Origin: an uncultured Algibacter sp.
Lineage (GTDB): Bacteria; Bacteroidota; Bacteroidia; Flavobacteriales; Flavobacteriaceae
Direction: 5' to 3'
DNA length: 64,000 nt
Assembly: GCF_947490405.1 (NCBI RefSeq)
Contig: NZ_CANLGU010000006.1
Location: 103,410 to 167,409, forward strand
Part shown: positions 1 through 64,000 of the stretch, piece after piece
Layout of the letters: each line of letters opens with the position of its first letter
Position numbering within the stretch: position 1 is the first letter of the stretch
The notes under the pieces: model-generated
Told to the model about the DNA's origin: nothing
Database searches by the model: none
The model's input: the letters and a program-made list of their open reading frames with translations, nothing else
Program-made: the position numbers and the translations under genes

Positions 1-1378
1 TAAAATAGGTATCAAATACTTTAGAGTTTAAGATTGCCGAAATTCCAACAGCTTCATTTTCTTGAAGCTCTCCTTCAAGTCTGTAGATGTAATTGAGCTT
101 ATTTTCTATTCCTATGTAATCAGTATCGTTAAATCTCGAAAAGTACGGTGAAGCAATCAATCTACTTTTATCATCTTTAGAACTAAATCGTCTTAAAAAC
201 ACATAGTTTTTATTGATAGTCAGCATTTTTTTTGAAACATCAGTTTTGTTTATGTACTGACTTTTATTAGCAATGAAATTTGGCCAATCGGCTTTCATTT
301 TGGTAACGTTATGTAACCAATATAAAGGTGCAAGGAATACGGTTGTGTTTTCATAAGCATCAAATAAAAATTCTCTTGAACGAAATGAAACTACTGGACC
401 TGTTGAAATCTGAATACCAAAGTCGATTAAATTGTTTTTCCAAGATTTGAATAATTGAATAACGTTTTCTTCATATTCTGTAGTTGGTAAATGAAGTATT
501 TTTGCTTTTGATTTTAAATCAATCAAATCACTAATATCAAAAGTCTTTTGCAATGGTTCTTGAATATCTTTTAAGCCTTCTGATGTTGAGATTATTACTT
601 CTGTAGAATTGTCTTTGTTTCCTTTTAAAATCAATGTTTCTTGCAAAACGCTATCTCTATCAAAAGTTTCACTTCGTGACTTGAAAAGATGAATAAAATT
701 TAGATTTATGTTATTGAAAAAGTAATCTCTAAATGAATTGAAATATTGACCAGAAGAGAAGCTTCTTGGTATGATATAAATTAATTCGCCATTCTTTTTT
801 AAGAGATTTACTGAAACAGCCAAAAAGAAAGAATAAATGTTAGGTTGCCCTTTTACTAAATTTTGTAAAAGCTTTACTCTTTTGTCGTCTTTTGCGAGTT
901 TAAAATATGGTGGGTTTGAAATTATATAATCAAAACTTTCAATGTGGTTTTCCATTGAATTTGCCATATCTTCTATAAAATCACTTGTCAGAAGTGTGTA
1001 ACTAAACTTTACACCTTTTTCTTTAGTCCATTTTTTCAAATGTTGTAAAGATTGTTCTGTATATGGAAAAAGTGTAATATCTGTTTCGTAAGCGACTAAT
1101 TGAATTGAATTAATTTCAAATTCAATAAGGTTTTCTACGAGTGCACAAGTCAAAATCGCAGTTCCACAACCTGGGTCAAGAATAGTAATGTTTTTAGATT
1201 TTGGTTCGCTTGCAATACTTCCCATAAAATTGGAAATTGCAGTTGGTGTAAAAAATTGACCTTTTCCTTTTTTATGTTCTTTAGAAACAGTAGAAGTGTA
1301 CTTAACTCCAAGTATATCAGCGTATTTACTTGGTAAAGTATCTGTGTTTTTTTCAATTTCTAAAGTCGTTTGCATCAT
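1..1378 (-). CDS. N6-adenine DNA methyltransferase (type II R-M, BsuBI/PstI/Eco57I-like), 3' end runs off window
   Basis: Hand translation from ATG at 1378: MMQTTLEIEK...KGQFFTP...ILDPGCGTAIL (motif I)...DIIISNPPY (motif IV)...NKLNYIY...ILNSKVFDTYF. No stop before base 1. Missing from the ORF track because it is open-ended. Confidence 0.88.
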   Translation of the reverse strand, partial: MMQTTLEIEKNTDTLPSKYADILGVKYTSTVSKEHKKGKGQFFTPTAISNFMGSIASEPKSKNITILDPGCGTAILTCALVENLIEFEINSIQLVAYETDITLFPYTEQSLQHLKKWTKEKGVKFSYTLLTSDFIEDMANSMENHIESFDYIISNPPYFKLAKDDKRVKLLQNLVKGQPNIYSFFLAVSVNLLKKNGELIYIIPRSFSSGQYFNSFRDYFFNNINLNFIHLFKSRSETFDRDSVLQETLILKGNKDNSTEVIISTSEGLKDIQEPLQKTFDISDLIDLKSKAKILHLPTTEYEENVIQLFKSWKNNLIDFGIQISTGPVVSFRSREFLFDAYENTTVFLAPLYWLHNVTKMKADWPNFIANKSQYINKTDVSKKMLTINKNYVFLRRFSSKDDKSRLIASPYFSRFNDTDYIGIENKLNYIYRLEGELQENEAVGISAILNSKVFDTYF

Positions 1379-1400
1379 TTCAAATTTACAAATTTAGTCG

Positions 1401-1487
1401 TGAGCGTTGGCAAAAAAACAGCTCTTTTATTTTTTAGCATTGGCAGAAGCGTTCGGCAAAAAATAAATGTGCTGTTTGAGCGTTGGC
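1401..1487. repeat. Short direct repeats TGAGCGTTGGC (x2) plus variant GCGTTCGGC in the methylase leader
   Basis: TGAGCGTTGGC at 1401-1411 and 1477-1487; GCGTTCGGCAAAAAA at 1449-1463. Confidence 0.7.
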
Positions 1488-1686
1488 TTTTCAGCACGAA
1501 CCTTAATGATAGCAGGGTTTTTTTGCATTACAGGTAATGCATAGATAAGTTTCCGTTTCAATACTGAAACAAGTTCAGCACTGGTGAAACTTATCGGTTG
1601 TTAAACGAAGGTAGTTGAATTTTTTTACAAATTCAAGTAATTGGCTTCAACCCTATTAGTAAATTTATAATGGAGTTTATAAGCCC

Positions 1687-1840
1687 GCGTTAAGGATAGA
1701 AACGGCATCCTTTTTTAAAATTTAACAAGCAATAATTTTTGGTTTAAAACTATAATTTAAAAGATTGCCACGTTGTGTACTCCTCGCAATTATGTTTAAA
1801 AAAGATATAGTGGATAGCCTGACCCCTTAGGGTAACGCCC
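1687..1840 (+). repeat. Dispersed repeat family A, copy 1 (expanded, with nested degenerate REP)
   Basis: Ends GCGTTAAGGATAG...GCCTGACCCCTTAGGGTAACGCCC match copies at 17710, 25590 and 63467. The interior carries AGATTGCCACG...CTCCTCGCAAT (1762-1790). Confidence 0.8.
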
Positions 1841-1905
1841 AAAGTTTTAAAAACAAAAAAGCCCAACTTAGTAGTTGAGCTTTTTAAAATTATATTTTAA
1901 GATTA

Positions 1906-2745
1906 CTAGTTATTACCAGCAGCTAAGTTTTTCATTTCTTTTTCAATCATGTCGTAAAACTGATCGATTTTTGGAAGCACAACAATACGTGTACGTCTGT
2001 TTTTTGCTCTGTTTTCAGCAGTATCATTATCAACTAAAGGTACAAACTCTGCACGACCTGCAGCTATAAGTTGTTTTGGGTTTACACCAAGCTCTTGTAA
2101 TACTCTGATGATAGATGTAGAACGTTTTACACTTAAATCCCAGTTATCTATTAACGGCTCTTTGCTGTATGGTACATTATCTGTATGCCCTTCAACCATA
2201 GCTTCAAAATCTGGTTTACTGTTTACTACTTTAGCAACCTTAGCTAAAACCTCTTTAGCTCTTGTGGTTACATTGTAGCTTCCGCTTTTAAATAATAACT
2301 TATCAGCTATCGAGATAAAAACAACACCTTTTTCAACATTAACTTCAATGTCTGGGTCGTTAATACCAACTTCGCGTTTTAAGCTTGTTACTAAAGCTAA
2401 TGTTACACTGTCTTTTTGAGTAAGTGCATCTTGTAAACGTGTTATTTTAAGTTCTTTTTCTTTAATGCTTTCTAATGTTTTTTCAACATTACTAGCGCCT
2501 TTGGCAGATAACACAGTTAGGTTGTCATTACTTTTACGTAAATCTGCTACTTGCTCTTCTAAAGCTGTGGCTCTTGCAGATGCAGAAGCTCTATCTTCTA
2601 AACAGGCATTTAATTTTACCGTTGCAGAGTTAAGTAAATCTTGAGTTTCTTTTTGTTTTGCTTGAAGGTCTGTGTATAATTTTTTAGACACACATGAACT
2701 TAAAAACAACATGGCAGATACACTAAGTAATAGAATTTTTTTCAT
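1906..2745 (-). CDS. OmpA/MotB-family lipoprotein
   Basis: Lipobox LSSC, coiled coil, C-terminal VEGHTD...NWDLSVKRS...NRRTRI peptidoglycan-binding domain. Confidence 0.9.
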   Translation of the reverse strand: MKKILLLSVSAMLFLSSCVSKKLYTDLQAKQKETQDLLNSATVKLNACLEDRASASARATALEEQVADLRKSNDNLTVLSAKGASNVEKTLESIKEKELKITRLQDALTQKDSVTLALVTSLKREVGINDPDIEVNVEKGVVFISIADKLLFKSGSYNVTTRAKEVLAKVAKVVNSKPDFEAMVEGHTDNVPYSKEPLIDNWDLSVKRSTSIIRVLQELGVNPKQLIAAGRAEFVPLVDNDTAENRAKNRRTRIVVLPKIDQFYDMIEKEMKNLAAGNN

Positions 2746-2841
2746 GATTATTATTAAGGATTAATTTTTTCTAAAATACTAGCACAAAAGTATATAAAAA
2801 TCAGTGTTTTTAAACATTTTAACAAAACTTTTACTAACGAG

Positions 2842-3831
2842 TTATAAACTTTTGTAATTCGTTTTTTTATTTACGAAATAATCGAACACGATAGATGCTC
2901 TTTGATAGTACTTAATTTTGCTTTTTAAGACCTTTCTTTGGTTTAATAGCCTGTTTAAATGCGAATAATAACTAAAATGTGCTTTTAAGATTGCTAAAGT
3001 GTGCTTAGGTTTAAATTCTAGTAGAAATTTTAAAGCAGCAATACCATCTAAAATAAGACGTATAAATACTTTTCCTAAAATAAACCCATTTGCGTTTTTA
3101 GTAAGTGTAAAGAGGCTATTTCTAAAATTTAAGAATGTTTTTTTGGGGTTTGTGTTTTTTAATGTAGCACCGCCAACATGATAGACTGTTGATGCACCTA
3201 CATATTTTATATGGTAGCCATTGTTTTTTGCACGCCAACACAAATCTATTTCTTCCATGTGTGCAAAAAAGGATTCATCAAAACCATTTAGTGCTCTAAA
3301 TAATTTTGCTCTAATAAATAAACAAGCACCCGAAGCCCAAAAGATTTCTGAGGTATCGTTGTATTGCCCTTGGTCTTTTTCTAAAGTGTTAAAAATTCGC
3401 CCTCTACAATACGGATATGCATATTTATCAATAAATCCGCCTGCGGCTCCTGCATATTCAAAATACATTTTGTTGTGGTAATCTAATATTTTGGGTTGAA
3501 TAATAGCGGTACTGTCTTGGGTTTTAAAAGTTTTAATAACGGGTGTTAACCAATTAGGAGTCACTTCTACATCGCTATTTAAAAGACAAAATACATCGGC
3601 TTCAATATTTTTTAACGCATCATTATAGCCTTTTGCATAACCGCCATTTTCTTTGTTTTGAACAATAGTAATTGTAGGAAATGTGGTTTTTATGTAATTC
3701 ACAGAGTCATCAGTGGAGGCATTATCTGCCACATAAATTGCTGCTTCTTTTGAGTGTTCAATAACAAAAGGTAAAAACTGTTCGAGTAGTTTTTTTCCAT
3801 TCCAGTTTAATATGACGATGGCTACTTTCAT
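2842..3831 (-). CDS. Glycosyltransferase family 2
   Basis: VILNWNG, DNASTD, LLNSD, EEIDLCWR, HVGGAT motifs. Confidence 0.92.
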   Translation of the reverse strand: MKVAIVILNWNGKKLLEQFLPFVIEHSKEAAIYVADNASTDDSVNYIKTTFPTITIVQNKENGGYAKGYNDALKNIEADVFCLLNSDVEVTPNWLTPVIKTFKTQDSTAIIQPKILDYHNKMYFEYAGAAGGFIDKYAYPYCRGRIFNTLEKDQGQYNDTSEIFWASGACLFIRAKLFRALNGFDESFFAHMEEIDLCWRAKNNGYHIKYVGASTVYHVGGATLKNTNPKKTFLNFRNSLFTLTKNANGFILGKVFIRLILDGIAALKFLLEFKPKHTLAILKAHFSYYSHLNRLLNQRKVLKSKIKYYQRASIVFDYFVNKKTNYKSL

Positions 3832-4274
3832 TTAATATATTCTGGAATATCTTTTAAAAATTGATAGCGTTCATTCTCAAAATCCATTTGGCAATAATAA
3901 TGATTTAATCCATTGGTTACCATAAGAAAAGCAGCATTTAACTCTAAATTATAACGCGCTATTTGATCGAATGTATTTTGATTAATACGTATTTTTGGCG
4001 CCTTACATTCTACGATGATATGAATACTACCATCTGAATTAAATACTACAATATCGTAGCGTTTTTTTAAACTATTTATAGTCAACTCTTTTTCAACATT
4101 AATTAAAGATTCTGGATAGCCCTTTTCTTGAATTAAGAATTGAACACAATGCTGACGCACCCATTCTTCTGGTTGTAAAACCACAAATTTTTTGCGAATA
4201 CTATCGAAAATAGAAACTTTATTTTCGTTATTTTTGAATCGAAATGTGTATGTTGGAAAATTCAAATGCTGCAC
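3828..4274 (-). CDS. Stand-alone type I restriction HsdR N-terminal-like (PD-(D/E)xK) protein
   Basis: PEEWVRQ, RYDIVV...IVECKAP, QIARYN motifs; 4-nt overlap with the GT2 gene. Confidence 0.8.
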   Translation of the reverse strand: MQHLNFPTYTFRFKNNENKVSIFDSIRKKFVVLQPEEWVRQHCVQFLIQEKGYPESLINVEKELTINSLKKRYDIVVFNSDGSIHIIVECKAPKIRINQNTFDQIARYNLELNAAFLMVTNGLNHYYCQMDFENERYQFLKDIPEYIK

Positions 4275-4335
4275 TTCACAAATTTATCATTATAATATCA
4301 CATCAAGTGATTTTGAAAGAAATTTTTATTCTGAT

Positions 4336-5340
4336 TTGGACGACGTCAAACAATTAGTTACCGACATTAAAAATAAAAACCTGAAACCTATCTATTTTTT
4401 GATGGGCGAGGAGCCTTACTATATTGATAAAATTTCCGATTTTATTGAAGCAACGGTATTAAATGAAGAAGAGCGTGGTTTTAATCAAATGATATTATAT
4501 GGCAGAGATGTATCAGTAGAGGATGTAGTTGGTAATGCCAAAAGATTTCCTATGATGGCTGAACACCAAGTGGTTATTGTTAAGGAAGCTCAAGATTTAT
4601 CGCGAACCATTGAAAAGCTTGCTAGTTACGCTGATAATCCACAAACATCTACAGTTTTAGTAATAAATTATAAGTACAAAAAAATAGATAAGCGTAAGGC
4701 TTTGTATAAAGCACTAAAGAAAACAGGTGTTGTTTATGAAAGCAAAAAGCTTTATGAAAATCAAGTTGCCGATTGGATTCGTAGAATATTATCTCCAAAA
4801 AAATATACGATATCGCCAAAAGCCGCTCAAATGCTAGTTGAGTTTTTAGGCACAGATTTGAGTAAAATAAATAACGAGCTAGAAAAACTTCAAATTATTT
4901 TACCCGAGGGTACTCAAATATCACCAGATCATATTGAAGAAAATATAGGTATTAGTAAAGACTATAATAATTTTGAGTTACGAAAAGCAATTGGAGAACG
5001 CAATACGGTTAAAGCTTATAAAATTGTTAATTATTTTGCTGATAATCCAAAAGATAACCCAATGGTTGTTACGGTATCGCTTCTGTTTAACTTCTTTTCG
5101 CAATTACTTCATTTTCATGGATTAAAGGATAAGTCGCCTAGAAGTGTTGCTTCTGCTTTAAGAATTAACCCGTATTTTGTTAATGAATATATTAGTGCTG
5201 CTAGAAACTTTCCAATGCGAAAAGTAAGTGCTGTGGTTTCAACACTTAGAGAATTTGATGTAAAGAGTAAAGGTGTTGGCTCAAATGCTGTTCCTCAAGG
5301 TGATTTACTTAAAGAGTTGTTAGTACGAATATTTAATTAG
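4336..5340 (+). CDS. holA: DNA polymerase III subunit delta
   Basis: KPIYFLMGEEPYYID, AKRFPMMAEHQVVIVKEAQ. Probable TTG start at 4336; the ORF-track start 4192 overlaps the opposite gene. Confidence 0.92.
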   Translation: MDDVKQLVTDIKNKNLKPIYFLMGEEPYYIDKISDFIEATVLNEEERGFNQMILYGRDVSVEDVVGNAKRFPMMAEHQVVIVKEAQDLSRTIEKLASYADNPQTSTVLVINYKYKKIDKRKALYKALKKTGVVYESKKLYENQVADWIRRILSPKKYTISPKAAQMLVEFLGTDLSKINNELEKLQIILPEGTQISPDHIEENIGISKDYNNFELRKAIGERNTVKAYKIVNYFADNPKDNPMVVTVSLLFNFFSQLLHFHGLKDKSPRSVASALRINPYFVNEYISAARNFPMRKVSAVVSTLREFDVKSKGVGSNAVPQGDLLKELLVRIFN

Positions 5341-5349
5341 AAATATTAT

Positions 5350-6015
5350 ATGGATGTTAATATTCATGAAAGCTGGAAGCCATATTTGGAAGAAGAATTC
5401 AATAAGCCTTATTTTTCAGATTTAGCAAAGTTTGTAAAGTCTGAATATAAAAGCCATGAATGTTTTCCCCCAGGAAATCAAATATTCAATGCTTTTAATC
5501 ATTGTCATTTTAATGACTGTAGAGTAGTTATTATAGGTCAAGATCCTTATCACGGACCAAAACAAGCCAATGGTTTATGTTTTTCAGTAAATAATGGTGT
5601 GTCTCATCCGCCTTCTCTTATTAATATTTTTAAAGAAATTGAAACAGATTTAGGTATTCCATATCCAAAAAGTGGAAACTTATTACGTTGGGCAGATCAA
5701 GGCGTATTATTACTAAATGCAACTCTTACAGTTAGAGCGCATCAAGCTGGAAGCCACCAAAAAAGAGGATGGGAGGTTTTTACCGATGCCGTTATTAAAA
5801 CAATCAGCAATAGAAAGGAAAATGTTGTATTTCTATTGTGGGGAGGTTATGCTAAGAAGAAAGTAAAGTTAATTGATGAGAGCAAGCACAAGGTATTTAC
5901 TTCGGGGCATCCTTCACCATTAAGTGCTAATAGAGGTTATTGGTTTGGTAATATGGCGTTTAGTAAAACCAATGAATGGTTGAAAAGCCAAGGACAGAAA
6001 TCAATAAACTGGTAA
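5350..6015 (+). CDS. ung: Uracil-DNA glycosylase
   Basis: GQDPYH, HPPSL, GVLLLNATLTV, HPSPLS motifs. Confidence 0.97.
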   Translation: MDVNIHESWKPYLEEEFNKPYFSDLAKFVKSEYKSHECFPPGNQIFNAFNHCHFNDCRVVIIGQDPYHGPKQANGLCFSVNNGVSHPPSLINIFKEIETDLGIPYPKSGNLLRWADQGVLLLNATLTVRAHQAGSHQKRGWEVFTDAVIKTISNRKENVVFLLWGGYAKKKVKLIDESKHKVFTSGHPSPLSANRGYWFGNMAFSKTNEWLKSQGQKSINW

Positions 6016-6019
6016 TTGC

Positions 6020-6106
6020 TTACCGATTCTTATTCCTGATACTTACGTGTAAAAGAAAAAATAGTGCAAAAGTTATTGACGCAACTAAAAAAGCTAGATA
6101 AAGCAT
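6020..6106 (-). CDS. Possible 28-aa membrane micropeptide
   Basis: MLYLAFLVASITFALFFLLHVSIRNKNR*: hydrophobic helix plus basic tail; very short. Confidence 0.25.
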   Translation of the reverse strand: MLYLAFLVASITFALFFLLHVSIRNKNR

Positions 6107-6173
6107 ATTAAACAATATTTATTTTGAATCTATATGTAAGACACAAAATAATAGTGAAGTCACTTTAATTTAT

Positions 6174-6350
6174 TTAACTACCAGTAGGCGCTAATGTTTG
6201 CGATGCAGTTGGCATTGTAATACGTGTTCTTAAAACAACAGGTTTTTTATCAATTTTTGACGACTTAACCGTTTTATTACAACTAAATTTTAGCAGAAGT
6301 AAATTGATAATTATAAGTCCAGAAAGAATTAGAGTAATTGTTAATAACAT
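6174..6350 (-). CDS. Small membrane protein (58 aa), not in ORF track
   Basis: MLLTITLILSGLIIINLLLLKFSCNKT...LAPTGS*: N-terminal TM helix and clean ORF. Confidence 0.6.
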   Translation of the reverse strand: MLLTITLILSGLIIINLLLLKFSCNKTVKSSKIDKKPVVLRTRITMPTASQTLAPTGS

Positions 6351-6671
6351 AGGCGATTGGGATTAAAAGTTCGACAAAATACATTTTTATTCGATAAAAA
6401 ACAAATTTTTATCAATAACATGTTAATATCTGGTTTTATTATTACAAAATTAGTAAATATTATATTACATACAATACGTACTTATACCTATTTTGTATTT
6501 TTGTGGTATCTTCAATTTGATACTTAAAAAATAGTTAAAGCATAAATATCCACTATCTTTTTTATGTGTTTTTTAATCAAAAAAAGTGATTTTTGATATT
6601 TATATGATTAGAATGGTTTTATTTTGCTTAAAAAGTTTTGATATGAAACCGTTTGTTTAATGAAATAGATA

Positions 6672-6679
6672 TATTTTTG
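6672..6679 (+). promoter_or_regulatory. Bacteroidota -7 promoter element upstream of menB
   Basis: TATTTTTG matches TAnnTTTG; TTTG at 6652-6655 is a candidate -33 element. Confidence 0.55.
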
Positions 6680-6695
6680 AATAAAAAGAACTAGT

Positions 6696-7535
6696 ATGAA
6701 TCAACCTGAATGGGTCGTTGTTAAAGAATACACAGACATTACTTATAAAAAGAGTAATGGAGTTGCAAGAATAGCATTTAATAGGCCTAATGTTAGAAAT
6801 GCATTTCGTCCTCAAACTACGAGTGAACTATATGATGCATTTTATGATGCAAATGAAGATGTTAATATTGGAGTAGTATTATTATCTGCTGAAGGACCAT
6901 CGACTAAAGATGGCATCTATTCATTTTGTAGCGGAGGTGATCAAAAAGCAAGAGGTCATCAAGGTTATGTAGGAGAAGATGGTTATCATCGTTTAAACAT
7001 TTTAGAAGTCCAAAGATTAATTCGTTTTATGCCTAAAGCTGTAATTGCTGTGGTTCCAGGTTGGGCCGTTGGTGGTGGACATAGTTTACATGTTGTTTGC
7101 GATTTAACACTAGCTAGTAAAGAACATGCTATTTTTAAGCAAACTGATGCAGACGTTACAAGTTTTGATGGAGGCTATGGTTCTGCTTATTTAGCAAAAA
7201 TGGTGGGGCAAAAAAAAGCTAGAGAAATATTTTTCTTAGGTAGAAATTATTCTGCACAAGAAGCTTACGAGATGGGGATGGTTAATGCTGTAATTCCTCA
7301 TGAAGCATTAGAAAGTACTGCTTACGAATGGGCACAAGAAATATTAGCTAAATCGCCAACGTCTATAAAAATGTTGAAATTTGCAATGAATTTGACAGAC
7401 GATGGTATGGTAGGGCAACAAGTATTTGCTGGTGAAGCCACGCGTTTGGCTTATATGACCGATGAAGCAAAAGAAGGTAGAGATGCCTTTTTAGAAAAGC
7501 GTAAACCTAATTTTGATAAAAAATGGATTCCATGA
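6696..7535 (+). CDS. menB: 1,4-dihydroxy-2-naphthoyl-CoA synthase
   Basis: Crotonase fold FCSGGDQ, AVGGGHSLHVVCDLT, SFDGGYG. Confidence 0.96.
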   Translation: MNQPEWVVVKEYTDITYKKSNGVARIAFNRPNVRNAFRPQTTSELYDAFYDANEDVNIGVVLLSAEGPSTKDGIYSFCSGGDQKARGHQGYVGEDGYHRLNILEVQRLIRFMPKAVIAVVPGWAVGGGHSLHVVCDLTLASKEHAIFKQTDADVTSFDGGYGSAYLAKMVGQKKAREIFFLGRNYSAQEAYEMGMVNAVIPHEALESTAYEWAQEILAKSPTSIKMLKFAMNLTDDGMVGQQVFAGEATRLAYMTDEAKEGRDAFLEKRKPNFDKKWIP

Positions 7536-8443
7536 TGCAGAGTATAAATATTTGGATATCTGCAATGCGTTTAAGAACCTTGCCTTTATCAATTGCGGGT
7601 GTGGTTTTGGCGTCTTGTTTTGCCTATTATAATAGTGCTTTTTCATGGGAAATTTTTTCTTTAGCTATTTTAACTACAGTTAGTTTTCAAATTCTTTCTA
7701 ATCTTGCTAATGATTATGGAGATGGACTAAAGGGTACTGATAATAATGAGCGTATAGGTCCAGAACGAGCTCTTCAATCTGGAAAAATATCATCAGAAGA
7801 GTTACTTAATGGTATTAAATTGAATATAGTAATATCAATTGGTCTGGCTATAACACTAATTCACTCTGCATTTGGAGTAAAGCATTTTTATTTTACTTTG
7901 TTCTTCTTTGTCTTAGGAATTGGTGCTATAATTGCAGCTATTCGTTATACTATGGGAACCAATGCCTATGGCTATAAAGGGTTAGGGGATGTTTTTGTTT
8001 TCGTTTTTTTTGGATTTGTTAGCGTTATTGGTTCTTACGTTTTATATACTAAAAAGCTTGACCATGTTACTTTTTTACCAGCTTTTACAATAGGTCTCTT
8101 AAGTACAGCAGTGCTTAACTTAAACAATATGAGAGATAGGTTAACTGATGAAAAATCTCGTAAATTTACTTTAGCTGTTAAATTAGGTGAGGCAAAAGTA
8201 AAAATCTACCATAACATGCTGGTAGTAGGAGCTATCGTGTTTTCTGGACTCTTTGGATTGCTATATTTTACTTCAATATATAATTTAATTTTTTGTGTTA
8301 CTTACATCCCTCTACTTCTTCACTTAAAAAGAGTCAACAAAATAACGGATCCTAAATTATTTGATCCTGAACTAAAGAAACTAGCTTTAACAACAGTTTT
8401 AATAGCTACATTAATGGGAATTGGACATTTACTACCATTTTAG
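7532..8443 (+). CDS. menA: DHNA octaprenyltransferase
   Basis: RLRTLPL, NLANDYGD, NNMRD; multi-TM UbiA family; ATGA overlap with menB. Confidence 0.93.
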   Translation: MMQSINIWISAMRLRTLPLSIAGVVLASCFAYYNSAFSWEIFSLAILTTVSFQILSNLANDYGDGLKGTDNNERIGPERALQSGKISSEELLNGIKLNIVISIGLAITLIHSAFGVKHFYFTLFFFVLGIGAIIAAIRYTMGTNAYGYKGLGDVFVFVFFGFVSVIGSYVLYTKKLDHVTFLPAFTIGLLSTAVLNLNNMRDRLTDEKSRKFTLAVKLGEAKVKIYHNMLVVGAIVFSGLFGLLYFTSIYNLIFCVTYIPLLLHLKRVNKITDPKLFDPELKKLALTTVLIATLMGIGHLLPF

Positions 8444-8480
8444 TAAATTTACTTAATAACATATTTTACCTTAATAACAG

Positions 8481-9164
8481 ATGCAAATTACATTCTACGG
8501 TCATGCGAGTCTTGGTATTCAAATAGATAATATCAATATAATAGTAGATCCATTTATAACAGGAAATCCTAAAGCTTCTGAAATCGATATAAATACTTTA
8601 GCAGCAGATTATATAATGGTTACACATGCACATCAAGATCATATATTGGATGTTGAGAGTATAGCCAAAAGAACAGGAGCAAAGATAATCTCTAACTTCG
8701 AAATTGTTTCGTATTATGAAAAGTTAGGTATTGCAGGTCATCCTATGAATCATGGTGGTCAGTGGAATTTTGATTTTGGCAACGTACGATATGTGAATGC
8801 TATACATACATCCTCTTTCCCAGATGGTAGTTATGGAGGGCAACCAGGAGGGTTTGTTATAAAAACAAAACGTAAAGCGATATATATTGCTGGTGATACG
8901 GCTTTAACATATGATATGAAATTAATTCCGAAAGCCTATAAATACGATTTAGACTTAGCAATTTTACCTATAGGTGATAACTTTACAATGGGAGTTAATG
9001 ATGCTATGATAGCATCAGATTTTTTAAAATGTGATAATATACTTGGTTATCATTATGATACCTTTGGCTATATAGAAATTGACTCAGTTAATGCAAAAGC
9101 AAAATTTGATGCAGAGTTAAAATCGCTTACCTTACTGAAAATTGGCCAATCTATAGAGATTTAA
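8481..9164 (+). CDS. Metal-dependent hydrolase (MBL fold, UPF0173-like)
   Basis: THAHQDH, AIHTS, AGDT, PIGDNFTMG, HYDTF. Confidence 0.88.
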   Translation: MQITFYGHASLGIQIDNINIIVDPFITGNPKASEIDINTLAADYIMVTHAHQDHILDVESIAKRTGAKIISNFEIVSYYEKLGIAGHPMNHGGQWNFDFGNVRYVNAIHTSSFPDGSYGGQPGGFVIKTKRKAIYIAGDTALTYDMKLIPKAYKYDLDLAILPIGDNFTMGVNDAMIASDFLKCDNILGYHYDTFGYIEIDSVNAKAKFDAELKSLTLLKIGQSIEI

Positions 9165-9279
9165 TGATTTAAATCCTTTATTTAATTTATCTATTTCTTT
9201 ATAAAGAAAAGAAATAGAGACTAATTTATTCTAAGATTTAATAGTATTACTTTTACAATAGAGATTAAAACAATTAAAA

Positions 9280-9966
9280 ATGAAATACAAACTATTATTA
9301 TTCGTTGCTTTGTCAAGCTTGTTTTGCCAAGGACAAATAGATCAATCAAAAACAGGTGCATGGTATATGTACTTTTTTAATAAACAGTTTGAAAATAATC
9401 GATTTGGAATACAAGGAGATTTACAATATCGAAACTGGAATACTATTGGTGATTTAGAACAGCTTTTAGTAAGAACAGGTTTAACTTACACACCAAAAGA
9501 TTCAAACGTACTACTAACATTGGGATACGCTAATATTACAACTGGAACTTTTGGTGACAGTAATGATACAACAAGCGAAAATAGAATTTACCAAGAAGCT
9601 CTTCTTCCTCAACGTCTGTTAAATCGAGTTTTATTAACACATAGGTTTAGGTATGAGCAGCGATTTGTAGAAAATCAAGATTTTAGAACACGTTACAGGT
9701 ATAATTTATTTATAAACATTCCTTTTAATAAAAAGGATTTAACTAAAGATGCCATTTATGCAGCTTTCTACAATGAGCTTTTTATCAATGGACAAACCAA
9801 TATAGGAAATAATCAATCCGTAGAATTATTTGATAGAAATAGAACATATCTAGGTCTGGGTTATGTTTTAAAACCAGGACAAAGATTCCAGTTAGGTTGG
9901 ATGAATCAAAAAACGGTTAATTGGGGTAAAGGGCAATTGCAGTTAAGTTTTCATCATAATTTTTAA
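9280..9966 (+). CDS. DUF2490-like outer-membrane beta-barrel
   Basis: Signal peptide, HRFRYEQRF...RYRY, FDRNR, C-terminal aromatic residue (HNF). Confidence 0.8.
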   Translation: MKYKLLLFVALSSLFCQGQIDQSKTGAWYMYFFNKQFENNRFGIQGDLQYRNWNTIGDLEQLLVRTGLTYTPKDSNVLLTLGYANITTGTFGDSNDTTSENRIYQEALLPQRLLNRVLLTHRFRYEQRFVENQDFRTRYRYNLFINIPFNKKDLTKDAIYAAFYNELFINGQTNIGNNQSVELFDRNRTYLGLGYVLKPGQRFQLGWMNQKTVNWGKGQLQLSFHHNF

Positions 9967-9997
9967 AATTTAATATTAACCTTTAATATAAATAGCT

Positions 9998-10759
9998 ATG
10001 AAAAAGAGTTTACAAACAATGTTTATGGTATTAATATGCCTTAGTTTTATTTCTTGTGAAGAAAACAAAAAAGATGTAGTATCTGAATCTAAAATTGTAG
10101 AGCCAGAAATTGAACAATCAGCTGTTAAAAGTATACTTACAGCAGAGGAGCAAGCTAATATGTCGCCAGATGAGATTATTGGGCGCTTAAAAAAAGGTAA
10201 TGAAAACTTCATGACTAATAATTTAACACGTCGCGATCATTCTGCACAACGAAGAAAAGCCACAATAGGGCAATATCCAAAAGCTATCGTGCTATCTTGT
10301 GTAGATAGTAGGGTACCTGTAGAAGATGTTTTTGATTTAGGTATCGGAGATATTTTTGTTGCAAGGGTAGCAGGAAATATTGAAAATAAAGATATTGTAG
10401 GTTCTATGGAGTTTGCTACGGCTGTTGCAGGATCAAAACTAGTTATAGTTATGGGGCATACAGCCTGTGGAGCAGTTAAACATGCTATTGATAATACAGA
10501 TGCAGCTTCAATGAACATGAATGCTTTAAACGATTTGTTAAACGAGATAAAGCCATCAGTAGAAGCCACGGAGAAAAACGGAGAAGTATCTTCTAAAAAT
10601 ATAGCCTTTACTAATAGTGTTATTCAAAACAATGCTATACAAACTGTGGAGGATATTAGAAAAAGATCACCAAAAATGGCACAATTGGAGAATGAAGGGC
10701 AAATAAAAATTGTAGCAGCCGTTTACAATATGGAAAGCGGTAAAGTTAATTTTATTTAG
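9998..10759 (+). CDS. Beta-class carbonic anhydrase lipoprotein
   Basis: Lipobox FISC; Zn ligands CVDSRV and HTACG; RVAGNI. Confidence 0.92.
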   Translation: MKKSLQTMFMVLICLSFISCEENKKDVVSESKIVEPEIEQSAVKSILTAEEQANMSPDEIIGRLKKGNENFMTNNLTRRDHSAQRRKATIGQYPKAIVLSCVDSRVPVEDVFDLGIGDIFVARVAGNIENKDIVGSMEFATAVAGSKLVIVMGHTACGAVKHAIDNTDAASMNMNALNDLLNEIKPSVEATEKNGEVSSKNIAFTNSVIQNNAIQTVEDIRKRSPKMAQLENEGQIKIVAAVYNMESGKVNFI

Positions 10760-10799
10760 CAATAATCATTGCCAATAGAGCTTTTAATTACAAATATAT

Positions 10800-10837
10800 A
10801 AAAGGGTGCTTTATAACTTGAAAAGGCACCTTTTTTT
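10800..10837 (+). terminator. Intrinsic terminator
   Basis: AAAAGGGTGCTTT...AAAGGCACCTTTTTTT hairpin with U-tract. Confidence 0.75.
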
Positions 10838-10867
10838 ATTAGTAATGTGTATTTTTATAACCAAATT

Positions 10868-11902
10868 ATGAAAGCATCTTACCAAAAGTATTCTCTTAAC
10901 TTCAAACAACCTAGTGGTACTTCTCGTGGTGTTCTAAAAACAAAGGAAACTTGGTTTGTTTTTTTAGAATTAAATGGAAAGCAAGGTATAGGCGAATGTG
11001 GTCTATTCAGAGGTTTATCTATTGATGATACTCCAGAATACGAAGATACATTAAAATGGACTTGTACAAATATTCATTTAGGCCTTGAGACTTTACTTGA
11101 AAAATTAATCGAGTTTCCCAGTATTCAATTTGGGTTAGAAACAGCTTTTAAATCACTTGAAAATGATAATGCTTTTAACATATTTACTTCAAAATTTACA
11201 AAAGGAGAAGATTCAATCCCTATAAACGGTTTAATATGGATGGGAAGCGAAACCTTTATGAAGACTCAAATTGCAGATAAAATAGAGAATGGTTTCAATT
11301 GTATTAAGATGAAAATAGGTGCTATAGATTTTGAAAGAGAAATAAATCTTTTAAAATCTATAAGAAAACAATTTTCATCGACAGATATTGAGTTGCGAGT
11401 TGATGCTAATGGTGCTTTTTGTGCTTCTGAAGCTTTAGAAAAATTAAAAGTATTGTCGGATTTAGATTTGCATTCTATAGAGCAACCCATAAAACAAGGG
11501 CAAATTAATGAAATGGCTTCGCTTTGTGAAAAAACCCCTCTGCCAATTGCTTTAGATGAAGAATTAATTGGAGTTTTTGATGTAACAAAAAAACAAGAAT
11601 TGTTACAAACTATCAAACCACAATTTATTATTTTGAAGCCTAGTTTGGTTGGTGGGTTTACAGGTAGTGATGAATGGATAAAATTTGCAGAAAGCCAAAA
11701 TATTGGCTGGTGGATAACAAGTGCTTTGGAAAGTAATGTTGGATTAAATGCTATTGCTCAATATACTTATATTAAAGAGACTAAAATGCCACAAGGTTTA
11801 GGAACAGGAGGTTTGTTTACTAATAATTTTGAAAGTCCATTAAAAGTAAAAAATGGTACATTGCAGTATAGAAAAAATACGAATTGGAAATTTAATTTAT
11901 AA
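10868..11902 (+). CDS. menC: o-succinylbenzoate synthase
   Basis: Enolase superfamily KMKIG, DAN, EQP, DEE, KPS; sits in the men cluster; likely start 10868. Confidence 0.92.
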   Translation: MKASYQKYSLNFKQPSGTSRGVLKTKETWFVFLELNGKQGIGECGLFRGLSIDDTPEYEDTLKWTCTNIHLGLETLLEKLIEFPSIQFGLETAFKSLENDNAFNIFTSKFTKGEDSIPINGLIWMGSETFMKTQIADKIENGFNCIKMKIGAIDFEREINLLKSIRKQFSSTDIELRVDANGAFCASEALEKLKVLSDLDLHSIEQPIKQGQINEMASLCEKTPLPIALDEELIGVFDVTKKQELLQTIKPQFIILKPSLVGGFTGSDEWIKFAESQNIGWWITSALESNVGLNAIAQYTYIKETKMPQGLGTGGLFTNNFESPLKVKNGTLQYRKNTNWKFNL

Positions 11903-11903
11903 T

Positions 11904-12866
11904 ATGGGTTACATACAACAAGCTTATAAAGGTTTATATGATATTTGGAGATATTTAGTTGGTGTTGTTATTGTGTTTTTTTCGTGGCAATTAGTTGGTA
12001 TGATTCCGCTTCTGGCTATGTTAGCAATGAAAATTTTTGGAGACAGTTCTGTAAATATGCCAACTGATATTCCTCAAATGATTGATATACTTGGAAGTAA
12101 TTTATTTCTTTTTCTAATGTTATTGTCATTTGTTTTTGGTTTAATTGGCGTGTTTATTTCTTCAAAAGTATTACATAAACAATCAATAACCCGTCTAACT
12201 ACAGTTAGGGAAAAAATAGATTGGAAACGTTTTTGGTTTATATTCATTTTATGGGGGGTGGTGTCAAGTAGTTTTGTACTCATAGATTATTACATGACTC
12301 CTGAAGATTATGAGTTGAATTTTAAACTTCAGCCCTTTTTAATTCTTGCAGCTATTGCAATCTTGTTAATACCATTACAAACAAGTTTTGAAGAGTATTT
12401 TTTCAGAGGGTATTTAATGCAAGGTTTGGGAGTGCTCTTTAAAAATAAGTGGTTGCCACTGCTTATTACATCGGTGGGTTTTGGTTTAATGCACATCGCA
12501 AATCCAGAAGTAGATAAGTTAGGACCAGTTATTATGGTATATTACATCGGAACAGGTTTGTTTCTTGGTATTATAACACTTATGGATGATGGCTTGGAAC
12601 TGGCATTAGGCTTTCATGCAGCCAACAACTTATTTACGGCGCTTTTAGTTACAGCAGATTGGACGGCTTTTCAAACAGATTCTGTACTAAAAGATTTATC
12701 AGACCCCTCAGAAATGGGATTAGTAGAAATATTTGTTCCAGTATTTGTCGTGTTTCCAATCCTGATTTTTATACTTACTAAAAAATATAAATGGACCAAT
12801 TGGAAAGATAAACTTTTGGGACCAGTTATTGAACCACCAAAAGAAGATTACAAAATATTAGAATAA
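11904..12866 (+). CDS. CPBP (CAAX/Abi) family intramembrane metalloprotease
   Basis: EEYFFRGY, FGLMH, HAANN motifs; multi-TM. Confidence 0.9.
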   Translation: MGYIQQAYKGLYDIWRYLVGVVIVFFSWQLVGMIPLLAMLAMKIFGDSSVNMPTDIPQMIDILGSNLFLFLMLLSFVFGLIGVFISSKVLHKQSITRLTTVREKIDWKRFWFIFILWGVVSSSFVLIDYYMTPEDYELNFKLQPFLILAAIAILLIPLQTSFEEYFFRGYLMQGLGVLFKNKWLPLLITSVGFGLMHIANPEVDKLGPVIMVYYIGTGLFLGIITLMDDGLELALGFHAANNLFTALLVTADWTAFQTDSVLKDLSDPSEMGLVEIFVPVFVVFPILIFILTKKYKWTNWKDKLLGPVIEPPKEDYKILE

Positions 12867-12868
12867 AT

Positions 12869-13942
12869 ATGACACCAAATTACACAAACGTACACCGAAA
12901 ATTTAAGTTAGATGGTTTAAGCTACAAGTACAATGATCTTATGGAAATAGCTTATAGCTATGTAAAAGAAGGCTTGCCTTATCAGCAGGAACTCGGTAAC
13001 TTTCTTTTAGATTGGTTAGATGCAAAAGATTATGTAATTGTAAAAACATCAGGTTCTACAGGAAGGCCAAAAAAAATAAAAATTAAAAAACAAGCTATGG
13101 TAAATTCGGCTATAGCAACAGGAGATTTTTTTAATTTAAAGCCAGGTAGTAAAATATTACATTGCTTGCCTTCAAATTTTATTGCTGGTAAAATGATGAT
13201 TGTCAGAGCTATAATTTTAGGATTAGAATTAGATATGGTAGAACCTGCAGTTCAGCCTCTAATTGATTACGAAAAAGACTATGAGTTTTGTGCTTTTACT
13301 CCAATGCAGCTCAAGTTTTTTGCCAAATACTTAAAAAACATAAAAACTGTAATTGTTGGTGGAGGAAGGGTTTCTAAGTCAATAGTTGATTTAATAAAAG
13401 ACAAGAAACCTAATGTCTATGAAACGTATGGAATGACAGAAACAGTTTCCCATATTGCTATTAAAAAACTTAATAATTTTAAAGGACAAGTAGGCGAAAC
13501 ATACTTTACAACACTTCCTGAAATCATAGTTTCTAAAGACGAAAGAGGTTGCTTGGTTATTGATGCACCTAATTTAGCAAATGATAAAATTGTAACGAAT
13601 GATATTGTAAATATCATTTCTGATAAAAGCTTTGAATGGTTAGGACGTTTTGATAATGTAGTTAACTCTGGAGGTATAAAATTATTTCCTGAGCAAATTG
13701 AAAGTAAACTTCAAGATAAAATTAATGGAGAATTCTTTTTAGCATCTAGACCTGATGATACTCTAGGAGAAAAGCTCATTTTGGTTATTGAAAGTAAAAG
13801 TAATCATCTAGATGAATCTATTTTTGATGATTTAGATAAATATGAAAAACCAAAAGAGATTCACGCGATACCAAGATTTAAAGAAACAAAATCAGGTAAA
13901 ATTCATCGCAAAAAAACCTTGGAAGCATTAAATATTATTTAA
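12869..13942 (+). CDS. menE: o-succinylbenzoate-CoA ligase (short Bacteroidota type)
   Basis: TSGSTGRPK, YGMTET, GRFDNVVNSGGIK. Confidence 0.85.
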   Translation: MTPNYTNVHRKFKLDGLSYKYNDLMEIAYSYVKEGLPYQQELGNFLLDWLDAKDYVIVKTSGSTGRPKKIKIKKQAMVNSAIATGDFFNLKPGSKILHCLPSNFIAGKMMIVRAIILGLELDMVEPAVQPLIDYEKDYEFCAFTPMQLKFFAKYLKNIKTVIVGGGRVSKSIVDLIKDKKPNVYETYGMTETVSHIAIKKLNNFKGQVGETYFTTLPEIIVSKDERGCLVIDAPNLANDKIVTNDIVNIISDKSFEWLGRFDNVVNSGGIKLFPEQIESKLQDKINGEFFLASRPDDTLGEKLILVIESKSNHLDESIFDDLDKYEKPKEIHAIPRFKETKSGKIHRKKTLEALNII

Positions 13943-13969
13943 CATCTTTCAATATAGATTAAAAATACT

Positions 13970-15733
13970 ATGAGTTTTATAAAACGTGTACTCTCAACAG
14001 TAACAGGGATTTTTGTATTCCTAATAATTTGTTTCTTTGGATTAATAATTCTTGGAGCTCTATTTGGAGGGACTTCAGAAGAGTTAGTAGAAGTAAAGCC
14101 AAATTCTGTTTTAAATTTAAAATTAGATTTCCCAATACAAGATTATGCAGGTAAAACTATTTACAAGGAATATCCCTTTTTAAATGAAGATAAGAAAAAT
14201 GGATTATTCAATTTAGTGAATGCTATAAAATACGCTAAAACCGATGATAAAATAAAAGGCATTTCTATAGAAAATAATTTTATTATGGCAGGTATATCAC
14301 AAACCAAAACGTTACGTGATGCTTTGCTAGATTTTAAAGATTCAGGAAAGTTTATTGTGGCATACGCTGATATTTACACACAAAAAGATTATTACTTAAG
14401 TTCTGTTGCTGATACGGTTTATATTAACCCCGTTGGGATGATGGAATTTAAAGGCTTATATACTGAAAGATTATATTTTAAAGATTTTCAAGAAAAATCT
14501 GGAGTAAAAATGGAAGTGGTGCGCCATGGAAAATACAAAAGTGCAGTAGAGCCATTTCTAGAAAATGAGATGAGTGATAACAATCGTCAGCAAATTTCAG
14601 TATATCTAAATGGACTTTGGTCAGAAATTAAAAAAGAAGTTTCAGAAGCTAGAAATATTCCAGTAGAGCGATTAGATATAATTGCAGATAGCTTATTGGC
14701 AAGAACACCAAACTTGGCTGTGAAATCAAATTTGGTTGATAAAATTGCATATCATGATGAATATATAAATGGTTTAAAAAACGCGGTTGGTATTACTACA
14801 GGCAAAAAATTGCATCATGTTTCTGTTGAAGATTATGCGCAACATGTAGCACCTAAACTAAAATCATATTCTAGTAAAAATAAAATTGCAGTCATTTATG
14901 CTGAGGGAGATATTATTTATGGAGAAGGTGAAATAGGAGTTGTAGGACACATCACTATGAATGAGTCTATTAAGAAAGCTAGAGATGATGAAAGGGTTAA
15001 AGCAATAGTATTACGAGTGAATTCTCCAGGAGGAAGCGCTTTGGCGAGTGAATTGATTTGGCGAGAAATAGAGTTAACTAAAAAAGTAAAACCTGTTATT
15101 GTGTCTATGGGAGATTTGGCAGCTTCTGGTGGTTATTATATTGCAACCAATGCTGATAAAGTTATCGCTGAATCTACAACTATTACTGGAAGTATAGGTG
15201 TGTTTGGAACTTTACCAAACTTTAAAAACTTAGCAGATAATATGGGTATTAATGCAGAACAAGTGGTTACCAATACTAATGCAGTGACATACAGTGTTTT
15301 TGAACCTTTAAATGAGAATCAATATAAATATATAAAAGAAGGCGTTATTGATGTGTATAGCTTGTTTACAAAGCGAGTAGCAGAAGGACGTAATCTTACC
15401 GCTGAACAAGTTGAGGAAATAGCCCAAGGAAGAGTTTGGATTGGAAATGATGCTTTAGAAAGGGGGTTAGTGGACGAATTAGGCGGTTTAGATCTGGCTC
15501 TAAAATATGCTGCAGAAGCAGCTGAAATTGACGACTATAAAATCAGGGAATATCCAGTGTTCGAAAAGAATCTAGATGAAATGTTAGAAACCTTTGGACT
15601 AGCGAAAGCCAAAGAACAAATTTTAGCTGAAGAACTTGGAGACGAAAACTATAAATTGATTAAAGAAGTGAAACGCTTATCACAGAAAAAAGGTGTACAG
15701 TTATTATTTCCTTTTAGTACTGAGATAAAGTAA
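13970..15733 (+). CDS. sppA: Signal peptide peptidase SppA, 67K type
   Basis: KYKSAVEP, RVNSPGGS, ASGGYY, ITGSIGV, QGRVW. Confidence 0.95.
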   Translation: MSFIKRVLSTVTGIFVFLIICFFGLIILGALFGGTSEELVEVKPNSVLNLKLDFPIQDYAGKTIYKEYPFLNEDKKNGLFNLVNAIKYAKTDDKIKGISIENNFIMAGISQTKTLRDALLDFKDSGKFIVAYADIYTQKDYYLSSVADTVYINPVGMMEFKGLYTERLYFKDFQEKSGVKMEVVRHGKYKSAVEPFLENEMSDNNRQQISVYLNGLWSEIKKEVSEARNIPVERLDIIADSLLARTPNLAVKSNLVDKIAYHDEYINGLKNAVGITTGKKLHHVSVEDYAQHVAPKLKSYSSKNKIAVIYAEGDIIYGEGEIGVVGHITMNESIKKARDDERVKAIVLRVNSPGGSALASELIWREIELTKKVKPVIVSMGDLAASGGYYIATNADKVIAESTTITGSIGVFGTLPNFKNLADNMGINAEQVVTNTNAVTYSVFEPLNENQYKYIKEGVIDVYSLFTKRVAEGRNLTAEQVEEIAQGRVWIGNDALERGLVDELGGLDLALKYAAEAAEIDDYKIREYPVFEKNLDEMLETFGLAKAKEQILAEELGDENYKLIKEVKRLSQKKGVQLLFPFSTEIK

Positions 15734-15735
15734 CT

Positions 15736-15757
15736 ATTTCCTGCGTAAGTAGGAATC
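15736..15757 (+). repeat. Degenerate REP family B copy
   Basis: ATTTCCTGCGTAAGTAGGAATC resembles the GTCATTCC-N-GGAATC hairpins at 31159 and 32060. Confidence 0.55.
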
Positions 15758-15769
15758 TCAAAATAAATT

Positions 15770-15802
15770 AAAGAGGCTTTTTTTATTGAAGCCTCTTTTT
15801 TT
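15770..15802. terminator. Bidirectional intrinsic terminator between sppA and the carboxylase gene
   Basis: AAAGAGGCTT...AAGCCTCTTTTTTT. Confidence 0.75.
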
Positions 15803-15983
15803 GTGTCTTCACTCAATAAAAAGATAGCTTCACTCATTATTGGTTTTTTGAATAAGTATTAGGTTATAATTTTAATGAAGTGCCATCAAACGTTTCTTCA
15901 GTAAAAGGAGAAAAAAAGAAAAATAACGCTATAGTATTAACAGCAATAAGTCTATTACCAGAAATCATTTCAGTTTTAAAAAA

Positions 15984-17627
15984 CTAAACCTGTAAAATAC
16001 CTAAATTAAATGGTTTTTCAATAGGAGCGTGGTTAGCCGCTTCAATACCCATACTTATCCAGGTTCTAGTATCTAGCGGATTTATAATAGCATCGGTCCA
16101 AATTCTAGCAGCAGCATAATAGGGCGATACTTGGTTATCATAGCGGTCTTTAATTTTATTAAATAATTCTTCTTCCTTTTCAGGCGTAATTTTTTCGCCC
16201 TGTTTTTGCAGCGAAGCTTTTTCAATTTGTAGTAATACTTTAGCAGCAGAATTTCCGCTCATTACGGCAAGTTCTGCACTAGGCCATGCAAAAATCAATC
16301 GTGGGTCGTAAGCTTTACCACACATGGCGTAGTTGCCAGCACCATAACTGTTACCAATAATAACGGTGAATTTTGGTACAACCGAGTTACTAACCGCATT
16401 TACCATTTTAGCACCATCTTTTATAATACCAGAATGTTCACTTTTACTACCCACCATAAACCCTGTAACATCTTGTAAAAACACTAAAGGGATTTTCTTC
16501 TGGTTACAATTCGCAATAAACCGCGTAGCTTTATCAGCAGAGTCATTATAAATCACACCACCAAATTGCATTTCAGTTGGTTTCGTTTTAGAGCCCGTAG
16601 TTTTTACCAGTTTACGTTGGTTAGCAACAATACCAACAGCCCAACCATCAATACGTGCGTAACACGTAATAATGGTTTGTCCGTAACCCGCTTTATATTC
16701 TTCGTATTCAGAGTTATCAACCAAACGTTTTATAATCTCATACATATCATATTGGTCCGCGCGACTTTTAGGTAAAATGCCAAAAATATCCTCTGGGTTA
16801 TCACTAGGTTTTTTAGCGTTAATTCTATTAAAACCAGCTTTGTCGTAATCTCCAATTTTATCAACAATAGTTTTAATTTTATCTAGCGCATCCTTGTCAT
16901 CTTTCGCTTTATAATCAGTCACACCAGAAATTTCGCAGTGTGTTGTAGCACCGCCTAAGGTTTCATTATCAATACTTTCACCAATAGCAGCTTTTACCAA
17001 GTAACTACCTGCTAAAAAAATACTCCCTGTTTTATCCACAATTAAAGCCTCGTCACTCATAATAGGCAAATACGCACCACCAGCAACACAACTTCCCATA
17101 ACAGCCGCTATTTGAGTAATACCCATACTACTCATTTTAGCGTTGTTTCTAAAAATGCGTCCAAAATGCTCCTTATCAGGAAAAATTTCGTCTTGCATTG
17201 GTAAATACACCCCAGCAGAATCTACTAAATAAATAATGGGTAGTCGGTTTTCAATGGCCAATTCTTGCGCCCTAAGGTTCTTCTTCCCCGTAATAGGAAA
17301 CCAAGCACCAGCCTTAACCGTCGCATCATTGGCAACAACAATACACTGTTTGCCTTTAATGTAACCTATTTTAACAACCACACCGCCCGATGGGCAGCCA
17401 CCATGCTCTTTATACATGTCTTCACCAGCAAACGCACCAATTTCTATCGCATTCGCCTTTTGGTCTAACAAATAGTCTATACGCTCTCTAGCAGTAAGTT
17501 TGCCTTTACTATGTAGTTTTTCAATACGCGATTTCCCACCGCCTAAACTCACTTTTGCTAGTCGTTTATTAAGCTCAGAAACCAAAAGTTTATTATGATC
17601 TTCATTTTTATTGAAGTTAATGTCCAT
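15984..17627 (-). CDS. Acyl-CoA carboxylase carboxyltransferase (beta) subunit, methylcrotonyl-CoA carboxylase-like
   Basis: GKLTARERI, VANDATVKAG, GSCVAGGAY, QDVTGFMVG, YGAGNYAMCG. Confidence 0.92.
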   Translation of the reverse strand: MDINFNKNEDHNKLLVSELNKRLAKVSLGGGKSRIEKLHSKGKLTARERIDYLLDQKANAIEIGAFAGEDMYKEHGGCPSGGVVVKIGYIKGKQCIVVANDATVKAGAWFPITGKKNLRAQELAIENRLPIIYLVDSAGVYLPMQDEIFPDKEHFGRIFRNNAKMSSMGITQIAAVMGSCVAGGAYLPIMSDEALIVDKTGSIFLAGSYLVKAAIGESIDNETLGGATTHCEISGVTDYKAKDDKDALDKIKTIVDKIGDYDKAGFNRINAKKPSDNPEDIFGILPKSRADQYDMYEIIKRLVDNSEYEEYKAGYGQTIITCYARIDGWAVGIVANQRKLVKTTGSKTKPTEMQFGGVIYNDSADKATRFIANCNQKKIPLVFLQDVTGFMVGSKSEHSGIIKDGAKMVNAVSNSVVPKFTVIIGNSYGAGNYAMCGKAYDPRLIFAWPSAELAVMSGNSAAKVLLQIEKASLQKQGEKITPEKEEELFNKIKDRYDNQVSPYYAAARIWTDAIINPLDTRTWISMGIEAANHAPIEKPFNLGILQV

Positions 17628-17709
17628 AGATGTATTTATTTGTACACGAAGTTACAAAACCATTTTTGCTCCTAAAAGCTATTAATTTTAAAAAATACAA
17701 TATTAATTA

Positions 17710-17794
17710 GGGCGTTACCCACAAGGGGGCGGGCTTTCACTACTCAATCCCTCCTGCGTCGGGGATTTCAAACATGCCGTTCAATCCCTAACGC
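17710..17794 (-). repeat. Dispersed repeat family A, copy 2
   Basis: Reverse complement GCGTTAGGGATTGAACGGCATGTTTGA...GAGTAGTGAAAGCCCGCCCCC...GGTAACGCCC; close match to the 25590 copy. Confidence 0.9.
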
Positions 17795-17903
17795 GGGTAT
17801 AGCAACTATCAAAAGGTCTAAACTATAATCAGTTACCTTTTGCAAAATAGCGTTTTATAACAGTTCATAAGCAACAAAATCGTCAAAATAAATAACATGG
17901 AAA

Positions 17904-17921
17904 TATATTCCTTGGAATATA
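17904..17921. promoter_or_regulatory. Candidate MarR operator upstream of doxX
   Basis: Inverted repeat TATATTCC-TT-GGAATATA; core TTCC(A/T)TGGAA shared with 19389-19414; a TAGTTTTG -7-like element follows. Confidence 0.6.
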
Positions 17922-17965
17922 AATTTATTTTACGTAGTTTTGTCATCTAATTAAAAACAATCAAA

Positions 17966-18322
17966 ATGAAAACAAATAAAATAATCTATTATGTAGCAAC
18001 AGTTTTATTAACAGCTGTAATGCTATTTTCGGTAAGTATGTACTTTTTTCAGCATGATATGATAAAAGGAGCATTTCAAAGTTTTGGGTATCCTACATAT
18101 ATAATATATCCATATGCTATTATAAAACTATTAGGTTTAGTAGCTTTATGGATGCCTGGGTATAACACATTAAAAGAGTGGGCGTATGCAGGTTTCTTTT
18201 ATGCTTTTGTTTTAGCATTTTTTGCACACTACATGGTTGGCGATGGACAACAAGGAACAGCAGTGGTAGCTTTAATAGCATTAGCAGTATCTTATATTTT
18301 TTATAAAAGAACCAACGCTTAA
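17966..18322 (+). CDS. DoxX-like membrane protein
   Basis: Four TM helices; GYPTY, LKEWAYAGF, AHY motifs. Confidence 0.85.
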   Translation: MKTNKIIYYVATVLLTAVMLFSVSMYFFQHDMIKGAFQSFGYPTYIIYPYAIIKLLGLVALWMPGYNTLKEWAYAGFFYAFVLAFFAHYMVGDGQQGTAVVALIALAVSYIFYKRTNA

Positions 18323-18395
18323 TTTGTTTAGCGTTAATGATTACATGAATGGTAATCATAATAATGAGTAGAATTAATATATTTGAAATAAAAAC

Positions 18396-18926
18396 ATGAA
18401 AAAAATAATAGCATTCGCAGGTACTAACAGTAAAACCTCAATAAATAAAGAACTAGCAATTTATGCATCTAGCTTAGTTGAAGATGTATCAGTAGATATA
18501 TTAGATTTAAACGATTTTGAATTACCTATTTATGGTATCGATTTAGAAAACGAAAAAGGTATTCCAGATAATGCCAAAACATTTTTAGCGCACATTAAAT
18601 CGTCTGACGGTATTATATTATCTCTTGCTGAGCATAATGGCGCTTATGCCACCGTGTTTAAAAATATATTTGACTGGATGTCTAGAATAGATGGCAAACT
18701 TTGGAGTGAAAAACCAATGCTTTTAATGGCAACCTCTCCAGGCGCTAGAGGAGGAGCCACAGTTTTAGACGTAGCCAAAGGGCGTTTTCCTTTTATGGGA
18801 GGTAATATAGTTGCAGATTTTAGTTTTCCATCATTTTTTGATAATTTTTCAGACGGAAAAATAACAAATACGGAGTTGAATACTGTTTTAAAAAACAAAG
18901 CAAAAACTTTTACAGAAGCACTATAA
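18396..18926 (+). CDS. NADPH-dependent FMN reductase
   Basis: AGTNSKTSIN, AEHNG, FKNIFDWMSR, TSPGARGG. Confidence 0.92.
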   Translation: MKKIIAFAGTNSKTSINKELAIYASSLVEDVSVDILDLNDFELPIYGIDLENEKGIPDNAKTFLAHIKSSDGIILSLAEHNGAYATVFKNIFDWMSRIDGKLWSEKPMLLMATSPGARGGATVLDVAKGRFPFMGGNIVADFSFPSFFDNFSDGKITNTELNTVLKNKAKTFTEAL

Positions 18927-18939
18927 TCGTATTACACGC

Positions 18940-19377
18940 ATGGGAGATATTTCAAAAGACATAAAATCTAAGTTTGCAAACAACAAAGTAAAAGCGATGT
19001 TAAACATCATTTACACCGCTAATTGGATAAATAGTATTCATAACGAATTTTTTAAAACTTTTGGTGTATCGCCACAACAGTTTAATATTTTAAGAATTCT
19101 TCGTGGTGCTGGAGCACCCCTTAAAGTTCAAGAGATAAAGGCGCGCATGCTAGAACGTGCACCAAATGCCACAAGGCTTATGGACAAACTTTGTGATAAA
19201 CAATTAATTCAACGTTTACCATGTCCTGGAGACAGACGCGTTGTACATATTGAAATTACAGAAGTTGGTTTATCATTATTAAAAGAAATAGAGGCAGATT
19301 TAAAAGATGATTTATTAGATAATTTATCTGAAGAGGAAGCTGCTACGTTAAGCAATCTTTTAGATAAAATAAGATAA
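18940..19377 (+). CDS. MarR-family regulator
   Basis: SPQQFNILRILRG, NATRLMDKL, DRRVVHIEIT winged HTH. Confidence 0.92.
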   Translation: MGDISKDIKSKFANNKVKAMLNIIYTANWINSIHNEFFKTFGVSPQQFNILRILRGAGAPLKVQEIKARMLERAPNATRLMDKLCDKQLIQRLPCPGDRRVVHIEITEVGLSLLKEIEADLKDDLLDNLSEEEAATLSNLLDKIR

Positions 19378-19388
19378 AAAAATTTAAA

Positions 19389-19414
19389 TTAATAGTTTCC
19401 ATGGAAACTATTAA
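19389..19414. promoter_or_regulatory. 26-bp perfect palindrome, candidate MarR operator upstream of pirin 1
   Basis: TTAATAGTTTCCATGGAAACTATTAA is its own reverse complement. Confidence 0.7.
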
Positions 19415-19427
19415 AAACGAAAATATT

Positions 19428-20300
19428 ATGAAGCTAAATACAATAAAAAGCATAGGAAGAAGTGATTTTGTAAATATGGGTCCAATTCAACTAAGGCAAC
19501 CCATACCCACACGAACTATTGATAATATCGATCCGTTTATACTATTGCATCATTACGGTCCTTATGAGATTTCAGAACAAAACAATCCGTTTGATTTAGG
19601 GCCACATCCGCATCGCGGGTTCGAACCAATTACCTTTTTAATTCAAGGTGAACAATTGCATAGAGACTCGCTAGGAAACGAAAGTGTGGTAAACGCTGGT
19701 GATGTACAATGGACAACAGCGGGTAGAGGTATTATTCATGCTGAAGCACCAACAAAAAGCTTTGTGCAAAAAGGAGGAATTTTAGAAGGGATTCAATTAT
19801 GGTTGAACTTACCTGCGGAGAAGAAAATGATGGAAGCCAATTATCAACATGTCGCTAACGACGATTTTAGAGTAGTTTCGTCCGATGACGGTAAAGTAAA
19901 CATCCAAATTATAGCAGGAGAATTGGATGGTGTTTACGGAAGGATAAAAACCCAAACTGCGGTGAATGCTTTTATGATAGATGTTGAAGACGATGGGTAT
20001 TTTGATATTAAAGTACCAAAAACACATCAATCTACCGTGTATTTATTAAAAGGTGATGTTTTGGTTAATGCTACAGAAAGCTTAAAGTTAAATGAAAATC
20101 AGTTAATTGAATTTAATCAAGATGGCGAAGGGTTTTCCATTAAAGGCAATGCAGCAAACAGCAAGGTGTTGTTTCTTTCGGGCGTACCTAATAACGAACG
20201 CGTAACCACTTACGGTCCGTATGTAATGAACACACAAACTGAAATTATGGAGGCCATGCGCGATTATCAAATGGGGAAAATGGGGTTTCTAGCCCCCTAA
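19428..20300 (+). CDS. Pirin family protein (long type)
   Basis: DPFILLHH, PHPHRGFEPIT, QWTTAGRGIIHAE, QLWLNLP, GPYVMNT. Start 19428 preferred because the ATG at 19401 lies inside the palindrome. Confidence 0.92.
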   Translation: MKLNTIKSIGRSDFVNMGPIQLRQPIPTRTIDNIDPFILLHHYGPYEISEQNNPFDLGPHPHRGFEPITFLIQGEQLHRDSLGNESVVNAGDVQWTTAGRGIIHAEAPTKSFVQKGGILEGIQLWLNLPAEKKMMEANYQHVANDDFRVVSSDDGKVNIQIIAGELDGVYGRIKTQTAVNAFMIDVEDDGYFDIKVPKTHQSTVYLLKGDVLVNATESLKLNENQLIEFNQDGEGFSIKGNAANSKVLFLSGVPNNERVTTYGPYVMNTQTEIMEAMRDYQMGKMGFLAP

Positions 20301-20319
20301 AGCAAACCCCTAACTCCAT

Positions 20320-20350
20320 AACCTGTAAGGTTTTTGAAACCTTGTAGGTT
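20320..20350. repeat. REP-like hairpin (family C)
   Basis: AACCTGTAAGGTTT-TTG-AAACCTTGTAGGTT: 14-bp stem with two G-U pairs. Confidence 0.6.
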
Positions 20351-20372
20351 TGAAAAAGTATGAGTAAGTATT

Positions 20373-20499
20373 CCCCTCCTTGGAGGGGCTAGGGGTGGGT
20401 TTGGAGAATGATCTTAAAGAAGAATGAAAATTTGAGTAAAAATTTAAAAATAAAGTTTAATTAAAAAGAAAGTCCCTCCTTTGGAGGGATTCAGGGAGG
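20373..20499 (+). repeat. Two GC-rich REP-like units (family D)
   Basis: CCCCTCCTTGGAGGGGCTAGGGGTGGG (20373-20399) and CCCTCCTTTGGAGGGATTCAGGGAGG (20474-20499). Confidence 0.7.
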
Positions 20500-20508
20500 C
20501 TTATTATT

Positions 20509-21225
20509 ATGAAAACAATAATTCACAAAGCAGATACAAGAGGGTATGCAGATCACGGTTGGTTAAAATCGCACCATACATTTAGTTTTTCAAGCTATCA
20601 AAATGCAGAACGTATGAATTTTGGAAAACTAAGAGTGCTAAATGACGATGTAGTACAACCCAAAATGGGTTTTGGAACGCATCCGCACCAAAATATGGAG
20701 ATTATTTCCATTCCACTAAAAGGCGCATTATCGCATAAAGATAGCATGGGAAATAAACGTGCGATTGAAGTTGGTGAAGTACAAGTGATGAGCGCTGGAA
20801 CAGGATTGACACATTCTGAATTTAACGACAGTCAAACAGATACTGTTAACTTTTTACAGTTATGGATTATTCCAGAGCAAACAGGTGTTGCACCCAATTA
20901 CGAACAGCGAAATTTTGACGTTTTAGAAAGCAAAAATAAGCTGCAAACTGTAGTATCTCCAAAGGATAAGCTAGTGGATAATGCCTTACCAATTAGTCAG
21001 CAGGCTTATATTTATAGAACGGATTTGGAAGCGAGTAAATCGGTTACCTTAAGTCCTAAAGATGCAAATAACGGGTTTTATGTTTTTATTGTGGATGGTG
21101 CAGTTGAAGTTGAAGAACATACCTTGCATACACGAGATGCTATTGGGGTTTGGGATGTTGAAGCCCTTGTTGTAACTGCCACTAAAAACACTGAGGTTAT
21201 TGTAATTGAAGTACCAATGGATTAA
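20509..21225 (+). CDS. Pirin family protein (YhhW-like)
   Basis: HGWLKSHHTFSF, LRVLNDD, HPHQNMEI, MSAGTG...HSEFN. Confidence 0.92.
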   Translation: MKTIIHKADTRGYADHGWLKSHHTFSFSSYQNAERMNFGKLRVLNDDVVQPKMGFGTHPHQNMEIISIPLKGALSHKDSMGNKRAIEVGEVQVMSAGTGLTHSEFNDSQTDTVNFLQLWIIPEQTGVAPNYEQRNFDVLESKNKLQTVVSPKDKLVDNALPISQQAYIYRTDLEASKSVTLSPKDANNGFYVFIVDGAVEVEEHTLHTRDAIGVWDVEALVVTATKNTEVIVIEVPMD

Positions 21226-21329
21226 GAATTAAGAGCAATTAATAGTGAAAAAGCATCTAGAAATAGATGTTTTTTTTGTTTAAAACCACGATATTTGCTT
21301 TTCAACTAACCAAAAAAAAAGAAAAGATT

Positions 21330-21512
21330 ATGGCGATGAATAAAAATACAGTACTAGCATGGGCAACAATTTTAATGATTATTATGGGTGTTGCACTTAT
21401 TTTAATGGGGGCTTACAGATATCATGAGGTTGCTGGATGGGGTTTTGCTACCGTGGGTATTGGTTTTTTTGCAATAGCATGGGTGTTTAATGCTTTAAAA
21501 GGACGGGTTTAA
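21330..21512 (+). CDS. Small two-TM membrane protein
   Basis: MAMNKNTVLAWAT...FNALKGRV; two hydrophobic helices. Confidence 0.75.
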   Translation: MAMNKNTVLAWATILMIIMGVALILMGAYRYHEVAGWGFATVGIGFFAIAWVFNALKGRV

Positions 21513-21592
21513 AAATTTTAAATTCACGATTGATGATTTCAGTATTTTAAAAGAGCTTAATAATTAAAAGATTCAATAGATAAACATATAAT

Positions 21593-23284
21593 ATGAGCGA
21601 CGATAAAAAGATAATCTTCTCAATGTCCGGTGTTACAAAAACATTTCAAAGTGCCAATACACCAGTTTTAAAAAATATTTACTTAAGTTTTTTTTACGGG
21701 GCTAAAATTGGAATTTTAGGTCTTAATGGTTCTGGTAAATCCACCTTATTAAAAATTATTGCTGGCGTAGATAAAAATTATCAAGGTGATGTGGTGTTTT
21801 CTCAAGATTACTCTGTAGGGTATTTAGAGCAAGAGCCACAACTTGATGAAGATAAAACGGTGATGGAAGTAGTACGAGAAGGTGCTGCTGAAACTGTGGC
21901 TATTCTTGATGAATATAATAATATTAACGACCAGTTTGGTTTAGAGGAAGTTTACAGCGACCCAGATAAGATGGAAAAGCTTATGAGCCGTCAAGCAGAA
22001 TTACAAGATCAAATTGATGCGGCAAATGCTTGGGAGCTAGATACTAAGCTTGAAATTGCTATGGATGCTTTACGAACGCCTGATGGTGATAAGAAAATTG
22101 GCGTATTGTCTGGAGGTGAACGTCGTCGTGTAGCGTTGTGTCGCTTATTGTTAAAAGAACCAGATGTGCTATTATTAGATGAGCCTACCAACCATTTGGA
22201 TGCAGAATCTGTACATTGGTTAGAGCATCATTTGGCACAATATAAAGGTACTGTAATTGCTGTAACGCACGATAGATACTTTTTAGATAATGTAGCAGGT
22301 TGGATTTTAGAATTGGATAGAGGGGAAGGTATTCCTTGGAAAGGGAATTATTCGTCATGGTTAGATCAAAAATCTAAGCGAATGGCTCAGGAAGGTAAAG
22401 CAGCATCTAAACGTCAAAAAACATTAGAGCGTGAGTTGGATTGGGTGCGTCAAGGTGCTAAAGGGCGACAAACCAAACAGAAAGCACGTTTAAAAAATTA
22501 CGATAAGTTAATGAGTCAAGACCAAAAACAACTTGACGAAAAATTAGAAATATACATACCTAACGGCCCGCGTTTAGGTACCAATGTTATAGAAGCTAAG
22601 GGTGTGGCGAAGGGCTATGATGATAAATTGTTGTATGACGATTTAAACTTTAACCTACCACAAGCGGGTATTGTTGGTATTATTGGCCCAAACGGTGTTG
22701 GTAAAACCACTATTTTTAGAATGATAATGGGAGAAGAAACACCTGATAAAGGTGAGTTTGTTGTTGGCGACACTGCAAAATTAGCTTATGTAGATCAAAA
22801 ACATTCTAATATAGATCCAGAGAAAACCATTTGGCAAAACTTTAGTGATGAGCAAGAATTGGTCATGATGGGTGGAAAAGAAGTAAATTCTAGAGCCTAT
22901 TTAAGTCGATTTAACTTTTCCGGTGGAGAGCAAAACAAAAAAGTAAAATTACTTTCTGGTGGAGAGCGTAACCGTTTACATTTGGCTATGACGCTTAAAG
23001 AAGAAGGTAACGTATTGCTTTTAGATGAGCCTACAAATGATCTTGATGTAAATACGCTAAGAGCATTGGAAGAAGGTTTAGAAAACTTTGCAGGATGTGC
23101 CGTAGTAATTAGTCACGACCGTTGGTTCTTAGATAGAATATGTACACATATTTTAGCGTTTGAAGGCGATTCGCAAGTGTATTTCTTTGAAGGCAGTTTT
23201 TCGGATTACGAAGAAAACAAGAAAAAACGATTAGGTGGCGATTTGATGCCTAAACGAATTAAGTATAAGAAACTAGTAAGATAG
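21593..23284 (+). CDS. ettA: Energy-dependent translational throttle protein (ABC-F)
   Basis: Two ABC domains (GLNGSGKST, GPNGVGKT), LSGGE signatures, IYLSFFYGAKIG, RQTKQKAR linker. Confidence 0.95.
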   Translation: MSDDKKIIFSMSGVTKTFQSANTPVLKNIYLSFFYGAKIGILGLNGSGKSTLLKIIAGVDKNYQGDVVFSQDYSVGYLEQEPQLDEDKTVMEVVREGAAETVAILDEYNNINDQFGLEEVYSDPDKMEKLMSRQAELQDQIDAANAWELDTKLEIAMDALRTPDGDKKIGVLSGGERRRVALCRLLLKEPDVLLLDEPTNHLDAESVHWLEHHLAQYKGTVIAVTHDRYFLDNVAGWILELDRGEGIPWKGNYSSWLDQKSKRMAQEGKAASKRQKTLERELDWVRQGAKGRQTKQKARLKNYDKLMSQDQKQLDEKLEIYIPNGPRLGTNVIEAKGVAKGYDDKLLYDDLNFNLPQAGIVGIIGPNGVGKTTIFRMIMGEETPDKGEFVVGDTAKLAYVDQKHSNIDPEKTIWQNFSDEQELVMMGGKEVNSRAYLSRFNFSGGEQNKKVKLLSGGERNRLHLAMTLKEEGNVLLLDEPTNDLDVNTLRALEEGLENFAGCAVVISHDRWFLDRICTHILAFEGDSQVYFFEGSFSDYEENKKKRLGGDLMPKRIKYKKLVR

Positions 23285-23338
23285 ATTAGTAATTAAAAAG
23301 CCTGCAATTGCAGGCTTTTTAATTACTAATCTATCTTA
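23277..23338. terminator. 62-bp perfect palindrome acting as a bidirectional terminator
   Basis: Left arm TAAGATAGATTAGTAATTAAAAAGCCTGCAA is the exact reverse complement of the right arm, with no loop. Confidence 0.85.
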
Positions 23339-23534
23339 GAGATTCTAATTGTTTAATTCTTTTTTTTAATTTATAAGTATTGAACAGACTTATAGTTAAT
23401 AAAAGCAAAAGGGTTAAAAATCCAACAGATAAGATACTAATCAGATTACCAAGATTTTTTTCGTTTTCTAAAGAATTTAAAACTTCAAGATTATTTTGAA
23501 ATAATAATTTTGTGTGAATAAGAAGTGTTTTCAT
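23331..23534 (-). CDS. Small single-TM protein
   Basis: Hydrophobic helix followed by YKLKKRIKQLE. Confidence 0.55.
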   Translation of the reverse strand: MKTLLIHTKLLFQNNLEVLNSLENEKNLGNLISILSVGFLTLLLLLTISLFNTYKLKKRIKQLESLR

Positions 23535-23676
23535 ATTTATTGGGGTTGTTTATTTCTATAGATATATATCCAGAGCCTAACTTATAGTCAGAAAGGTTTA
23601 TACTATTAATAGTTTTTTTATTAATGTTAAAATATGGGTTATAAAATTAAAAAAATAAATATCAAATTTTAATTGT

Positions 23677-23919
23677 TTAATTTCCTCCATACATATGCCC
23701 ATCAGTAAAGTCTTGATAAGGCTTATCTTCTTCCTCAGCAATCTTAGTATTCATTGCATCTAAGCGTTCGTTTTCTTTTTTAAGTTTATAAGATTTTCGA
23801 ATACCTAGTAACAATAAAATACCAAAAAAGATAGTAACAATAATGAGTACCGTTACAATATCTGATTGTTTTATTAAAGCAATGGTGTTAGGGTTAAAAA
23901 GAGAGTAATTTATTAGCAT
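23677..23919 (-). CDS. Small single-TM protein
   Basis: Hydrophobic helix followed by YKLKKENERLD and an acidic tail. Confidence 0.7.
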   Translation of the reverse strand: MLINYSLFNPNTIALIKQSDIVTVLIIVTIFFGILLLLGIRKSYKLKKENERLDAMNTKIAEEEDKPYQDFTDGHMYGGN

Positions 23920-24150
23920 ATTTAATGCATCAAAGATATTTGATTATAAACAAAGATAATGTATTCTTTCAAAACGTCTGAATTTTTTTATTAACTGTAA
24001 CAATTTCTTAATTTACAATACATATGATTAGAGCATTGATTAACATATACAAAATTTTGAAAGTAAATACTCATTTACGTTTTAAAATTGAGATTTTTTA
24101 ACGAAATTGCTTATCCATAAAATTGTTCAACTTAAAACCAAAAATATACA

Positions 24151-25494
24151 ATGTCTGATGATTTTGATTTATTAGAAACTAATTCCAACGAAAAAACAGA
24201 GAAAGTAGATGTTAACTGGGGAAAAGCCATAGACACTATGAAATCTAAATTATCTCAAGAAGATGATCCTGAGGTACGTCAAAAAATATTAAATGCCACT
24301 TTGGATGATGTGGTTCATATGGCTGAGAAAGACAGAACAACGCTTTTAGATGCCATTAAAGACCTTACAGATTATCAGGATGAAGTAGGGATTATATTCG
24401 AAAAATTTTCTGCATTAAACCCTACCGAGCAAAAGGTAATAGACGATGCACAAAAAGCATTAGAGCGTGCTAAAATCGAATTAGAAGATGCACAGGCTAA
24501 ACCAGATACTTGGTGGAATAACCTTTGGGGACGTAAAAGTAAAATTAAAAAAGCTGAAGATGCTTTAAAAACAGCTGAAAAAGTTAGAGCAGGAGCCGAT
24601 AACAAGGCCAAAGCTATGTTTCAAGAGCGTATAGAAAGTGCCGATGTACAAACACTTTTAAGCGAATTATCATATAAATCTCAAGCAGCTGTTACACGTT
24701 TAAAAAACCGAGAGGTAGAGATTAAAGAAGTAGAAGAAAAGTTGAAAGATGCTATAGTTGAAGCTTCAAAAAACCACACAAAAGCTTTAGAGAAGAAAAA
24801 AGAAGTAGAAGCGAAGCTAGAAGAGCAATATGCTTTACTAAAACAAGCGCGCCAAGAGTTAGAAGATATTGCCGATAAACAATCTGCAGAATATGCAGAA
24901 GCTATTGGTAAGGTTACACAGCTAGAGCAAAAAGTTGAAGAACTTGAAGGTCTTAAAAATGCGTACACAACATTAGCTGCCAGTAAAGATAGTTTTGTTC
25001 ATAAGCACAATTTAACTATTAAAGTATTAACGTCTTTACGTAGCAATCTTCAAACACATCGTGCTAAGTTAAAGTCTGATACAGAAGAGCGTCTTAAATA
25101 TTATGATGGTTATGTAGTGGCATTAAAAGCCAGAACAGACCAAGAATTCGCTGCTATTTTAGAGCATTTAGGCGTAAAAACCGATGAGCATATTGGCGAA
25201 ACGCTAGCATCTATGCATACCGCAAGTGCTAAAGCGCGTCAAGATATGATGGATAATATTCCAGTTCACGAGAAAGTAATGCAAGGCGTTTATAGTAGTT
25301 ATGCTGAGGCTTTACAAGAAATTCGTGCAAAAGATGGTGAGATCCAAAAGAATTTTGCTGAGCGTTATGGTATCGATATGAAAGAAATTTTTGAAGACTA
25401 TTACAATGCTGATGCCAACCAACCTTCAGGAGATGATGGTGAGCCAGAAGGAAAAACAAAACCAGAAGCAAACGACGACGATTTACTGTCTTAA
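24151..25494 (+). CDS. Uncharacterised long coiled-coil protein (possibly TelA/KlaA-like)
   Basis: All-alpha, E/K/A-rich heptads; WWNNLWGRK aromatic motif; no signal peptide. Confidence 0.8.
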   Translation: MSDDFDLLETNSNEKTEKVDVNWGKAIDTMKSKLSQEDDPEVRQKILNATLDDVVHMAEKDRTTLLDAIKDLTDYQDEVGIIFEKFSALNPTEQKVIDDAQKALERAKIELEDAQAKPDTWWNNLWGRKSKIKKAEDALKTAEKVRAGADNKAKAMFQERIESADVQTLLSELSYKSQAAVTRLKNREVEIKEVEEKLKDAIVEASKNHTKALEKKKEVEAKLEEQYALLKQARQELEDIADKQSAEYAEAIGKVTQLEQKVEELEGLKNAYTTLAASKDSFVHKHNLTIKVLTSLRSNLQTHRAKLKSDTEERLKYYDGYVVALKARTDQEFAAILEHLGVKTDEHIGETLASMHTASAKARQDMMDNIPVHEKVMQGVYSSYAEALQEIRAKDGEIQKNFAERYGIDMKEIFEDYYNADANQPSGDDGEPEGKTKPEANDDDLLS

Positions 25495-25501
25495 AGAATA
25501 T

Positions 25502-25549
25502 GTTATTCCCGCTTTATGACTACGTTCAAGATAAACTATGGCGGGAATC
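25502..25549 (+). repeat. REP family B copy with expanded loop
   Basis: GTTATTCCCGC...GCGGGAATC arms around a 28-nt insert. Confidence 0.65.
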
Positions 25550-25589
25550 TTTTTCAAATATAACTTTAAGTTTAATCTAGGTTCTATCT

Positions 25590-25673
25590 GCGTTAAGGAT
25601 TGAACGGCATGTTTGAGCTCCCCGACCTTAGGCGGGAGCGAGTAGTGAAAGCCCGACCCTTGTGGTAACGCCC
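25590..25673 (+). repeat. Dispersed repeat family A, copy 3
   Basis: GCGTTAAGGATTGAACGGCATGTTTGAGCTCCC...GGGAGCGAGTAGTGAAAGCCCGACCC...GGTAACGCCC. Confidence 0.9.
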
Positions 25674-25721
25674 GAATAAACTTTTTAAGTATTCATAAAA
25701 ATTCGTGTTAAAAGAAAATTA

Positions 25722-26789
25722 ATGTCAATAAACCACATCGTAACACCTTTAGATTCAGCTATACTCGATTCCAAAGCGCAATACGTTTTTTATCATAAAA
25801 TGGTAGATTTTGCTTTTAAAGAATTGATTGTAGCCGTTCAAAGAGAAAAAATATGTAATGATATTGAGGTGCAATTGTTTAAGCAATATTGCGATTTGTT
25901 ATTGTATTCCGTTGAAGCCATGCGTGTTAAGTACATGTATGATGATGAGGATAATATGAAAGTGGATTTGACAGATTCTGGATTTCCAAATTATTTAGAA
26001 TTCCGTTACCTGTTTAACGATTTAGAATTGCGTGATGAATATCTAGAAAGATTAACGCCTATAGCAACACTTAAAGAGGAGTTTTTAGATACGCTTTTAC
26101 GTAAAAAAGAACCTGTAAAAAAAAGCAAACTGTTTCAAGCTTCTTCGATTGTATATTATACATCTGTAAATAAACAATATATTTTTAATCGTTTTGTACA
26201 AGGTAAAATTCTTAGTGCTCCAGAACATGCGGAAGCAGATTTAGTTACAAGTTGGAGTTTTTACGATGTGTCTCATAACCGTCCGTTTATTTGCTTCATG
26301 TATTTTAATTATGATGGCAACAAAATACTTGATTATAGAGAAGAGATTTATAATGTTTTAAAAACGGTTGCAGACAGAGATATGTCTTTGGATACTTTGG
26401 CATACACTATAGACAGGAAGCTTCCTAAAATATCTCCAAAACTTTTAAAACGTATAGATTTAGGTCCATTGCATAATGTTTTCGCCAAAGATGAGCACCT
26501 AGTAACACACACTATTTTAGAGAGTATTAGTAAAAAGCAAATCCCTATAGAGTCTTATGCGCTTTCTCTTAGCGTAGATGAAGTACAATCGAAAAGTGAA
26601 TTTAAAGATGGTGGCTTTTTTAATAAGCAAGTTTTACAAAAATGGGATGATGTTTTTAAACAAAAATACGTTTTAGCACCGCATCGTATTATTCAATTAT
26701 TATATAACAAAACACCTGAAATGATGAATGAGCTGGCAAAATCACCTATTGAAATTGCAGGTTTGAAAATAGAAAAAAATGAAATTTAA
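25722..26789 (+). CDS. Hypothetical cytoplasmic protein of the AAA cluster
   Basis: 355-aa ORF; SGFPNYLE, WSFYD, DLGP motifs; no recognised catalytic signature. Confidence 0.8.
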   Translation: MSINHIVTPLDSAILDSKAQYVFYHKMVDFAFKELIVAVQREKICNDIEVQLFKQYCDLLLYSVEAMRVKYMYDDEDNMKVDLTDSGFPNYLEFRYLFNDLELRDEYLERLTPIATLKEEFLDTLLRKKEPVKKSKLFQASSIVYYTSVNKQYIFNRFVQGKILSAPEHAEADLVTSWSFYDVSHNRPFICFMYFNYDGNKILDYREEIYNVLKTVADRDMSLDTLAYTIDRKLPKISPKLLKRIDLGPLHNVFAKDEHLVTHTILESISKKQIPIESYALSLSVDEVQSKSEFKDGGFFNKQVLQKWDDVFKQKYVLAPHRIIQLLYNKTPEMMNELAKSPIEIAGLKIEKNEI

Positions 26790-27309
26790 AATTAAGATTC
26801 TTTTTGTATTAGTTCTAGTTGTTTCATGTAAAAGTGATGATGATGCAACTTCTACAACAAGTAATAATGAGTCAACACGTATTGATTTAGTTACGGGAAT
26901 GTATGCTAGAGCTTCAGAATTTGGTCCTTCAATTGTATTAGGAAACCCAAATATATTGGATGATAAAATTTTTGTTTACCCAAATCCAGCTATAGGAAGT
27001 GTTGTTGTAAGAAGTAATGCAGAAGCTTTTTCTGATGTATGGCTGGTAAAAGCTAACCCTCTAAAAAAGTTTCAAGACGAAGATTTTTCAAAAATTTTTA
27101 ATACTAGTTTATATAGTTTTTCTGAAATTTCATCACAAGCAGAACTAAGTTTTTTAGATATCGCAGGTACAAATTTATCTATTAATTTAGAAAATTTAAG
27201 TTCTGGTTATTACAAAGTTTTTGCAAGAATTAATGATGAAATATTTTGGACAAATATATATGTTGGTAATGATAAGAATATAGATACATTGATAAACTTC
27301 TGGAACTAA
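26779..27309 (+). CDS. Lipoprotein with T9SS-CTD-like motifs
   Basis: Lipobox VVSC; IFVYPNPA and NLENLSSGYYKVF resemble type A T9SS C-terminal domain motifs. Confidence 0.65.
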   Translation: MKFKIKILFVLVLVVSCKSDDDATSTTSNNESTRIDLVTGMYARASEFGPSIVLGNPNILDDKIFVYPNPAIGSVVVRSNAEAFSDVWLVKANPLKKFQDEDFSKIFNTSLYSFSEISSQAELSFLDIAGTNLSINLENLSSGYYKVFARINDEIFWTNIYVGNDKNIDTLINFWN

Positions 27310-27354
27310 AATAATTGAATTCTGCACACAAAATAAGTCTGAAAAACAAGTAAT

Positions 27355-29316
27355 ATGGAACACAACTCAACTTTTCCTATAAAATTAACTGAACTTGATA
27401 TGCTTCGCGATGAAGCTTCCTCATACCTTAAAAGTATACAATGGGAGCAAGGATCTCGTGCAAAAAACAGAGATAAAGATGCCAAAGATGAATCGATATT
27501 ACTGTACTTGTCAAGAGCAAATAATGGCAGTTCTGTTAGTGTAACTTCGGTTTCAAAAACCATTTTAGGTTTAAAAAAGAGGTTATTGCCAGATTCTGTA
27601 GCGCTTCCTATTTATTTGAATCAAACTTTATACGCGGTTCAGGAGGGTATTACACTAGGTATATGGATAAAAGATAGTTATTACGATGCGTCAGGATTAT
27701 CTAGTTTAAATGAAAATAAATCAGCTTTAGATAGTAACGGAAAACGAGAATTTGAAAGCAAAATGCTCACCGCCACGGCGTTTATGTTATTTGCTCAAGC
27801 CTATAAAATATTACACGATTTAAAACCGCATGCGTCAGATGATTTAAGTGTGATGAAACAGAAATTTGCTGGTATTCCTGAAGTGTCTTTAATGTCGCCT
27901 ATAAAAGGTATTTCCTGTAGTTTATTTTATTATGACAAGTATTTAGATCATCCAGAAATCATAAAGTCTGATAAAGATGTTATCGATTTCACGGTAGTGT
28001 ATTTCGAGGCTTTAATTGATGAAATTCAGTTACGAAAAAGTAGTTTAGAATACACTGAAACTATTGAAGATAGAACGTATAAGTTAGAAAAATCGGAGTT
28101 TGCAGTTTCGGGTTGGAATAATGTATTTCAAGGTACCGCAAAAAGTGTAGAATTTAATAAAATACAGTTTGAACAAATTGTAGGTAACCGAGATGCAAAG
28201 CATTTTGCACGACGTTTAACAGAGCGTATGTTAAGCTACGATTTTACGGCTAAGAAAAACCCGTTTCAAGAGTTAGGTGGTTTTATGCCTGTGTTTATGG
28301 GCTATGGCATTCCGGGAACAGGAAAAAGTATGTTAATTGCAGCCATTGCTACACGGTTAAAGGAGCATTGTGATACGTTGGATATTCCGTTTTTATTCCA
28401 CCCAATGCCAGATACCTTGATTTCCACTTTCCAAGGTGGTTCAGCTGAAAAAATGGTAGCGTGGATGAAACCTATGCAAGACCCTTCAAAATTAATTTTC
28501 GCACCTATTGATGATGCCGAAAATAATTTACAAGAACGAACTGCTCAAGGTGTTTCGGCTGGCGTGAAAGAAGTTATTGGTGTGTTTTTAAGATATACTG
28601 AAGGCGCTTATGCAGTTAACTATGGTAATAGTTCTATAGGTTTATTTACAAACTTGCCAGAAATGCTAGATAAAGCAGTTATTTCTCGTGTTCAAGGTCG
28701 TTTTAAAATTGATGGAGCAAGAACAGAACATGATTTCCTAGATCAAGATCATTTATGGTGGCGAAAATTAGATGACACCATGCCAGATTTTGTAAATATG
28801 CAAGGGCCAGAAAATTATAGTTATCTGCAAGATCAAGGGTTAGCAAAAAATATGGGAGATATTTTGAGTAATGTTGATAAACCTACTGAAGCTCGTGTTC
28901 ATAAGGTTTATGATAGTGTAGAAAAACATTTTAAAACCAATCAACATTTATTTTATGCAAACTTGTATAAAGAAATGCAAGCAGTATTTCCGTTCTTTTC
29001 ATCTCGTGATGTGCGTAATATTCAATCAGCTATTTCATTGCGATTAACCGATTTTGATTTGGAAGAAGATTGGTTCGAAAATCCAGAAATCTATTTTAAA
29101 CAAGATTATGATACTAAGTTTAATATGCTTCAAGAATTGATGCGAGGCAATATGAAAGGCTTAGATTTTTCTGAGATTAGAAGACAAGAAGTCGTGCGTT
29201 ATTTAGATAATGTAGCAACTATTGCTGATACTGATTTTAAACGAAAAGTAGATGCTAGAGTGAATCAGTTACATATTGAAACTGAAGCAAGAAAAACGTT
29301 TGGTAATGAAAAATAA
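27355..29316 (+). CDS. AAA-family ATPase with uncharacterised N-terminal domain
   Basis: Walker A GIPGTGKS, Walker B LIFAPIDD, second region of homology FTNLPEMLDKAVISR. Confidence 0.9.
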   Translation: MEHNSTFPIKLTELDMLRDEASSYLKSIQWEQGSRAKNRDKDAKDESILLYLSRANNGSSVSVTSVSKTILGLKKRLLPDSVALPIYLNQTLYAVQEGITLGIWIKDSYYDASGLSSLNENKSALDSNGKREFESKMLTATAFMLFAQAYKILHDLKPHASDDLSVMKQKFAGIPEVSLMSPIKGISCSLFYYDKYLDHPEIIKSDKDVIDFTVVYFEALIDEIQLRKSSLEYTETIEDRTYKLEKSEFAVSGWNNVFQGTAKSVEFNKIQFEQIVGNRDAKHFARRLTERMLSYDFTAKKNPFQELGGFMPVFMGYGIPGTGKSMLIAAIATRLKEHCDTLDIPFLFHPMPDTLISTFQGGSAEKMVAWMKPMQDPSKLIFAPIDDAENNLQERTAQGVSAGVKEVIGVFLRYTEGAYAVNYGNSSIGLFTNLPEMLDKAVISRVQGRFKIDGARTEHDFLDQDHLWWRKLDDTMPDFVNMQGPENYSYLQDQGLAKNMGDILSNVDKPTEARVHKVYDSVEKHFKTNQHLFYANLYKEMQAVFPFFSSRDVRNIQSAISLRLTDFDLEEDWFENPEIYFKQDYDTKFNMLQELMRGNMKGLDFSEIRRQEVVRYLDNVATIADTDFKRKVDARVNQLHIETEARKTFGNEK

Positions 29317-29890
29317 GCAGATTAAAAATATAAATAAGAAGCTGCTTTCAGACAACTATTATATTCTCAATAGAGTCAATTTTGATTATTTGATGCCTAA
29401 TGGCAAATGGGTAAACCAAATGCGTGAGGTTTATGATAGAGGAGATGGTGCAGGAATTCTTCTTTATAATAAGGAAAAACAAACTGTAATTTTAACAAAG
29501 CAATTTAGAATGCCAACCTATTTGAATGATAATAAAGATGGTATGTTGGTTGAAGTTGCCGCAGGCATGTTGGATAAAGATAACCCTGAAGCTTGTATAA
29601 TTAGAGAAACTGAAGAAGAAGTTGGATATCGTTTAAAATCAGTTAAAAAGATTTATGAAGCCTATTCTTCTCCTGGAGTGATGACTGAGAAAATGCATTT
29701 TTTTATTGGTGAATACACCGATGATATGAAAGTGAATGAAGGTGGTGGTTTAGATAATGAAGGTGAGGATATTGAGGTATTGGAAATTCCTTTTAAAGAA
29801 GCTATTAAAATGTTGAATAATGGAGAAATTGTAGATACAAGAACCATTGTATTGTTGCAGTATGCTATAATTCATAAGTTATTAGATTAA
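29306..29890 (+). CDS. nudK: GDP-mannose pyrophosphatase NudK/YffH-like Nudix hydrolase
   Basis: REVYDRGDGA, QFR, AGMLD...RETEEEVG Nudix box, SPG, GGG...EDIEVLE; overlaps the AAA gene end by 11 nt. Confidence 0.85.
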   Translation: MKNKQIKNINKKLLSDNYYILNRVNFDYLMPNGKWVNQMREVYDRGDGAGILLYNKEKQTVILTKQFRMPTYLNDNKDGMLVEVAAGMLDKDNPEACIIRETEEEVGYRLKSVKKIYEAYSSPGVMTEKMHFFIGEYTDDMKVNEGGGLDNEGEDIEVLEIPFKEAIKMLNNGEIVDTRTIVLLQYAIIHKLLD

Positions 29891-29891
29891 T

Positions 29892-31127
29892 ATGGACAAA
29901 CTAAAACAAGCCAAATTATATAGAAGTGAACTTATTCCCGTTAGCGGGAAACTTGTAGAGCGTTATAACAAATGCTTGGTTAAACTTGGTTTTACAGAAA
30001 CTAAGCTTAAGACTTTTCATATTGATGGTATGGGGTGGAGTCCGGAAATCGCTGAAGAAAAAGACGATAATAGTTATCTAAATAACGGAGAAGCAAATCC
30101 ACATGGCATTATAATTTCACCACTTCAAAAAGGGAAACCTGTGTATTTGCCGTTTCATACGTTTGATAGAGATATCATGAAATTTGTCTTTAAAATTCAT
30201 GGTGAAAAAATTAAAGATATCACAAGAGATTGTGCAATTTGTTTGGATTTCGATCAAGGCGTTGATGCGTTTTATGAGCCGCTGGATGTTTTGAAATATG
30301 ATAAGATAACCATCAACTTTCACTTGATTGATAGATTATGGTATATTCAAAAAGAGCAATTACAGCTTGTAGAAAGATTCAATACTGGTAATAATTTTAT
30401 AGATGAAAATTTACATCAAGAGCTTTTAGCTTTAGCAAAGGCTTATGGAGATTTACGTGAACGTGATTTGGACTTGCACCAATTACAATTTGCAACAGAT
30501 TCATTTTATACAAGAGCTTTTGGAGGTGTTTATGTATTACGAGATTTTATAAAACCCATAATCGTTTTTGAAGATGAAACTTGGCATAAAGAAGCTATAA
30601 AAGATACAAACCATGATGTGTTGATATATCATATTGAGCAGCCTGAGCTTATGGATAAACTCAGAGACCATGTTATTATTGAGTATGATTTAGAAAAAGT
30701 AGTTGAAACCAAACGCTATCAGCGTATCAAGAAATTTGAAATGGTTCAGCATCTTAAAAAGTCTCAACATCCAATAAAAGATATTTTAAATGACCCAATT
30801 TTGTTTAAAAGTTATTTAAATAAACTAGATATTAAAGCTAGAAAAAAAGTTATGAGTGTTGAGCGCTATCTAGAAAAATTAGAAACGAGCAATCAATTTA
30901 AAATAGCTGATATTGTTGATGAAAAACTTTTTGAGGCCTTACATCAACCGCATTCTTCATTAGATGCTAAACATCAAGATCTAATCTGGAAGTTACTCGT
31001 TAATATTTCAGAAAAAGACGTTTTATATTGGTATTGGTATGATAAAGAAGCGTTTTATAACAGTTTTAAAACTTGGGATGATTCGTTTAAGGAATGGGCA
31101 ATAGAAACGATTAGTAACAATATTTAA
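29892..31127 (+). CDS. DUF6638-like hypothetical protein
   Basis: LVERYN, FHIDGMGWSPEIA, FYTRAFGGVY motifs recalled from DUF6638; not database-verified. Confidence 0.7.
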   Translation: MDKLKQAKLYRSELIPVSGKLVERYNKCLVKLGFTETKLKTFHIDGMGWSPEIAEEKDDNSYLNNGEANPHGIIISPLQKGKPVYLPFHTFDRDIMKFVFKIHGEKIKDITRDCAICLDFDQGVDAFYEPLDVLKYDKITINFHLIDRLWYIQKEQLQLVERFNTGNNFIDENLHQELLALAKAYGDLRERDLDLHQLQFATDSFYTRAFGGVYVLRDFIKPIIVFEDETWHKEAIKDTNHDVLIYHIEQPELMDKLRDHVIIEYDLEKVVETKRYQRIKKFEMVQHLKKSQHPIKDILNDPILFKSYLNKLDIKARKKVMSVERYLEKLETSNQFKIADIVDEKLFEALHQPHSSLDAKHQDLIWKLLVNISEKDVLYWYWYDKEAFYNSFKTWDDSFKEWAIETISNNI

Positions 31128-31158
31128 TGATTATTGACTAATTTTATTGAAACGTTTT

Positions 31159-31523
31159 GTCATTCCGCACTTGATGCGGAATCCAAATAAAGCATGATAG
31201 GGAATTATCATCAATACTATGTCTATATTTTATCAAATATGGAAAACGGAACTTTATATATTGGTGTAAAAAATGATTTGGAAAGACGAATGTTTGAGCA
31301 TAAACGTAAAATGGCAGCAGGTTTTACCTCAAAATATGGTTTGGGTAAATTGATGTATTTTGAACAATTTCAATATATTGATGATGCTATTAAGAGAGAA
31401 AAACAGTTAAAGAACTGGAATCGAGAATGGAAAATAGATTTAATTGAAGAAGAGAATAAGAATTGGAATGATTTGTCTTCGGATTGGATATATTAATGGA
31501 TTCCGCATCAAGTGCGGAATGAC
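31159..31523 (+). mobile_element. GIY-YIG gene cassette bounded by 26-bp perfect inverted REP hairpins
   Basis: GTCATTCCGCACTTGATGCGGAATCC (31159-31184) and its exact reverse complement (31498-31523) enclose the gene. Confidence 0.8.
31194..31496 (+). CDS. GIY-YIG nuclease family protein
   Basis: YVYIL...LYIG...LERR...H...REKQLKNW. Confidence 0.92.
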   Translation: MIGNYHQYYVYILSNMENGTLYIGVKNDLERRMFEHKRKMAAGFTSKYGLGKLMYFEQFQYIDDAIKREKQLKNWNREWKIDLIEEENKNWNDLSSDWIY

Positions 31524-31541
31524 AAGTAATACATAAAAATT

Positions 31542-32057
31542 ATGACACTAGAACTCATTGTATTTATTGGCGCTATACTTTTTGGAATCTTTTTATATTG
31601 GAGAGAATCCAAAGGAAACGGACTTTATAGGTTTTTTAATAAAATTATAAATTCGAAAGAACTTCAAATGAAACCTGAAGACAAAACAGGTTTTGTATAT
31701 CAGCAAACATTTTTATTACGATTGGTTTTTATTGGGTTTCTGTTTTTAATCGGAATAGTAGTAACACGTTTTTTAATTCCTATTGATATTGCGACTATAT
31801 CCATTTTTGCTTCTATGATTGTTGGAACGATAGCTGGAACTTATTTAGCAAATTTTATTTTTAAATCTAGTGAGGTCATCGAAGAAAAAAGCGACTCCAT
31901 TGAAGATATGGTTCAAGATACTATTGAAAAGGGAAAAGACTTTATAGAAGACTTAAAAACGAAAGATGCAGAAGAAGTTGTTGAAGAAATTAATGAAAAA
32001 CCAAAAGTAGAGGAAAAGAGTGCAAGAGAGCGCTTGAAGGATAAAGGGTTGTTGTAA
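31542..32057 (+). CDS. Hypothetical membrane protein (3 TM, acidic C-tail)
   Basis: Hydrophobic segments and an E/D/K-rich C-terminus. Confidence 0.78.
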   Translation: MTLELIVFIGAILFGIFLYWRESKGNGLYRFFNKIINSKELQMKPEDKTGFVYQQTFLLRLVFIGFLFLIGIVVTRFLIPIDIATISIFASMIVGTIAGTYLANFIFKSSEVIEEKSDSIEDMVQDTIEKGKDFIEDLKTKDAEEVVEEINEKPKVEEKSARERLKDKGLL

Positions 32058-32059
32058 CT

Positions 32060-32133
32060 GTCACTCCTGTGAAAGCAGGAATCCATTAAATATTTAAGTT
32101 AAACTAATAAAATTCCTGCTTTTCAGGAATGAC
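32060..32133. repeat. REP family B inverted doublet (REPIN-like)
   Basis: GTCACTCCTGTGAAAGCAGGAATCC (32060-32084) facing AATTCCTGCTTTTCAGGAATGAC (32111-32133). Confidence 0.8.
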
Positions 32134-32140
32134 AAAAATT

Positions 32141-33838
32141 ATGATAAAAACATACTGGAATAAAGGAAAGAAGCAAAAAGCAATAACTATTATCGTTTCA
32201 TTCATTCTACTTATAGCATTATTTGTTTTACGTGATGATTATCAACCAGCGTTGTTATTTGTAAGAAAATTTATTTTCATAATCTTACTAAGTAGTATTG
32301 TATTATTTTTAGGTTTAAGAAAATTCAGAAAGTCGGCAAGCACAGGAGGTCGATTAGGGATTTTAGCATTATTAGTGATATTCTTTGGGATTTTATATGT
32401 AGTTGGTTGGCATTTTAAAATGTATGATTACATGAAAACGTACAATGTGTTTAACCATCTAAACAAAGTTGAAATTGGTGAATTACCTTTAACTCAAAAT
32501 GAACGTATTCAGCCTTTAAGAAACGTTTTTTCTATGGCCAATGAAAGTGTAGGTGAGACTAAAGATGTATCATTACCACACTTAGTTAGGATAGGTGACG
32601 AGAATAAATGGACTATGGCCATTCAACCAACAGAAAAGTATATGTGGCAAGGTATGACTGATAATACAGAAGAAGTTTTTGCTGTATCAAGTACAACGCC
32701 TTTTCCAAGGTTTTCAAGCGAAAATAGAATTCCTGTGACGTTTTCAATTGGTGAATCCTTAAAATTTAGTAGAAACACTTATAATGCTGTAGTACAGCGT
32801 TTCAATTTTTTCCAACTATTCACAATGGAACCAAGTGACACGTATTATATGAAAAACGATTCAGGACAATGGGTTCAAGTAGTGAGTTTAATAAAATGGA
32901 AAGGTTTTTTATTTCCATACCCAACCTTTGGAGGTGTTATGGTTATTGATAATGGTGAACATGATTTTAATGATTATATAGAGCGTATCTTAATAGGAAA
33001 AGGAACTTATGTTAGTCCTGAGAATATGAAAAACCATAAGTATTTAACAAGACAAAATACTTTAGCTGAAAAAGTATCAAGATTACAAGCAGAGTCCTTA
33101 AAATTCTTAGGTGGGTTTAGTGATCCATTACCTTGGAACATGGAAACTGCTGTGAAAATCCCTGAAATGCCAAAAGACCAGAATCAACAACCTTATGTTA
33201 CAGATTTTGATTTTTCAGGTACAGAAACAGGTGCTTTTAGTGGCTTATACCACTGGTTTGGTTTAGAGCCGGTAGGAGACGAACGTACTAGTTTAAGCTT
33301 TAGTGTTTTTGTTCCTGCTGATGGTACTGATAAATTATATTATTATAATCATGCTGCTAAAAAACAAGGGTATGCTGGTGTTTCGGCAATGCCTTTAAAA
33401 GTAAAAGAATCGAGAAAAGAATATGATTGGACAGCCAATACACCAGTTGAATTTAGACCATACATAAAGGATATTGCAGGCAAAAAGCGTATGTTTTTTA
33501 TGGGAACCGTATCTTCAATAAGTGATACCGATTCAAAACAATTTGATGGTTCTGCAACACCAGACTTAGTACTTATTGATAGTGAATATAGAGATGTGGT
33601 TTGGATTGATGTGAAACACCCAAGCCAATGGAATAAAACTGTTTATGACCAGTTAAATGAAGCATGGCGTTCTAGTGAAAAGATTGGTTATTATTTTGTT
33701 GAAGAAACTAAAGAAATTGATATTGCTCAAAAAGTTGTTGATTCAATAAACGCAATGCCACAAGTAGATAAGAAATCTGAAGAAATTGAGAGATTACAGA
33801 AGCAAATTGATTCTTTGAAGGCTTTGAATAATCAGTGA
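32141..33838 (+). CDS. Hypothetical membrane-anchored protein with large extracytoplasmic beta-rich domain
   Basis: Three N-terminal TMs, long soluble domain, C-terminal short coiled coil. The ATG at 32129 lies inside the REP, so 32141 is preferred. Confidence 0.8.
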   Translation: MIKTYWNKGKKQKAITIIVSFILLIALFVLRDDYQPALLFVRKFIFIILLSSIVLFLGLRKFRKSASTGGRLGILALLVIFFGILYVVGWHFKMYDYMKTYNVFNHLNKVEIGELPLTQNERIQPLRNVFSMANESVGETKDVSLPHLVRIGDENKWTMAIQPTEKYMWQGMTDNTEEVFAVSSTTPFPRFSSENRIPVTFSIGESLKFSRNTYNAVVQRFNFFQLFTMEPSDTYYMKNDSGQWVQVVSLIKWKGFLFPYPTFGGVMVIDNGEHDFNDYIERILIGKGTYVSPENMKNHKYLTRQNTLAEKVSRLQAESLKFLGGFSDPLPWNMETAVKIPEMPKDQNQQPYVTDFDFSGTETGAFSGLYHWFGLEPVGDERTSLSFSVFVPADGTDKLYYYNHAAKKQGYAGVSAMPLKVKESRKEYDWTANTPVEFRPYIKDIAGKKRMFFMGTVSSISDTDSKQFDGSATPDLVLIDSEYRDVVWIDVKHPSQWNKTVYDQLNEAWRSSEKIGYYFVEETKEIDIAQKVVDSINAMPQVDKKSEEIERLQKQIDSLKALNNQ

Positions 33839-33899
33839 TTATCTGCTATTTCATGTAACATTTTTTTGATATTTATGACATATAATATAAAGGTAAGTC

Positions 33900-34394
33900 A
33901 TGGGTGGTTACATAGGTTTTGGGTTGCAAAAATGGATTTATTCTAGAAATCCTAGAAAGAAGATGTTCGAAAAAGAAAGACCATCTTCATTTACTTCCCT
34001 GCCAAAATATTCAAGAGGTTTTAAGCTACAAACTAGTATTATTGAAAATAAAAAGTTGATGGGTTTACTAACTGTTTTGATAACAATTTGCTTTTTAGTG
34101 GTTATAAATCTAACCTATAATAAATTCAATAATTATTCAAATGAGTATAATAAAAAAATGAGTGCATATCATAACTATAAAAATGATAAAGCATTCAATT
34201 TTTTAATGGATTCTGGTAAATACCTATTGGAAAGTAATAAAATGTTAGAAGCTTATTCTGAATTTAAATTAGCTTATAATATTCGCCCTAATGATAAAGA
34301 ACTAAATCAGTTAATGATAGAAACTCTAATAGCACTTTGTGATGAAAAACTTAGATATTGTGATGAATTAGATTCTATGATATCAAACTTTTAA
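33900..34394 (+). CDS. Hypothetical single-TM protein with TPR-like helices
   Basis: Central TM; AYSEFKLAYNIRPND helix pair. Confidence 0.6.
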   Translation: MGGYIGFGLQKWIYSRNPRKKMFEKERPSSFTSLPKYSRGFKLQTSIIENKKLMGLLTVLITICFLVVINLTYNKFNNYSNEYNKKMSAYHNYKNDKAFNFLMDSGKYLLESNKMLEAYSEFKLAYNIRPNDKELNQLMIETLIALCDEKLRYCDELDSMISNF

Positions 34395-34414
34395 CTCTAA
34401 TTTTTATGAATTAA

Positions 34415-35365
34415 CTAAAACACCAACTCCATCTTAATATTACTACGTTTGTAGGGACTATTTGGTTCTACTGGGACTTCAATAAAGCCATATTTTCTGT
34501 ATATATAAATGGCGTTTTCTAATTTTCGGTTAGAGTAGAGAATAAGCTTTGGTAAACCCATCAATTTTGCATAATCTATACAAAACTGCATAAGTTTTTG
34601 TCCTATTTTATGTCCACGATGTTTAGGAGATACTGCCATTTTAGTGAGTTCATAATGCCCATCATTACCTATAGGCATCAAAGCTACAGTGCCAACAATG
34701 TCCTTTTCTAATTGTGCAAAAAAAATATGTCCCCCTTTATTAATAATATACTTTTCTGGGTTACTTAAAACCTCTTCATCATAGGGTTCAACATAAAAAT
34801 AGGTTTTTAACCATTCAACATTCAAATTATAAAAGTGTTGCGAAAAATCATTTTTATATGAAACAATATTTATATCTCGAGTTACTCTCGTTTTTACGTC
34901 TTCAATAACAGTATTACTAAAGCTTTTTTCATTCAGCTTATTTTCAAGAGTGTTAAGGTGTTTTATTAGAGAAGACGATTGTTCTAATGTATATTCCTTT
35001 ATAATCTTATCAATACTTTTCCAAATGGGTTTTAATTGCGTTAGTGTTTTTTTACCCTTTTCAGATAAGTGAATTATTTTTTTTCTTTTGTCTAATTTAT
35101 CATTCTTTAAATTTATCAAACCTTTTTTATTCAGTTTATTTAAAGCTTGTGTAATTGCTGGTTGTGTATATTTTAGTGAATTCTGAATTTCAGAATTAGT
35201 AACCCCATTTTTATTTGATATTATTTTATATATAGGAAATAAATAAGGATCAAAATTTATATTAAAATGATTGTAAACCAATAGTGTTTCTTTCATTAGA
35301 TACTCACTAACACGTTTTAATCGAGAACCTAAACCTAATTCACCATAACCTTTTAAAGCATCCAT
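34415..35365 (-). CDS. MarR-GNAT fusion regulator/acetyltransferase
   Basis: N-terminal LGSRLKR/TQPAITQ wHTH; C-terminal ELTKMAVSPKHRGHKIG GNAT. Confidence 0.9.
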   Translation of the reverse strand: MDALKGYGELGLGSRLKRVSEYLMKETLLVYNHFNINFDPYLFPIYKIISNKNGVTNSEIQNSLKYTQPAITQALNKLNKKGLINLKNDKLDKRKKIIHLSEKGKKTLTQLKPIWKSIDKIIKEYTLEQSSSLIKHLNTLENKLNEKSFSNTVIEDVKTRVTRDINIVSYKNDFSQHFYNLNVEWLKTYFYVEPYDEEVLSNPEKYIINKGGHIFFAQLEKDIVGTVALMPIGNDGHYELTKMAVSPKHRGHKIGQKLMQFCIDYAKLMGLPKLILYSNRKLENAIYIYRKYGFIEVPVEPNSPYKRSNIKMELVF

Positions 35366-35377
35366 ATTAATAATTAT

Positions 35378-35389
35378 ATAAGTACTTAT
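35378..35389. promoter_or_regulatory. Candidate autoregulatory operator of MarR-GNAT
   Basis: Palindrome ATAAGTACTTAT 13 nt upstream of the start codon. Confidence 0.45.
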
Positions 35390-35896
35390 GTAAAAGTAGG
35401 TGTTTTTCTAATTAACTAAAAATTATATTTGGATATTTTATGATTTTATAAAGAAATGGGAGTAAATTTATTAAGTAGTCATAACTATTTTTTATTGATT
35501 CTAACATTATAATGCATAAAACTAAAGTTTAAATATTGGTTGTTTTTTGTATTTAACAAAATTTTAAATGTATTGATTAAAACCTTTTATATTCATAGTT
35601 TTCTTTGATTTTAAAAGGTGTAGATGCCTTTTGAAAAGCCTAAAATAATGTGCATAACATCCAAACTTTTAAGTTGTTCGTATATGTTATAAATGCTAAT
35701 TAATATTTGATATGTTGATATAATCTGGATGAGCCAGAGCAATTGTTTAAAAATTTATTAAACGTGTTTTAATTAAATGAAACCTGTTTATTCATAAAAA
35801 ATAAATAAATTGTGAAAATTGATATTAAATGATTATTTACAGCATTTAGAGAAGAAACAAAATTAGATTAACCTTAAACAATTAAAACAAGTAATT

Positions 35897-36775
35897 ATGG
35901 AAAACAATAAGAGTAACACAGGGCTTAAAGTTGGACTTGGTATTGCACTAGTTTTATTTTTAGCTACAGGATTCTATACAATGAATTTATACAACAGTAG
36001 CAAAAAAGTGCAAAATGAGCTAACAGAAGAGAAGCAATTAGTAATGAATGATTTAAACGCTATGGCAAAGCAATATGATGATGCTATAGGAGAAAATGAG
36101 GTTGCTAATGCTAACTTGATAGAAGCAAGAGGTCGTATTCAAGGATTAATTGATTCTTTAAAAATCTCTGAAACTAATGTAAAGAGTTTATGGAGATATA
36201 AAAGAAAATACCAATCTTTACAGAAAGAAATGGATGTGTTATTGGCTCAAAATGACTCATTACGAGTTGAAAACTCTTATTTGGCAACATCATTAGACAG
36301 TACTCGTGTACGTTTGGAAGAGCGCACTGTTTTTACAGATTCTTTACTAGTTCAAAACAATGCTTTAGCTGAAGTTGTTGAAAATGCAGCGGTATTAAAT
36401 ACAGTAGGATTAAAAGGATTTGGAGTTATTGAACGAACTTCAGGGAAGCTAATCCCTACTGAAAGAGCTAAAAGAGCTGATAAAATTAGAGTTTGTTTTA
36501 CAGTGGCTAAAAATACTTTAGTACAAGCTGGAGATCAAGAATTGTATGTACAAGTTATTGATCCAAAGAACAATACTTTAGGTTTAAACGAACAAGTTGC
36601 TTTTGATGAGAAAACACTAAACTATAGTACAATAAGTAAGTTTAACTATGAAAATTCTAGTTTGAATGTATGTGAGTTTGTAACTTCAAAGAACGAATTT
36701 GAAAAAGGACGTTATATAGTTAATGTATTTAATGCAAAAAATTTAGTATCTAGTTCAGAATTTACTTTAAAGTAA
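35897..36775 (+). CDS. Membrane-anchored coiled-coil protein
   Basis: N-terminal TM, long heptad region, beta-rich C-terminal domain. Confidence 0.75.
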   Translation: MENNKSNTGLKVGLGIALVLFLATGFYTMNLYNSSKKVQNELTEEKQLVMNDLNAMAKQYDDAIGENEVANANLIEARGRIQGLIDSLKISETNVKSLWRYKRKYQSLQKEMDVLLAQNDSLRVENSYLATSLDSTRVRLEERTVFTDSLLVQNNALAEVVENAAVLNTVGLKGFGVIERTSGKLIPTERAKRADKIRVCFTVAKNTLVQAGDQELYVQVIDPKNNTLGLNEQVAFDEKTLNYSTISKFNYENSSLNVCEFVTSKNEFEKGRYIVNVFNAKNLVSSSEFTLK

Positions 36776-36800
36776 GCATAGTTTACATATCACTTAAGGT

Positions 36801-36833
36801 AAAAAACCTCAAACGTAATGTTTGAGGTTTTTT
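36801..36833 (+). terminator. Intrinsic terminator
   Basis: AAAAAACCTCAAAC-GTAAT-GTTTGAGGTTTTTT. Confidence 0.8.
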
Positions 36834-37087
36834 TTATTTAATAATATTACTTAGGAAGACTATGTTTTTAGATGGATTTATATTAAATGATAGTATTTCA
36901 ATTAACAGGTAAACAATTTTATATGCTAATTATAGATTAATTAATGGATTATTTCTAAAACATATTATTTTTATCTAATACTCAAGCCATTAACTTTTTA
37001 AAGAGACTATAACCAACCTGTCTTTTTAATAACAAAACCATTTATGTTACCAACCACAAATGGAGATGTTTTTAAAATGTAAATAGT

Positions 37088-37678
37088 ATGAACCCTAACT
37101 TAATATTTCTAAACTCGTTTTTAGATGTGTCTGAAGAAACATTTTCTAAACTTACGGGAATAGCAACTTACAAAAAGCTTCGAGCTGGTGAGTTAATTGC
37201 CAGACCTGGCGAAATACCTAGTAAAATATATATGCTTACTACTGGAATGATGAGAGCATATTTAAGTACCGAAAACGGAAAAGAGTTTAATAAGAATTTT
37301 TTTATGCCTTTTAGTTTCGTTGGTGCTCTTACAGCTTTAATACAAAATCAACCTTCTAAACTTACATATGAAGCGCTTACTGAATGTAGTGTCTATGAAG
37401 TAAATTTTCATGATATTGAACAATTATGTAAGGAGGATATAACTATTAGTAACCTGTATAATAGAATCCTTGAGCACGTTTATATACGATATGAAGAGCG
37501 TCAGTTAGAACTCATATCTTTGGATGCAAAGGACAGATATCTAGCACTTCGTAAAAAAATTCCAAAAATAGACGAACTTATTCCTCAATATCAAATAGCA
37601 TCTTATTTGAGTATCACTCCGGTTCAGCTAAGTAGAATCAGAAGAAAAATCAAAAAGGATGATAAAAAAGGTAAATGA
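37088..37678 (+). CDS. Crp/Fnr-family regulator
   Basis: cNMP-binding domain (G.MRAY...GKE) and C-terminal HTH QYQIASYLSITPVQLSRIR. Confidence 0.9.
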   Translation: MNPNLIFLNSFLDVSEETFSKLTGIATYKKLRAGELIARPGEIPSKIYMLTTGMMRAYLSTENGKEFNKNFFMPFSFVGALTALIQNQPSKLTYEALTECSVYEVNFHDIEQLCKEDITISNLYNRILEHVYIRYEERQLELISLDAKDRYLALRKKIPKIDELIPQYQIASYLSITPVQLSRIRRKIKKDDKKGK

Positions 37679-37781
37679 AACGTTGCTAAAATCGAGTTGT
37701 AATTTAAATTAAAATTGTTTTTTACACCTAATTTAACAAATGTTAATATCAAAACGTGGAGTTAGTTATATATTTGACTCG

Positions 37782-37865
37782 ATTTCCTTTATGGATTACA
37801 ATTTACAAAGGATTGATAGCTAACCAACCAAAAAGACAGGTAAAATTATTTACCTGTCTTTTTTT
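37782..37865 (+). ncRNA. Candidate small RNA
   Basis: TATATTTG -7 element at 37769-37776, no ORF, 5' hairpin, CTAACCAACC motif, terminator at 37831-37865. Confidence 0.35.
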
Positions 37866-37889
37866 ATTATAATATAGTTTTTTGAGTTT

Positions 37890-39287
37890 TTATTTAAGAC
37901 TTCCTACCATGTCTTCAGGCTTTACCCAAGCATCATAATCTTCAGATGTTACATAACCTAAATTTATGGCTTCCTCTTTTAAAGTTGTACCATTTTTATG
38001 TGCTGTATTGGCAATTTCAGCAGCTTTATAGTAACCAATTTTGGTATTTAGAGCTGTTACTAACATCAAAGAGTTGTTTAATAATTTTTTGATAGTTTCA
38101 TGGTTAGGTTCAATACCTATAGCACAATTTTCTTCAAAACTTAAACAAGCATCTCCAATTAACTGAGCAGATTGTAATACATTGGCAGCCATAACAGGCT
38201 TAAAAACATTCAATTCATAATGCCCTTGTAATCCACCTACGGAAACTGCTACATCATTACCCATGACTTGAGCACAGACCATAGTTAAGGCTTCACACTG
38301 CGTTGGATTAACTTTTCCTGGCATAATTGAACTTCCTGGTTCGTTTGCAGGAATAATAATTTCACCAATTCCAGAACGCGGTCCAGAGGCCATCAATCTA
38401 ATGTCATTGGCTATTTTATTTAGGGATACGGCTAATTGCTTTAAGGCACCATGGGTTTCAACTAAAGCATCATGAGCAGCTAAAGCTTCAAATTTATTGG
38501 GAGCAGTTACAAAAGGTAATCCTGTAAATTCAGCAATGTATTCTGCAACTCTCTTACTGTATCCTTTAGGCGTGTTTAATCCTGTTCCAACTGCCGTTCC
38601 TCCTAATGCCAATTCACTTAAATGCGATAATGTGTTTTCTAAAGCTTTTAAACCATGGTCTAATTGAGCAACGTAACCAGATAATTCTTGTCCTAGAGTA
38701 ATTGGAGTAGCATCCATTAAATGTGTTCTCCCTATTTTAACGACATTTTTAAATGCTTTTGATTTTTCATTGAGTGTATCTCGTAATTTTTTTACCCCAG
38801 GAATAGTTGTTTCTACTACTTTCTTGTATGCGGCAATATGCATTCCAGTGGGAAAGGTATCATTTGATGATTGTGATTTGTTTACATCATCATTAGGCTG
38901 AATGGTTTTTTCACCTTCACCAATAGTTTTTCCTGCTATTTGATGCGCTCTATTAGCAATAACTTCGTTTACATTCATATTGCTCTGTGTTCCTGAACCT
39001 GTTTGCCAGATAACTAAAGGAAATTGATTGTCATGCTTTCCTTCTAAAATTTCATCACATACTTTAGCTATTAAATCACGTTTTTCTGGAGCTAATACAC
39101 CTAATTCACAGTTTGTATAAGCTGCAGCTTTTTTTAAGTATGCAAAACCATAAACAATTTCTAAAGGCATTGATGCAGTAGGTCCAATTTTAAAGTTATT
39201 CCTTGAGCGTTCAGTTTGTGCTCCCCAAAGTTTATCTGCGGGTACTTTTACCTCGCCCATAGTATCTTTTTCAATTCTGTGACTCAT
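37890..39287 (-). CDS. fumC: Fumarate hydratase class II
   Basis: [24 protein letters not shown]. Confidence 0.97.
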
Positions 39288-39461
39288 CTTGATAGTGCTT
39301 AAATTTTAATTTGCTAAGGTAATTCATTTCGGCTTTTTTTAATTATGATTTTTGTTAGTTTTTTACAATATCTTTTTAACATTTAAATAACTGTAATAAT
39401 TATTTAAATCTATTAATTTAGTGGGGTTAATAAAAGTTACAAACACATTAAAAATAATATT

Positions 39462-40103
39462 ATGGCGACAATTAGGCTAGGGAATCAAGCTCCAAATTTT
39501 ACTGCAGAGTCCACTGAAGGGACAATTAATTTTCATGAATGGTTAGGAGATAGTTGGGGGATTTTGTTTTCTCATCCAGCAGATTATACTCCAGTTTGCA
39601 CAACAGAATTAGGTACTGTTGCTAAATACAAAGATGAATTTGATAAACGTAATGTAAAAGTAGTTGCATTAAGTGTTGATGGATTAGATTCCCATAATGG
39701 TTGGATAAAAGATATTAATGAAACTCAAAATACAACAGTGAATTTTCCGATAATAGCTGATGAGGATAGACATGTTTCTGAATTGTATGATATGATTCAT
39801 CCTAATGCTGATAGCAAGTTAACAGTGCGTTCTGTTTTTGTAATTGATGATAATAAAAAAGTAAAACTTATTATTACATATCCAGCATCAACTGGTAGGA
39901 ATTTTAATGAGTTACTTCGTGTTATTGATTCTTTACAATTAACGGCTTATCATAAAGTAGCGACACCAGCAAACTGGAATAATGGTGACGATTGTGTAGT
40001 AGTTCCTGCTGTAGCCACTAAAGATATACCAAATATTTTTCCGAAAGGGTATAAGGAGGTTAAGCCTTATTTGCGTATGACACCACAACCAAATTTGGAC
40101 TAG
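39462..40103 (+). CDS. 1-Cys peroxiredoxin (Prx6)
   Basis: FSHPADYTPVCTTE, YPASTGRNF, VATPANW. Confidence 0.95.
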   Translation: MATIRLGNQAPNFTAESTEGTINFHEWLGDSWGILFSHPADYTPVCTTELGTVAKYKDEFDKRNVKVVALSVDGLDSHNGWIKDINETQNTTVNFPIIADEDRHVSELYDMIHPNADSKLTVRSVFVIDDNKKVKLIITYPASTGRNFNELLRVIDSLQLTAYHKVATPANWNNGDDCVVVPAVATKDIPNIFPKGYKEVKPYLRMTPQPNLD

Positions 40104-40196
40104 TTAAAAAGTCTGTTAATAATTTTACTTTTGGTATTGTGTAGAAATACACTTTGCATTATCTTTGCATAAGATTTTTAAAACACAATCTTTACT

Positions 40197-40370
40197 ATGT
40201 TTGAATTTGACCAGTATTTAGGTTTTTTGGCATTCTTAACTATTTTAACAATAGGTTTTTGGTTAATGATATTTTTATTAACATTCGTAATCCCTTATTG
40301 GATTGGAGGCTCTTTAATCGAAAGATTAAAGGAGATAAGAGAAGAAAAGAAAGCTAAACGACAAGCATAA
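40197..40370 (+). CDS. Small membrane protein (57 aa), not in ORF track
   Basis: MFEFDQYLGFLAFLTILTIGFWLMIFLLTFVIPYW...KRQA*; TATCTTTG -7 element upstream and terminator downstream. Confidence 0.7.
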   Translation: MFEFDQYLGFLAFLTILTIGFWLMIFLLTFVIPYWIGGSLIERLKEIREEKKAKRQA

Positions 40371-40384
40371 TAAGAATTAAATAT

Positions 40385-40418
40385 AAAAAAGGAAGCTATT
40401 TTAGCTTCCTTTTTTTTT
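40385..40418. terminator. Bidirectional intrinsic terminator
   Basis: AAAAAAGGAAGCTA-TTT-TAGCTTCCTTTTTTTT. Confidence 0.8.
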
Positions 40419-40439
40419 GATTATAAATTTCAGGAGTAA

Positions 40440-40781
40440 TTACAAAATTGAAGATATAAGCTCTGGTGGTCTTCCAATTAGGGCTTTTTTGCCATTAATT
40501 ACAATTGGTCGCTCAATGAGTTTTGGGTATTTTACCATAGCAGAAATAATTTCAGAATCATTTAGTTCTTTATTTTTAAAGTTTTCTTTCCATATGGCTT
40601 CATTTTTTCTAACTAATTGTATGGGTTTTATCTTGAGTAACTCAATAATATCCTTAAGTTCTTTTGCAGACGGAACATTTTCTAAATACTTAATAACTTG
40701 AAATTTTTTTCCAGACTTCTCTAAAATTTCTAAGCCACATCTAGATTTAGAACATCTGTTATTATGATATATTTTAATCAT
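40440..40781 (-). CDS. arsC: ArsC/Spx/MgsR family protein
   Basis: YHNNRCSKSR, LIERPIV. Confidence 0.85.
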   Translation of the reverse strand: MIKIYHNNRCSKSRCGLEILEKSGKKFQVIKYLENVPSAKELKDIIELLKIKPIQLVRKNEAIWKENFKNKELNDSEIISAMVKYPKLIERPIVINGKKALIGRPPELISSIL

Positions 40782-41400
40782 TAATATTAATATTATATGT
40801 TGTTTTTAATTCTTTGATAAGTTGGTCTGGAGATTTAAATTGAATACCATTGATACCAAGGTTTTTTGCAGCTTCAATATTTCTTAAATTATCATCAATA
40901 AAAATAGCATTTTCAGCATTTATATTAAATCTTTCTAATGTGAGATTATAAATCTCATCAAAAGGTTTTCGTGTTTTTTCTTCACCAGAAACGATAATAC
41001 CCTCAAACCACTGTAAAAACTCAAAACGCTCGAGAGCAATAGGGAAGGTTTCTGCACTCCAATTAGTTAATGCTACAACTTTGTAGTCATTAGTATTAAT
41101 CAAATGTTTTAAAATGGCTACGGTACCAGCTATCGCATTGCCCAACATGTCTTCCCATCTTCCATAAAACATGCGTATTTCTTTTTCGTATTCAGGAAAT
41201 AAAGCAACACGATCTTCGGTGGCTTTAGCCATGGGATAACCTGCATCCTGATTTTCATTCCAATCGCTAGTACAAATATTATCAAAAAACCATTGCATTT
41301 TTTTTCGGTTTCCTTTAAATACATCTAGAAATACATACTCTGGATTCCAATCGATTAAAACACCTCCTAGATCAAATATTATCGTATTAATTTTGTTCAT
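40774..41400 (-). CDS. HAD-family phosphatase
   Basis: FDLGGV, LTNW, RKP, FIDD. Confidence 0.9.
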
Positions 41401-42507
41401 AATTGATTATCATCTTCAACTTGTTGTCCCATCATCATTAAATATGATTTAAGAAATTCATCAATTTGTCCATCCATTACCGCATCAACATTACCTGTTT
41501 CATGAGATGTTCTAACATCTTTGACTAGTTTGTAAGGATGCATCACATAATTCCTTATTTGGCTTCCCCATTCAATTTTCATTTTGCCAGCTTCAATATC
41601 ATCACGTTGTGAAAGTTGCTTTTGAAGTTCTATTTCATAGAGTTGAGATTTTAGCATTTGCATGGCTCTGGCTCTATTGTCATGTTGAGAACGCGTTTCA
41701 GAACACGATATTTGAATACCTGATGGTTTATGAGTAAGTTGGACCTTCGTTTCAACTTTATTCACGTTTTGACCACCAGCACCACTTGAGCGTGCCGTAG
41801 TTATCTCGATATCTGCTGGGTTTATTTCAATTTCTATAGTATCGTCAACCAACGGGTAAACATAAACAGAAGCAAAACTTGTGTGTCGTTTTGCATTACT
41901 ATCAAAAGGCGATATTCTAACCAAACGATGCACACCGTTTTCTCCTTTAAGCCATCCAAATGCAAAATCACCTTCAATTTCCAAAGTTACTGTTTTAATG
42001 CCTGCTACATCACCTTCTTGATAGTTGAGATCTTTAACTTTAAACCCACTTTTTTCGGCATACATCAAATACATTCTCATGAGCATGTTAGCCCAATCAC
42101 AGCTTTCAGTTCCACCAGCACCTGCTGTAATTTGCAGTACAGCACTTAAATTATCACCTTCTTCAGAAAGCATGTTTCTAAACTCGATATCTTCTATGAG
42201 TATAGCAGCTTTATTGTATCTTTTTTCTAAATCTTCAGCAGTAGATTCACCTTCTTTAAAAAACTCATAGATAACTTCAAGATCTTCAATAAGTGTTTTT
42301 AGATCTTTGTAGTCTTGAACCCATTTTTTCTTTACACGAAGTGATTTCATAATAACTTCAGCAGCTTTAGGGTCGTTCCAGAAATTTGGATCGAAGGTTT
42401 GTTCTTCTTCGTTTTGTATTTCAATTAATTTGGCATCTATGTCAAAGATAGTGCCTTAGTTTGTCTAGGCGGGTATTAAGATCTTTAATTTGATCTGATG
42501 TTATCAT
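41397..42507 (-). CDS. prfB: Peptide chain release factor 2 with programmed +1 frameshift
   Basis: ATG at 42507 reads 21 codons to CTT-TGA-C (42447-42441). The +1 frame continues DIDAK... into SPF and GGQ motifs. Confidence 0.96.
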
Positions 42508-42643
42508 ATCTAATTTGTTTTTAACAAAAATAGGCATCTGAATGAATTCAAGACTAATTTTTATAAAGAAAATAATTTAGTGACAAAAAAGTACTTAAAA
42601 GCTTTTTTTGTTTATTTGTTAACCAGTTTATTTATAAAATTAG

Positions 42644-43954
42644 ATGACAAAGTTATTAGAGATAATTAGGTATCATTCATTTTGGGTTATTGATTTTTTT
42701 AAAGGGTCAAAAGTTAAATCTCATTATAAACAAATTAAGTTTGTTTTAGAAAATTATCATAGTGATAAATCTATAGAAAAAAGAAATCAGTATTTAAATA
42801 ATTTGCTTAGTCATGCTAAGCATAATGTCCCTTTTTATGAGTCATATAAAGGCTCTAAATCTATATCAGATTTCCCTATTGTAAATAAATTAATTCTGAG
42901 GGAATCAATGAATCAGTTTATTTCTGAGAACTATAGAGCCAAGGACAGTTTTGAAGTTAGCACAAGTGGCTCCACAGGAACCCCTTTTTTAGTCTTACAA
43001 GATAAAAATAAGAAGCATAGGAATACAGCTGACACCCTATACTTTGGCGAAAAGTCAGGTTATAGAATAGGACAAAAATTATTTTACATACGAGCCTGGG
43101 GTAATTTATTAACCAAAAGTAGACTTGCTTCTTTCTTACAGAATATAATAACTATTAATGTTAAAAATTTAGACACATCATCTATACCTCAGATTATTAA
43201 TAAAATTGAGGCAGGAAGTTCAAACAAAGCATTTATTGGGTATCCTTCAGCCTTCAGAGAAATTTGTAAATATTTAGATTCTATAAATGCAAAACCTTTT
43301 AAGGCAAATATTACTTCTATTATTGCCAATGCCGAACCTTTAAGTGAAAAAACTAAAAAAACTATAAAAAAATATTTCGGTATTGATGCACTATCGCGCT
43401 ATTCAAACATGGAAAACGGTATATTATCTCAGCAAATAAAAAATGAAGGGGAGTATTTCCATATTAATTGGGCAAGTTATTATATCGAGATTTTAGATAT
43501 TAATGAGGATGTACCAGTTAAATATGGAGATATTGGTCGCGTTGTAGTTACTGATTTATTTAATTTCCATATGCCTTTAATTAGATATGATACTGGTGAT
43601 TTGGCTGTAATGAATATTGATAAAAATAGTTTTAATGGTGCACCTTCTTTTTTTAAGGTTGAAGGGAGAAGAATGGATACCATTTATGATACACAAGGAA
43701 GAATTATGACGACTGTTGTTTATGAATTGGAATATTTTCCAGAATTTAAGCAGTTTCAGTTTATTCAAGAAGGAGAAAAAAAGTATCGGGTTAAAATAAA
43801 TATAGATGGGGTTTTTAAGCGTGAACAAGAAATGATAAATCTTCTAAAATCATACTTAGGAGATAATGCTGAAATACAAGTTGAATATGTTGATGAAATC
43901 CCTCAATTGTCCTCTGGTAAAAGAAAATTAACATTGAATAAATATAAAACTTAA
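42644..43954 (+). CDS. CapK/phenylacetate-CoA-ligase-like ANL adenylating enzyme
   Basis: STSGSTGTP, RYSNMENG, PLIRYDTGD, GRR. Confidence 0.85.
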   Translation: MTKLLEIIRYHSFWVIDFFKGSKVKSHYKQIKFVLENYHSDKSIEKRNQYLNNLLSHAKHNVPFYESYKGSKSISDFPIVNKLILRESMNQFISENYRAKDSFEVSTSGSTGTPFLVLQDKNKKHRNTADTLYFGEKSGYRIGQKLFYIRAWGNLLTKSRLASFLQNIITINVKNLDTSSIPQIINKIEAGSSNKAFIGYPSAFREICKYLDSINAKPFKANITSIIANAEPLSEKTKKTIKKYFGIDALSRYSNMENGILSQQIKNEGEYFHINWASYYIEILDINEDVPVKYGDIGRVVVTDLFNFHMPLIRYDTGDLAVMNIDKNSFNGAPSFFKVEGRRMDTIYDTQGRIMTTVVYELEYFPEFKQFQFIQEGEKKYRVKINIDGVFKREQEMINLLKSYLGDNAEIQVEYVDEIPQLSSGKRKLTLNKYKT

Positions 43955-44013
43955 GCTATTTTAAGTTTAAAATTAATGATAATTTTAATCCCTAATTCAT
44001 AAAGCATATTGAA

Positions 44014-45033
44014 ATGATTATTGATTTAAGAAGTGATACAGTAACAAAGCCAACTCCCAAAATGTTGCAATCCATGATTAGTGCTGAAGTAGGAGACGAT
44101 GTTTTTAGGGAAGATCCAACAATAAATAAACTAGAAAATAAAGTAGCTAAAATGTTTGGAAAAGAAAAGGCATTGTTTTTTCCAAGTGGCACTATGGCTA
44201 ATCAAACAGCAATTAAGCTGCATACAAACCCTGGCGATCAGATTATATGTGATAAATATGCGCACATATATAATTATGAATCTGGAGGAGCATCTTTTAA
44301 TAGTGGGGTATCTTGTAAATTGATTGATGGCGACAGAGGTATGTTTACTGCAAAACAAGTAGAACAAGCTATAAATCCAAAAGCTTATTATTATAGTAAA
44401 ACTAGTTTAGTTGAAATTGAAAATACAACAAACAAAGGTGGAGGGGCCTGTTGGGATTTTGATGAAATTAAAAAGATTAAGGAGGTTTGTGAAAATTATA
44501 AGTTAGGCTTTCATCTAGATGGAGCTCGTTTGTGGAATGCTTTAGTTGAGAAAAATGAGACACCCAAGCAGTACGGAGAAGTTTTCGATACTATTTCAGT
44601 TTGTTTAAGTAAAGGATTGGGCTGTCCAGTTGGTTCTATTTTAATTGGGAGTTCTGATATTATGGATAAAGCAATTAGGCTTAGAAAGATTTTTGGAGGA
44701 AATATGCGTCAAGCTGGATACCTAGCAGCTGCAGGTCTATATGCTCTTGAAAATAATATAGAGAAACTGAAAGAGGACCATATAAAAGCAAAAGAGATAG
44801 CAACTGAATTAACCAAACTCCCTATTATTAAAGTTGTTGAACCAGTTGAAACTAACATTGTAATTTTTGAACTCAATGCAGATATAGATGAAAGTAAGTT
44901 TTTAAAAAAATTATCTGAAAGAGATATTTATATAATTAGCATGGGTAGTGGTAAACTCAGAATTGTTACACATTTAGATTACACAAAAGTAAAACATAGT
45001 AAGTTTTTAAAGCTTTTGCCAGATTTTTTTTAA
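44014..45033 (+). CDS. ltaE: Low-specificity L-threonine aldolase
   Basis: DLRSDTVT, SGTMANQ, HLDGAR, CLSKGLG. Confidence 0.92.
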   Translation: MIIDLRSDTVTKPTPKMLQSMISAEVGDDVFREDPTINKLENKVAKMFGKEKALFFPSGTMANQTAIKLHTNPGDQIICDKYAHIYNYESGGASFNSGVSCKLIDGDRGMFTAKQVEQAINPKAYYYSKTSLVEIENTTNKGGGACWDFDEIKKIKEVCENYKLGFHLDGARLWNALVEKNETPKQYGEVFDTISVCLSKGLGCPVGSILIGSSDIMDKAIRLRKIFGGNMRQAGYLAAAGLYALENNIEKLKEDHIKAKEIATELTKLPIIKVVEPVETNIVIFELNADIDESKFLKKLSERDIYIISMGSGKLRIVTHLDYTKVKHSKFLKLLPDFF

Positions 45034-45132
45034 TTCTAAGGTACAAAAAAAGGAATCCATGTTAAAATGGATTCCTTTAATAGTTATTCGTGTCATAATG
45101 ACCATTCTACATTTATTGTAGCTAACAGGTCA

Positions 45133-46320
45133 TTACCACCAGTATCTTATACAATGTTCTGGCTCAACATAATCACAAAGCTCACCTCCATGACTACTTT
45201 CACCACTAATTACATTAAATACACCTCTAAAATATCCAGGTCCAATTTTAGTATCGCAATTAGTTTTAATTTTTGTGTAGTAACAATTGTTGATGTATAT
45301 ATAAATATAACTACCAAAAGTTCCATCATGATTTTTTCCTGAGATATTAATTATCTCACCAGGTTGAGCATATCTATTACAGTAAACTCTTTTTCCGTAA
45401 CATGTATTCTCATATCTTTGAACAATATCGATTTTCTTAGTATTGTGCCAATCAAATTCTAATTCTAACTTAGTAACTTTTCCTTCACAATCACTACAAG
45501 GGATTTCTTTTTCTGGAACATCAACCATATAAATAATTGATTGTTTTCTCTCTTCAGGAACCAAAACTAAAGCTACTTTTTGACCACATCCAGGAACAAA
45601 ATCTTGACCGTTATCTAATGCAGCCTGAACAATTTCCATACCTTTAGCTTCTTCTTCTGGTCTAGTTAAAAACCATTGACCAGTTGGGTCTGTTAAATAT
45701 GTACATAAAGCACAGTTTCTATCATCAATAAGTTCCCAAATAGCCCATTGTACATGACCATATGTATAAGTACCACCACTTGGACTTGCTTCTCCTATAA
45801 ATGTTTGATTTAATATCCAGTTTACAAGATCAAAATTATCTACATTTTCAAATAATCCCTCAGGAAGTACTTCATAACTTGAATATACATCAAAGTTAAG
45901 AGGTCCTTCAACACCTAAATCTAAATCTACATCAACACACCATCCTTCCAAACTAGCATCAGCTAAGCTAGAGTCATTAATGTCAAATTCAAAATAAGAA
46001 TTAGGCCCAGGATTAGAAGTCGTTGTTACACTTATAGTTTCAGGTAAACTTAACTCTAAAGCTTCAAGGTCAGGAGTACATTCCGCACTTGAAAGACTAC
46101 TTGAAGTAGAAAATGTAAGTGCTGGAGCTGGCATTTCAGCATTTAAATCTTGGTTTAGAACGAATGTTTCGTCTTCTTCCCCATCAGAGACTAAGATTTG
46201 GTCTTCCATAGAAAGTTCTTCTTCAACGATTGAAGAGGCACCCTCGTTTAGTGTCTCATTCTGACACGAAGCTAATACAACAAGTATAGCTAATAAAAAT
46301 AATTTGGTAAGATTTTTCAT
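45133..46320 (-). CDS. Surface lipoprotein with thioester-domain-like motifs and Cys-rich C-terminal domain
   Basis: Lipobox LASC; GWCVD, HVQWAIW and KQSII motifs. Confidence 0.65.
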   Translation of the reverse strand: MKNLTKLFLLAILVVLASCQNETLNEGASSIVEEELSMEDQILVSDGEEDETFVLNQDLNAEMPAPALTFSTSSSLSSAECTPDLEALELSLPETISVTTTSNPGPNSYFEFDINDSSLADASLEGWCVDVDLDLGVEGPLNFDVYSSYEVLPEGLFENVDNFDLVNWILNQTFIGEASPSGGTYTYGHVQWAIWELIDDRNCALCTYLTDPTGQWFLTRPEEEAKGMEIVQAALDNGQDFVPGCGQKVALVLVPEERKQSIIYMVDVPEKEIPCSDCEGKVTKLELEFDWHNTKKIDIVQRYENTCYGKRVYCNRYAQPGEIINISGKNHDGTFGSYIYIYINNCYYTKIKTNCDTKIGPGYFRGVFNVISGESSHGGELCDYVEPEHCIRYWW

Positions 46321-46606
46321 AATATAAAATTAGTTTTTTACAATTTACAATTACAAATATATCGGATGACGTCTTTGAGAGTTGTTTTTTTAGACTAAAT
46401 ACCAAACTTTTAGATTTATGAAATTTTGCTTACACTTTGTCGGTTTTATTTACATTTAATAAGGTTTTAGAAACTTTTTTTAGAACTCTGCAAGCTTAGT
46501 TATTATGATGAAACAATTAAATTCATAATTACATATACTTCTATATGCGAATCTTGTGTTAAATTGAATATTTATTTAAATATGTAGCAAGAAATTTGCT
46601 TAAATA

Positions 46607-46930
46607 CTATTTAAACAAATCCATACCAGGAATATTAGGCATCCCTTCTTTAGCTACTGCCCCCAATTCAGTTTCATTCACATTTGTTGCTTTTTCTATG
46701 GCTTTATTAAGGGTAAGTATAAGATAATCTTCAAGTTGTTCCTTATCTTTAAGTAAATCATCATCAATTTCAATAGACTTTATGGTTCTATTGGCTGTTA
46801 AAGTAATTTTAAGTTTGTTATCGTTACTAGATTCATCAACTAAAACAGTATCTAAACGTTTTTTTGTTTCCTCAACTTTTTTTTGGGTTTCTTTAAGTTT
46901 GCCCATCATACTCATCATATCTCCAAACAT
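46607..46930 (-). CDS. YbaB/EbfC nucleoid-associated protein
   Basis: [16 protein letters not shown]...[12 protein letters not shown]; likely start 46930. Confidence 0.9.
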
Positions 46931-47016
46931 AATTTTAAATTTAAAAATTAGAATTACAAAGCTATTTAATTTTTCTATTTTTGAAGGCTTAATTTTTAAG
47001 TTTAAACTTACTTTCA

Positions 47017-49077
47017 TTGAAAACAATGTCCTCAACACCAGAAGCTAAAAAGATTGCTAAAGAACTAACGGTTCATAATGACACTCGAATTGATAATTAC
47101 TATTGGTTAAATGACAGAGATAACCCAGAAGTTATTGAGTACCTAAATGCTGAGAATGATTATACTAAGGCTAATATGCAACATACTGTAGCCTTTCAGA
47201 AAGTATTGTTTGATGAGATGAAAGGTAGAATTAAAGAAGATGATACCTCTGTTCCTTATAAATTAAATGGTTATTGGTATTTTACTAAATATCAAGAGGG
47301 CAAAGATTATCCCATTTATGTAAGAAAAAAGGAAACATTAGAAGCTGATGAAGAAATTTTATTTGATTGCAACAAATTGGCAGAAAAGCATGCCTACTTT
47401 AATCTAGGAGGTATTGCTATAAGTCCAGATAATACATTAGCTGCGTTTTCTACAGATATAGTAAGTAGACGGCAATATACCATTCAAATAAAAAATCTCA
47501 TCACTGGTGAGGTTTATTCTGATGAGATTATAAATACTACTGGAAGTATAACTTGGGCGAATGATAATAAAACGTTGTTTTATGCAATGAAAGACCCTGT
47601 TACCCTGCGTTCTCATAAAATATTTAGGCATAAATTAAATGCAGATTCTGATAAAGATGAAGAAGTTTACCACGAAGCCGATGAAACCTTTAATACTTTC
47701 GTATATAAATCAAAATCTAAGAAATACATCATTATTGGATCTTCAAGTACCTTGTCTTCTGAATATCGTTTTTTGAATGCAAATAATCCAGATTCGGATT
47801 TCACAATTTTTCAAAAAAGAACCAAGGATTTAGAGTATAATATTGCACATTATAATGATAGTTTCTATATAATTTCAAATATTGATGGTGCAAAAAATTT
47901 CAAAATTTCTAAAACCAGCGCGAATTGTACAACTAAAGAAAATTGGAAAGATGTTATTCCACATAGAAAATCTGTTTTAATAGAAGATATTGAAATTTTT
48001 AAGAGTTATTTGGTTATTAACGAGCGTGAAAACGGACTTAATAGGCTACGAATTATAAATTGGAATGGTAAAGAAGATTATTATTTACCATTCAATTCGG
48101 AAACATATACAGCATACATTGGCAATAATTCAGACTTTGAAAGTAATTTATTGCGCTATGGCTATAATGGATTAACATCGCCAAGTTCAATAATTGATTA
48201 TAATTTAAAAACTAAACAAAGTGAGGTAAAAAAAGAACAGCAAGTATTAGGGGGGAAGTTCAAGAAAGGAAACTACGAATCAAAACGTATATGGGCTACC
48301 GCTAGAGATGGTGTAAAGATTCCTATGTCTATTGTGTACAGAAAGGGTATTAAACTGGATGGAACAAACCCACTACTTCAATACGCTTATGGGGCTTATG
48401 GCTCAACAGTAGATCCTTCTTTTTCAAGCATTCGTTTAAGTTTATTAGATAGAGGTTTTATTTATGTCATTACACATATTAGAGGCGGGGAGTATTTAGG
48501 CAGAGAATGGTATGAAAATGGTAAGCTTCTGTTCAAGAAAAATACATTTACTGATTTTGTTGATTGTTCAAAATATCTAATCGAAAAAAAATATACATCA
48601 AAAGCGCATTTATATGCTTACGGAGGTTCTGCTGGTGGTTTACTTATGGGAGCTGTTATTAACATGAATCCTGAACTGTATAAAGGTGTTTTAGCAGCTG
48701 TTCCTTTTGTAGATGTAGTAACAACTATGTTAGATGATTCTATTCCTTTAACCACAGGTGAGTATGACGAGTGGGGAAATCCAAATCAATTAGAATATTA
48801 TAATTATATGAAATCGTATTCGCCATACGATAATATAGAAGCAAAAGCTTACCCAAATATTTTGGTTACTACCGGTTTGCATGATTCACAGGTACAGTAT
48901 TGGGAACCTGCAAAGTGGGTTGTAAAGTTAAGAGAGATGAAGACAGATTCTAATACCTTGTTGCTTCATACAGATATGGATTCTGGTCATGGAGGTGCCT
49001 CAGGACGTTTTGAAAGCCTAAAAGAAGTTGCGTTAGAGTATGCATTTCTTCTAGATTTAGAGGGAATTCATGGTTAA
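47017..49077 (+). CDS. ptrB: Oligopeptidase B (S9A)
   Basis: DNYYWL, GGSAGG, VPFVD, HDSQV, GHGG. Confidence 0.93.
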
Positions 49078-49092
49078 TAAAAAAAAATGTTT

Positions 49093-49100
49093 TATTTTTG
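49093..49100 (+). promoter_or_regulatory. -7 promoter element upstream of the capA-like gene
   Basis: TATTTTTG matches TAnnTTTG. Confidence 0.5.
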
Positions 49101-49155
49101 TGCGGTTTAAACACTGATTATGTTACCACTTAGTCAATGTTTATAAAAAGCTTAT

Positions 49156-50196
49156 ATGAAACACAGAAATCAAGTATTTGATAATGTATTAGATTTAATA
49201 GGTAATACCCCACTTGTTAAACTTAATAGAATAGCTTCCAAGTTTAAAGGTAACTTTTATGCAAAAGTAGAATCCTTTAACCCAGGACACTCATCCAAAG
49301 ACAGAATAGCACTTTACATTATAGAAGAAGCCGAAAAAAAAGGTATTCTATCACCTGGTGATACTATTATAGAAACAACTTCTGGTAATACAGGATTTAG
49401 TATAGCTATGGTGAGTATTATTAAAGGTTATGATTGTGTATTAGCAGTAAGTTCTAAATCATCGCCAGATAAAATAGACATGTTAAAAACAATGGGGGCT
49501 AAGGTTTATGTTTGTCCTGCTCATGTAAGTGCAGACGATCCAAGGTCTTATTATGAGGTTGCAAAACGTCTACATGCAGAAATAAAAGGTTCTGTTTATA
49601 TCAATCAATACTTCAATCAATTAAACATTGATGCACATTACAAATCTACAGGCCCTGAAATCTGGGAGCAAACTAAAGGAAAGATAACGCACTTGTTAGC
49701 ATGTAGCGGAACAGGTGGAACCATTTCCGGAACAGCTAGGTATTTAAAAGAGCAAAATCCTGATGTAAAGGTTATAGGAGTTGATGCTTTTGGTTCTGTC
49801 ATAAAAAAATATCATGAAACTAGAGAGTTTGATGAAAAAGAAATTTATCCCTATAGAATCGAAGGTTTAGGTAAAAACTTGATACCTACAGCTACAGATT
49901 TTGATGCTATCGATGAATTTATAAAGGTAACTGATGAAGATAGCGCGCACACAGCAAGATTAATTGCTAGAACAGAAGGTATGTTTGTAGGTTATACTTC
50001 AGGTGCAGTTACGCAGGCTTTATTGCAATTAGGAGAAGAAAATCGTTTTAAGAAAGATGATTGTGTAGTGGTAATATATCCTGATCATGGTGCCAGATAT
50101 ATGAGTAAAGTTTATTGTGATAAGTGGATGAACGATCAAGGATTCTTTGATAGTGTTAATGAAGCTGCAGCTCAAAGCATACAATACATAAAATAA
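49156..50196 (+). CDS. PLP-dependent cysteine-synthase/CBS-family enzyme, probably cysteate synthase (CapA)
   Basis: [27 protein letters not shown]; directly upstream of a CapB-like gene. Confidence 0.75.
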
Positions 50197-50216
50197 GACA
50201 TTTTTAAATATACTTT

Positions 50217-50262
50217 AAGAGACGAATTTTTGCTTCGAAGTAAAAAAATCGTCTCTTTTTTT
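50217..50262 (+). terminator. Intrinsic terminator
   Basis: AAGAGACGA...TCGTCTCTTTTTTT. Confidence 0.7.
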
Positions 50263-50313
50263 GTTTTATCAATAATTGAGCATCAAAAATTATGTTCAAA
50301 CCAGATAAATATT

Positions 50314-50321
50314 TAATTTTG
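50314..50321 (+). promoter_or_regulatory. -7 promoter element upstream of the capB-like gene
   Basis: TAATTTTG matches TAnnTTTG. Confidence 0.5.
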
Positions 50322-50447
50322 CAGCAACTAACTAGAATAATAAGAGCTTATTTGTTTTCCTTAAAAGAAAGTTGAGTTATTTTCTTAAAAAGCCTTTCCA
50401 AATATTTAGTTACGACTTAAATTAATAGCAATAAGATTATTATATAA

Positions 50448-51707
50448 ATGAAAGATTTATTCGAAAAAATTTATAAAGACAAAGGACCTCTAGGTAAATG
50501 GGCATCTCAAGCTGAAGGTTACTTTGTATTTCCTAAGTTAGAAGGAGAAATTTCAAATCGCATGAAATTTCAAGGAAAAGATGTTATTACTTGGAGTATA
50601 AATGACTATCTAGGTATGGCAAACCACCCAGAAGTTAGAAAGGTTGATGCTGAAGCTGCTGCGCAATATGGTTCTGCATATCCAATGGGAGCGAGAATGA
50701 TGTCTGGTCATACAGATTTACATGAAAAACTTCAAAATGAATTGGCCGATTTTGTAAGTAAAGAAGCTGCTTATCTTTTAAATTTTGGTTATCAAGGCAT
50801 GGTTTCAACTATCGATGCTTTGGTTGCTAAAGATGATATTATTGTTTATGATGTTGATGCACATGCGTGTATAATTGACGGTGTGCGTTTGCATATGGGG
50901 AAGCGTTTTACTTATAAGCATAATGATGTTGAAAGTTTAGAGAAGAATTTAGAACGTGCTACTAAAATGGCTGAACAAACTGGCGGAGGAATTCTAGTAA
51001 TTTCTGAAGGTGTTTTTGGGATGCGTGGTGAGCAAGGACGTTTGAAAGAAATTGTAGCTTTAAAAAAGAAATTCAATTTTAGATTGTTTGTTGATGATGC
51101 TCACGGGTTTGGAACTTTAGGAGCTACAGGAGCAGGAGCAGGAGAGGAACAAGGTGTTCAAGATGATATTGATGTATATTTTGCAACATTTGCAAAATCT
51201 ATGGCAAGTACAGGTGCTTTTATTGCTGGAGATAAAGAAATTATTGATTATTTAAAGTATAATTTACGTTCTCAAATGTTTGCAAAATCTTTGCAAATGC
51301 AATTAGTGGTTGGTGCACTTAAGCGTTTAGAGATGCTTAAAACAATGCCTGAATTAAAAAAGAATTTATGGACAATTGTTGATGCATTACAATCTGGTTT
51401 AAAAGCTCGTGGTTTTGATATTGGAACAACACAAAGTTGTGTAACACCTGTATATTTAAAAGGAAGTATTCCTGAGGCGATGGCCTTAGTAAAAGATTTA
51501 CGTGAAAATTACGGAATATTCTGTTCTATAGTAGTTTATCCTGTAATACCTAAAGGATTAATTCTATTAAGAATGATTCCTACAGCTACGCATACTTTGC
51601 AAGATGTTGAAGAAACATTAGATGCATTTGATGCTATTAGAGATCGATTAGATAACGGGACTTACAAGCGCCTATCTGCAGCTTTAATGGCAGCAATGGG
51701 TGAGTAA
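50448..51707 (+). CDS. Alpha-oxoamine synthase, probably cysteate-fatty acyl transferase (CapB/CfaT, SPT-like)
   Basis: NDYLG, SGHT, EGVFGM, DDAHG, TFAKS; N-terminus KGPLGKWASQAEGYFVFPKLEG recalled as Flavobacterium CfaT type. Confidence 0.8.
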   Translation: MKDLFEKIYKDKGPLGKWASQAEGYFVFPKLEGEISNRMKFQGKDVITWSINDYLGMANHPEVRKVDAEAAAQYGSAYPMGARMMSGHTDLHEKLQNELADFVSKEAAYLLNFGYQGMVSTIDALVAKDDIIVYDVDAHACIIDGVRLHMGKRFTYKHNDVESLEKNLERATKMAEQTGGGILVISEGVFGMRGEQGRLKEIVALKKKFNFRLFVDDAHGFGTLGATGAGAGEEQGVQDDIDVYFATFAKSMASTGAFIAGDKEIIDYLKYNLRSQMFAKSLQMQLVVGALKRLEMLKTMPELKKNLWTIVDALQSGLKARGFDIGTTQSCVTPVYLKGSIPEAMALVKDLRENYGIFCSIVVYPVIPKGLILLRMIPTATHTLQDVEETLDAFDAIRDRLDNGTYKRLSAALMAAMGE

Positions 51708-51726
51708 TAAAAAGTATTAGAAAACT

Positions 51727-51761
51727 AAAAAATCCGATTCAATAATTGAATCGGATTTTTT
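51727..51761. terminator. Bidirectional terminator between convergent capB-like and GNAT genes
   Basis: AAAAAATCCGATTCAAT-A-ATTGAATCGGATTTTTT. Confidence 0.85.
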
Positions 51762-52881
51762 ATGTAATATTTTTTCGATACGTTTTCCTGCGTTTATAGA
51801 CTTCAGGGTCAAAATGCTTCCAAATTTTATGGATAGCTTCGTTGTCTTCTAACTCTGGCGTCCTAAAGCAGGTTTCGATGCCTTTTTCTTTAAATGTTTC
51901 ATAATACTCATTGAAAATAACAGCATGAACACCTTTATTTTGATAGTCCGGATGAATACCAATTAAATAGAAAATAACATCTTTACTATGTTTTTTTGCA
52001 TGTAATATATGTCTGAAACCAAAAGGAAATAATTTACCATTTATTTTTTGCAAGGCTTTAGCAAATGCTGGCATTACAATAGCAAAACCAACCATATTGT
52101 CATCTTTATCAATAACAAACTTTATATATTCAGGGTTAACAAAACTTATAAATTTCTTTTTAAAATACGCTTTCTGAACATCGTTAATAGCTACAAATGA
52201 GGATAAAGAGGCGTAACTTTCGTTAAATAAGTCAAACATTTTATCTGCATAAGGCATCACCTCTTCTGTAGTCGTTAACTTTAATGGTTTGAGTTGGTAG
52301 CGTCTTTTAATAAGCTCTTGCGCTTTTTTAAAAAATTCAGGTTTAACATTTTTAAAAGGGAATCTACTTTCAGAATATGATTTCTCAACAATATAGCCAA
52401 TAGCTTCGTAGTGTTTAATATAATATTCATGGTTATACCAAGTAATCATAGGTGCTATAGAGTTGAATCCTTCAGTCATAACACCAACCTTATCAAGATT
52501 CGAAAATCCAACAGGCCCTTCTAGATATTGTAAGTTATATGATTTTCCTATGCTTTCAACTTTATTCAAAAGGGTTTTTGATACCTCTAAATCATCAATA
52601 AAGTCAAACCAACCAAAACGCATTTTCTTTTGGTTTTGTTCTTTTACTTCAAGCCAATTAACAATTGCAGCAATTCTTCCAACAATTTCACCATTTTTAT
52701 ATGCTAAAAACATTCGTGCATCGGCATCGTTAAAAACGGGGTTTTCTTTTTTGTTAAATGTTTTAATTTCTTGACTTATAATGGGAGGAACCCAATATTT
52801 GGAGTCTTTATATAGCTTAAAAGGAAACTTAACAAATGCTTTAAGATCCTTTTTAGTTTTTACTTCTTTAAGTTTTATCAT
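51760..52881 (-). CDS. GNAT-fold acyltransferase, YghO/bacterial ceramide synthase-like
   Basis: F..FPF.LY...WVPP, VGRIAAI, RFGWFDF, GPVGFS, EGF, YN..YY, LIGIHPDYQNKG; likely start 52881. Confidence 0.75.
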   Translation of the reverse strand: MIKLKEVKTKKDLKAFVKFPFKLYKDSKYWVPPIISQEIKTFNKKENPVFNDADARMFLAYKNGEIVGRIAAIVNWLEVKEQNQKKMRFGWFDFIDDLEVSKTLLNKVESIGKSYNLQYLEGPVGFSNLDKVGVMTEGFNSIAPMITWYNHEYYIKHYEAIGYIVEKSYSESRFPFKNVKPEFFKKAQELIKRRYQLKPLKLTTTEEVMPYADKMFDLFNESYASLSSFVAINDVQKAYFKKKFISFVNPEYIKFVIDKDDNMVGFAIVMPAFAKALQKINGKLFPFGFRHILHAKKHSKDVIFYLIGIHPDYQNKGVHAVIFNEYYETFKEKGIETCFRTPELEDNEAIHKIWKHFDPEVYKRRKTYRKNIT

Positions 52882-52908
52882 ACTATATTGATGCAAATTG
52901 ATGGTTGG

Positions 52909-53931
52909 TTAATCATCAAAATCTATATCTTTCTTTTTTTGTTTTTTAATTTTTTCAGTAGGCTCAGCTTCTTTTTTTCTTTTCTTATTACTGCTCTTGC
53001 CTTTTCTATTTGCTCTTCTTTGTCCTTCGTCTTTTGCAGATGTACCATTATCAATCTCTTTGTCTTTATGGAAATCTAATCGGTATGAAGCTCCAAAATT
53101 AACACTAAATACTGATGGTGTATCTTTTGTGTTAAATGTAACAGCCGTATCTAATTGAAAATCTTTCCCCATTAAATAAGCACCTCCAAATCTAAAAAGG
53201 TTGTCAGCATAAAAATCACTTTGTATACCTTGAGTTTCTCCAAAAATAACCCATTTAGGACTAAAAGAATGTGTTAAAGTTAATATGTATTGAAAATCTG
53301 ATTGATCCGTTCCTATTCTATCTTTTATTAAGTTCATTACAAATACCCATCCACCAGAAAAGTTGTTTTGAGTTGCAACCATCACTTTTGGACTAAAACC
53401 TTCTATTCCTGTATAGGTGTAAGGATTGGGTTTGGTATCATAATTGGCACCAACATATACAGAAACTGCAGGGATTAAAGATTTCCATTTAAATTGTCGG
53501 TTAGCTTTCCAACTGTATAAGTTTGGTTTATCCTCTTCAGCATTTTTATATGGATCAAAAACTAAATACTTCGCACCTACAGCTAGAAACCTAAAGTTAG
53601 CGCGTTTATCCTCAGAAGAAAAACCTGATGTAAACGTTTTAGTATCATTTTGGTAAGTACCTTCAATATTAATTTCTAATTCTTCCAATAGCAGTCCATA
53701 ACGTGCAGCAAAATCAACGCCAAACCCTGATACTTCATAAGCTGCTGTAGGAGTTCGTTCTTCTTTTATTGTGTATGGACCAACTTCAAATTGAGCAACA
53801 TTAGTGCCGACGGAAAATGCACTGCGCGAAACTCCAGGTCTATTAGAGTTTATTACGTCAGTATACTGACAGAAAGCCTGTGTAGAAGTTAAAATTAGTA
53901 GGATTAATAAAGTAGATTTGAATGGGCTCAT
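52909..53931 (-). CDS. Outer-membrane beta-barrel 'transporter' family protein
   Basis: Signal peptide, NSNRPG...VG...Q.E motif, amphipathic strands, basic C-tail. Confidence 0.7.
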   Translation of the reverse strand: MSPFKSTLLILLILTSTQAFCQYTDVINSNRPGVSRSAFSVGTNVAQFEVGPYTIKEERTPTAAYEVSGFGVDFAARYGLLLEELEINIEGTYQNDTKTFTSGFSSEDKRANFRFLAVGAKYLVFDPYKNAEEDKPNLYSWKANRQFKWKSLIPAVSVYVGANYDTKPNPYTYTGIEGFSPKVMVATQNNFSGGWVFVMNLIKDRIGTDQSDFQYILTLTHSFSPKWVIFGETQGIQSDFYADNLFRFGGAYLMGKDFQLDTAVTFNTKDTPSVFSVNFGASYRLDFHKDKEIDNGTSAKDEGQRRANRKGKSSNKKRKKEAEPTEKIKKQKKKDIDFDD

Positions 53932-54074
53932 AATTATTAATTTAATTATTTCTTTACTAGAAGCGTTTTAGGCTTTTTTCAAATATAGATATTTTATACT
54001 TTTTTTATCATACTTCAACGTTTTTTAAGCCAATAGAATTGTATTTTTGTAGTCATTATTAATAAAAGTTAAAA

Positions 54075-54341
54075 ATGGGTTTATTAAGAACCATACTTAT
54101 AATTGCATTAGTGTATTACGGAATTAAGGTTCTATCTAGAATTTTTGCGCCTTTTTTACTTAAATATGCAGCTAAAAAAGCTGAACAACGTTTTGGTGAT
54201 CAATTTGGACAGTTTAATAAAGGGCAGCAAAAGCAAGATACTCAGAAAAAAGAAGGTGAAATAACTATTGATAAAATTCCAAATACTAAAACCTCCAATA
54301 AAGATGTAGGGGAGTATGTAGATTATGAAGAAATAGAATAG
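54075..54341 (+). CDS. DUF4834-like small membrane protein
   Basis: N-terminal TM; C-terminal GEYVDYEEI. Confidence 0.8.
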   Translation: MGLLRTILIIALVYYGIKVLSRIFAPFLLKYAAKKAEQRFGDQFGQFNKGQQKQDTQKKEGEITIDKIPNTKTSNKDVGEYVDYEEIE

Positions 54342-54547
54342 ATATTTGGTTTTTACTTTCTTCTAACATCTAATATCTTTTTTGCAAAACTCATACATAT
54401 AATATATTAGTTTTGTAGATAACAACTCTTAATTTTTTTGTTTTTTTATTTATGGAAAGTTTCATTTATTGTAACCTCTACTTTATATTTACGGAATTAA
54501 GAATTTAATTTGTTAATGCTCGTAACGAGCTTTCCTAAAACTTTTTC

Positions 54548-56995
54548 ATGCAACTTTCTTTTAAAAAAGTGTTACCTCACGTTCTAGTACTACTAGGTTT
54601 TGTAATCATTTCTCTGGTGTATTTTAATCCTGTTTTAAAAGGAAAGGTTATATATCAAAGTGATATAGTACAGTATATAGGCATGAGTAAGCAGCAAAAG
54701 GATTTTAAAGCTGAAACAGGCAAGGAAACTTACTGGACAAATAGTGCTTTTGGAGGTATGCCAACTTATCAACTTGGTGCTAGGTATCCGCATAATTATA
54801 TAAAAAAGCTTGATTCTATACTGCGTTTTCTACCTAGACCAGCAGATTATTTATTTCTGTATTTATTAAGTTTTTACATATTTCTATTAGTCTTAAAAGT
54901 AGATTTTAAGCTTGCAGCTTTAGGCGCAATAGCCTTTGGTTTTTCTACGTATTTAATTGTTATTCTAGGAGTTGGTCATAATAGTAAAGCACATGCTATT
55001 GCTTACATGCCATTAGTTTTAAGTGGTATTTTGCTTGTGTTTCAAAAACGGTATATTATTGGGTTTTTACTAACAGCAGTTGCAATGGGACTTGAATTGG
55101 TGGCAAATCATTTTCAAATGACCTATTACCTCATGTTTTTAGTAATAATATTAGGTATAGCTTATTTTATTGATGCTTTCAAAAAAAAGATGTTGCTACA
55201 TTACTTTAAATCCATTGGCGTTTTAGTAGCTGCAGTCGTATTGTCTGTCGCATTAAATGCTACTAACTTTTTGGCTACTAAAGAGTATGTAAAAGAAAGT
55301 AAACGAGGCAAAAGCGAGCTAACAATTAATCCAGACGGATCCCCAAAAGAGTTAACTTCAGGATTGGATAGGGAGTATATTACGCGTTATAGTTATGGTA
55401 TAGTAGAAACATTTAACTTGTTTATTCCTCGTTTTATGGGTGGTGGAAATTCAGAAGATGTTGGGAAAGATTCTGCAACTTATGAGGCTTTTAGAAAATT
55501 AGGAGCAAGTACCATACAAGCAGCTCAAGAAGCTAAACAAGCACCAACATATTGGGGTGATCAGCCTATTGTAGAGGCACCAGCTTATGTTGGAGCAGTG
55601 ATTTTGTTTTTATTCGTATTTGCTTTGTTTTTAGTCAAAGGAAGATTAAAATGGTGGTTAGTTGGGGGTACTATTTTTTCTTGGGTTTTATCTCTTGGGA
55701 AGAATTGGTTTTTGGTTACTAATGCAAAGCCTGATAGCAACCCGATAACAAATTTCTTCATAGACTTCTTTCCTTTATATGATAAGTTTAGAGCTGTAAG
55801 TTCTATTCAAGTTATATTAGAATTGTGCATTCCTGCTTTGGCTATTTTCGGTTTGGTTAGATTGTTTAATGACTTTGAACAGAGAGCGGATAAGCTAAAG
55901 GCTCTAAAATATACTACAATCATAACTGGCGGTTTAGCTTTAGTGTTTTTACTATTTAAATCGTCATTATTTGATTTTGTAGGAGTTAATGATGGGTTTT
56001 ATCGACAAAGTTTTGTGGATGCATTGAAAACTGACAGAAAAGCTATTTTTACACAAGACACAATTCGAAGCTTGATTTTAGTCATTTTATCGGCTAGTGC
56101 TATTTATTTGTTTTTAAAGGAAAAGCTAAAAGAACAATGGGTTATAGTAGCTTTTGCTGTTTTAATTCTATTTGATTTAGTTGGTGTAGATAGGCGCTAT
56201 GTTAATAATGATGACTTTGTTTCTAGTGTTAAAATGTCTAAGCCTTTTCAAGCTAGTGAAGTAGATAAATATATTTTGAATGATAAGAGTCATTATCGTG
56301 TTTATGATTTAGTTTCTGGTCGTTCAAAACCATCTTATTTTCATAATTCACTAAATGGTTATAATGCAGCAGAATTGAGACGCTACAGGGAGGTATTCGA
56401 TTTTTACATCGCTAGAAATAATATCAATGTATTGAATATGCTAAATACAAAATACATTGTTGCTCAAGATGAAAAAGGCGCAACCTTTCCTTATGAAAAT
56501 GATGAAGCCAATGGGAATGCATGGTTTGTTAAACGCTTAGCAAAAGTAGTGTCTGCAGATGCAGAGATTAAGGCGCTAGATAGTTTGGATAATAAAAATA
56601 AAGCTGTTTACACATCACATAAAGCAGTAGAATCCTTAAAAAATATTAAATCAAATTACCAGGTTGATTCCTTATCAACTATAAGTTTAGCAGTGCACAA
56701 ACCTAATTATTTAAAATACCAATCTAATAAACCAAATGAAGGTTTTGCAGTGTTTTCTGAGATATATTACCCTGAAGGGTGGAAAACATTTATTGATGGT
56801 AACGAAGTTAGTCATATACGTGTAAATTATATATTACGCGGAATGCAAATCCCTGCAGGCAATCACGTCATAGAGTTTAAATTTGATCCAGATGTGGTTA
56901 AAACTGGAAGCAAAATCACTTTAGCAAGTTCTATTTTATTTGGTTTGCTATTAATTAGTGGTCTGTTTTATGAGTTCAAAAAAAAGAATGAATAA
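54548..56995 (+). CDS. YfhO-family (GT-C-like) membrane protein
   Basis: WTNSAFGGMP, NHFQMTYY, YWGDQP, FRAVS, FSEIYY, NYILRG; many TMs. Confidence 0.85.
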   Translation: MQLSFKKVLPHVLVLLGFVIISLVYFNPVLKGKVIYQSDIVQYIGMSKQQKDFKAETGKETYWTNSAFGGMPTYQLGARYPHNYIKKLDSILRFLPRPADYLFLYLLSFYIFLLVLKVDFKLAALGAIAFGFSTYLIVILGVGHNSKAHAIAYMPLVLSGILLVFQKRYIIGFLLTAVAMGLELVANHFQMTYYLMFLVIILGIAYFIDAFKKKMLLHYFKSIGVLVAAVVLSVALNATNFLATKEYVKESKRGKSELTINPDGSPKELTSGLDREYITRYSYGIVETFNLFIPRFMGGGNSEDVGKDSATYEAFRKLGASTIQAAQEAKQAPTYWGDQPIVEAPAYVGAVILFLFVFALFLVKGRLKWWLVGGTIFSWVLSLGKNWFLVTNAKPDSNPITNFFIDFFPLYDKFRAVSSIQVILELCIPALAIFGLVRLFNDFEQRADKLKALKYTTIITGGLALVFLLFKSSLFDFVGVNDGFYRQSFVDALKTDRKAIFTQDTIRSLILVILSASAIYLFLKEKLKEQWVIVAFAVLILFDLVGVDRRYVNNDDFVSSVKMSKPFQASEVDKYILNDKSHYRVYDLVSGRSKPSYFHNSLNGYNAAELRRYREVFDFYIARNNINVLNMLNTKYIVAQDEKGATFPYENDEANGNAWFVKRLAKVVSADAEIKALDSLDNKNKAVYTSHKAVESLKNIKSNYQVDSLSTISLAVHKPNYLKYQSNKPNEGFAVFSEIYYPEGWKTFIDGNEVSHIRVNYILRGMQIPAGNHVIEFKFDPDVVKTGSKITLASSILFGLLLISGLFYEFKKKNE

Positions 56996-58268
56996 AAAAA
57001 AGGTGCTTATCTTAACCTATTACTGGCCACCAGCAGGCGGACCAGGAGTTCAACGTTGGTTAAAATTTGTAAAGTATTTACCAGAATTTGATATTGAGCC
57101 GATTGTATTTGTTCCAGAAAACCCTAATTACCCCTTAGTTGATGAGAGTCTTGCCTCCGAAGTGTCTGAAGATATTACAGTGATTAACCACCGTATAAAT
57201 GAGCCTTATAGATGGGCTGGGTTTCTTTCAAAATCATCATCTAAAACTATAAGTAAAGGTATTATTTCTGATGAGAAAGAACAGTCTTTCATAGAGAAAG
57301 CAATGCTTTTTGTTAGAGGAAACTTTTTTATTCCTGATGCTAGGATAGGTTGGGTTAAACCTTCGGTATCATTTCTGCTGGATTATATTCAAAAAGAACA
57401 TATTGAAACTATTATTACTACAGGACCACCACATAGCGTTCACTTAATAGGATTTAAACTAAAAGAAAAATTAAATATTAAGTGGTTGGCAGATTTCAGA
57501 GATCCATGGACAACTATTGGATACCACAAAAAGCTTAAGTTGACTTCTGCTTCAAAGGCAAAGCATAAATTGCTAGAGAGACAGGTTTTAAACAATGCGG
57601 ATCAAGTTGTTGTGACAAGTTCTGTAACTAAAAAAGAGTTTCAAAGCATCACCAATAAGCCTATTGAAGTTATTACAAATGGCTACGATGATGCGGATAG
57701 TATTGATTTCAAAATGGATTCTAAGTTTTCTTTATCACATATTGGCTCATTATTATCTAAACGAAACCCGGAAGTATTATGGAGGGTTCTAAAAGATTTA
57801 ATGGAGGAGCAAACTGAGTTTTCTAATGATTTTCAGCTTAATTTTGTGGGTTCGGTTAGTGATCATGTGTTAAAATCCATCAAAAACAACAACTTAAGTA
57901 ATTGTGTTAACGAAGTGGGTTATGTTTCACATAATGAGGCTATTGTGTTTCAAAAAAAATCCCAAATATTACTCCTCATTGAAATTGATTCTGAAGATAC
58001 CCGCTCTATCATTCCAGGGAAGTTATTTGAGTATATGGTTTCTAATAGGCCTATCCTAGCTATAGGGCCAGAGAGTTCTGATGTTGAAAAAATCATAAAA
58101 GAAACGAATACTGGTCATTACTTTAATTACTCAGATTATGACTCGTTAAAAAGAATTATATTAGAGCATTACAAAGCGTTTAAAAATAACACTTTGCAAT
58201 CTTATCCAATTGGTTTGCAAAAGTATCACAGAAAGGCGCTTACAAAATCTTTAGCTAAGTTATTATAA
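56988..58268 (+). CDS. Glycosyltransferase family 4
   Basis: YYWPPAGGPGVQR, TGPPHS, DFRDPW, PGKLFEY. Confidence 0.9.
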   Translation: MNKKKVLILTYYWPPAGGPGVQRWLKFVKYLPEFDIEPIVFVPENPNYPLVDESLASEVSEDITVINHRINEPYRWAGFLSKSSSKTISKGIISDEKEQSFIEKAMLFVRGNFFIPDARIGWVKPSVSFLLDYIQKEHIETIITTGPPHSVHLIGFKLKEKLNIKWLADFRDPWTTIGYHKKLKLTSASKAKHKLLERQVLNNADQVVVTSSVTKKEFQSITNKPIEVITNGYDDADSIDFKMDSKFSLSHIGSLLSKRNPEVLWRVLKDLMEEQTEFSNDFQLNFVGSVSDHVLKSIKNNNLSNCVNEVGYVSHNEAIVFQKKSQILLLIEIDSEDTRSIIPGKLFEYMVSNRPILAIGPESSDVEKIIKETNTGHYFNYSDYDSLKRIILEHYKAFKNNTLQSYPIGLQKYHRKALTKSLAKLL

Positions 58269-59725
58269 TGGGAGTCGTTGCCTCACAATCCTTTAAAAAT
58301 GTTGTTTCTACCTATTTAGGTTTTTTTATTGGGGCTATTAATACCTTATTTCTATACACTGAATTTTTAAGTGATGATTATTACGGTATGGTAGGGTATA
58401 TGTTGTCTTTGGCCTATGTTGTTATGCCACTTATGGCTTTTGGAATGCATAATACCATAGTGAAATTTTATTCTTCATTTAAAACAAGAGTGTCATTAAA
58501 TAGTTTTTTAACGCTTACGTTGGTGCTGCCTTTTTTTATTATAATCCCTATAATATTAGTTACTTATATGAGTCATGATGTTATATCTGGCTTTCTTTCA
58601 AAGAAGAATGATATTATAAAAGGCTACCTGTGGCACACTTTAATTATAGCTATTTCTTTAGCTTATTTTGAAATCTTTTTTGCTTGGGCTAAAGTTCAAA
58701 TGCAAACTGTTTTTGGAAATTTTATGAAAGAAGTTTTTCATAGAGTAGGTGCTATGGTATTGTTACTATTATTGCACTTTAAGGTTATTGACTTAGACCA
58801 GTTTATGATAGGTCTTGTTGTGATGTATTTTATAAGAATGCTGGTGATGAAAATCTATGCTTTTACCATAAAACTTCCTGTGATAATTTTTAAGCGTATT
58901 CCCAATTCAAAAGATATCTTAAAATATTCGTTTTTAATTATTATAGCGGGTTCCATAGCAACTATATTATTGGATGTAGACAAAGTTATGCTAGGTTCTT
59001 ATGTTAAAATCAAAGAAATTGCTTATTATCAAGTGGCTATTTTTATAGCTACGGTTATTGCTGTACCACAACGTGCGATGCATCAGATTTTATTGCCTTT
59101 GTCTGCAAAGTTTTTGAATGAAAGGGATTTTGATGCTTTAGAAGATTTATATAAGCGTAGCTCATTGAATCTTTTTATTATTGGTGGTTTAATTTTTTTA
59201 TTAATTATACTCAATATCAATCAGCTATATTTAGTTATTCCTGAAGAGTTTAGTAGCGGATTAATTGTAGTGTTTTTAATAAGTATTTCTAAGCTTTTTG
59301 ATAATCTGTTGGGAAGTAATAATGCTATTTTATTTAATAGTGATTATTATAGAATGGTGCTAGTTTTAGGTGTATTTCTTGTTGTTGTCATGATCCTTTT
59401 AAATGTAATTTTTATTCCTGTTTTGGGGATTAATGGCGCAGGTATCGCGACGTTTATAGCAGTTGTTCTATACAATTCAATAAAATTATTTTTTGTTTAC
59501 ACGAAATTTAAAATTTTTCCCTTTACTGCAGTAACTTTAAAAATAGCGTTACTACTATTACTCACAGCACTACTACTTTATTTTTGGGAGTTTCCGTTTC
59601 ATCCTATTGTAAATATCGCTTTAAAGTCTATATTAACAACAGCTCTGTATGTTTATGTTGTGTATCGATTTAATTTTTCTGAGGATGTATCTGTGTTAAT
59701 ACGAAAGTACTTAAGGTTGAAGTGA
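58268..59725 (+). CDS. Wzx/MOP-family polysaccharide flippase
   Basis: About 14 TMs; DKVML, YQVA, GINGAGIAT. Confidence 0.85.
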   Translation: MGVVASQSFKNVVSTYLGFFIGAINTLFLYTEFLSDDYYGMVGYMLSLAYVVMPLMAFGMHNTIVKFYSSFKTRVSLNSFLTLTLVLPFFIIIPIILVTYMSHDVISGFLSKKNDIIKGYLWHTLIIAISLAYFEIFFAWAKVQMQTVFGNFMKEVFHRVGAMVLLLLLHFKVIDLDQFMIGLVVMYFIRMLVMKIYAFTIKLPVIIFKRIPNSKDILKYSFLIIIAGSIATILLDVDKVMLGSYVKIKEIAYYQVAIFIATVIAVPQRAMHQILLPLSAKFLNERDFDALEDLYKRSSLNLFIIGGLIFLLIILNINQLYLVIPEEFSSGLIVVFLISISKLFDNLLGSNNAILFNSDYYRMVLVLGVFLVVVMILLNVIFIPVLGINGAGIATFIAVVLYNSIKLFFVYTKFKIFPFTAVTLKIALLLLLTALLLYFWEFPFHPIVNIALKSILTTALYVYVVYRFNFSEDVSVLIRKYLRLK

Positions 59726-59762
59726 TTTTTATTTCCATACAAGTTAGAATTATTTCAAATGA

Positions 59763-59785
59763 GATTCCCGCCTTCGCGGAATGAC
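59763..59785 (-). repeat. REP family B copy
   Basis: Reverse complement GTCATTCCGCGAAGGCGGGAATC. Confidence 0.75.
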
Positions 59786-59872
59786 AAAAAAATTTATTGA
59801 AACGAAAAACCCCACGATGATGCTTTGAGGCATACATTTCGTAGGGCTTTCCAAACTAACCAACCAAAATTT

Positions 59873-61108
59873 TTATGATCGTCTTCGTGTTGTTGTCGAT
59901 CTTGTATTTTTGCTAGAATTACTTCTGCTTTGTGTTGCTCTAGGTGCTCTGGTTTGTGTAGACCTTTTAACTGTGCGTTGTTGCGTTGTTCTAGGTTTAT
60001 TAACCGTTCTACGTTGAGCTATTTGCGTATTTCTAGTAGTATTGTTATTACTTCTCTTATATGTACGAGTATTTGTGCTTTTTGGTTTTTGCACGGTTCT
60101 AGTTTTTTGTTGGCGTCTTACCTCATTATTTCTAGTACTCGTTCTATTATTGTCTCTATTAACGGTTTCACGGGTTCTTCTATTAGTTACTTCAGAATTA
60201 TTTCTAGAATTAGATTGTCTTGTAACTGCATTTTCGCGTCTTGTAACGTTTCTATTTATTGTACCATTATCACGTTTGCTAGTTTGTCTTTCTCTTACAT
60301 CATTATTACCTCTTCTTGTATTGTTACTAGCTACACTTCTTCTAGAATTATTGTTATTCGTTGCTACAGATCTTCTAGTAGATGTTGCTCGTCTATTTAC
60401 TTGCGTAACATTTCTTTTGCTTCGGTTTACAGTAGCATAACTTCTATTTCTTTGTATAACGTTACCTCGTCTACTCGCAATAGCAGTTCTAGGTCTGTAG
60501 TTGTTATAAAATGGTCTTCTGTAAGTATAGCGTACCGGATTATAAAACTGTCTGTAAGGTCTATTATACACTACACAGTAATCATAAGCAGGAATGCTAT
60601 AAAAACGGTGCCAAGGTCTATAAATATATCCTCTATTAAACACGTTAATAAATCCTGTGTAATGAGAAAACACATTATTTCTGTAAAATACATTTAAGCC
60701 TCCAATACGGTTTATGTATCCAAAGTTATTGTAATAGATGTTTACATTTCCAGCTTGAATGATACGTCCAAAATTATCATAAAAAATAGGAATATTTTCT
60801 ATCTGGATAATCGCTCCAAACTCATCATATTGTACATAAGCGTTATAATCAAAGCCAGAATTAAAGCTAATATTTACGTTTCTAGAATTAATATTTACAC
60901 CTAAACGAGAATTACCTCTTAGAATATTAAAATCGAATTGACCATCTCTAAATACTGAAAACTCAATACCATTTTCTACAAATATGAAAGAATTGCTATA
61001 ACCTCCATAATAAGTGGCTGTTGTGTTTAGTTCTGCGTTTTTCGTGTCTGCATTAACAGAGAATCCCACTAGGAGTAAACTTGCTAATAAAATTGCTATC
61101 TTTTTCAT
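59873..61108 (-). CDS. Secreted protein with Arg/Asn/Thr-rich disordered C-tail (paralog A)
   Basis: Signal peptide; FVENGIEFSVFRDGQFDFN domain; YDNFGRI/IGGL repeats; polybasic tail. Confidence 0.85.
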   Translation of the reverse strand: MKKIAILLASLLLVGFSVNADTKNAELNTTATYYGGYSNSFIFVENGIEFSVFRDGQFDFNILRGNSRLGVNINSRNVNISFNSGFDYNAYVQYDEFGAIIQIENIPIFYDNFGRIIQAGNVNIYYNNFGYINRIGGLNVFYRNNVFSHYTGFINVFNRGYIYRPWHRFYSIPAYDYCVVYNRPYRQFYNPVRYTYRRPFYNNYRPRTAIASRRGNVIQRNRSYATVNRSKRNVTQVNRRATSTRRSVATNNNNSRRSVASNNTRRGNNDVRERQTSKRDNGTINRNVTRRENAVTRQSNSRNNSEVTNRRTRETVNRDNNRTSTRNNEVRRQQKTRTVQKPKSTNTRTYKRSNNNTTRNTQIAQRRTVNKPRTTQQRTVKRSTQTRAPRATQSRSNSSKNTRSTTTRRRS

Positions 61109-61142
61109 AATTGTAAATTTTAAGGGTTACGTTTATGTATTT

Positions 61143-61157
61143 ACAAACAGCGTGCCA
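61143..61157 (-). promoter_or_regulatory. Sigma54 (RpoN) -24/-12 promoter
   Basis: Minus strand TGGCACG-CTGT-TTGT, 35 nt upstream of the start codon. Confidence 0.7.
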
Positions 61158-61235
61158 AAAAACTGAAGAGCTATCAAAAGCCTTGTGTTTATTGGAAAAT
61201 TAGTTTTTGAGTTAAAAAATTAACACCATCTATTT

Positions 61236-61270
61236 AAAAAACCTCAAAGCTATTACAACTTTGAGGTTTT
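61236..61270 (-). terminator. Intrinsic terminator after paralog B
   Basis: AAAACCTCAAAG...CTTTGAGGTTTT stem; the same CCTCAAA/TTTGAGG stem as 36801. Confidence 0.75.
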
Positions 61271-61300
61271 CTTTTTTAACCAATAACTAATCTCAAAAAA

Positions 61301-62074
61301 TTATCTTTTATATTTTTTATTCTTTTTGTGTTTCTTCACTTTACCATTTTGCTTAAAATAGTAGTAACCATCATCGTAAACACCATCGTCATCGTCCCAG
61401 TCTGTATTATCATCGTCAAACCAATCGTCATCATGGTTGTTATGGTTTCCATGGTCTTGTCCATTGCTTCTTGTATTTCTAAAATCATGGTTCATGTCGC
61501 ATCCAGTTACTCCACAATAGTTGCAATAGTCTCTATTAAAACGGTTTACTTGTCCTCGGGCAAAAACAATTTCTCCCCATCGGTTATAATTAACTTGCAA
61601 TCCGCCAACTCTAGATAGATTAGAGTGTCTGCCTCTGCTGTAATTCATAAATACAGAGCCTGCTCGGGTAATTCTACCAAATCTATCATAATTTAAATAC
61701 ACATTACCAATTCGCCTAACGGTGCCGTTTCGGTCTCTTAAAATATACGTACCTCTATTATTAGCATTGTAGATAATATTACCGTTTGGTCCGCGGTATG
61801 TCATACTCACATTACTTCTTCTTGTGTTGCGTCTGTAGTGATACCCATCATCATAATATCCATCTTGGGCATTGGTATTAAAATCGAAACTTCCGTCTGG
61901 GAAAATTAAAAATTCAATACCACGTTCCATAAACATAATGGGTTGCGTGTAGCGGTAATTTTTCTTTATATCACGTTTAGAACTTAATTTTTGGCTGTTT
62001 AGTTCTGTTGCTGATACAGTTGTTAATCCTATTAACAAACCTGCAAATACTAGTAATACTCTTTTCATAATCAT
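61301..62074 (-). CDS. Secreted protein with Asp/His-rich then Lys-rich tail (paralog B)
   Basis: Signal peptide; FMERGIEFLIFPDGSFDFN domain; YDRFGRI/VGGL repeats; DDDWFDDD tract. Confidence 0.85.
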   Translation of the reverse strand: MIMKRVLLVFAGLLIGLTTVSATELNSQKLSSKRDIKKNYRYTQPIMFMERGIEFLIFPDGSFDFNTNAQDGYYDDGYHYRRNTRRSNVSMTYRGPNGNIIYNANNRGTYILRDRNGTVRRIGNVYLNYDRFGRITRAGSVFMNYSRGRHSNLSRVGGLQVNYNRWGEIVFARGQVNRFNRDYCNYCGVTGCDMNHDFRNTRSNGQDHGNHNNHDDDWFDDDNTDWDDDDGVYDDGYYYFKQNGKVKKHKKNKKYKR

Positions 62075-62163
62075 AGGATTTAAATTAAACGTTCCGAAAT
62101 TTCAAACCACTCTTAAATTTTTGAGCTGTAGCTTTTCGGGTTTTACTACTGCAATACTAGTTT

Positions 62164-62178
62164 TCAATTTGCGTGCCA
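62164..62178 (-). promoter_or_regulatory. Sigma54 (RpoN) -24/-12 promoter
   Basis: Minus strand TGGCACG-CAAA-TTGA, about 90 nt upstream of the start codon. Confidence 0.7.
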
Positions 62179-62319
62179 AAGATGTAAGATTTTGTTTTAC
62201 AGGTTATTGTGTTTTCTTGTTATTTAGAACGTAGTGAGAAAACTTGTAATTGTTAGACTAAATCAAGTTCGTTACAGCAAGATTTATTTTACTATTTTTA
62301 TAAAGACTAATTCGAGTAC

Positions 62320-63423
62320 ATGAAAAGCAAAAAAGAAACGTGTAAAAATTGTGAAAAGCAGTTTAAAGACAGTTTTAAGTTTTGTCCGCACTGCGGCCAA
62401 CAAGCCAAGGACGAACTTACTGTTAAAGTATTGTTTTATAACACCATAAGTAATTACTTTTCTTTTGATGCCCGTTTTTTTAAAAGTTTTATTCCGTTAC
62501 TAAGAAAACCAGGTTACTTAGCACGAAAGTTTGTAGAGGGAAAGCGCCTGTTGTACTTGCATCCTGCACAAATGTATTTGTTTATCGCAGTCGTATTTTT
62601 CTTTTTGTTTTCATTTATACAGCGTAGTCAAGTGCAAACTATAGATGAAAAATTATCTAAAACTTTAAAAAAGGAAGCGGTTATAGATACCATCCAGGAT
62701 AAAAGTGTTAGAGATTCTATAAACCTAGCTAAGTTAGAAGCCAAACGAATTAAAGATTCTGTTGCTAAGGCGGAGTTGAAAAAAGTTTTGGAGAATAATA
62801 AGTTTATTACTGGAGTTACAGGAGAAGAAATAGACTCGATTGTAGCTAAGGAAGGTTTTGATGATGAAGATTGGAGAACTAGTTTTGATTTTAACCAGAA
62901 AACTGTTGATTCTTTGATAGAAATAGAAGCGCCTAACGATACTATTTATGAGTATATGGGTATGGATAAGGATGCGGGATATTTTACAAAACGCATTTAT
63001 ACACAAATGCTTAAATTTTATAGATATAGAAAGGGTGGGAGTGTGCTACAAACCTTTTATGATACCATACCTATTGCGATGTTTTTTTTATTACCGATTT
63101 TCGCTTTTATAATAAAATTACTTTATAGAAAAAGCGGACTTTATGCGCATCATTTGGTGTTTAGTTTTTATTATTTTTCTTTCTTGTTTACTGTATTTAG
63201 TATTATAATTGGAATTAATTTTATTTATGATATTCCTGATTGGATTGATTGGTTAGTGGCGCTTTCTACATTTATATATTTACTTCTGGCTTTAAAGCGC
63301 TTTTATGTACAAGGCTGGTTTAGAAGTTTTGTAAAAGCGAGTATAGCTTCCTTTTCATTTCTATTGTTTGTAATACCATTAACCATGTTTATTCTAGGGC
63401 TTTTTGCTTTTTTGTTTTATTAA
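62320..63423 (+). CDS. DUF3667-like membrane protein with N-terminal zinc ribbon
   Basis: CKNC...FCPHCGQ, PGYL..KFVEGKR..YLHP, HHLVFSFY. Confidence 0.85.
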   Translation: MKSKKETCKNCEKQFKDSFKFCPHCGQQAKDELTVKVLFYNTISNYFSFDARFFKSFIPLLRKPGYLARKFVEGKRLLYLHPAQMYLFIAVVFFFLFSFIQRSQVQTIDEKLSKTLKKEAVIDTIQDKSVRDSINLAKLEAKRIKDSVAKAELKKVLENNKFITGVTGEEIDSIVAKEGFDDEDWRTSFDFNQKTVDSLIEIEAPNDTIYEYMGMDKDAGYFTKRIYTQMLKFYRYRKGGSVLQTFYDTIPIAMFFLLPIFAFIIKLLYRKSGLYAHHLVFSFYYFSFLFTVFSIIIGINFIYDIPDWIDWLVALSTFIYLLLALKRFYVQGWFRSFVKASIASFSFLLFVIPLTMFILGLFAFLFY

Positions 63424-63466
63424 TACCTAGTAGATTAATTTTTAGCAATAAATTTTGTTGATTACC

Positions 63467-63550
63467 GCGTTAGGGATTGCAGAGGAAATCCTTTTTGTGA
63501 GGCACGAGCAAAAAGATTGAAACGTAAAGCCCGACCCTTGGGGAACGCCC
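63467..63550 (+). repeat. Dispersed repeat family A, copy 4
   Basis: GCGTTAGGGATTGCAG...ATCCTTTTTG...CAAAAAGATTG...AAAGCCCGACCCTTGGGGAACGCCC. Confidence 0.85.
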
Positions 63551-63561
63551 AAATTAAAATA

Positions 63562-64000
63562 TTAGTGAAGTTTCTGTTTTAAATATTTCCCAGTTTCAGA
63601 AGCTTTAATTTTAACAATGGCTTCGGGAGTTCCTGAAGCTACTAGGTTTCCACCGTTTTCACCTCCTGTTGGTCCTAAATCAATAATGTGGTCTGCACAC
63701 TTAATTAAATCGATATTATGTTCTACTACAATAATAGAATGTCCCTTATCGATTAAAGCATTAAAGGATTTAAGGAGTTTTTGAATGTCGTGAAAGTGAA
63801 GTCCTGTTGTGGGCTCATCAAAAATAAAAAGGGTTTTATCTTTATTGGATCCCTTGCCTAAAAATGATGCCAGTTTTATACGTTGCGCTTCACCACCAGA
63901 AAGGGTAGAAGAGCTTTGACCAAGCGTAACATAGCCTAGGCCAACATCTTGTAATGGTTGTAGCTTGTTTTTGATTTTTATTTGTTCTGTGGCTTCAAAA
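63562..64000 (-). CDS. uvrA: Excinuclease ABC subunit A family, C-terminal part (5' end outside window)
   Basis: Hand translation: [29 protein letters not shown]...FDEPTTGLH...VVEHN...[11 protein letters not shown]. Confidence 0.92.

Follow-up and report, generated by a model that had tools for sequence, protein, structure and literature searches.

The 365-bp unit described here is very probably an ssnA-type cassette, that is, a gene for an Ssn-family single-stranded DNA (ssDNA) endonuclease set between two inverted NTS-like hairpins of the 'CGTC/TGTC-tagged REP' class; this assignment was made by sequence comparison. The cassette is located in the window, the 64,000-nt stretch of DNA analyzed, which corresponds to C6:103410-167409 of a 3.69-Mb, 32% GC draft genome of Algibacter (Flavobacteriaceae). 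It occupies positions 31157-31525, with the 365 bp counted from GTCA (31159) to TGAC (31523). The left arm (31157-31185, + strand) reads TTGTC-ATTCCGCA-CTTGA-TGCGGAAT-CCA and is an SRM/NTS-like, 'TGTC-tagged' REP hairpin, while the right arm (31497-31525, - strand) is the same hairpin in inverted orientation; the two form a 29-nt inverted repeat that is 100% complementary, with 311 nt between the copies and with both tags directed away from the gene. The enclosed ssnA-like gene (31194-31496, + strand) is predicted to encode a single-domain GIY-YIG nuclease of 100 aa (Pfam PF01541, E 3.8e-15). Its open reading frame (ORF) starts 8 nt past the left arm and directly abuts the right arm, which begins immediately 3' of the stop codon, and no further ORF of at least 40 aa was detected inside the 365-bp unit. 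When folded as ssDNA, each arm forms an 8-bp stem (ATTCCGCA/TGCGGAAT) with the 5-nt loop CTTGA, at -9.8 kcal/mol (z -4.0) for the left arm and -8.9 kcal/mol (z -5.1) for the right arm. Both arms were also matched by a covariance model of the hairpin family, at 31155-31188(+) (37.3 bits, E 1.1e-5) and 31494-31527(-) (35.3 bits). These results bear out the sequence-only reading of this DNA, in which a 100-aa GIY-YIG gene was described as tightly enclosed by exact inverted repeats, each itself a hairpin, with the correction that the arms are 29 nt long rather than 26. A second copy of the cassette is absent from this genome, where the nearest paralog is 73% identical. The slot that holds the cassette lies between the stop codon of a DUF6638 gene and the ATG of a gene for a 171-aa membrane protein. 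Rfam holds no family for the hairpin and returned only sub-threshold chance matches in 31000-32300; two Flavo-1 Rfam matches were found in the window, both outside this interval.

The predicted protein was examined for its domain content, its active-site residues, and its relatives. The Pfam GIY-YIG match spans residues 7-81 and was the sole family above threshold, with T5orf172 matching the same residues below threshold; the same search found neither a Y1_Tnp match nor an extra DNA-binding domain or extension. NCBIfam offered no specific model, and TIGR01453 (group I intron endonuclease) was matched weakly (24.6 bits versus a cut-off of 56, E 2.2e-5). The GIY-YIG catalytic positions Y11, Y22, G24, R32, H36, E69, and N88 are all present, in columns that are at least 93% conserved. 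An oddity near the YIG motif is T26K (YIGVK), the lysine of YIGVKND that had already been singled out from the sequence as worth noting. At position 26, threonine is found in every paralog, in 44 of 58 NTS-cassette proteins, and in 111 of the 120 nearest clusters, while K occurs in 1 of the 120 clusters, the window protein alone; replacement of so common a residue could mean that the window copy is altered in activity. The protein is otherwise no more deviant than its relatives, as the number of strongly conserved columns at which it departs, 2 of 55, equals the family median. Homology to the SsnA of Neisseria was assessed by proxy, with a Neisseria viridiae homolog standing in for N. meningitidis SsnA. 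Three homologs were found in N. viridiae (E 1.7e-28, 48-50% identity), one of them followed downstream by an exact NTS, and the NTS-flanked homolog aligned to the window protein at 48-50% identity and 100 bits (E 1.7e-28). With this proxy the E-value is well below the tblastn threshold (E < 1e-10) by which Chenal et al. recognize homologs. No homolog of the window protein was found in N. polysaccharea ATCC 43768. A scan for canonical arms (GTCATTCCCGC-N320-350-GCGGGAATGAC) yielded more than 120 cassettes from many phyla, and the window protein shared 45-60% identity with the products of more than 40 ORFs from such GTCATTCCCGC...GCGGGAATGAC cassettes (E 1e-24 to 1e-38); in Neisseria the scan returned two loci, both of them NTS pairs without a gene. 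A search of the PDB with the window protein retrieved only UPF0213 relatives, including the structures 1zg2 and 1ywl (34-39 bits), which are much more distant from it than the NTS-cassette proteins are. These UPF0213/YhbQ-like proteins share the fold and size of the window protein at about 29% identity, and the one paralog of this kind in the genome, at C5:188405, has no flanking tagged hairpins.

The hairpins were next considered as a dispersed family. The pattern GTCAYTCC-N10-30-GGAATC was matched three times in the window versus 0.00 in shuffled sequence, and 50 times in the whole genome versus 3.7 in shuffles. Filtering tagged hairpins by stem composition gave about 54 genomic copies, and a covariance model then built from 41 of these recovered 55 copies in the genome, exactly five of which are in the window. 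A generic scan for GTCA followed by any hairpin was set aside as too loose at 32% GC (633 matches versus 344-1035 for control tetramers). The family consensus is (T/C)TGTC-ATTCC-NNN-loop-NNN-GGAAT-C(C/T)A, with a conserved T-rich 5' flank (TTTT/TTCT) ahead of GTCA. Its subfamilies include (i) GCA-CTTGA-TGC, with seven copies, two of them the arms of the window gene; (ii) TGC-GAAG-GCA, with about 19 copies; (iii) TGC-GCAG-GCA, with four copies, including the pair around the 73%-identical paralog at C3:245486; (iv) CGC/CGT types, with about eight copies; and (v) the TGCG-CTACGA-CGCA and GTCATTGCGAGGCACGAAGCAATC types. Besides the two arms, the window contains an inverted, REPIN-like doublet without a gene (32056-32137), in which covariance-model matches at 32056-32088(+) and 32106-32137(-) point their tags outward around an AT-rich spacer, and which folds into one long hairpin (-17.3 kcal/mol, z -5.4). 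The right tag of this doublet, ATGACA, includes the ATG (32129) of the next ORF. The fifth copy is a solo hairpin, TTTGTCATTCCGCGAAGGCGGGAATC (59758-59789, - strand), with an imperfect stem and a weak fold (z -0.4) that the covariance model matched at 35.7 bits (E 2.5e-5). Gene-less inverted doublets number seven in the genome, including that of the window; their tags face outward, they span 76-81 nt, and they are often of mixed subfamilies. Although 87% of the genome consists of ORFs (at least 100 codons), 49 of 54 hairpins were intergenic, and they had no strand bias relative to neighboring genes (9 versus 11). Thus, the dispersed gene-less family proposed from the sequence was upheld (about 55 copies versus a shuffled expectation of 3.7), as were the members assigned at 32060/32111 and 59763. 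The further members placed at 15736 and 25502 were not: the covariance model gave no match there at E <= 1, and both lack the GTCA tag, with 15736 reading CTATTTCCTGCG..AGGAATC and 25502 reading TGTTATTCCCGC, a 29-nt loop, and GCGGGAATC. These two sites are decayed look-alikes at best.

The link between gene and hairpin is real and specific. Eight small GIY-YIG paralogs were found in the genome, and seven of these have GTCA-tagged hairpins, of several classes, within 160 nt. The eighth, C5:188405, has no tagged hairpins nearby and is UPF0213-like (BH0048 59.7 bits versus window protein 45 bits). The flavobacterial orthologs of the window gene are likewise flanked by tagged hairpins, so that the expectation of hairpins next to homologs held for seven of eight genome paralogs, for these orthologs, and for the cassettes of many phyla. 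Across 41 genomes (this one and 40 relatives), hairpin counts by covariance model ranged from 0 to 71 and rose with the count of homologs of the window protein (Spearman 0.74 in the full set and 0.71 within the genus), and hairpin presence was associated with ssn presence (Fisher p = 5.6e-5), with both statistics confounded by phylogeny. Two genomes depart from this trend: G010 lacks a close homolog yet has 24 hairpins, and G023 has 41 although its only ssn copies are pseudogenes, so that the hairpins outlive the enzyme. A one-to-one covariation of protein with hairpin stem and loop could be rejected, since the arms of orthologs belong to more than one subfamily: the closest ortholog (L151, 90% identity) has a right arm of the TGCG-CTACGA-CGCA subfamily, and the arms in L155, L158, L159, and L160 are of mixed subfamilies. 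What is invariant across the ortholog arms is TGTCATYC on the 5' side and GRAATCY on the 3' side, the positions that were found critical by Chenal et al. (PMC11893778).

The pairing of such genes with hairpins, the insertion sequence-like architecture, and the RAYT/REP analogy are already published by Chenal et al. (2025, Nat Commun; PMC11893778). In that work, NTS is defined as CGTCATTCCCGCGMAVGCGGGAATCYRG, the NTS/SRM hairpins have the form CGTCATTCCCGCG..GCGGGAATC, and the characterized Ssn enzymes are from Neisseria and Wolbachia. SsnA of N. meningitidis, a 94-aa GIY-YIG protein (cd10448), binds the NTS hairpin and cuts 5' of NTS in ssDNA only and on one strand; Ssn enzymes do not cut double-stranded DNA (dsDNA) or RNA; binding needs the C after the palindrome, and cleavage needs the three nucleotides before it (PMC11893778). 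Ssn-related motifs flank homologs across phyla, with 71% having one nearby and 42% having them on both sides, a policing role in Neisseria transformation was proposed, and the NTS-ssnA-NTS layout was likened to an insertion sequence and to RAYT/REP (PMC11893778); the RAYT-REP/REPIN parallel drawn for the window in the sequence-only reading is apt and has a precedent. In a 2026 preprint, 'SsnA-associated NTS repeats' already serve as one of the benchmark classes of repeats. The window cassette resembles this system in that (i) a single-domain GIY-YIG protein of about 95-100 aa is bracketed by inverted hairpins made of a GTC tag, an ATTCC...GGAAT palindrome, and then C; and (ii) the same hairpins are also dispersed in intergenic DNA. 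It differs in the number of hairpins, about 55 copies here versus hundreds for Ssn/NTS, and in the number of genes, as seven hairpin-flanked paralogs are found in this one genome. Tag orientation differs as well: all flavobacterial cassettes and doublets observed have their tags outward, away from any enclosed gene, but at the N. viridiae locus examined the tags face the gene; with this reversal, models built on cut positions may not transfer. Furthermore, the degenerate SRM string of Chenal et al., HGTCWYN(0-2)YYVSBRHN(0-5)WNVSBRGN(0-2)RNCYNB, does not capture the flavobacterial hairpins: it matched the genome three times, as expected by chance (3-4 in shuffles), and matched neither arm; the stem here is one base shorter in the C-run than the string permits. 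The SRM string is an operational search string and not a biological definition, and family membership of the hairpins consequently rests on overall likeness rather than on the operational definition of that paper. Bacteroidota and Flavobacteria are absent from the main text of PMC11893778. The window gene is very probably a new Ssn family member from flavobacteria, and its hairpins are a variant lying just beyond the published search pattern.

The hairpins were also compared with two other repeat systems. Di Nocera, De Gregorio, and Rocco (2013, BMC Genomics 14:522; PMC3733652) described CGTC/TGTC-tagged REPs with 8-9-bp stems starting with AT, 4-5-nt loops, and a CCA tail, located between genes and often paired as inverted dimers, and reported them in Bacteroidetes; the Neisseria members are the dRS3 repeats, and no dedicated enzyme was found (PMC3733652). 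The window hairpin fits that description exactly (unpaired tag, 8-bp stem starting with AT, CCA tail, intergenic location, and inverted dimers), with the difference that a GIY-YIG gene lies between two REPs here, as in Chenal et al. The likeness to REPtrons (PMC3116915, PMC3337134) consists of a mostly vertically inherited gene flanked by inverted repeats on which its product putatively acts, of gene-less intergenic doublets, and of an ssDNA hairpin as the recognized form, the last of which is presumed for the window protein from its Ssn homologs. REPtrons have a HUH/Y1 tyrosine transposase (IS200/IS605 type) and a GTAG tag, whereas the enzyme here is a GIY-YIG protein and the tag is (C/T)GTC; no strand-transfer chemistry is known for the GIY-YIG enzyme, and mobilization is putative.

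The age of the cassette was estimated from its orthologs. The same cassette was found in the same slot in three other Algibacter (G004/L153, G008/L154, and L152), an uncultured Flavobacteriaceae (L151), Gelatiniphilus, and two Psychroserpens, while Hyunsoonleella, Flavivirga, and Flagellimonas carry the ortholog at other loci. Compared with G004 and G008, the ORF is 81.5-84.5% identical at the DNA level, which cannot be told apart from the values for the neighboring genes (81-87%); when the window copy is paired with its Algibacter orthologs, dS is 0.8-1.5, and more distant pairs are saturated. Pairwise dN/dS is 0.04-0.12 among the orthologs and 0.06-0.12 in pairs that include the window copy. 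Both 29-nt arms are nevertheless identical (29/29 each) in the window genome, G004 (L153), G008 (L154), and L152; with about 16% expected divergence, the chance of 58/58 unchanged arm nucleotides is 0.84^58, or about 4e-5 per genome pair as a rough estimate. An ORF as diverged as its flanks, in the same slot across genera, points to long vertical residence, and arms that stay identical despite a high dS must be either constrained or homogenized, such that their perfection says nothing on recency. By these comparisons, the cassette has evidently stayed in one intergenic slot for a long time and been inherited mostly vertically, and both the protein and the arm sequences are evidently under purifying selection. 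The suggestion that perfect repeats reflect recent activity is thus contradicted, as the ORF has diverged with its flanks, the arms have remained perfect all the same, and the cassette is single-copy.

Slot states were scored in 15 relatives. The cassette slot was a clean empty intergenic spacer of 38-43 nt in G010, G015, G011, G009, G007, and G003, in agreement with the idea that empty sites would be found, here in six congeners. It held an intact cassette in G004 and G008, a decayed copy with six stop codons in G023, and one hairpin at the left-arm position in G022. In G013, G012, and G005, the slot was occupied by a different one-gene element of about 480 bp, with a PF05635 23S_rRNA_IVP gene and 30-nt inverted repeats; a 176-nt internally deleted version of this element was present in G002, and an unrelated 128-nt spacer was present in G014. 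The flanks of the occupied site (27 + 17 nt) sum to the 43-nt length of the empty site, which leaves no sizeable target duplication. At the doublet slot (32058-32128), G013 has the same doublet as the window, G004 a doublet of another subfamily, and G010 a single 'collapsed' palindrome with a tag on both sides; G009, G023, and G007 have a small ORF of about 60 aa instead, and G022 has nothing. From these alignments, the cassette, doublets, and solo hairpins have clearly been gained, lost, swapped, and collapsed as discrete blocks between related species. The flanks in G013 are 99% (left) versus 91% (right) identical, which makes homologous slot replacement a live alternative to transposition.

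By analogy with the Neisseria and Wolbachia enzymes, the window protein would bind the hairpin when the DNA is single stranded, with recognition likely to fall on the C that follows the palindrome and on the unpaired (T)GTC tag at the 5' side. A nick would then follow on the hairpin-bearing strand, on the 5' side of the tag and a few nucleotides from it, while dsDNA, RNA, and the complementary strand would be spared; the putative targets of the enzyme are YTGTCATTCC...GGAATCYA sites. With the tags outward, the predicted nick on each strand would fall just outside the unit, at the 5' end of that strand, while the opposite orientation at the N. viridiae locus would place the nicks between hairpin and gene. 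The other hairpins among the roughly 55 in the genome, solo or in tags-outward doublets, may be further sites of the same kind. The role of such cleavage may be either the policing of ssDNA that enters or arises in the cell, or the spreading of the repeats. We entertain only tentatively the proposal that Ssn nucleases mobilize the cassette, the tags-outward doublets, and the solo hairpins, in what would be a second, GIY-YIG counterpart of REPIN/RAYT.

A stronger form of the mobility proposal, in which the unit is an active autonomous minimal transposon whose GIY-YIG protein serves as transposase at the hairpin ends and also mobilizes doublets and solo hairpins in trans, is considered unlikely. 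The filled, empty, solo-hairpin, and collapsed alleles at orthologous slots are what such an element would leave, and flanks that add up to the empty site are consistent with clean coming and going. Further arguments in its favor are that Hyunsoonleella, Flavivirga, and Flagellimonas carry the ortholog elsewhere, that one genome holds seven hairpin-flanked paralogs, that near-identical arms surround homologs in many phyla, and that gene-less doublets share the tags-outward layout and a fixed 76-81-nt span; the T-rich flank before GTCA could also be a target or cleavage signal. However, the cassette is single-copy with its closest paralog only 73% identical, its divergence and its slot across genera speak for long vertical residence, presence and absence can also be obtained by homologous slot replacement, as illustrated by the G013 flanks around a different element, and genomes that lack an intact close ssn gene can still carry hairpins. 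Inverted arms also provide one cleavable site per strand, whereas IS200/IS605-style excision would need two, so that simple single-strand excision of that kind does not follow from the anatomy. GIY-YIG enzymes are not known to have a joining activity, which further counts against a transposase. It is improbable, in turn, that the window copy is impaired or shifted in specificity by T26K (and K17E) and is decaying like the G023 copy with its six stop codons. Although the lysine is found only in the window protein, at a position that is T in 111/120 nearest clusters, 44/58 NTS-cassette proteins, and all paralogs, the reading frame is intact, every canonical GIY-YIG catalytic position is present, the number of deviant conserved columns (2/55) is that of the family median, dN/dS in pairs with the window copy is 0.06-0.12, and both arms are perfect.

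Two further explanations would separate the nuclease from the hairpins or change its substrate. That the hairpins are ordinary terminators or regulatory stem-loops with no functional tie to the nuclease is very improbable: they are intergenic and often 4-20 nt from ORF ends, and one doublet arm scores as terminator-like, but no T-run follows either arm of the cassette, a terminator scan found none at the arms, and a conserved unpaired tag and tail are foreign to terminators. The hairpins moreover have no orientation bias with respect to transcription (9 versus 11), flank homologs across phyla in the same tagged form, and follow ssn in their counts, and the published enzymes bind and cut such hairpins as ssDNA and not as RNA (PMC11893778). 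A free-standing GIY-YIG homing endonuclease gene that targets the intergenic site as dsDNA would account for the GIY-YIG domain, the weak TIGR01453 match (E 2.2e-5, below the cut-off), and slot alleles that are either occupied or empty. This explanation is extremely improbable, as GIY-YIG homing endonucleases combine their nuclease with a DNA-binding domain and are associated with introns, inteins, or phages, whereas the window gene encodes a single domain of only 100 aa with no DNA-binding extension and sits in a chromosomal intergenic slot with no such context; in addition, the cassette is defined by repeats found about 55 times elsewhere, and characterized relatives do not cut dsDNA (PMC11893778).

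Overall, the Ssn system is already named and comes with biochemistry and a proposed evolutionary story, so the ssnA-type cassette of the window opens no new field. It does extend the system in that (i) clear Ssn/hairpin cassettes are placed in marine Flavobacteriaceae; (ii) the published SRM search string is found to under-detect flavobacterial hairpins; and (iii) selection can hold arms perfect for a long time, such that perfection is no clock for mobility. If the units are indeed moved by Ssn nucleases, Algibacter and its allies would provide a natural allelic series of filled, empty, solo, collapsed, and replaced slots from which the mechanism might be worked out, and up to seven nuclease-hairpin pairs, with possibly orthogonal specificities, would reside together in one genome. 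Such co-resident pairs are candidate orthogonal ssDNA-cutting reagents. The orthologous filled and empty sites, together with the multi-paralog genomes, are suited to testing whether the nuclease spreads CGTC-tagged repeats or acts on them without spreading them, a question that stems from the work of Di Nocera and of Chenal and their colleagues.

The 365-bp cassette (31159-31523), in which an ssnA-like GIY-YIG gene (31194-31496, plus strand) lies between inverted hairpin arms at 31157-31185 and 31497-31525, interrupts a co-oriented, tightly packed gene cluster (27355-31127) that includes ORFs for an AAA-type ATPase-like protein (653 aa), a Nudix-like protein (204 aa), and a DUF6638 protein (411 aa). 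The cassette is an insertion between the last gene of this cluster and the next gene, and is no part of the cluster. When the corresponding slot (31131-31541) was examined in congeners, four genomes (G013, locus L016; G012, L019; G005, L022; and G002, L021) were found to carry a different minimal element in place of the cassette, with a gene encoding a PF05635 '23S rRNA-intervening sequence protein' (118 aa, E-value 3e-29) flanked by GAAGT-rich inverted repeats of ~30 nt. In G002, this element was internally deleted and reduced to a MITE-like 176 nt. Single-gene elements with inverted-repeat ends seem to use this slot as a landing pad.

The gene-less doublet (32056-32137) consists of two inverted hairpins of the (T/C)TGTC-tagged family with tags facing outward, the right hairpin of which terminates in ...GGAATGACA (32126-32134). 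The called start ATG of a 569-aa ORF (32129) was found inside the tag of this right hairpin, and another in-frame ATG lies at 32141. The start codon may have been either provided or shifted by the repeat. In the congener G010 (locus L175), the sequence orthologous to 32058-32128 was not a doublet but a single palindrome with a tag at both ends, CTGTCATTCCG-TTTTTT-GCGGAATGA, as would be expected if the inverted hairpins of such a doublet recombined via their shared half-stems.

Tagged hairpins were also detected at the Flavo-1 RNA motif (RF01705), which had 67 matches genome-wide (44 above the cut-off). Many of these matches spanned 140-160 nt rather than the usual ~76 nt, because an insert in the apical loop ends in a reverse-oriented tagged hairpin (...GGAATGACAAAAA or ...GCAATGACGT), the tag of which adjoins the A/T-run of the Flavo-1 stem. 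Flavo-1 sites of interest were located in the window (1678-1828 and 63459-63540) and elsewhere in the genome (contig positions C4:107452-107606, C8:11177-11325, C3:203123-203267, and C5:193868-194008). Two family hairpins lay inside Flavo-1 matches and three more at a distance of ≤60 nt, a modest enrichment (~5 observed versus ~2 expected, by rough estimate).

The hairpins of the window cassette (31157-31525) and those of Neisseria viridiae (L148-L150) had opposite orientations with respect to the ssn gene. While tags pointed outward from the gene in all 10 Flavobacteriaceae cassettes examined, those of N. viridiae faced the gene (..GGGAATGACG - gene - CGTCATTCCC..); the upstream tag of a gammaproteobacterial locus (L164) was likewise inward. 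Identical arm cores, GTCATTCCCGC...GCGGGAATGAC, positioned 320-350 nt apart, were identified in >120 cassettes (L028-L147) across very distant groups, including Proteobacteria, Dehalococcoidia, Planctomycetota, Saccharibacteria, Parcubacteria, Cyanobacteria, Nitrospirota, and Rikenellaceae. This distribution implies that either the hairpin is extremely constrained or horizontal spread has been wide. In a MAG contig labeled 'uncultured actinobacterium' (CAJVYJ010000104.1; L163:1729-1850), AATGATACGGCGACCACCG.GATCTACACTCTTTCCCTACG.G.CGCTCTTCCGATCT was found immediately 3′ of the GIY-YIG match; this sequence resembles an Illumina adapter, so the end of this contig probably arose as an assembly artefact, and the taxonomic label is doubtful.

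Within the Algibacter genome, further ssn paralogs (C1:613575-613859, C8:1714-1989, and C3:206718-207002) were bordered by different classes of tagged hairpin (e.g., GTCATTGCGAGGCACGAAGCAATC, GTCATTCCGAGGACGAAGGACGAAGGAATC, and GTCATTTCGACGTCAGGAGAAATC), including a long form, GTCATTCTGAGC...GAGAATC; some of these flanking hairpins formed direct composite repeats that bracketed the gene. These differing hairpin classes suggest that several nuclease-hairpin pairs are co-resident in this genome.

Follow-up and report, generated by a model that had tools for sequence, protein, structure and literature searches.

A lipoprotein of 395 amino acids (P0001) encoded by an uncultured Algibacter carries, between its lipid anchor and a cysteine-rich C-terminal domain, a compact domain that is, judged from its modelled structure and its sequence, a divergent member of the thioester domain (TED) superfamily. 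The reading that we favour, at a probability of roughly 0.6, is that of a protein exported by the Sec/SPII route and held at the outer membrane (OM) by a lipid on Cys19, in which a thioester between Cys128 and Gln260 captures an amine partner. The gene lies in a window of 64,000 nucleotides, the whole stretch of DNA that was analysed, and its parts, together with a nearby enzyme gene, are these:

45133..46320, minus strand: lipoprotein gene, 395 aa (P0001), one open reading frame with the stop codon included (ORF list and translation).
46264..46320, minus strand: type II signal peptide MKNLTKLFLLAILVVLASC, lipobox L-A-S-C19 (sequence).
46087..46263, minus strand: acidic, mostly disordered linker, residues 20-78 (sequence and pLDDT).
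45505..46086, minus strand: compact thioester-like domain, residues 79-272, 194 residues (AF2, Foldseek and a weak Pfam TED match).
45931..45945, minus strand: G-W-C128-V-D, residues 126-130, at the end of strand 3, with the proposed thioester Cys (alignment).
45736..45756, minus strand: H-V-Q191-W-A-I-W195, residues 189-195, on helix 2, counterpart of TQXX(hydrophobic)W (alignment, PMC6194298).
45532..45546, minus strand: K-Q260-S-I-I, residues 259-263, running into the last strand, with the proposed thioester Gln (alignment and AF2).
45136..45504, minus strand: Cys-rich, all-beta C-terminal domain, residues 273-395 (pLDDT), probably related to DUF7467 (PF24269).
42644..43954, plus strand: PaaK/F390-synthetase-like adenylate-forming enzyme, 436 aa, without a signal peptide (NCBIfam, superfamily-level matches only).

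The original prediction had named a lipobox, an acidic linker, GWCVD, HVQWAIW, KQSII and a Cys-rich domain, and all of these are present in the open reading frame and its translation at the positions above. Their placement holds as well: HVQWAIW, assigned to a helical region, falls at residues 189-195 within a predicted helix; KQSII, assigned to the end of the domain, falls at residues 259-263, just ahead of the domain's last strand; and the separate domain said to follow it, residues 273-395, carries 8 cysteines.

Fold comparison had been set beforehand as a test of the TED assignment, and the predicted fold of the domain (AF2, Foldseek) turned out to be TED-like and to resemble nothing else. 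Modelled alone, residues 79-272 reached a pLDDT of 95.8 and a pTM of 0.91, and in the full-length AF2 model pLDDT exceeds 90 throughout residues 80-270. [quoted passage not shown] Compared with the PDB by Foldseek, the domain retrieved class I TEDs exclusively at ranks 1-24 (Cpa, SfbI, CpTIE and PnTIE; probability 0.99-1.00, E 1.4e-5 to 4e-3, TM 0.41-0.53) and class II TEDs at ranks 25-27 (probability 0.12-0.44), with non-TED folds all at a probability of 0.05 or less. Identity in the Foldseek alignments to solved TEDs is 8-15%, and a TM of ~0.5 with an rmsd of 6-7 Å indicates a geometry strongly diverged from theirs.

We judged TED membership by Pfam PF08341 and by the definition of Walden 2015 and Miller 2018. 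The TED Cys motif, [YFL]-C-hydrophobic-hydrophilic, has its counterpart in W-C128-V-D at the end of strand 121-128, the residue before the Cys being W here and W, Y or F among relatives. The helix 2 motif, TQXX(hydrophobic)W (PMC6194298), appears as V-Q191-W-A-I-W195 on helix 187-198, with V replacing T, and the Gln motif, hydrophobic-Q-hydrophilic-hydrophobic-hydrophobic on the last strand and described as weak (PMC6194298), appears as K-Q260-S-I-I leading into strand 262-267, its first position being K and not hydrophobic. C128, Q191, W195 and Q260 are invariant in a family alignment of 98 sequences; among 48 distant domains from other proteins and other phyla, C128 and W195 are kept in all 48, and Q191 and Q260 in 47. 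Retention of these four residues, complete in the first set and complete or nearly so in the second, indicates that the motifs are not a chance pattern; the overall identity of domain copies across bacterial phyla and archaea is 35-45%. Mean-field DCA of 243 domain sequences (Meff 168) recovers contacts between helices and between strands, as well as the C81-C245 pair, and is silent on C128-Q260 because both residues are invariant. The domain has four more cysteines (C81, C203, C206 and C245), which the covarying C81-C245 pair and a C203-x-x-C206 pair can explain, leaving C128 unpaired.

Against the Pfam TED profile the protein scores 14.3 bits (E 0.055, residues 159-202), and 17.2 bits in the genome search, both under the 22-bit gathering threshold. 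A paralog in the same genome passes with 24.4 bits in the genome search and scores 21.6 bits as an isolated protein, and the relative P0185 reaches 56 bits. Of 28 family members, 16 match the profile (best 1.4e-5); 15 of 36 distant domains do so too (best 1.2e-7), and these domains match no other family. In every case checked, comprising four relatives and the paralog, the Cys equivalent to C128 occupies position 4 of the Pfam TED profile, and one homolog has already been named 'thioester domain-containing protein' by NCBI. The earlier proposal of a TED-type domain is thus upheld by a TED-like fold, by three sequence hallmarks that are invariant or nearly so, and by the Pfam TED matches of relatives and paralog. 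HMMER searches of the sequences of solved structures retrieved no TED, whether the query was the whole protein, a profile of 28 family sequences or of 36 domain sequences, or the relative with the strongest Pfam TED match, so that the link to solved TEDs rests on Pfam and fold comparison. With hhalign, the single sequence of TIEpLS20, a class II TED with experimental support, aligned non-significantly over 18 columns of the TQXXW region, and a 17-member TIEpLS20 family profile gave nothing (probability 0.3%). A PF08341 search of 151 genomes from the class of a Eubacteriales relative found none at E<=1e-8, a threshold that is possibly too strict, and Pfam TED is unmatched in 5 of 6 domain-carrying genomes of other phyla.

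A word-indexed search found 249 homologs of the protein at E<=1e-3, and an exhaustive search matched 1430 clusters; the nearest named relatives are from Algibacter, Hyunsoonleella, Flavivirga and Winogradskyella, in agreement with the flavobacterial host of the original prediction. The compact domain occurs in Flavobacteriaceae, in lipoproteins and T9SS cargo, as well as in many diderm phyla and in archaea, among them Haloferax marinum. Close relatives at 48-50% domain identity bear T9SS C-terminal sorting domains, and others combine the domain with SdrD_B, SpaA and DUF7507 stalk domains, which are typical of fibrillar adhesins. We count these associations, together with the conservation of a motif after the lipidated Cys, in favour of an extracellular role.

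Within the lipobox, S18 and C19 are almost invariant in the family alignment, and Cys19, read from the lipobox, is the lipidated residue and the first of the mature protein. The linker that follows (59 residues) contains 14 D/E and 0 K/R; in the full-length AF2 model its 10-residue blocks have mean pLDDT values of 42-64 over residues 21-50 and 61-80, and of 80 over residues 51-60. It opens, directly after Cys19, with the motif Q-N-E-T-x-x-E, and in 88 lipoprotein relatives C-Q-N-E-(S/T)-x-x-E is strongly conserved and the remainder of the linker is not. The minimal lipoprotein export signal of Bacteroidota is K-(D/E)2 or Q-A-(D/E)2, that is, two or more acidic residues together with a polar one within +2 to +5 (Lauber 2016). 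The sequence after the lipobox here, C-Q-N-E-T, has a polar residue at +2 and one acidic residue only in +2 to +5; two acidic residues fall within that interval in 19 of the 88 relatives, and not in this protein. As its sequence falls short of the minimal signal, the protein may instead face the periplasm. Gram-positive TIE proteins hold their TED at the tip of a stalk, an arrangement that the N-terminal anchor does not give here.

At the other end of the protein, AF2 models the C-terminal domain as seven strands at pLDDT 85-95, and we take it to be a DUF7467-like beta domain that is probably stabilised by disulfides. Its pattern, CxDCxGKV...IGPG...GGELC, has in common with DUF7467 repeat domains the arrangement CxxCxGKV...IGPG...GG-LC. 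DUF7467 (PF24269) is matched by 14 of 28 aligned relatives (best 2.4e-4) and by P0152 at 1.3e-17; the protein itself shows no match to the profile at E<=10. Domains of this type recur, singly or in tandem, in many large proteins recovered by exhaustive search, and comparison with lamin-tail Ig domains by Foldseek gave weak structural matches only.

The gene, its lipobox, the modelled fold, the conserved hallmark residues and the homology to TEDs are borne out by these data, whereas thioester formation, exposure on the outside of the OM, the nature of the partner and attachment to algae or animals are inferred. In the mechanism that we propose, the protein would be exported via Sec/SPII, lipidated at Cys19 and tethered to the OM by the acidic, flexible linker of ~60 residues. 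After folding, the thiol of Cys128 at the end of strand 3 would attack the side-chain amide of Gln260 at the start of the last strand, ammonia would leave, and the resulting internal Cys-Gln thioester would sit protected between beta-barrel and helix bundle, with the helix 2 residues Gln191 and Trp195 close by. On attack by a primary amine of a partner molecule, the thioester would give way to an isopeptide bond that links Gln260 to the partner, and the Cys128 thiol would be restored, with the C-terminal DUF7467-like domain perhaps acting as a recognition or spacer module.

It is conceivable, if somewhat unlikely, that the TED fold has been kept without the thioester, the domain serving non-covalent binding or a structural role, with Cys128 and Gln260 retained for packing or hydrogen bonding, or Cys128 for a disulfide. 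Identity to solved TEDs of 8-15%, a score under the Pfam TED threshold and the presence of further cysteines in an oxidising compartment would all suit such a protein, but exactly the residues of TED chemistry are invariant or nearly so over phyla and archaea, which is hard to attribute to packing alone, and the pairs C81-C245 and C203-x-x-C206 can account for the other cysteines with C128 left free. The invariant Cys after an aromatic residue might also suggest an enzyme that uses Cys128 as its nucleophile, namely a hydrolase or transferase of the papain or transglutaminase type, and Foldseek does return very weak matches to bleomycin hydrolase. These matches have probabilities of 0.01-0.03 and a TM below 0.1, however, while the domain shows no invariant His, most relatives having Asp in place of H189, and peptidase and transglutaminase families are unmatched in Pfam and NCBIfam. 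We accordingly rejected a cysteine protease or transglutaminase, given the missing conserved His and Foldseek probabilities of 0.03 or less, and regard any enzyme of this kind as highly improbable.

The genomic surroundings bear on what the partner might be. The immediate neighbours of the gene are housekeeping genes, YbaB upstream and a convergent threonine aldolase, and an operon with the adjoining genes was considered and set aside for that reason. The genome holds a single close copy of the gene for the adenylate-forming enzyme (hereafter the ligase), the one at 42644..43954; ~1.2 kb separates it from the 3' end of the TED gene, and the threonine aldolase gene lies between the two in the window. 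At ~31 of the 46 flavobacterial loci a homolog of this ligase adjoins a TED gene, the genomic context being of four or more kinds; in six loci the ligase and TED genes share a strand with a gap of 101-402 bp, and one locus is ordered TED-ligase-TED. The 4 sampled genomes with both genes all have them 1.5-3.6 kb apart. Such linkage across flavobacterial genera was unexpected. The ligase also occurs elsewhere in polysaccharide biosynthesis clusters, beside a NeuD-type acetyltransferase (NCBIfam). Nearby open reading frames in those clusters appear glycosyltransferase-like and sugar transferase-like, judged by their N-terminal sequences only.

Pairing with an adenylating enzyme may be a clue to the natural partner, and the conserved linkage raises the possibility that this partner is made by the cell itself and is not a foreign surface. 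Under that account, which we consider unlikely, the thioester chemistry would be the same but the amine would belong to a surface polysaccharide, a small molecule or peptidoglycan of the cell's own making, the lipoprotein would tie an envelope polymer to the OM, and the PaaK-like enzyme would help to make the partner. The proximity of the sole close ligase copy, the recurrence of the pairing in several contexts and the occurrence of the ligase in polysaccharide clusters are consistent with this, and the departure from the strict export signal leaves room for a periplasmic location. Yet the ligase is a cytoplasmic enzyme without an assigned substrate; its orientation to the TED gene is often convergent, and in the window another gene intervenes; the ligase is missing from 2 of 6 genomes with a TED, and a TED from 10 of 14 genomes with the ligase; and no linkage was seen outside Flavobacteriaceae among the loci compared. 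T9SS-secreted and archaeal versions, moreover, argue for a general extracellular binding role. A bolder proposal, which we hold to be quite unlikely as a whole, would make the domain a third, minimal TED class, without either of the class-defining inserts, that is used outside Gram-positives (in diderm lipoproteins and T9SS cargo, and in archaea including haloarchaea and Asgard) and that in Flavobacteriaceae forms a two-gene system: the cytoplasmic PaaK-like enzyme would build an amine-bearing partner (a surface glycan or small molecule), and the thioester would link an envelope component of the cell's own making covalently, and in a programmed way, to the OM lipoprotein instead of serving host adhesion.

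Capture of an amine partner by an OM-tethered TED, the reading that we prefer, is best set against the class I TEDs (SfbI-TED 5A0L, CpTIE-TED 5A0G, Cpa 2XID/4C0Z and PnTIE 5A0N), the sole significant structural matches. Like the domain here, these place the Cys at the end of strand C, the Gln at the last strand and a Gln and Trp on helix 2, with a linker of ~10 residues from helix 3 to the penultimate strand. In class I TEDs, strand D and helix 1 are separated by a helix alpha-0, an indel of 15-20 residues (PMC6194298); this helix is absent here, residues 148-159 forming a 12-residue loop without helix in both AF2 models. As further differences, Trp precedes the Cys here, Val replaces the Thr of the TQXX(hydrophobic)W motif, additional cysteines are present, and a CxxC is inserted between helices 2 and 3. 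Whereas Gram-positive TIE proteins are anchored by a C-terminal LPXTG, the lipoprotein has an N-terminal lipid anchor in a diderm; neither an LPXTG motif nor a Cna-type domain was found in its sequence or by Pfam, and the CnaA/CnaB isopeptide or ester stalk domains of TIE proteins are missing.

Class II TEDs (BaTIE 6FWV, EfmTIE86 6FWY and TIEpLS20) resemble the domain in being without the alpha-0 helix, but carry a beta-sandwich of ~75 residues with a slipknot between helix 3 and strand P (PMC6194298), where the domain has 10 residues only (238-247) between helix 3 and strand 248-255. TIEpLS20, from the Bacillus subtilis plasmid pLS20, has YCID, which fits [YFL]C(hydrophobic)(hydrophilic), and its TED has a single Cys, compared with four besides C128 in the domain here. 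The pLS20 protein indicates that TEDs serve non-pathogenic cell-cell adhesion as well.

An alpha-2-macroglobulin-type thioester was also considered and rejected, the CxEQ motif (CGEQ/CLEQ), an A2M family match and the fold all being absent. Bacterial alpha-2-macroglobulins, for example that of E. coli, are lipoproteins that carry a CxEQ motif in a thioester domain of the alpha/alpha-toroid fold. They share with the protein described here residence in the diderm envelope and an internal, amine-reactive Cys-Gln thioester (proposed here), and differ in their size (~1650 aa), their MG domains, an unrelated fold, adjacent Cys and Gln, and a function in protease trapping instead of adhesion.

In the literature that we searched, which extends to a Science Advances paper of October 2026, adhesins with an internal Cys-Gln thioester appear as a Gram-positive device of Firmicutes and Actinobacteria, and thioester domains were not linked with Bacteroidota, flavobacteria, diderms or haloarchaea. 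The compact TED variant described here, which lacks the class I and class II inserts, is widespread in Gram-negative phyla and in archaea. If the bond forms, covalent "harpoon" attachment would operate also in marine Gram-negatives and archaea, on a smaller scaffold mostly missed by Pfam. This would give a new angle on the attachment of particle- and alga-associated flavobacteria, would raise the question of whether prokaryotes have used covalent capture at their surfaces since ancient times, and would make the compact, 190-residue domain a possible protein-ligation tool.

The gene is a single open reading frame of 395 codons (window 45133..46320, minus strand), and its translation bears out every sequence element of the original prediction (a lipobox, an acidic linker, three motifs and a Cys-rich end), each in its predicted place:

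Signal peptide: MKNLTKLFLLAILVVLASC, first part of the protein, with a canonical lipobox, L-A-S-C19
Linker: 59 residues after the signal peptide, 14 of them Asp/Glu and none Lys/Arg
G-W-C128-V-D: in the N-domain (residues 79-272), after the linker
H-V-Q191-W-A-I-W195: in the N-domain, between GWCVD and KQSII
K-Q260-S-I-I: in the N-domain, last of the three motifs
C-terminal stretch: 123 residues with eight cysteines (the C-domain)

Upstream, 41 nt before the ATG, TATATTTG (window 46354..46361, minus strand) fits the Bacteroidota -7 promoter element, TAnnTTTG; the match carries little weight because AT-rich DNA often contains sequences of this kind.

A word-indexed search returned 249 homologs, with full-length representatives in Algibacter, Hyunsoonleella, Flavivirga, Seonamhaeicola and Winogradskyella at identities from 96% to about 31%; judged by its sequence relatives, the reading frame is a genuine gene, conserved among marine Flavobacteriaceae. 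An exhaustive search (1430 clusters at E<=1e-3) showed the two halves to be independent modules: many other proteins, some longer than 3000 aa, contain either the part from about residue 80 to 280 or that from about 270 to 385 without its partner. [quoted passage not shown] Two giant homologs carry several TED-like copies: P0127 (3310 aa) is built with five repeats, almost identical and some 460 residues long, one copy in each, and P0162 (3283 aa) has two copies amid dozens of Cys-rich CDxxDNDCDG repeats.

Across a 98-sequence alignment, C128, S147, N167, N171, Q191, W195, W216, P243, G246 and Q260 of the N-domain are invariant. Among 48 copies excised from unrelated architectures (29-50% identity to the window N-domain), all retain C128, N167, N171 and W195, and 47 of the 48 retain Q191, as do 47 for Q260. 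Given this conservation in both sets, the Cys, QxxxW and Gln motifs are the domain's most conserved features and not chance occurrences.

AlphaFold2, run on the 98-sequence alignment, placed residues 80-270 at pLDDT >90; the N-domain modelled alone reached pTM 0.91 and pLDDT 95.8. The models contain:

Strands: residues 95-102, 110-115, 121-128 and 141-147
Helices: residues 160-170, 187-198 and 217-237, after the fourth strand
Final strands: residues 248-255 and 262-267

In TEDs, strand C bears the bond-forming Cys and the last strand its Gln partner, and helix 2 has a Gln and a Trp that are conserved (PMC6194298); in the models, the third strand ends at C128, Q260 precedes the last strand, and the second long helix carries Q191 and W195. 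The TED-type fold of the original prediction was upheld when both models were compared with the PDB by Foldseek: ranks 1-24 are solely TEDs of the class I sources Cpa, SfbI, CpTIE and PnTIE (probability 0.99-1.00, TM 0.41-0.53). With the domain-only model, ranks 25-27 are class II TEDs and all other folds have probability <=0.05; with the full-length model, rank 25 is a B. anthracis thioester-isopeptide-ester (TIE) protein and the remaining matches are weak (lamin-tail Ig 0.20-0.25, phospholipase C 0.16, APC/C chains 0.10-0.12, Fc receptors <0.1). The N-domain fits solved TEDs only loosely, with rmsd 6-7 A and 8-15% identity, and is therefore a distant relative; we put the probability of homology at about 0.9.

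At the sequence level, the window protein matches the Pfam TED family (PF08341) weakly over residues 159-202 (14.3 bits, E 0.055; cut-off 22 bits), and neither HMMER nor hhalign searches of solved structures and TED profiles gave a bridge from the N-domain to solved TEDs. The same Pfam model matches 16 of 28 family members (best 1.4e-5) and 15 of 36 distant domain copies (best 1.2e-7), none of these 36 matching any other Pfam family; the homolog P0185 scores 56 bits. The invariant Cys falls on profile position 4 in all five proteins aligned to it (P0185, P0183, P0207, P0208 and the paralog in the same genome). Database annotation had already caught a few members of this compact group: one homolog is named 'thioester domain-containing protein' by NCBI and one has a precomputed PF08341 match.

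Our scan, in which each prokaryotic species was represented by one genome, confirmed 260 loci with the domain, in many Flavobacteriaceae and in Calditrichales, Planctomycetota, Chloroflexota, Acidobacteriota, Caldisericia, Bdellovibrionota, Cyanobacteria, Eubacteriales and Archaea (Haloferax marinum, Thermoplasmatota, Promethearchaeota and Hodarchaeota). Both [WFY]-C-x-D and (V/I/L)-Q-x-x-I-W occur in 13 of 15 inspected ORFs, the reading frame of the other two having evidently been wrongly picked, and the Pfam TED model has no match in five of six domain-bearing genomes from such other phyla. Archaeal loci L053 (Haloferax marinum), L048, L049, L052 and L057 (Thermoplasmatota, Asgard) have an intact Cys motif and VQRAIW, and the Haloferax protein starts with a twin-arginine signal. 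Within Flavobacteriaceae the distribution is patchy (5 of 80 sampled genera). Some carriers in Bacteroidota have a T9SS sorting domain at the C-terminus; in other proteins the neighbours of the TED are SdrD_B, SpaA and DUF7507 repeats, the usual companions of adhesive domains.

A genome search found a second TED-like lipoprotein of 388 aa in the same genome (L001; G000:C5, 865..2031, plus strand), which exceeds the Pfam TED cut-off at 24.4 bits; the two proteins are almost the same in sequence across helices 2 and 3 and differ in the flanking modules. L001, P0183, P0196, P0207, P0247 and most non-flavobacterial relatives have an N-terminal module, LIAGQ..VG.V.VWND..ETHL.V..NGNPIPGQF.Y, before the TED and a short C-terminal segment, ETAWG.G..FPG.NWA.YF.Y, after it, both without a Pfam match.

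As predicted here, the gene product is an exported, lipid-anchored protein with a domain of TED fold, in which the hallmark residues vary little or not at all among relatives. By the chemistry of characterised TEDs, C128 and Q260 would condense spontaneously into a thioester with loss of ammonia, and a partner amine would open it to leave an isopeptide link via Q260; by this analogy, formation of the C128-Q260 thioester is reasonably likely. Two further Cys pairs are confined to the flavobacterial branch: C203-x-x-C206, in an insertion between helices 2 and 3, and C81 (window 46078..46080) with C245 (window 45586..45588), probably a disulfide because the pair covaries (mfDCA rank 7). If both pairs form, C128 would be the sole unpaired Cys of the N-domain. 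The complete adhesin picture is less probable than either the homology or the thioester. A foreign surface may be the partner, as originally proposed, or else an amine-bearing envelope component that the cell makes itself, at which a linked ligase gene hints.

The TED gene is flanked by two housekeeping genes, one for YbaB, upstream in the same orientation (286 bp gap), and a convergent one for threonine aldolase. Beyond the latter lies the ligase:

42644..43954, plus strand: PaaK/F390-synthetase-like adenylate-forming ligase, 436 aa, without signal peptide, superfamily-level matches only

Its homologs stand beside TED-like genes at about 31 of 46 flavobacterial loci (among L004-L041; for example L020, 3689..4996, minus strand, and L015, 1181..2482, plus strand), across genera, in both orientations and in several unrelated contexts:

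Between YbaB-TED and aldolase
DnaN-TED-TED, then ligase, then NeuD-type acetyltransferase
Convergent to long Arenibacter TED proteins
TED-ligase-TED order in a Muriicola genome
Immediately downstream of TED on the same strand at six loci, gaps 101-402 bp

Among 81 sampled Flavobacteriaceae genomes, six have a TED, 14 the ligase and four both, always 1.5-3.6 kb apart; the window's own genome has one close ligase copy. Where TED is absent, the ligase sits in apparent polysaccharide clusters or next to other secreted proteins, as judged from the neighbours' N-terminal sequences alone. The linkage looks selected, and direct action of the cytoplasmic ligase on the folded, exported domain is precluded. 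Nearby, prfB (release factor 2; window 41397..42500, minus strand) carries at 42447 the sequence CTT TGA C, the classical site of programmed +1 frameshifting, its short upstream frame (21 residues) carrying on in the +1 frame, a known feature of this gene.

Residues 273-395 are confidently predicted as all-beta, with weak lamin-tail Ig folds (Foldseek probability 0.20-0.25) as the only solved look-alikes; relatives' C-domains match DUF7467. Other proteins contain the C-domain once or as many as eight times, counted as matched stretches, so that it acts as a repeat module. In many relatives the C-terminus is a tail rich in Tyr, Cys, His and Trp, such as NCYNYYNYCIYGYY (family alignment A1, columns 490-519); the window protein stops earlier, at CIRYWW (window 45136..45160, minus strand). 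The linker opens, next to the lipidated Cys, with Q-N-E-(S/T)-x-x-E; strong conservation of this motif and not of the remaining linker suggests a sorting signal. The experimentally defined minimal lipoprotein export signal is two acidic residues within +2 to +5 (PMC5080379), an arrangement absent from the window protein and present in only 19 of 88 relatives. The protein may plausibly be surface-exposed.

The literature that we searched treats TEDs as Gram-positive devices, with none linking them to Bacteroidota, diderms or haloarchaea; we read the N-domain as a compact TED class of much wider host range, here in the form of a lipoprotein. Superfamily membership is supported by the fold and all three motifs; the Pfam score, both class definitions and the TIE architecture do not fit the window protein. 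The closest known structures belong to class I TEDs, whose defining feature is an additional helix, alpha-0, that precedes helix 1 and follows strand D; class II TEDs are recognised by a beta-sandwich of some 75 residues that joins helix 3 to the penultimate strand (PMC6194298). In the AlphaFold2 models N-domain residues 148-159 are a loop, and the linker from helix 3 to strand 248-255 is just 10 residues long; so modelled, the N-domain is a minimal version of the TED fold. In L001-type proteins a second beta domain seems to host the TED as an insertion, an arrangement also seen in Cpa. The window protein, by contrast with Gram-positive TIE proteins, which have the reverse order, runs from an N-terminal anchor through linker and TED to a distal C-domain.

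Follow-up and report, generated by a model that had tools for sequence, protein, structure and literature searches.

A bCerS/YghO-family tandem GNAT protein encoded beside capA and capB is a candidate capnine N-acyltransferase in a flavobacterial genome

Background

In papers up to 2026, sulfonolipid synthesis is described as a pathway of four steps, with enzymes named for three of them: CapA, CapB and CapC in Capnocytophaga ochracea and Ornithobacterium rhinotracheale, CYS, CFAT and KCR in Chryseobacterium gleum, and SulA in Alistipes finegoldii. In several systems, the activity of sulfonolipids resides in N-acyl capnines. TLR4 and the von Willebrand receptor are targets of sulfobacins, rosette-inducing factors, which are N-acyl capnines, switch choanoflagellates to multicellular growth, and gliding motility has been tied to N-acyl capnine lipids.

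A second group of enzymes to be considered here is that of the bacterial ceramide synthases (bCerS). According to two sources, the bCerS of Caulobacter and B. fragilis BF9343_4218 N-acylate 3-ketosphinganine (PMC11087976; bioRxiv 10.1101/2023.05.23.541633). A chemoproteomic study of bacterial lysates reports significant binding of a CerS homolog to a sulfonolipid (IOR-1A) probe (PMC9825905).

We analyzed a window of 64,000 nucleotides from a marine flavobacterium, an uncultured Algibacter sp. A preliminary description of this DNA had proposed that a GNAT protein encoded next to capA and capB performs the N-acylation of capnine, a step that it considered unassigned. This agrees with the literature that we searched, in which no enzyme is named for the step; that literature does not extend to the original articles on CapABC and on the CFAT of F. 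johnsoniae.

Results and discussion

The capA and capB genes

The product of capA (positions 49156-50196, plus strand, 346 aa) scores 641 bits against the NCBIfam model NF053679, 'cysteate synthase CapA' (cut-off 600), and 267 bits against Pfam PALP, as a fold-type II PLP enzyme. A paralog elsewhere in the genome, 54% identical and carrying CBS domains, reaches 465 bits, below the NF053679 cut-off. The capB gene (50448-51707, plus strand, 419 aa) encodes an alpha-oxoamine synthase of the CapB/CFAT/SulA type, a predicted cysteate fatty acyltransferase. It matches the crystallised CapB of Capnocytophaga ochracea (PDB 28eh) with 715 bits and about 78% identity, and Alistipes SulA (PDB 7u7h) with 577 bits, against 243 bits for serine palmitoyltransferases (SPTs); the NCBIfam SPT model gives 299 bits, under its cut-off of 640. 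The PLP lysine is kept, the motif FAKSMAS aligning with SulA K251, and so is the equivalent of Lys281, with MFAKSLQ aligning with SulA K281. The residue roles of the SulA lysines have been described, and the position of Lys281 is occupied by alanine in SPT (PMC9304779). By sequence comparison, capA and capB are clear orthologs of characterised capnine-pathway enzymes, as the preliminary description had proposed in reading them as CapA and CapB/CfaT.

That description had also considered that the SPT-like gene might make a sphingolipid base; the scores above place it in the CapB type instead. The alpha-oxoamine synthases of this genome are CapB, Kbl (693 bits) and a BioF-like protein, and a search among them found no SPT, so that CapB would be the source of the only long-chain base of the genome. 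No ortholog of CapC/KCR could be singled out in the genome, where the best SDR match is 33% identical.

Gene arrangement around capB

The GNAT gene (51760-52881, minus strand, 373 aa) is convergent to capB. Its reading frame extends to 52896; homologs begin at MIKLKEV, and position 52881 was taken as the start. Between the stop codons of capB and of the GNAT gene lies a hairpin resembling a bidirectional intrinsic terminator (51726-51762), with a stem of 17 pairs, a loop of 3 nt and T-runs on both sides. Since this hairpin scores positively as a terminator on both strands, we regard the common terminator of capB and the GNAT gene, first noticed in the preliminary description, as real. The three genes themselves are found at the positions given there.

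Directly upstream of the GNAT gene, on the same strand and 27 bp from its start, we observed a gene for an outer-membrane beta-barrel protein (52909-53931, minus strand; Pfam Phenol_MetA_deg, PF13557, 98 bits). The two genes are adjacent in all 80 close loci and in each of the 20 Flavobacteriaceae loci that were sampled, even when capB is found elsewhere, and the barrel gene stays in place where the GNAT gene has been deleted. The barrel gene is the probable operon partner of the GNAT gene; the latter, being convergent to capB, is not co-transcribed with it.

About two-thirds of the Flavobacteriaceae sampled show convergence of capB and the GNAT gene, as does a single genome from another family; elsewhere the two genes are not adjacent. 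Furthermore, the block S9-capA-capB-GNAT-OMP-DUF4834-YfhO is syntenic in its entirety in the 80 close loci, so that adjacency of capB and the GNAT gene, taken alone, is weak evidence. Synteny across these loci was accordingly discarded as functional evidence, conservation of a whole neighbourhood at such shallow depth being uninformative. The term 'sulfonolipid locus' used in the preliminary description should therefore be softened: capA, capB and the GNAT gene do stand side by side, but their linkage was overstated, because the GNAT gene is convergent, looks operonic with the barrel gene and is next to capB in a narrow taxonomic range.

The GNAT protein and its family

The GNAT protein aligns end-to-end with E. 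coli YghO (25% identity over 372 aa, E 5e-36) and over its full length with a Caulobacter homolog (24% identity, E 1.8e-28 to 1.9e-23; 3e-35 by BLASTP). The latter shares 45% identity with YghO. No other homolog is present in any of the three Caulobacter genomes, and its gene closes a cluster made up of a CerR-like gene, a small ORF, an Spt-like gene and one further gene. From its status as sole homolog and from this Spt/CerR-type cluster, we infer that it is the ortholog of CCNA_01212, which gives the comparison with Caulobacter bCerS suggested in the preliminary description. The motifs cited there as bCerS-like are likewise present: WVPP at residues 30-33, GRIAA at 68-72 and GPVGFS at 122-127, with G68, R69, G122 and P123 conserved at 95-100% over 112 family members, the YghO protein of E. 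coli and that of Caulobacter among them. The acyl-CoA motif Q-x-x-G-x-G/A of the C-terminal GNAT domain corresponds to QNKGVH at 314-319.

The AF2 model (pLDDT 84.5, pTM 0.83) is that of a tandem GNAT. The PDB structures that fit it best belong to amine N-acyltransferases, namely glucosamine N-acetyltransferase, MshD, Eis and FemX, and tandem GNATs head the Foldseek list (E down to 1e-11, TM about 0.6). A PDB search by sequence returned no match. The N-terminus carries no hydrophobic leader, and neither a signal peptide nor a membrane segment was detected. Pfam yields a single, weak Acetyltransf_1 match over the C-terminal third. With E values up to 10, matches are limited to Acetyltransf_1, Acetyltransf_7 and Acetyltransf_10 in Pfam and to a weak RimI in NCBIfam, and no aminolipid N-acyltransferase model of the OlsB, GlsB or OlsF type is hit in either collection. 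As judged from homology, predicted fold and the gene context of relatives, this is a cytoplasmic tandem GNAT of the bCerS/YghO family.

Family members that are 26-37% identical to this protein are encoded directly beside SPT-like genes and an NAD-epimerase in Ignavibacteria-like, Balneolales-like and Chitinophagaceae genomes. Those with 31-37% identity are operonic with true SPTs. The NCBIfam cut-off is exceeded by two of the SPTs concerned (674 and 677 bits), and in Flavisolibacter there is a 4-bp overlap between the GNAT-family gene and the gene for the SPT. The lipid-gene contexts of relatives also include KAS/FabA/SDR and PAP2 genes. In the family tree, our protein falls into subclade A1 (support 0.97-0.99), whose 29 tips all come from genomes positive for CapB or a CapB-like protein. 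The SPT-linked clades A2, A3 and B lie outside A1; in A2, its sister clade, four of seven Bacteroidia genomes have a true SPT, and B. fragilis BF9343_4218 would belong there too, judging from its Bacteroidales relatives. Known producers of N-acyl sulfonolipids each have one family member and no SPT: the member belongs to A1 in F. johnsoniae and Chryseobacterium and to clade C in Alistipes. The F. johnsoniae ortholog, which shares a 90% cluster with WP_071637020.1, is encoded near the CFAT gene Fjoh_2419. Outside the Flavobacteriaceae, A1-type genes lie among housekeeping genes with no barrel gene alongside.

Co-occurrence with CapB

Among 301 Flavobacteriales genomes, 153 have both the GNAT protein and CapB, 6 the GNAT protein only, 20 CapB only and 122 neither, which corresponds to an odds ratio of 156, a figure that takes no account of phylogeny. 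Genome streamlining may account for some of the shared absences. Matches in the six GNAT-only genomes are all weak and divergent, and every close (A1-type) match is in a CapB-positive genome. The association with capB, looked for at the suggestion of the preliminary description, is strong in this order. Loss of the GNAT gene with CapB kept is commoner than the reverse, an asymmetry that fits a downstream enzyme.

The pattern has clear exceptions. CapB is present in 36 of 38 species of Gramella/Christiangramia and the GNAT gene in none (0/38); Gillisia and Psychroflexus also keep capAB in its absence. Two genomes show a clean deletion of the GNAT gene that leaves 47-63 bp. No family member is present in six further CapB-positive Bacteroidia genomes, and in most genomes outside the Flavobacteriales that have CapB and no SPT, the sole family member is a clade C protein of high divergence (22-27% identical). 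Conversely, CapB and any recognisable SPT are both missing from three Bacteroidia genomes in which a family member is retained. E. coli, which has YghO, likewise contains no long-chain base to act on, so that the bCerS/YghO family has other substrates as well. Leeuwenhoekiella parthenopeia is reported to contain sulfobacin A; within 8 kb of a Leeuwenhoekiella capAB locus no GNAT gene was found, and the Leeuwenhoekiella CapB has no match above 93% among the genomes of 81 sampled relatives. In 20 genomes with a weak GNAT match or none, no rival acyltransferase lies beside capB. Its neighbours are housekeeping genes (RecN, CoaBC, BamD, FtsZ, AccC and a phosphodiesterase), joined in some cases by an SDR.

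Proposed function and alternative explanations

Family, fold, SPT-linked relatives, the tree, the lack of an SPT in this genome and co-occurrence with CapB point in the same direction as the preliminary description, as do the family members of known N-acyl sulfonolipid producers, the convergence on capB and the binding of a CerS homolog to the IOR-1A probe. Yet whole genera keep capAB without the GNAT gene. With this reservation, we consider it reasonably likely that the GNAT protein N-acylates capnine or 3-ketocapnine, giving sulfobacin-type lipids, and it is our best candidate for the last sulfonolipid step, the addition of a second fatty acid. In such a pathway, CapA would form cysteate from O-phosphoserine and sulfite, and CapB would combine cysteate with an iso-branched acyl thioester into 3-ketocapnine. 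With acyl-ACP or acyl-CoA as donor, the GNAT protein would then attach another acyl chain (plain or 3-hydroxy) to the C2 amine, either of 3-ketocapnine or of capnine after reduction by a CapC-type reductase, thus acting on a sulfonated long-chain base in place of a sphingoid base. The product, a sulfobacin- or flavocristamide-type N-acyl capnine, would be bound for the outer membrane. In this scheme the substrate, the donor of the acyl chain and the sequence of the acylation and reduction steps are inferred.

We may also hypothesize that adjacency to capB is inherited gene order and that the protein N-acylates another amine: an amino acid or lipoamino-acid head group (glycine/serine, flavolipin-type lipids) or an envelope amine. 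Such a role would suit the extension of the family to organisms devoid of long-chain bases, the three Bacteroidia genomes that have neither CapB nor SPT, the block-wide synteny of close relatives and the retention of capAB alone in Gramella, Gillisia and Psychroflexus. However, no close homolog occurs without CapB in the Flavobacteriales, where 122 genomes lack both, relatives are operonic with SPT, and the N-acyltransferases of glycine and ornithine lipids, GlsB and OlsB/OlsF, form a different family (PMC10191378), and our protein matches generic GNAT and RimI models only; we find this role unlikely. Those generic matches, and structural neighbours that use acetyl-CoA, are in line with the database name, that is, with an acetyl-CoA-dependent N-acetyltransferase acting on a small molecule or a protein. 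This seems very improbable in view of the full-length homology to bCerS/YghO proteins, whose characterised members use long acyl chains, the SPT, KAS/FabA/SDR and PAP2 contexts of relatives, and the tight co-occurrence with CapB.

The close same-strand pairing with the barrel gene, maintained even where capB lies elsewhere, raises another prospect: the GNAT protein may work with the barrel and the DUF4834/YfhO-like/GT4 block on a different part of the envelope, for example by modifying a hydrophobic compound imported or exported through the barrel. The barrel gene and its neighbours are intact where the GNAT gene is deleted, and A1-type genes outside the Flavobacteriaceae have no barrel gene beside them, which makes this prospect quite unlikely in our eyes. 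Because sulfonolipids are outer-membrane lipids, a partnership with the barrel is also compatible with N-acylation of capnine. In a broader and, we believe, unlikely picture, the bCerS family of Bacteroidota would be split by acceptor (sulfonated for A1 and C, sphingoid for A2, A3 and B). In the Flavobacteriaceae, the A1 gene would be co-transcribed with that of a dedicated barrel, which would assist in positioning or transporting N-acyl capnines in the outer membrane, and the genera that have lost the GNAT gene (Gramella, Gillisia and Psychroflexus) would have membranes with free capnine only. If the picture is true, these genera provide a natural test of the second acyl chain in gliding and envelope function.

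With a named candidate for the fourth step, knock-outs could separate the roles of capnine from those of N-acyl capnine, and defined sulfonolipids could be obtained by heterologous production. The GNAT protein would also be a better metagenomic marker of sulfonolipid producers than CFAT alone. More generally, the tree suggests that one acyltransferase family has been reused between sphingolipids and sulfonolipids, and its clade structure hints at how.

Comparison with known systems

The closest relatives of known function or family are bCerS (Caulobacter CCNA_01212 and B. fragilis BF9343_4218) and YghO, which share with our protein a length of about 375 aa, the tandem-GNAT fold and a set of motifs: W-V/I-P-P, VGRI, GP...EGF, a YY pair and an invariant Asn near the C-terminus. 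Like it, bCerS has no signal peptide and no membrane segment. By analogy, the chemistry would also be the same, with an alpha-oxoamine synthase supplying the base and N-acylation taking place at its C2 amine. In contrast, identity to proteobacterial bCerS/YghO members is only 23-25%, our protein belonging to the Bacteroidota subclade A1, and the proposed acceptor, 3-ketocapnine or capnine, would carry a sulfonate in place of the hydroxymethyl group of the bCerS acceptor, since the genome has no SPT. Solved tandem GNATs (C. acetobutylicum glucosamine N-acetyltransferase 5kf1, MshD 1ozp, Eis2 6rft and the clavulanate protein 2wpw) likewise consist of two fused domains; however, they are 8-13% identical to our protein and use acetyl-CoA and soluble acceptors. 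As for the capnine pathway, capA and capB of this genome correspond as orthologs to the Capnocytophaga, Ornithobacterium, Chryseobacterium and Alistipes enzymes. The published CapA/CapB/CapC pathway stops at capnine and names no N-acyltransferase, and it is this step that the GNAT protein would add.

Organization of the capA-capB-GNAT locus

The preliminary description had placed two tandem sulfonolipid genes and a convergent GNAT gene side by side in this Algibacter-like member of the Flavobacteriaceae, and all three are found where it put them. capA (49156-50196, + strand), initially seen as a CBS/cysteine-synthase-family gene, encodes a 346-aa protein that scores 641 bits against NF053679, the curated NCBI model of CapA-type cysteate synthases, and so exceeds its cut-off of 600. 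capB (50448-51707, + strand; 419 aa), initially called SPT-like, matches two cysteate fatty acyltransferases, the crystallized CapB of Capnocytophaga ochracea (PDB 28eh, 715 bits) and SulA of Alistipes (7u7h, 577 bits), against only 243 bits for serine palmitoyltransferases (SPT). In the same alignment the PLP lysine is conserved, and a lysine occupies SulA position 281, where SPT has alanine; the residue at this position has been linked to cysteate acyltransferases (PMC9304779). capA and capB are already known genes. The third gene (51760-52881, - strand) encodes a 373-aa protein with a weak GNAT match in its C-terminal third only. A hairpin with a 17-pair stem and T-runs on both strands (51726-51762) lies between the converging stop codons of capB and the GNAT gene, in agreement with the shared terminator proposed earlier.

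The convergent capB-GNAT order occurs in about two-thirds of sampled Flavobacteriaceae and in one genome of a second family, and it is kept in Flavobacterium species that carry capA and the S9 peptidase gene elsewhere. In the two Flavobacterium loci examined (L102 and L103), an ORF of 158-177 aa without Pfam match lies between the two genes on the capB strand; gaps of about 700 bp in six more Flavobacterium genomes suggest the same intervening ORF.

On its other side, 27 bp separate the GNAT gene from an upstream outer-membrane beta-barrel gene in the same orientation (52909-53931, - strand; Pfam Phenol_MetA_deg), whose product has a lysine-rich C-terminal tail. All 80 close loci and all 20 sampled Flavobacteriaceae loci have this pairing, which is more constant than that of capB and GNAT, and the barrel gene remains where GNAT is deleted. 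Divergent from the pair is a conserved block (54075-58268, + strand) encoding a small DUF4834 protein, an 815-aa YfhO-like membrane protein and a GT4-type glycosyltransferase, which is retained in most sampled Flavobacteriaceae.

A contig of the same genome outside the window (C1:20104-21087, - strand) carries a CapA paralog of 452 aa (54% identity) with C-terminal CBS domains, which falls just below the cut-offs for cystathionine beta-synthase (485/510 bits) and CapA (465/600 bits). In another genome (G106, locus L099), the true CapB ortholog has, one gene away, a second alpha-oxoamine synthase that shares 38% identity with CapB.

A bacterial ceramide synthase-type acyltransferase

Full-length alignment of the GNAT with E. 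coli YghO gives 25% identity (372 residues, E 5e-36). Comparison with Caulobacter, as the preliminary description had proposed, gave exactly one family homolog in each of three genomes located through a CtrA anchor, with 45% identity to YghO. In one of these genomes an Spt-like gene precedes the homolog by about 2.3 kb, the full order being CerR-like gene, small ORF, Spt-like gene, one further gene, GNAT; the homolog of a second genome is 8 kb from a CerR-like gene. An AlphaFold model built with 25 homologs as input shows a tandem GNAT (pLDDT 84.5, pTM 0.83), whose top Foldseek PDB matches are glucosamine N-acetyltransferase, the clavulanate tandem GNAT, MAB_4324, MshD, Eis2 and FemX. Residues G68-R69 (VGRI), G122-P123, G133, G138-F139, Y153-Y154, G317 and N347 are 86-100% conserved in 112 family members, YghO and the Caulobacter sequences included, so that the bCerS-like motifs named at first reading are true family signatures. 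Many NCBI and UniRef records name the family 'GTP cyclohydrolase', a name without support from sequence, fold or gene context.

We built a tree of about 130 family loci from species genomes, with YghO and Caulobacter as outgroup, in which the Bacteroidota members form clades A, B and C. Clade A (support 0.997) comprises three subclades. A1 holds the window protein and other Flavobacteriaceae (Flavobacterium, Polaribacter, Nonlabens, Aureibaculum), together with Chryseobacterium, part of a further family and a Fodinibius-like group; A2 holds Bacteroidales (for example, Microbacter and relatives) and Ignavibacteria-like genomes; A3 members lie beside a KAS/FabA/SDR module. Clade B genes directly adjoin an SPT-like gene and an NAD-epimerase in several classes, and clade C consists of long branches with 22-27% identity to the window protein. 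SPT-like genes adjoining family members have the NCBIfam SPT model as best match, two of them exceeding its cut-off (674 and 677 bits), and in Flavisolibacter the GNAT and SPT genes overlap by 4 bp. These neighborhoods identify the family, without recourse to database names, as the acyltransferase partner of enzymes that make long-chain bases.

In a Balneolales-like genus of the same family as Fodinibius (L152-L154), an A3 member lies in a gene block coding for GT2, GNAT, SDR, a FabA-like dehydratase and a ketoacyl synthase; a CapB-like gene with 50% identity to the window CapB is located about 7 kb away. In two genomes of another Bacteroidia family (L131 and L135), SPT-linked GNATs are flanked by the same KAS/FabA/SDR module, which appears to supply acyl chains specifically for these lipids.

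Capnine as the probable acceptor

We consider N-acylation of capnine or 3-ketocapnine the most likely function of the GNAT, with moderate confidence. The window's genome encodes three alpha-oxoamine synthases, namely CapB, a BioF-like enzyme and a true Kbl (693 bits), and lacks SPT. The co-occurrence proposed earlier is borne out in 301 Flavobacteriales genomes (85 genera) queried with both proteins: 153 have both, 6 GNAT only, 20 CapB only and 122 neither (odds ratio 156, uncorrected Fisher p 4e-54). All six GNAT-only cases are weak, divergent matches (E 1e-17 to 1e-31), and every A1-type match falls in a CapB-positive genome. GNAT loss with CapB kept is commoner than the reverse, an asymmetry that fits an enzyme dependent on the CapB product. 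A similar pattern holds at class level: genomes with CapB as sole base synthase carry an A1 or clade C member; those with a second, SPT-like synthase carry a clade B or SPT-adjacent clade A member, and four of seven A2-bearing Bacteroidia genomes carry a true SPT and lack CapB. In a chemoproteomic study of bacterial lysates, significant binding of a CerS homolog to a sulfonolipid probe was reported (PMC9825905).

Several observations argue against capnine. The GNAT gene is not co-transcribed with capAB, and whole genera keep capAB without it: none of the 38 sampled Gramella/Christiangramia species has GNAT and 36 of them have CapB, and Gillisia (L082) and Psychroflexus (L083, L393) retain capA and capB after GNAT loss. 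The deletion is clean in Gillisia and in Gramella sp. KN1008 (L392), where capB and the barrel gene are now 47-63 bp apart. No family member is present in six further CapB-positive Bacteroidia genomes, and three genomes have a member and no recognizable base synthase. That other substrates exist for the family, as shown by E. coli YghO, also counts against capnine. Sulfobacin A has been reported in Leeuwenhoekiella parthenopeia, by mass-based dereplication only (PMC9859067), and no GNAT was found within 8 kb of a Leeuwenhoekiella capAB locus. No alternative acyltransferase was found near capB in genomes with a weak or no GNAT match.

Comparison with known pathways

Papers from 2022 to 2026 name CapA/CYS, CapB/CFAT/SulA and CapC/KCR as sulfonolipid pathway enzymes and describe capnine N-acylation as the last step, with no enzyme named (PMC10191378, PMC11211663, PMC11525784, PMC13692747, PMC12927429). 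We found no published assignment in the papers searched, as the preliminary description had supposed; the present one is plausible and, if true, would complete a pathway that currently attracts interest. Caulobacter bCerS N-acylates 3-ketosphinganine (PMC11087976), and a knock-out points to the same activity for the B. fragilis homolog BF9343_4218 (bioRxiv 10.1101/2023.05.23.541633). Alistipes, which makes N-acylated sulfonolipids, combines SulA with a single clade C member and lacks SPT, and the known sulfonolipid producers F. johnsoniae and Chryseobacterium have A1 members. The window protein belongs to the bCerS family of acyltransferases, in a lineage whose sole long-chain base is sulfonated.
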